From NCBI GenBank assembly GCA_042217585.1, contig JBDGSJ010000001.1, forward strand, positions 10,093 through 21,280: 11,188 bases of DNA, written 5' to 3'. This document shows, in pieces, positions 1-11,188 of this stretch (position 1 is the first letter of the stretch; every line of letters begins with the position of its first letter). This DNA comes from Candidatus Nanohaloarchaea archaeon. Its GTDB lineage: Archaea > Nanohalarchaeota > Nanosalinia > Nanosalinales > Nanosalinaceae. The notes below the pieces were generated by a model. It had not been told where the DNA came from, did no database searches, and saw nothing but the letters and a program-made list of their open reading frames with translations. The position numbers were made by a program, and so were the translations under genes.

Positions 1-1296
1 TCAGTATGCGAGAAGTCCGAGGTCCCATCTCTGGATGTGGTACTGGTCGAGCCTGAAGCTTTCCCTGTACTGGCGGTCTCCGTAGGCTTCTCCTCCTGAT
101 ACGCCTGCGATGCTCTGGACCGGTCCGTATCCGCCGTTGCTCCAGTAGACGTATCCGACGTTGGATTCGTCGGTCCTCCTGAGCTGTGGAGGTATCTCTC
201 CCTTGTTCATTATCATCTGGAGGCCGTTTTCCCCGTTCGAGGCCTGGAGCTCGTTGTTCAGTCTTTCCAGGAAGCCGGGTCCGGGCTGTGGACCGGTGGA
301 GTTCATGTAGCATCCTGTGTCGACCATCTTCCTTATGTTGGACTGCCAGACCATCTGGTCGTAAAGTATGAGGTCCATGCCGTCGTTTACAGGTCCTATG
401 GTGCCGGTGTCGAAGATGTACTTGGTGTCGTAGTCCCCTGGGCTGGTCCCTGACTGTCCACCTCCAGGCGGTCCTCCGCCTCCGGTGGGAACTCCCTGAG
501 CCGAGACAAGTCCGGCGAACTGGTTTATGGAGCCGAGTTGGTCCGGTACGTAGGGTGCGACGCTGTCCGTCACGAGTATCTTCTGGCTCTTGTTGTTTAT
601 CTGTGAGAGGTCGGCGGAGTCGGCGGTCCTGACCTCTGCTTCGCCGTAGGTGGACCCGGAGTTGTACTGCGTGCCGTTGACGAGGTTTCTGGCGGGCTGG
701 TTGAAGCTGCATGTTTTGAATGTGTTGACGTATCTTCCTTCGGACCTCATCAGGAGCATCGGGTCCTCCAGTCCCTCGATGGATACGGTCTGGTGGTAGT
801 CCGGATGGTTCTCGAACCGGGCTCTGCTGACTGGGTCGTACAGTGCGGATGTCACGTTCATCCCTGCTGAGACCTTCATGTAGCTGTCCTGGAAGTCGAT
901 GTCGGTGTAGTTCAGGTAGAGACGGTACCGGGAGCTGAGGGCGGCTTCCTTCACCCGGGACCTCCATTCGTAGAGGGATGCGTTCTCGGTTTCGTTCAGC
1001 TGGTATCCTGATATAGAGGCGTTGAGGATGGCTTGTGCAAGTTCCGGTCCGGAGACAGGGTTCCCTGTTTCCGCTACGTAGTTGACCGCGGCGGAGGTAC
1101 CCCGGTTCAGTGCTATGCTGAACGCTCTCGGGACGTCGACCTCGACCCTTTCAAGGTAGAATGAGGCCTGTCCTATCCGGAAAGGGGTCTCGCGGGAGGT
1201 GTAGTCGGTGGATACCGTCACCATGGCTGAGAGAACCACCAGTATGCTGACCGCGACGAGTATGAACGTGGTGTAGACGAATCCTTTCCTATTCAT
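1..1296 (-). CDS. Class III signal peptide protein (large minor pilin-like subunit), 431 aa
   Basis: N-terminus MNRKG|FVYTTFILVAVSILVVLSAMV gives basic residues, a Gly cleavage site and a hydrophobic helix. Many N-x-S/T sequons. The ATG overlaps the upstream gene's TAG (8-nt overlap, ATGAATAG). Stop TGA at 1-3. Confidence 0.8.
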   Translation of the reverse strand: MNRKGFVYTTFILVAVSILVVLSAMVTVSTDYTSRETPFRIGQASFYLERVEVDVPRAFSIALNRGTSAAVNYVAETGNPVSGPELAQAILNASISGYQLNETENASLYEWRSRVKEAALSSRYRLYLNYTDIDFQDSYMKVSAGMNVTSALYDPVSRARFENHPDYHQTVSIEGLEDPMLLMRSEGRYVNTFKTCSFNQPARNLVNGTQYNSGSTYGEAEVRTADSADLSQINNKSQKILVTDSVAPYVPDQLGSINQFAGLVSAQGVPTGGGGPPGGGQSGTSPGDYDTKYIFDTGTIGPVNDGMDLILYDQMVWQSNIRKMVDTGCYMNSTGPQPGPGFLERLNNELQASNGENGLQMIMNKGEIPPQLRRTDESNVGYVYWSNGGYGPVQSIAGVSGGEAYGDRQYRESFRLDQYHIQRWDLGLLAY

Positions 1297-4200
1297 CCCA
1301 TACCACCAGCCTCAGGTTCGCAGGTCCCCACAGGTAGGGTTCGTCGCCGAGGACCTGGTTGGAGTATTCGTAGTCGTCGGAGTCTATCTCGATTATGGGC
1401 TGTCCGTCGCCGTCGAAGTCCAGCGAGTTGTTCAGTCTTCTTCTGGCGTCCTCCCTTGCGGCCTCCGCCGTCGGGAACAGGTCCCCGTATCCTACAGAGT
1501 TCGGTATCTGGAGAGTGTAGAATACCCTGTTCGCGGGGCTTCCGCCTGCGAGTTCTCCCTCTCCTGTTATAGTGTTCATGCGGACCGCGTTCACGCCTAC
1601 CTTGATCTGGTCCTCCGGTATGTTTACGTCGAAGGGATCTCCGAGGGCCTGGAAGTTGGAGCCGTAGTCGGACAGGTTGAAGACTGTCTTGAAAGTGCCG
1701 CTGCCGTTTACCTGGACGGTGTAGGTCCACCTGTTGCCGGAGTACGAGGTGGCGGTGGCGGATTCGACCTCGGTTCCCTCGGGCACCCTGAATGCTGTGC
1801 CGTTCGGGATGGTGAAGGTGGCCTGCTGAGGTGATTCGACCTGGCCTCCGAAGGTCCCGGCGTTCCTCCGCAGCTTTATCTTCCCGAACTCCAGTCCCTC
1901 GGGGTCGGTGTAGTTGAAGCTGAGGTATGAGTCCGGGTAGAGGACTGTTCTCCTGGTCCTGTTGCCTGTCTTGGTCTGTCCGACGTAGGATGACTGGAGT
2001 ATCTTGTTGCTGATCTTTCGGAAGACGCTTGCAAGGTTGGAAGTGTTGGCAGGGTAGTACTTTCCTCCCCCGCACTCTGCTATCCTTCTCATTATCTCGT
2101 CGTTGGCGTCGCCGAACCCGACCGTGTACACGGTTATCCTGTGGTTTTCCTGGGCCCTGCACGCCGCCTCTATCGCGTGGTCTACCGGTCCTATGGGATC
2201 GAAGAACCATCCGTCGCCGTCGTAATGATTGGGTACATTGGTCATCGAGGTCTCTACGTTCGGGGCTCCATCTGACATCACCACCATGGACCTCTTCCTC
2301 CTCTCGGTCAGGTTCAGGGAGGCGTCGAAGGAGGCGTTTGACGCAGCCACCGGATAACCTACGCTTATCTGCTCTATCCGGGGTGTGTCCTTCTTCGTGT
2401 AGGTCCGCAGGAAGGCCGTTACGTTGACTGTCTGGGAGTCAGGCACCTGGTTTATTGTGTCGTAGGTCTCGCCGCCTGTCGAGAAGTTGAGCTGGACTCC
2501 GGTACCCCCTGGCAGTTCGCCTATGATATTGGCATCCGTCCAGTTGACCGTCTCTCCGGCGTCCACCTGCTGGAAGTAGCTGCCGTTCCCGTAGGCTGGG
2601 GAGTCAATGAAGACTGAGTAGTCCTCCACTTCTGTGAGGCTGTCACTGCTCTGCGGGTCAGTGTGGTAGCCGCCTTCCTGGCCCATGACTCTCATTATTG
2701 TGCTGCCGTTTTCCGCTCCCTCCGGGACCTTCAGGACCGTGGAAACGGTGCAGGGGTTGGAGTTACAGCTTCCTATCTCTGTGACGTTCTCGTCAAGTAT
2801 ACTGTTCCCGTTCCAGTCAAACGCCACGGTGGCGTAGGCCGTCGGATTGGAGAAAAGGCCGGTTCCTGGGTGTAGAGTCACGTTTATCCTGTACTTCTTC
2901 CCGGGGATGAGCGGTTCCGATCTCCTATCAGTCGCGTCAAGGTAGCCGCCGTTGTTCCCGGAGCTGTGGTCTATGGGTGTGAACTCCACCTGGTTCTGGG
3001 CGTTGCTGAATGAGACCGCGTCGATGTATGTCTCGTAACCCCCGAAGAATCCTCCGCGGCTGGTGTCTCCGCTTATCTGAGTGTAATTTGTCGCGTCCAC
3101 GTTTACACCGCTGTCGAACTGGGGCAGGAGCTGGAGCCTGCTTTCCGAGACGGTTGTATCGCTGAAGAAGCCGTTCCACCCCTGTTCGCTGTTTATCCTC
3201 AGTCTCTCGGTGTCGTTCTCTCTGTTCTTCAGTCTCACCGCCAGTACGTTCGTGCCTTTCTGGAGGGGCGACCCTGAGAACGAGAACTCTCTGTTCCAGT
3301 ACAACCCCTGGTGGTAGTTCGTGCCGTTGTAGACGAGCTCTCCGTTAAGGTAGACGTCCGCAGCCCCGTTCGTGTTCAGCCATATGAACGGGTCATAGAA
3401 ACTGTGGTTCAGCGTGAACTCCCTGCGGAAGTAGACCGAGCCGTTGAACTGTCCGAGGTCCGTCCCTGTGAACCGTGCAGAGCCCGTGTTCCAGGACGAG
3501 TCGTCGTAGCCAGGTGAGGCCCAGTCGCCCGGAGGTTCTGAATCCCTGAAGCTCGTGTTGTAACTCCACTGGCCTCCACGGGGCACGGTGTTGAGTACCG
3601 GGGTTCCCGCCGTGAGCACGTCTGTCGCCTCAAGTATTCCGCAGCCTATACACGTATTGCCGTTAGCCGTCTGGCTCTCTATCATCTGCCTGAGCGAGGT
3701 CCCGTTCCTGGTGAGCGGGTGTGTGTCCACCACGGTGTCGCTGTAGCTGACGAATCCTGCCCGGTTTCCGTCGGCCTTGAGTATTATGTCCACGAAGAGT
3801 TTTGAGGCGTTCTTTGCCTGTGCCAGCCGGTCTCCCTGCATGCTTCCGGAGACGTCCATCACGGATACCGAGTCCGCGATGGCGCTTCTCGTCCCTTCCT
3901 CTCCGCTTATGTTGCCTACCCCTATCCTCAGCGGAACCGTCACGTTCTCTATGTCGTCAAATCCGAGTCCTGCGTCCTGGAGTTCCTGCCTTATCTCGGA
4001 GCTTGTAAGCCTTATTCTTCCCTCGCCGTCCAGTCTCCGGCTGTAGAGCTCGGTTCCTGCGGCTCTCAGGAACACAGTCCTGTTGTCGACCCGGTAGTGA
4101 AGGTTCGCGGCCATCTCGTTCAGGTCTCCAGGAACGTAGAAACTGTCGTAGTAGTTTATCGTCCCGTATATCCCGGGAAGGCGTTTTTTCCTGATGTAGT

Positions 4201-5098
4201 TCGGTCCTGTACCACCCACGAACGACGTGGTGCTGTACTCGGTCCTTATCACTCCTCCTCTTATGCTCCTGTTGCCGCTGCTGAAGATAAACGTGACGTT
4301 GTTCGAGCCCGACTCCAGCCCCTGGCACAGGGAGGTCCTGTTCTCCGTGGAGCAGACCAGGTACCTCTCAACGGTCAGGTTTGAGCCGGTCCGTGGCTGG
4401 AAGCTGGCGTCCGTCATCGCCTCCTGGCCGTTGACGTACAGGTCGAACGGACTGGTCACGTCCATCTTCATGGTGAAGTTCCTGATGCGGTCCACGTTCT
4501 CAAGCGAGATGTTGTAGGTTATCATCCCCTGGCCGACGTAACCCCCTATGAACGTCCTGTCGGTCCTGTTCTTCTCGTATGACCTTATCAGCGCTCTCGC
4601 CCTGTAACCGGATGAACTCCTGTTAACCCGGTGGCCGGAGACCAGCGTTGACGCGACCGTGACTATCCTCGGAGAGCCCTCCATCCTTGAAGTGTTGTAG
4701 ACTCTTCCGGCGTTCCTGGCTCCGCGGAAGTAGACCGCGTACTCGTACCTGTCGGGTATCTTTGAGTCGAAGTAGCGGCGGGAGAGATTGGCCGCCGCGG
4801 TCCGGTTGCCTTTCGCCCAGAGCAGTGATATACCGTTAAGGACCGACCGGTTCATCGCCTCGTCATCGACCGACGGCTCCAGGTAGTTCACAAGAGAGCT
4901 GTTCAGCGAGTTCAGGTCCTCCACTGATGCCAGGTTGACGGCGTCCCGGGCGATGATGCTTATGTCGCGGTACTGGGTGGTGTCGGTCGTGAAGTCCGTG
5001 GAGGCGTTCTCGGATATCTGGGAGACCAGTGCGAACGCTCCCACCATGACGATGAGAGCCATTATGGAGTCGAACGAGAAGTAGAATCCTTTCCTCAT
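1289..5098 (-). CDS. Large class III signal peptide protein with split vWA domain, galactose-binding-like and GEVED-like domains; putative pilus tip adhesin, ~1269 aa
   Basis: Start placed at ATG 5098 (MRKG|FYFSFDSIMALIVMVGAFALV), with GGAGG 8 nt upstream and 2 nt after the previous stop. MIDAS DVSGS at 3842-3856, NGNTCIGCG Thr at 3653-3655, VVMSDG Asp at 2270-2272, and a later vWA strand ITVYTVGFG. EVEDY motif at 2618-2632. DFDGDG near the C-terminus. Confidence 0.85.
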   Translation of the reverse strand: MRKGFYFSFDSIMALIVMVGAFALVSQISENASTDFTTDTTQYRDISIIARDAVNLASVEDLNSLNSSLVNYLEPSVDDEAMNRSVLNGISLLWAKGNRTAAANLSRRYFDSKIPDRYEYAVYFRGARNAGRVYNTSRMEGSPRIVTVASTLVSGHRVNRSSSGYRARALIRSYEKNRTDRTFIGGYVGQGMITYNISLENVDRIRNFTMKMDVTSPFDLYVNGQEAMTDASFQPRTGSNLTVERYLVCSTENRTSLCQGLESGSNNVTFIFSSGNRSIRGGVIRTEYSTTSFVGGTGPNYIRKKRLPGIYGTINYYDSFYVPGDLNEMAANLHYRVDNRTVFLRAAGTELYSRRLDGEGRIRLTSSEIRQELQDAGLGFDDIENVTVPLRIGVGNISGEEGTRSAIADSVSVMDVSGSMQGDRLAQAKNASKLFVDIILKADGNRAGFVSYSDTVVDTHPLTRNGTSLRQMIESQTANGNTCIGCGILEATDVLTAGTPVLNTVPRGGQWSYNTSFRDSEPPGDWASPGYDDSSWNTGSARFTGTDLGQFNGSVYFRREFTLNHSFYDPFIWLNTNGAADVYLNGELVYNGTNYHQGLYWNREFSFSGSPLQKGTNVLAVRLKNRENDTERLRINSEQGWNGFFSDTTVSESRLQLLPQFDSGVNVDATNYTQISGDTSRGGFFGGYETYIDAVSFSNAQNQVEFTPIDHSSGNNGGYLDATDRRSEPLIPGKKYRINVTLHPGTGLFSNPTAYATVAFDWNGNSILDENVTEIGSCNSNPCTVSTVLKVPEGAENGSTIMRVMGQEGGYHTDPQSSDSLTEVEDYSVFIDSPAYGNGSYFQQVDAGETVNWTDANIIGELPGGTGVQLNFSTGGETYDTINQVPDSQTVNVTAFLRTYTKKDTPRIEQISVGYPVAASNASFDASLNLTERRKRSMVVMSDGAPNVETSMTNVPNHYDGDGWFFDPIGPVDHAIEAACRAQENHRITVYTVGFGDANDEIMRRIAECGGGKYYPANTSNLASVFRKISNKILQSSYVGQTKTGNRTRRTVLYPDSYLSFNYTDPEGLEFGKIKLRRNAGTFGGQVESPQQATFTIPNGTAFRVPEGTEVESATATSYSGNRWTYTVQVNGSGTFKTVFNLSDYGSNFQALGDPFDVNIPEDQIKVGVNAVRMNTITGEGELAGGSPANRVFYTLQIPNSVGYGDLFPTAEAAREDARRRLNNSLDFDGDGQPIIEIDSDDYEYSNQVLGDEPYLWGPANLRLVVWDE

Positions 5099-5100
5099 TT

Positions 5101-5610
5101 TCAGGGCCTCCACAGGATGTACTTGAGTTCTCCAGGTTTTATTCCCGACGGCTTCTCCACCAGGACGTTCCTGTTTATGACGATGACAGTGTCCGCGGTC
5201 CCCGGAGGCGCCCGGCCGTAGAGCGCGGGTTCACCTGCTATGGTCATCGGGGCCCCGCCGGATGTTATCCTGATCTGGAAGTTGGCTGCCTGCATTACGT
5301 TGCTCTGCCGGGAGTAGGTCATGTTCGCGAACTCGGTTATCTTCCTGACCGAGAGGACGTTCTGCCTGACCGCGAATCCCGGCATCGTGACGTTCACGGC
5401 CCGGTCCTCCCAGTCATCCGGGTATCCCTCGGTCGTGACCAGGAACGCCGCGGTCCTCCTCGCATCCTTCCTCATCTCCTCGGCCCCCGCGAACCTGTTG
5501 TCCGTCTGGACCAGGGTGTTCCAGGACATGAAGAAAGCCGCGACCAGGAAGCCGAAGACCGCTATGCTGGCGGTGAAGTCCGACATGAAGAACTGACCCT
5601 TACTGTCCAA
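5101..5610 (-). CDS. Class III signal peptide protein (minor pilin-like), 169 aa
   Basis: TTG start overlapping the upstream stop by 11 nt. MDSKG|QFFMSDFTASIAVFGFLVAAFFMSW prepilin-like N-terminus. Contains TEGYPDDW and ends in a beta-strand-like LKYILW. Confidence 0.8.
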   Translation of the reverse strand: MDSKGQFFMSDFTASIAVFGFLVAAFFMSWNTLVQTDNRFAGAEEMRKDARRTAAFLVTTEGYPDDWEDRAVNVTMPGFAVRQNVLSVRKITEFANMTYSRQSNVMQAANFQIRITSGGAPMTIAGEPALYGRAPPGTADTVIVINRNVLVEKPSGIKPGELKYILWRP

Positions 5611-6013
5611 CGATGAACACCCTGTTCGATCCTCCGGTCCTGTTGTTCACCACTTTCAGACGGCTGAAGTCCTCCGTACTGAACTCTATACTCCTTCCCT
5701 CGTAGAAAGTGTCCTCGGTAGCGAAGCTGCCTCCCCAGCCCACGTACACCGTGCTGTTCGCCACAGAAATATTGTAGGTTCTGCCGGCTATACTCCGGGC
5801 TATGTAGAACTTGCGCGAGTAGCCGTTTCCCTGGACGAGAGCCATCTCCACGTTGAAGGCTATAGTCTCGGCGACCTCATCCCCAATCTTCTGGTTCCTC
5901 ATCTCGTTCACCGCGGACTGCTTCTGGGCCACTATACCCAGAAGGATCGCCATCATAAGGGCCGAAAGACCTATCATGAAGAAGAACTCCAGTGAAGCCT
6001 GTCCTTGCCTCAT
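5600..6013 (-). CDS. Class III signal peptide protein (type IV pilin-like), 137 aa
   Basis: MRQG|QASLEFFFMIGLSALMMAILLGIV has Gln+1, Glu+5 and a hydrophobic helix. Strong SD GGAGGTG at 6021-6027. Starts 1 nt after the upstream stop. Confidence 0.88.
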   Translation of the reverse strand: MRQGQASLEFFFMIGLSALMMAILLGIVAQKQSAVNEMRNQKIGDEVAETIAFNVEMALVQGNGYSRKFYIARSIAGRTYNISVANSTVYVGWGGSFATEDTFYEGRSIEFSTEDFSRLKVVNNRTGGSNRVFIVGQ

Positions 6014-6014
6014 C

Positions 6015-6446
6015 TCAGTTCACCTCCGTTATGTTTACCTGTCCTCTCCAGGCGAAGACCGTCACCCTGCCGCTCTCGGTCGGTAGACCGTCCGGAGCGG
6101 ATATATTGGTGTTGAAGACCCTTGTCAGGTTCACCCTGTCGGATCCCCTCCTGACCGTGTAGACCACCGCGGTGTCCTGTATTACCTGTGCGCCGGTCAC
6201 GCTGTCCGGGAGGTTCACGAGGAAGGTCCTCCGCGCAGGCGCTCCCGATACGCTCACTGTGTTTACGGCTTCCTGCATCCGGTCCAGCGATTTCTGGAGG
6301 GTGGTTATCTCCTGGGTCTGCTGGATGTTGACGACGGACCTCTGGGCCGCGAGTATGAACGGTGTGGAGACAGCTATGGCTATACCTACCACGAGGAAGA
6401 ACTCGAGGGATGACTGTCCCTTGCTGGTGAGAAATCTTCCGCTCAC
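6015..6446 (-). CDS. Class III signal peptide protein (type IV pilin-like), ~143 aa, first gene of operon
   Basis: SKG|QSSLEFFLVVGIAIAVSTPFIL has Gln+1 and Glu+5. Start reassigned to the in-frame GTG at 6446, because the ORF-track start (6680) overlaps ppsA head-to-head and a minus-strand TTTTAA box lies 27-32 nt upstream of 6446. Confidence 0.8.
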   Translation of the reverse strand: MSGRFLTSKGQSSLEFFLVVGIAIAVSTPFILAAQRSVVNIQQTQEITTLQKSLDRMQEAVNTVSVSGAPARRTFLVNLPDSVTGAQVIQDTAVVYTVRRGSDRVNLTRVFNTNISAPDGLPTESGRVTVFAWRGQVNITEVN

Positions 6447-6470
6447 GTTAACATTTTGGGCGACCCTTCG

Positions 6471-6478
6471 AGTTAAAA
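6471..6478 (-). promoter_or_regulatory. Putative archaeal TATA box for the pilin-like operon (leaderless)
   Basis: Minus-strand TTTTAACT 25-32 nt upstream of GTG 6446 in an AT-rich intergenic region. Confidence 0.55.
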
Positions 6479-6480
6479 CC

Positions 6481-6523
6481 AACAGGTGAGAGCCTTTTCC
6501 ACCTCTCGATGGTAACACCTGTT
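6481..6523. repeat. Inverted repeat AACAGGTG-N27-CACCTGTT between divergent TATA boxes
   Basis: Perfect 8-bp arms at 6481-6488 and 6516-6523, read directly from the sequence. Confidence 0.6.
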
Positions 6524-6529
6524 TTATAT
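6522..6529 (+). promoter_or_regulatory. Putative archaeal TATA box for ppsA (leaderless)
   Basis: TTTTATAT 24-31 nt upstream of ATG 6553; no SD before the start. Confidence 0.65.
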
Positions 6530-6552
6530 GGCGAGTTACCGATGTTTTTAAT

Positions 6553-9102
6553 ATGGAACAGGTCCTCTGGTTCGAAAACATAACCGCCGACGACACCGGA
6601 AAGGTGGGCGGAAAGAGCGCAAACCTCGGAGAACTACAGAACGAGATCGATGTACCGGTCCTCCCGGGCTTCGCGACCACAGCAGGAGCCTACGACCACT
6701 TCATAGAGGAGACCGACCTGAAGGAGAAGATAAGGAACATACTTGAAGATCTGGACCCCGATGACGTGAACGACCTGCAGAGAAGAGGAGAGCAGGTCCG
6801 TTCCCTGATACAGGAGGCGGACATGCCCGAGGACCTGAGGAAGAAGTTCACCGAATCATACCAGGAACTCTCGGACCGCCTCGGGGTCGACAACCCGCGC
6901 GTGGCCGTACGGTCATCAGCGACGGCGGAGGACCTCCCCGGAGCCTCCTTCGCAGGACAGCAGGACACCTACCTGAACATCCAGGGCGAGCAGGACCTCA
7001 TTGAAAGCATCAAGAACTGCTTCGCGTCCCTTTTCACGAACCGCGCCATCAGCTACAGGGAGGATAAGGGGTTCTCGCACTTCGACGTGAAGCTCTCCGC
7101 GGTCGTCCAGAAGATGGGGCGGTCCGACATCGGTGCCTCGGGCGTGATGTTCACCATCGACCCGGACTCCGGTTTCGAGGACGTGGTCACCATCAACGGG
7201 AGCTACGGACTCGGGGAACTGGTCGTGCAGGGAGAGGTGAACCCCGACGAGTTCACGGTCTTCAAGAAGAACTACGGCATAATAGAGAAGGAGCTTGGCG
7301 ACAAGGAGATAAAGATGGTCCGGGACGACGAAGACCCGGACAGCGACAACAAGGAGGTGAAGGTCCCTCAGGAAGAGAGGGAGAAGTTCTGCATAACCGA
7401 GAACCAGGCCAAGGAGCTCGCGAAGTACGCCACCCGTATCGAGGAACACTACGACAAGCCGATGGACATCGAATGGGTCTACGACGGCCAGACAAAGGAG
7501 CTGTACATAATACAGGCAAGGCCCGAGACTGTGCAGAGCGAGAAAGACAAGAACGTCATCAGGGACTACAGCCTGGAGGAGGAATCTGAGGTCCTCCTCG
7601 AGGGCGCCGCGATAGGGTCCAAGATCGGAAGCGGGAAGGCTCACGTCCTGAACTCGCCGAAGCAGATCGACCAGTTCGAGGAAGGAGAGGTCCTCGTCAC
7701 TGACATGACCGACCCGGACTGGGAGCCGATAATGAAGCAGGCAGGCGCGATAATCACCAACAAGGGCGGAAGAACCAGTCACGCCGCCATCGTCTCCAGA
7801 GAGCTCGGCGTCCCAGCAGTCATCGGGACCGAAAACGCCACCTCCAAGCTGAAGAACAAGCAGGGCGTGACGGTCGACGGAAGCAGCTCTACCGGCAAGG
7901 TATGGGACGGAGAACTCGAGATAAACGTGGAGGAACACCACCTCGACGACATACCGGACACGGAGACGGACGTGCAGATAAACATAGGAGAGCCGAGCGA
8001 GGTATTCCACCTCGCCCAGCTGCCCGTAGAAGGAGTCGGTCTGGCCCGTGAGGAGTTCATAATCTCCTCACACGTCGGAGTCCACCCGCTGAAGCTGATC
8101 GAGGAGGGCCGCGAGGACGAGTACGTCGAGGCGCTGAGGTCCGGCATAGGAAAGATAGGCGCCGCGTTCTACCCCGACCAGGTCGTGGTCCGACTCTCCG
8201 ACTTCAAGTCCGACGAGTACGCGGAGCTCGAGGGCGGTGAGGACTACGAGCCTGACGAGGCCAACCCGATGCTCGGCTTCCGCGGAGCCTCCCGCTACTA
8301 CGACGACGAGTTCTCCGACGCGTTCGAGCTCGAGTGCAGGGCTCTCAGGCACGCGATAGACGAGCTGGAGCTCGACAACATAACCATCATGGTGCCGTTC
8401 TGCAGGACCGTCGAGGAGGGCAAGAAGGTCCGGAAGAAGATGAAGGAGTACGGGCTGGACCAGGGAGACATCGAGGTCTACGTCATGGCCGAGATACCGG
8501 CGAACATCATACGTCTCGACGAGTTCGCCGATGTCTTCGACGGCTTCTCCATCGGGACCAACGACCTCACCCAGCTCACCCTGGGAGTCGACAGGAACTC
8601 GGACAAGCTGAAGGGCCTGTTCGACGAGAGGGACACAGCGGTGAAGAGGTCCGTCAGCAAGCTGATAGACCAGGCCGAGATGCAGGGGGTCCACACCGGT
8701 ATCTGCGGGGACGCGCCCAGCACACATGAGGGATACGCCGAGTTCCTCGTCGAGGAGGGAATCGACGCGATATCCGTCTCACCCGACGTCGCGCTCGAGA
8801 CCATAATGAAGGTCGCGGACGCAGAGGAGGAACACGGTGTCTCAACGGGGGACGGAGAAGAGGAAGAGGGGTCCGGTACCCGCGTGAGCGTGCAGGTCGA
8901 CGTCGAGACAGACGTTGGCAAGACCGCGGGCGAGGTCTACGAGAAGTTGAACAGGCACGGAAAGGCCACTCTGGACCAGCTACAGGATATATCCTCGGAC
9001 GCCCCGGAGAAGATAAACCAGGCGCTGGGATGGCTTGCCAAGGAGGGCAAGATAGTCAAGGAGAAGGACGGCGACGAGGTCAACTACAGGATCAGCGACT
9101 GA
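6553..9102 (+). CDS. ppsA: Phosphoenolpyruvate synthase (pyruvate, water dikinase) with C-terminal winged-helix extension, 849 aa
   Basis: Motifs VGGKSANLGEL, VAVRSSATAEDLPGASFAGQQDTYLN, MDIEW, QARPETV, phospho-His GGRTSHAAIVSRELG (His410 at 7780-7782), EANPMLGFRGASRY, FSIGTNDLTQ and GICG. Confidence 0.97.
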   Translation: MEQVLWFENITADDTGKVGGKSANLGELQNEIDVPVLPGFATTAGAYDHFIEETDLKEKIRNILEDLDPDDVNDLQRRGEQVRSLIQEADMPEDLRKKFTESYQELSDRLGVDNPRVAVRSSATAEDLPGASFAGQQDTYLNIQGEQDLIESIKNCFASLFTNRAISYREDKGFSHFDVKLSAVVQKMGRSDIGASGVMFTIDPDSGFEDVVTINGSYGLGELVVQGEVNPDEFTVFKKNYGIIEKELGDKEIKMVRDDEDPDSDNKEVKVPQEEREKFCITENQAKELAKYATRIEEHYDKPMDIEWVYDGQTKELYIIQARPETVQSEKDKNVIRDYSLEEESEVLLEGAAIGSKIGSGKAHVLNSPKQIDQFEEGEVLVTDMTDPDWEPIMKQAGAIITNKGGRTSHAAIVSRELGVPAVIGTENATSKLKNKQGVTVDGSSSTGKVWDGELEINVEEHHLDDIPDTETDVQINIGEPSEVFHLAQLPVEGVGLAREEFIISSHVGVHPLKLIEEGREDEYVEALRSGIGKIGAAFYPDQVVVRLSDFKSDEYAELEGGEDYEPDEANPMLGFRGASRYYDDEFSDAFELECRALRHAIDELELDNITIMVPFCRTVEEGKKVRKKMKEYGLDQGDIEVYVMAEIPANIIRLDEFADVFDGFSIGTNDLTQLTLGVDRNSDKLKGLFDERDTAVKRSVSKLIDQAEMQGVHTGICGDAPSTHEGYAEFLVEEGIDAISVSPDVALETIMKVADAEEEHGVSTGDGEEEEGSGTRVSVQVDVETDVGKTAGEVYEKLNRHGKATLDQLQDISSDAPEKINQALGWLAKEGKIVKEKDGDEVNYRISD
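8911..9099 (+). other. DUF2582-like winged helix-turn-helix domain fused to PpsA
   Basis: VGKTAGEVYEKL...ATLDQL...INQALGWLAKEGKI matches my recollection of the DUF2582 wHTH pattern (G-x-x-A-G-x-V-W/Y ... ALGWLAREGKI). It follows an acidic/Gly linker. Confidence 0.75.
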
Positions 9103-9505
9103 TCCCGACGACCTGCCTCATCACTTCTTTTCCTTTATGCTTCACGACCAGCAGGTAGTTCCCTTCCTCCAGCGGACCTGTCCTCGCATCGTAAGAGACG
9201 ATACCGCTGCACCCGGTGACGTTGCCCTCATACTTCTCCGCTCCCATCTTCAGCACTATCCTCTCATCCGTCCGGATGTATGAGTGGTTCAGGTCCTGCC
9301 GCGGGGACTTCACGTAGTAGCTCCCTGTTATCCTCAGCCCGTTCCCCTGGTAATCCACGGAGACTCCCGGCTGCTGACCGTACCTGCAACCGGCCTGGAG
9401 GCTGTCGAAATTCACATCGTTATCTGCGGGCCTCTCCGGAACTTTGATAACCAGCAGTAGCGCAAGGATCGCTGCAAGACCTGCAAAACTCCAGAACTTG
9501 TCCAT
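9092..9505 (-). CDS. Hypothetical membrane-anchored or secreted protein, 137 aa
   Basis: N-terminal hydrophobic stretch FWSFAGLAAILALLLVI, then a beta-rich domain with two Cys. TATA box 24-31 nt upstream. The 3' end overlaps ppsA by 11 nt. Confidence 0.75.
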   Translation of the reverse strand: MDKFWSFAGLAAILALLLVIKVPERPADNDVNFDSLQAGCRYGQQPGVSVDYQGNGLRITGSYYVKSPRQDLNHSYIRTDERIVLKMGAEKYEGNVTGCSGIVSYDARTGPLEEGNYLLVVKHKGKEVMRQVVGISR

Positions 9506-9528
9506 AGAGAGGCAGGCGGCTCCAAGAG

Positions 9529-9536
9529 TTATATAA
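9529..9536 (-). promoter_or_regulatory. Putative TATA box for the 9092-9505 gene
   Basis: Palindromic TTATATAA 24-31 nt upstream of ATG 9505. Confidence 0.6.
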
Positions 9537-9543
9537 TATGCGT

Positions 9544-9559
9544 GAGAGCAGAGGCTCTC
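9544..9559. repeat. Inverted repeat GAGAGC-N4-GCTCTC between divergent promoters
   Basis: Perfect 6-bp arms at 9544-9549 and 9554-9559. Confidence 0.5.
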
Positions 9560-9569
9560 TGGACGTGAC

Positions 9570-9577
9570 TTTATTAA
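9570..9577 (+). promoter_or_regulatory. Putative TATA box for the minD-like gene
   Basis: TTTATTAA 26-33 nt upstream of ATG 9603. Confidence 0.6.
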
Positions 9578-9602
9578 GAATAGAGCCGCAAGCTTTTGTT
9601 AG

Positions 9603-10382
9603 ATGGGTAGAGGACGAATAATAGGCCTGATATCCGGGAAGGGTGGCGTCGGCAAGACGAGCATAGGCGTGAACCTCGGCATAGCTCTCAGCGAGTTCGG
9701 AAACGAGGTCACAGTCGTGGACGCGGATTTCGCCGCCTCAAACCTCGGAGTGTACCTCGGAAGATATGACCACCCGGTCAAGATCCAGCAGGTTCTCCAG
9801 GGGAACGCCGACCCCGGATCCGCGGTCTTCAGGCATCCTACCGGGATAAAGGCGATGACATCCTCCAACGAGATAAACCGGGTCGAGCCCGAGACAGACA
9901 ACCTTAGAGAGGTCCTGCTCGAGCCGGCGAAGGACTCTGACTACGTTCTGGTGGACTGCCCGCCCGGCCTCAACGCCACGGTCGAATCCATCATGACCGC
10001 TGTCGACGAACTGATGATCGTCACGATGCCTACCCAGACCTCAGGTATAAACGCCGCGCAGATAATCGAGAAGGCGAAGGAGCTCCAGAAACCTATACTC
10101 GGGACCGTGGTCAACAAGGTGGAGGACGATCCGGAGATGGAGCTCATCGACCGGGAGATAGAGATGATGACCGAATCCCACATACTTTCCCAGATACCTT
10201 ACGACGCCACCATGAAGAAGAGCCTTTTCGAGAACGAGCCGCTGATGCTCTACGAACCTCTCTCCGAGGCGGCCCTTAACATAAAGGAGCTCGGGGCCAC
10301 GATAGACGGCGCGGACTACGAGAGACCGAGCTTCGCGAAGTTCAGAAGAAAGCTGAACAGCCTGAAGGACAACCTCGGCTAG
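9603..10382 (+). CDS. minD: MinD/ParA-family P-loop ATPase (archaeal MinD-like), 259 aa
   Basis: Deviant Walker A GKGGVGKT at 9636-9659, switch I VVDAD, Walker B YVLVDCPPG, VVNK and IPYD motifs, and a basic amphipathic C-terminus FAKFRRKLNSLK. Confidence 0.88.
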   Translation: MGRGRIIGLISGKGGVGKTSIGVNLGIALSEFGNEVTVVDADFAASNLGVYLGRYDHPVKIQQVLQGNADPGSAVFRHPTGIKAMTSSNEINRVEPETDNLREVLLEPAKDSDYVLVDCPPGLNATVESIMTAVDELMIVTMPTQTSGINAAQIIEKAKELQKPILGTVVNKVEDDPEMELIDREIEMMTESHILSQIPYDATMKKSLFENEPLMLYEPLSEAALNIKELGATIDGADYERPSFAKFRRKLNSLKDNLG

Positions 10383-11188
10383 TCGTGAAGCGCCTGCCTG
10401 TGAAGCTTTCTTCCGCTCTCCGTGTCGAACTCCTCGCCGCAGACCCCGCACTCGTAGACCTCTTCATCTCCTGAATCCTTCTCGGGTTCCTGCTGTTGAT
10501 CTTCCTCGCCGTCCTCATCGATGTCATCGACCTCTATCGATTCCTCTTCGTCTTCCCCAGGTCCTTCCTCATCTCCTAGTTCCTCATCATCCTGGGGATC
10601 TTCCTCGCCTTCTTCACGGACGTCTTCCCCTGCTTCATCCTCATCCTCTTTTCCGTGGTCGTGTTCGACCTGCGGAGGCTTCGCCGCCACACCCGAACCG
10701 TTTCCCTTCATGGACCTCATCCTGCCGCGGCGGGAATCACGCGGACCACGGGAGTCGTTCTTCTTTTTCTTTATCGCTCCGGCCAGCACGATCGTGAAAA
10801 GCATTATCAGGCCGAGAGCCAGCTGGAGGCTGCTCTGACTCTTCAGGAAGTCCGTGGCCTGGCCTGTCATCCGGGTCACCGTGTTGTTCCCGAGCAGGGA
10901 GCCCGACGAACTCTGGTTTCCCGGCGATTCCGTGGCGGAACCCGTGTTCTGCTGTCCCGTGTTCTGCCGGGAGGAGATCCCATCCTGTTCTATCCTTGAC
11001 ACCATTGGCGCCCGCTTGGTGATCTCCTCATCTCCTGCCTGAGCCTTTACCACCAGGTCGAAAGTCGGCAGGACCCCGCAGCCACTGTTACAGTACGAGG
11101 CGGGAAGAGTGGTGCTCAGTTCCAGGCTCTTCGAGCCTCCGGGCGGGATAGTCCCGAGATCGGTCCTTGAAAGGCTGTAACCATCCCA
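10379..11188 (-). CDS. 5'-truncated membrane-anchored surface protein with acidic cytoplasmic tail and C-terminal C2H2 zinc finger
   Basis: The frame stays open from 11053 to the window edge (WDGYSLSRTDLGTIPPGGSKSLELSTTL..., resembling an Ig/CARDB-type strand). It continues through a Ser/Gly/Asn/Gln linker, a TM helix at 10772-10828, KKKK, an Asp/Glu-rich tract, and C-x2-C-x12-H-x4-H at the end. Confidence 0.8.
   Translation of the reverse strand, partial: WDGYSLSRTDLGTIPPGGSKSLELSTTLPASYCNSGCGVLPTFDLVVKAQAGDEEITKRAPMVSRIEQDGISSRQNTGQQNTGSATESPGNQSSSGSLLGNNTVTRMTGQATDFLKSQSSLQLALGLIMLFTIVLAGAIKKKKNDSRGPRDSRRGRMRSMKGNGSGVAAKPPQVEHDHGKEDEDEAGEDVREEGEEDPQDDEELGDEEGPGEDEEESIEVDDIDEDGEEDQQQEPEKDSGDEEVYECGVCGEEFDTESGRKLHRQALHD

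Follow-up and report, generated by a model that had tools for sequence, protein, structure and literature searches.

A DUF2582 winged helix fused to the PEP synthase of a nanohaloarchaeal family: a possible pairing or docking module

PEP synthase (PpsA) is the committed entry into gluconeogenesis. A metabolic enzyme and a DNA-binding domain share one polypeptide in the ‘trigger enzymes’ BirA and PutA, where the fused domains are N-terminal and basic, and their operators are proven. For PpsA itself, the closest described elaborations come from hyperthermophiles; one preprint (bioRxiv 10.1101/2022.08.11.503304) describes the enzyme as assembling through a C-terminal helical motif, and states, citing Cicicopol 1999, that deletion of the last 20 residues abolished oligomerisation. 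A second preprint (bioRxiv 10.1101/2024.10.21.619469) reports that Gram-negative DprA ends in a winged helix that recruits ComM and lacks dsDNA binding, and that in some species this domain is detected by HHsearch with PF10771-type profiles. Two proteins of that Pfam family (DUF2582), BVU3908 (2L01) and BT2368 (2L02), have solved structures; they are free 77-82-aa Bacteroides proteins without described function.

Here we consider an 11,188-nt stretch of nanohaloarchaeal DNA (‘the window’ throughout), which encodes a PpsA that ends in a winged helix. Like the Pyrococcus furiosus PPSA 24-mer and Staphylothermus marinus MAPS, the protein has an extra C-terminal element past the PEP-binding domain; there, however, the element is a short, directly attached α-helix with a conserved Fe-coordinating Met, found in hyperthermophiles, whereas the window protein, from a halophilic lineage, bears a folded winged helix of 63 aa, joined through a disordered linker whose length differs greatly among orthologues. 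The sole Met of its last catalytic-domain helix (ETIMKV) is M/L/V/F among relatives. As in DprA, a winged helix has been appended C-terminally to a protein with another job, but the host protein and process differ, and a Pfam scan of the tail returned no DprA_WH match at E <= 1. With BVU3908 and BT2368 it shares the Pfam family and a Foldseek superposition of 1.9-2.0 Å rmsd over 64-65 columns, but is fused to an enzyme. As in BirA and PutA, a metabolic enzyme is joined to a (w)HTH-type domain; unlike theirs, this domain is C-terminal and acidic. It has no conserved Arg, and its helix 3 (H3) is predicted to be buried, features that speak against DNA binding in the classical manner. The top Foldseek match is AspA, the centromere-binding protein of plasmid pNOB8 (5k5q_C, E 1.3e-4, rmsd 1.8 Å, 28% identity), which is also a weak profile match sharing the W-L-x-x-E-G end of H3; AspA is a DNA-binding protein with an additional helix for dimerisation, and the likeness is confined to the generic H2-H3-wing core.

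The ORF listing gives 6553..9102 as a single frame of 849 aa plus stop with an ATG start (features are collected in Table 1), whose translation, free of internal stops, runs through AISVSPDVALETIMKVADAEEEHGVSTGDGEEEEGSGTRVSVQVDVETDVGKTAGEVYEKL and closes with ALGWLAKEGKIVKEKDGDEVNYRISD. The initial annotation had proposed a PpsA-DUF2582 fusion, and this stands: the tail is in frame and the linker carries no stop, here or in relatives. PF10771 is matched within an open frame of at least 541 aa in 45 of the 50 family genomes (G000 included), and one further genome has it in a contig-truncated 353-aa frame, so that 46 of 50 retain the fusion; all 20 fetched tails read through, and those of the window and 19 relatives align (L022, whose frame has the same tail, is absent from alignment A1 because the start-finding pattern missed it). 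The same fused frame occurs in 23 genome-collection records titled nanohaloarchaeal or uncultured archaeon. Contigs assembled from two public DNA runs span 8500-9300 without an indel (both runs belong to a single study, possibly of the source sample), and no RNA run was listed as containing the stretch; the two tail substitutions in the contigs (8886 G>T and 8982 A>C) are both synonymous by frame reading. Such recurrence of the in-frame tail lies far beyond chance or assembly error. That a missed stop or frameshift merged two genes finds an echo only in one degenerate form (L039), which is split into 629-aa and 128-aa ORFs; countered by the family genomes, the collection records and the indel-free contigs alike, an artefact is vanishingly improbable, and is refuted as far as sequence data allow. 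Judged by this distribution, the fusion is real and old.

No PF10771 fusion was found in other families of the phylum, and among 331 further archaeal genomes no frame with PF10771 exceeded 526 aa; weak PF10771 matches do occur in frames of 341-526 aa in other archaea. A recent origin of the tail as a copy of a resident free paralogue was ruled out by a tree of 79 rows and 72 columns, too few to settle its finer order, in which the free copies of nanohaloarchaea cluster as a separate clade (99/98) nested within the stand-alone group, and a 100/99 branch parts that group from all fused tails, the long-branch BAC_L110 and DEG_L052 being the exceptions. A literature search gave no description of such a fusion, in line with the earlier remark that it was not known from characterised enzymes; PpsA-DUF2582 is an undescribed variant architecture.

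Table 1. Features of the ppsA locus (positions in the window; residues in the 849-aa protein)
Feature	Residues	Positions	Strand	Basis
CCAC		6500-6503	+	just outside 6508..6529
ppsA promoter, putative		6508..6529	+	TATA-like TTTTATAT plus AAC(A/G) element
AAC(A/G) element, here AACACC		6514-6519	+	conserved, precedes TATA-like box
TATA-like TTTTATAT		6522-6529	+	23 nt before ATG
ppsA-wHTH coding sequence		6553..9102	+	single ORF, equivalog matches NF005057 and TIGR01418
PPDK_N ATP-grasp nucleotide-binding domain	17-337	6601..7563	+	PF01326, 9.4e-129
Mobile phospho-histidine PEP-utilizers domain	375-445	7675..7887	+	PF00391, 5.8e-28
GGRTSHAA motif	His410	codon 7780-7782	+	in PEP-utilizers domain
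PEP/pyruvate-binding TIM-barrel PEP-utilizers_C	470-750	7960..8802	+	PF02896, 6.3e-60
GICGD motif	Cys718	codon 8704-8706	+	in PEP-utilizers_C domain
Acidic/Gly linker, ~27 aa	about 760-786	about 8830-8910	+	charge, pLDDT, alignment
DUF2582 winged helix, 63 aa	787-849	8911-9099	+	PF10771
Tail helices H1, H2, H3 (NQALGWLAKE)	~784-802, 807-810, 818-831 (P0001 numbering)			AF2
Tail wing strands	834-839, 842-847 (P0001 numbering)			AF2
Stop codon		9100-9102	+	frame

By its domain models and motifs, the gene product is probably the cell's working PEP synthase (pyruvate + ATP to PEP, at the entry to gluconeogenesis). The PEP synthase equivalogs NF005057 and TIGR01418 score 1073.5 bits (cut-off 598) and 1053.4 bits (cut-off 739.75), and the three-domain PpsA architecture is present, with all three Pfam domains far above their cut-offs. 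Five catalytic motifs are recognisable in the window and its 19 aligned relatives, with changes of one to four residues in a few (L015 and L025 above all): the window and 17 of the 19 have RSSATAEDLP, from which these two each deviate at a few positions; the GGRTSH core, His included, does not vary; ICGD and GTNDLTQ are retained (TCGD and GTNNLTQ in L015); and MLGFRGASR is retained with conservative changes in six. The His and Cys are invariant across all 20 proteins; we take the GGRTSH His to be catalytic from E. coli PpsA, and presumably, as in homologues, the two residues act as phospho-carrier and PEP-domain Cys, respectively. Searched with PpsA, most genomes of the family yield a single locus, the fused one; the window's own genome (980 kb, 89.7% complete) also carries an unfused copy.

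The equivalog models span only residues 2-761, so residues 762-849 are an addition. The interval that had been singled out, 8824-9102, comprises linker, domain and stop codon, with the refined boundaries of Table 1. The linker is disordered (pLDDT < 50), carries a net charge of -0.29 per residue, and is so variable in length as to be unalignable among 20 orthologues. PF10771 matches residues 787-842 of the whole protein at 2.6e-12 (47.2 bits against a gathering cut-off of 24.2) and the last 92 aa alone at 9.6e-14 (51.7 bits against the same cut-off). The suggested wHTH identity is borne out computationally, the AF2 model predicting a helix-strand-helix-helix-hairpin winged-helix fold with a domain pLDDT of 81-92, and Foldseek matching this to 2l01 (E 6.8e-4, TMt 0.70), 2l02 (E 3.3e-3, TMt 0.67), AspA and ArsR-family proteins; profile matches in the PDB are again 2l01 (1.5e-7) and 2l02 (6.4e-7). 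A protein atlas query with the tail returned DUF2582 clusters only, NCBIfam a sub-threshold ArsR/SmtB match (18.1 bits, cut-off 55), and a word-index search with residues 770-849, coarse for so short a domain, nothing beyond the protein itself and a single relative of 840 aa. In the alignment of the window with 19 relatives (20 rows, numbering +738), G789, A792, G793, L799, G803, G826, W827, L828, A829, E831 and K833 are invariant. ‘Acidic’, as the domain had been called, is correct but mild: it holds 10 K+R against 12 D+E (net charge -2, pI ~5.0-5.3), and per residue the tail (-0.048) is the least acidic, compared with the enzyme body (-0.108) and the proteome median (-0.072).

A sign that the tail does something of its own comes from relatives whose enzyme body has lost its catalytic motifs. 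Canonical orthologues are 72-85% identical to the window in the body and 40-64% in the tail; in the bodies of nine divergent forms identity drops to 27-68%, and their tails stand at 45-50% (36.5% in one). At least five relatives, together with six metagenomic clusters, lack the catalytic motifs in the body and keep a tail as conserved as that of the intact enzymes. Among the nine, seven have lost the GGRTSH consensus (P0018, P0030, P0043, P0072, L039, L052 and L053), most of these along with the His itself, and the Cys motif survives in P0006 alone. Since the computed conservation of the tail is as high in these apparently dead descendants as in intact enzymes, we suggest that it has its own selective value, and hence its own function.

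The reading that we put first, though tentatively, is that the tail is a pairing or docking module, giving PpsA a second, non-catalytic role. Prediction of a homodimer of residues 782-849 scored 0.61 (best of three controls, 0.00), a mark reached by 20 of 30 solved one-chain pairs and by 1 of 23 solved single chains; the prediction used an alignment that we built ourselves, and its result may echo the solved 2L01/2L02. At least 97% of the contacts are shared among the three runs, with partner pLDDT of at least 80; the predicted interface comprises H3 (822-827, 829-832), on the face with which a classical wHTH reads DNA, and the start of H1 (783-789, 792). By hand count, 9 of the 17 positions conserved at 90% or more lie among the 24 interface residues of 68, where about six would be expected; this enrichment is modest. 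Entries 2L01 and 2L02 each contain two chains, and 36 of the best 150 library matches to DUF2582 are tandem-sized (116-200 aa), most with two matched stretches. Hyperthermophile PpsA and DprA, described above, provide precedents for a C-terminal module of this kind.

We envisage that the flexible acidic linker would carry the winged helix at the C-terminus of PpsA, such that two tails could pack H3 against H3 through the invariant small/aromatic residues of GxxAG and ALGWLA; the partners might be the two subunits of one PpsA dimer, separate dimers, or a PpsA and the free 65-aa DUF2582 protein. The use to which this pairing would be put, we infer, is an assembly, scaffold or regulatory role independent of catalysis, rather than that of a classical operator-reading head. 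A free 65-aa paralogue is encoded in most relatives; none was found in the window's own 89.7%-complete genome, which counts against the pairing reading. The predicted tail dimer could also be read more simply, as a stability clamp that merely strengthens the dimer of PpsA against a hypersaline cytoplasm and does nothing beyond the enzyme, and both the position of the tail, C-terminal to the dimerising PEP-binding domain, and the parallel with the C-terminal oligomerisation motif of hyperthermophile PpsA would suit this; however, sister families of the phylum manage with unfused PpsA (a 765-aa frame in G026, 76% identical, and frames of 758-781 aa in other families), the window's own genome has its unfused copy, and a clamp should vanish along with catalysis, yet the dead forms keep their tail. 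We regard a plain clamp as very improbable.

The survival of the tail in dead forms also fits a regulator, and we count this against the pairing reading. The initial annotation had proposed a possible trigger enzyme, one that may bind nucleic acid and couple PEP/pyruvate/ATP state to transcription. In our version of this reading, the two tails of a PpsA dimer would bind DNA/RNA, with ppsA itself or carbon-storage genes as possible targets and the dead descendants as dedicated regulators. Several observations lean this way, the first three of them at the expense of pairing: the closest structural matches are DNA binders (AspA with DNA, and the ArsR/SmtB family), AspA being matched by sequence profile too (E 0.0056); P0128 fuses a response-regulator receiver to DUF2582, an arrangement expected for an output domain that binds DNA; histidine kinase or receiver genes adjoin 7 of 42 stand-alone loci; the tail is, as noted, less acidic than both body and proteome; and a PpsR-type kinase/phosphatase (PF03618) was not found in the 89.7%-complete genome. 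Against it, the literature searched reports DNA binding for no DUF2582 protein; the domain lacks a conserved Arg throughout, has the wing tip consensus ExEDGE and is net negative; and the exposed H3 face (N/Q/G/W/K), with its invariant Gly-Trp, is predicted to be buried in the dimer. At the level of sequence we found no basic nucleic-acid-binding surface, only K830 and K833 being conserved, and the genome already has ordinary wHTH regulators, with 11 TrmB-type matches (8 above cut-off). DNA binding is unsupported by any computation made here and somewhat disfavoured by the predicted burial of H3, the lack of a conserved Arg, the acidic wing tip and the negative net charge; we consider a DNA-binding trigger enzyme possible, but on the unlikely side, and the evidence better fits the fallback that was offered alongside it, namely a domain for protein interaction.

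The upstream region bears on the same question. The pattern AAC[GA]-N3-8-TTTWWAT stands 23-27 nt ahead of the start codon in 19 of the 20 upstream regions from orthologues (the remaining one is only 29 nt long), and has only 9 matches on both strands of the whole 980-kb genome, as a relaxed pattern, two stricter ones having matched nothing or the ppsA promoter alone. A ppsA-specific AACR element beside the TATA box would suit a trigger enzyme that acts on its own gene; it is, however, non-palindromic and may belong to the core promoter, no palindromic operator being seen beyond the promoter elements, nor any inverted repeat in the 20 upstream regions when aligned by eye. We infer promoter function for the AAC(A/G)-TATA element. 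A second conserved motif, GTTAAAATCAAC, some 75-85 nt upstream, is best taken for the TATA box belonging to the divergent gene.

What free DUF2582 proteins do may hint at the purpose of the fused one. That the family is normally small and stand-alone proved right in part: 77 of the best 150 library matches are no longer than 115 aa, but tandem and fused forms are common too, with 25 of 201-400 aa alongside the 36 mentioned above. We found no functional literature on DUF2582/PF10771 in the library searched. Using the motif [LIV][HNY]QALGWLA, we located 42 stand-alone loci and scanned their neighbours; 12 lie in alpha-glucan clusters (in records titled Aminicenantes, Eubacteriales, Omnitrophota, Zixibacteria and Thermoplasmatales). 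Of these, 10 have a GlgB-type gene immediately before them on the same strand (gaps of -7 to 185 nt), while GH57+DUF3536 follows downstream in 7, an alpha-amylase in 3, and one has a GT4/GT5 synthase-like gene. It is conceivable, then, that DUF2582 docks onto glycogen-metabolism proteins, or onto the polymer via its exposed Trp, and that the fusion would bring PpsA into a gluconeogenesis/alpha-glucan assembly; nanohaloarchaea in culture are described as having full gluconeogenesis together with glycogen synthesis and breakdown. Yet 30 of the 42 loci have unrelated neighbours, the gene for the nanohaloarchaeal free copy is paired with a Peptidase_M29-like gene, rather than with glycogen genes, in 7 of 10 stand-alone loci examined, and the fused gene itself sits among pilin-like, VWA and ParA-like genes. 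We know of no winged helix that binds carbohydrate, and consider targeting of this kind quite improbable.

Returning to the pairing or docking module, we can speculate more broadly that PpsA-wHTH is ‘moonlighting’, with a non-catalytic role that persists after the chemistry is lost. In several nanohaloarchaeal lineages the dead body might serve as a sensor or scaffold while the tail stays under unchanged constraint, and DUF2582 would be the output/pairing module of a carbon-storage (gluconeogenesis-glycogen) control system; taken as a whole, this is unlikely. Gluconeogenesis in host-dependent nano-archaea is said to feed glycogen storage. If true, such a system would be common to DPANN archaea and many bacterial phyla, would give the DUF2582 family its first function, and would show an enzyme in the course of becoming a regulator. 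An extra domain found throughout the lineage, on what is the only PpsA copy in most family genomes, implies a further level of control or assembly, one left out of metabolic reconstructions. The gradation between intact enzyme and dead protein with a conserved tail offers a natural experiment. Together with the glgB-DUF2582-GH57 neighbourhoods, it gives this family, for which two structures are solved, its first leads open to testing. A minor observation concerns charge: the metagenomic clusters P0009 and P0043 are not acidic, with pI values of 7.5 and 8.1.

The fusion of a PEP synthase (PpsA) to a DUF2582 winged-helix domain, as proposed in the initial annotation, is borne out, at the place stated there, by one stop-free frame whose C-terminal domain scores above the PF10771 cut-off; the last 92 aa alone reach 51.7 bits against a cut-off of 24.2. 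NCBIfam PEP synthase equivalog models match the protein at 1073.5 bits (cut-off 598) and 1053.4 bits (cut-off 739.75), and as these matches stop at residue 758-761, residues 762-849 extend an enzyme that is already complete. In an AF2 model built from 20 orthologous tails, pLDDT is below 50 in the linker and 81-92 in the domain, where the predicted order of elements (helix, short strand, helix, helix, beta-hairpin) is that of a winged helix. Acidity peaks in the linker (~760-786), with a net charge of -0.29 per residue; that of the tail is only mild (-0.048, pI ~5.0), as compared to -0.108 for the enzyme body and -0.072 for the proteome median, the latter taken from a crude set of 736 ORFs.

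Features of the fused gene, its product and its surroundings (nucleotides in window coordinates; residues of the 849-aa product)
Feature	Position	Strand	Details
Surface-type gene cluster	1-6013	-	1274-aa protein with VWA and GEVED; DUF7266-like 137-aa protein; family-less 169-aa and 431-aa ORFs
Divergent neighbour	6015-6446	-	Start most plausibly GTG at 6446-6444 (VSGRFLTSKGQSSLEFFLVVGIAIAV...); pilin-like N-terminus, weak DUF7311 match
Divergent intergenic region	6447-6552		105 nt; holds TATA-like TTTTATAT ending 23 nt before ppsA ATG
ppsA-wHTH ORF	6553-9102	+	Single long ORF, 849 aa, no internal stop
PPDK_N	residues 17-337		Pfam
Mobile His domain	residues 375-445		Pfam
PEP-utilizers_C	residues 470-750		Pfam
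DUF2582 (PF10771)	residues 787-842		Pfam; 47.2 bits in context, cut-off 24.2
Convergent ORF	9092-9505	-	137 aa; overlaps ppsA stop by 11 nt; no Pfam family
ParA/MinD-like ATPase gene	9603-10382	+	Follows convergent 137-aa ORF

As judged from sequence, PpsA-wHTH is a genuine, family-wide variant of PEP synthase. Across 70 genomes of the phylum, PF10771 is matched in the window's own genome (979,871 bases in 38 contigs, 89.7% complete), where the one match is the fused tail, and in 48 of the 49 others of its family; outside the family it occurs only in 4/10 genomes of a second family, and there only as frames of 77-111 aa. The match lies inside an open frame of 541-1290 aa in 45/50 family genomes, the window's included. 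Outside this count, the match in G008 sits in a 353-aa frame truncated where its 3,084-base contig ends, G045 has a 66-aa copy only (PpsA was not found there), G058 shows a 56-aa fragment and a PpsA that lies at a contig end, and a fourth genome, G061, carries a split degenerate form (L039); G012 shows neither a PF10771 match nor a close PpsA. Conservation in related genomes holds, in that the longest frame ends in the same tail at all 20 family loci fetched (our tail alignment takes the window and 19 of these, leaving out L022 although its frame carries the tail). As to support from reads, contigs from two runs of one study, possibly the source sample and hence not independent, span 8500-9300 without indels; their two substitutions in the tail are synonymous when the frame is read by hand.

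Beyond the family, a sister-family PpsA (G026; 76% identical) has a 765-aa frame that stops at query residue 762, with DUF2582 as a separate 77-aa gene on a different contig, and the longest PF10771-bearing frame in 39 of 331 further archaeal genomes with matches is at most 526 aa. Scanning one genome per species for the pattern [LIV][HNY]QALGWLA returned 69 loci: the 23 long frames and one split form all belong to Nanohaloarchaea, Nanosalina, Nanohalobium or ‘uncultured archaeon’ records, titles from which we take the lineage to be Nanohaloarchaeota; of the remaining 45 loci, 44 are short stand-alone genes, their records bacterial by title save one Thermoplasmatales. The odd one out is a 611-aa Omnitrophota protein (L108:1429-3261) in which a C-terminal DUF2582 is recognisable and no other Pfam domain. 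Within the literature searched we found no functional account of DUF2582 among the papers listed, no report of a PEP synthase joined to a winged helix that was relevant by title or abstract, and none of its acting as a trigger enzyme; the architecture is undescribed there, and domain databases may list it.

Most genomes of the family give a single locus for a PpsA query, the fused one, which marks the fusion, by gene content, as a housekeeping enzyme rather than a spare paralogue. All five catalytic motifs examined (GGRTSHAA, GICGD, RSSATAEDLP, GTNDLTQ and MLGFRGASR) can still be recognised in the window and 19 orthologues; some relatives, chiefly L015 and L025, differ at one to four residues, but the catalytic His and Cys never vary. 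Of the 70 genomes, only that of the window showed two full-length copies: a second, unfused PpsA of 767 aa with intact motifs (contig C13, L050:1101-3401) is 62% identical to the fused copy and at best 64% to a PpsA from another family of the phylum, and may have come by transfer, descend from an old duplication or reflect contamination of the bin. Partial PpsA matches at contig ends overlap in part in G046, G008 and G027, where a second copy is possible. A 1254-aa PpsA-wHTH (L040:614-4378, G068) has an intact tail and an intein-like insert of ~410 aa sitting exactly within the phospho-histidine motif (GGRT/C...N/SHAAIVSRE).

The tail also persists on enzyme bodies that have decayed. A 20-tail profile run against 1.84 billion cluster representatives gave 898 matches at E <= 1e-3 (51 at E <= 1e-10), and the best 150 of these comprise 77 proteins of up to 115 aa, 36 of 116-200 aa (mostly with two matched stretches each), 25 of 201-400 aa, 7 of 401-900 aa and 5 above 900 aa, the last being repetitive proteins with a weak DUF2582 match in P0008 only. 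All seven of 401-900 aa contain PPDK_N, and their motifs form a graded series: in P0006 both the His and the Cys motif survive; P0007 has the His motif but no longer the Cys; P0009 retains a His, the other motifs being gone; P0043 has a His left within a degenerate stretch and the rest lost; and P0018, P0030 and P0072 have lost His, Cys and all remaining motifs. Such forms are also present in family genomes, namely L039 (G061; one TAA splits it into ORFs of 629 and 128 aa), L045 (G064; with an assembly gap), L051 (G009; P0030 type), L053 (G065; His replaced) and L052 (G063, contig C140). At 72-82% genome completeness, G061, G064 and G009 yielded no PpsA match at E <= 1e-100, and the sole one in G065 is the degenerate form itself, 34% identical.

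Canonical orthologues are 72-85% identical to the window protein in the body and 40-64% in the tail; for the divergent forms these values are 27-68% and 45-50% (L052 tail, 36.5%). In a domain tree, which rests on only 72 columns and does not settle the finer order, a 100/99 branch parts all stand-alone copies from all fused tails except the long-branch BAC_L110 and DEG_L052; the tails of degenerate and canonical forms are intermingled, and inside the stand-alone group the free nanohaloarchaeal copies make up a clade of their own (99/98). In our reading the fusion arose once, and the enzyme body then decayed several times independently under unchanged constraint on the tail, which would therefore have a function not depending on PEP synthesis.

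What this function might be we infer from sequence, prediction and context. The initial annotation had suggested a possible trigger enzyme that may bind nucleic acid, and the tail does resemble DNA binders: Foldseek places it closest to AspA, both free and DNA-bound (E 1.3e-4 to 1e-3), to SqrR, BigR, CadC, CzrA, HlyU and other ArsR/SmtB repressors, and to 2L01 and 2L02. A receiver domain precedes DUF2582 in P0128 (239 aa), and histidine-kinase or receiver genes adjoin 7 of 42 stand-alone loci sharing the tail's helix-3 motif. However, the 20-tail alignment holds no conserved Arg, the wing-tip consensus is ExEDGE and the domain is net negative, all of which speak against a classical mode of binding, as does the placing of the helix-3 reading face in a predicted homodimer interface; we rank a DNA- or RNA-binding trigger enzyme second, and consider it doubtful.

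The homodimer prediction for residues 782-849 passes with a score of 0.61 versus 0.00 for the best of three controls, a mark reached by 20/30 solved same-chain pairs and 1/23 solved single chains; runs agree in at least 97% of contacts, with partner pLDDT of at least 80. The predicted interface comprises helix 3 (N822, Q823, A824, L825, G826, W827, A829, K830, E831, G832), the start of helix 1 (783-789, A792), the first wing strand and Y845, and is exactly the face that a DNA-reading winged helix would present. Residues invariant across the family are G789, A792, G793, L799, G803, G826, W827, L828, A829, E831 and K833; if the predicted dimer holds, close helix-helix packing would explain the invariant Gly, Ala and Trp at the interface. 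Counted by hand, the 24 interface residues of 68 include 9 of the 17 positions with at least 90% conservation, a modest enrichment over the ~6 expected. The two solved family members, 2L01 and 2L02, each contain two chains, so the pass may reflect learned likeness to them; the many tandem two-domain family members fit with a module working in pairs. We tentatively place first, then, a tail that acts as a pairing or docking module and would give PpsA a non-catalytic role. Other architectures include two DUF2582 domains with a coiled-coil region (P0028/P0039, ~350 aa) and three to four tandem copies (P0004, 309 aa).

The functional unit of PpsA is taken to be a dimer formed via the C-terminal PEP-binding domain. 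Precedent for a C-terminal assembly module is found in P. furiosus and S. marinus PpsA, where a C-terminal helical motif builds 24-mers and removal of the last 20 residues halts multimeric assembly (bioRxiv 10.1101/2022.08.11.503304). A docking counterpart is the C-terminal winged helix of Gram-negative DprA, detected in some species by PF10771-type profiles, which does not bind dsDNA and recruits ComM (bioRxiv 10.1101/2024.10.21.619469). Most genomes of the family also encode a free DUF2582 copy of ~65 aa, a possible hetero-partner of the fused tail; none is present in the window's own genome as far as assembled (89.7% complete). Directly after the free copy, 7/10 stand-alone nanohaloarchaeal loci examined have a Peptidase_M29-like ORF of 313-319 aa (L002, L005, L006, L008, L011, L013 and L043; 0-45 nt downstream, same strand), whose match to Peptidase_M29 is confined to the C-terminal half of that family (E 1e-4 to 3e-11).

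PpsA is the entry to the gluconeogenic route, and the tail might target it to carbon storage. Alpha-glucan clusters host 12 of the 42 stand-alone loci (L085-L087, L091, L093, L098-L100, L105, L110, L111, L112), under at least five phylum- or order-level names by record title (several bacterial phyla and one Thermoplasmatales). Ten of the 12 have a same-strand gene for a GlgB-type branching enzyme as their nearest upstream neighbour, and downstream genes encode GH57+DUF3536 in 7, alpha-amylase in 3 and a GT4/GT5 synthase-like protein in 1. Complete gluconeogenesis, with glycogen synthesis and breakdown, is described for Nanohaloarchaea (PMC7443923). The thematic link to PpsA is suggestive, but the remaining 30 loci have unrelated neighbours, and we rank such targeting third, as improbable; a mere stability clamp comes fourth, and is less probable again, with part of the probability given to none of the four.

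Upstream of ppsA, AAC[GA]-N3-8-TTTWWAT occupies the place of the TATA-like element in 19/20 orthologous regions (the twentieth is only 29 nt long) and occurs only 9 times in the whole genome of the window; no palindrome was seen in the region. This conserved element may be an extended promoter or a factor site, and is not evidence of autoregulation. The same genome (89.7% complete) gives no match to PF03618, the PpsR-type regulator, and 11 TrmB-type HTH matches, 8 of them over cut-off. A second motif, GTTAAAA(T/C)CAAC, some 75-85 nt upstream of the ppsA start (6469-6482 in the window) and conserved by eye at the equivalent position in 12 relatives, is probably the other-strand TATA box of the divergently transcribed gene. 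The N-terminus of that neighbour presumably resembles a class III signal peptide; an alternative, longer ORF of 221 aa, reaching 6680, would overlap ppsA.
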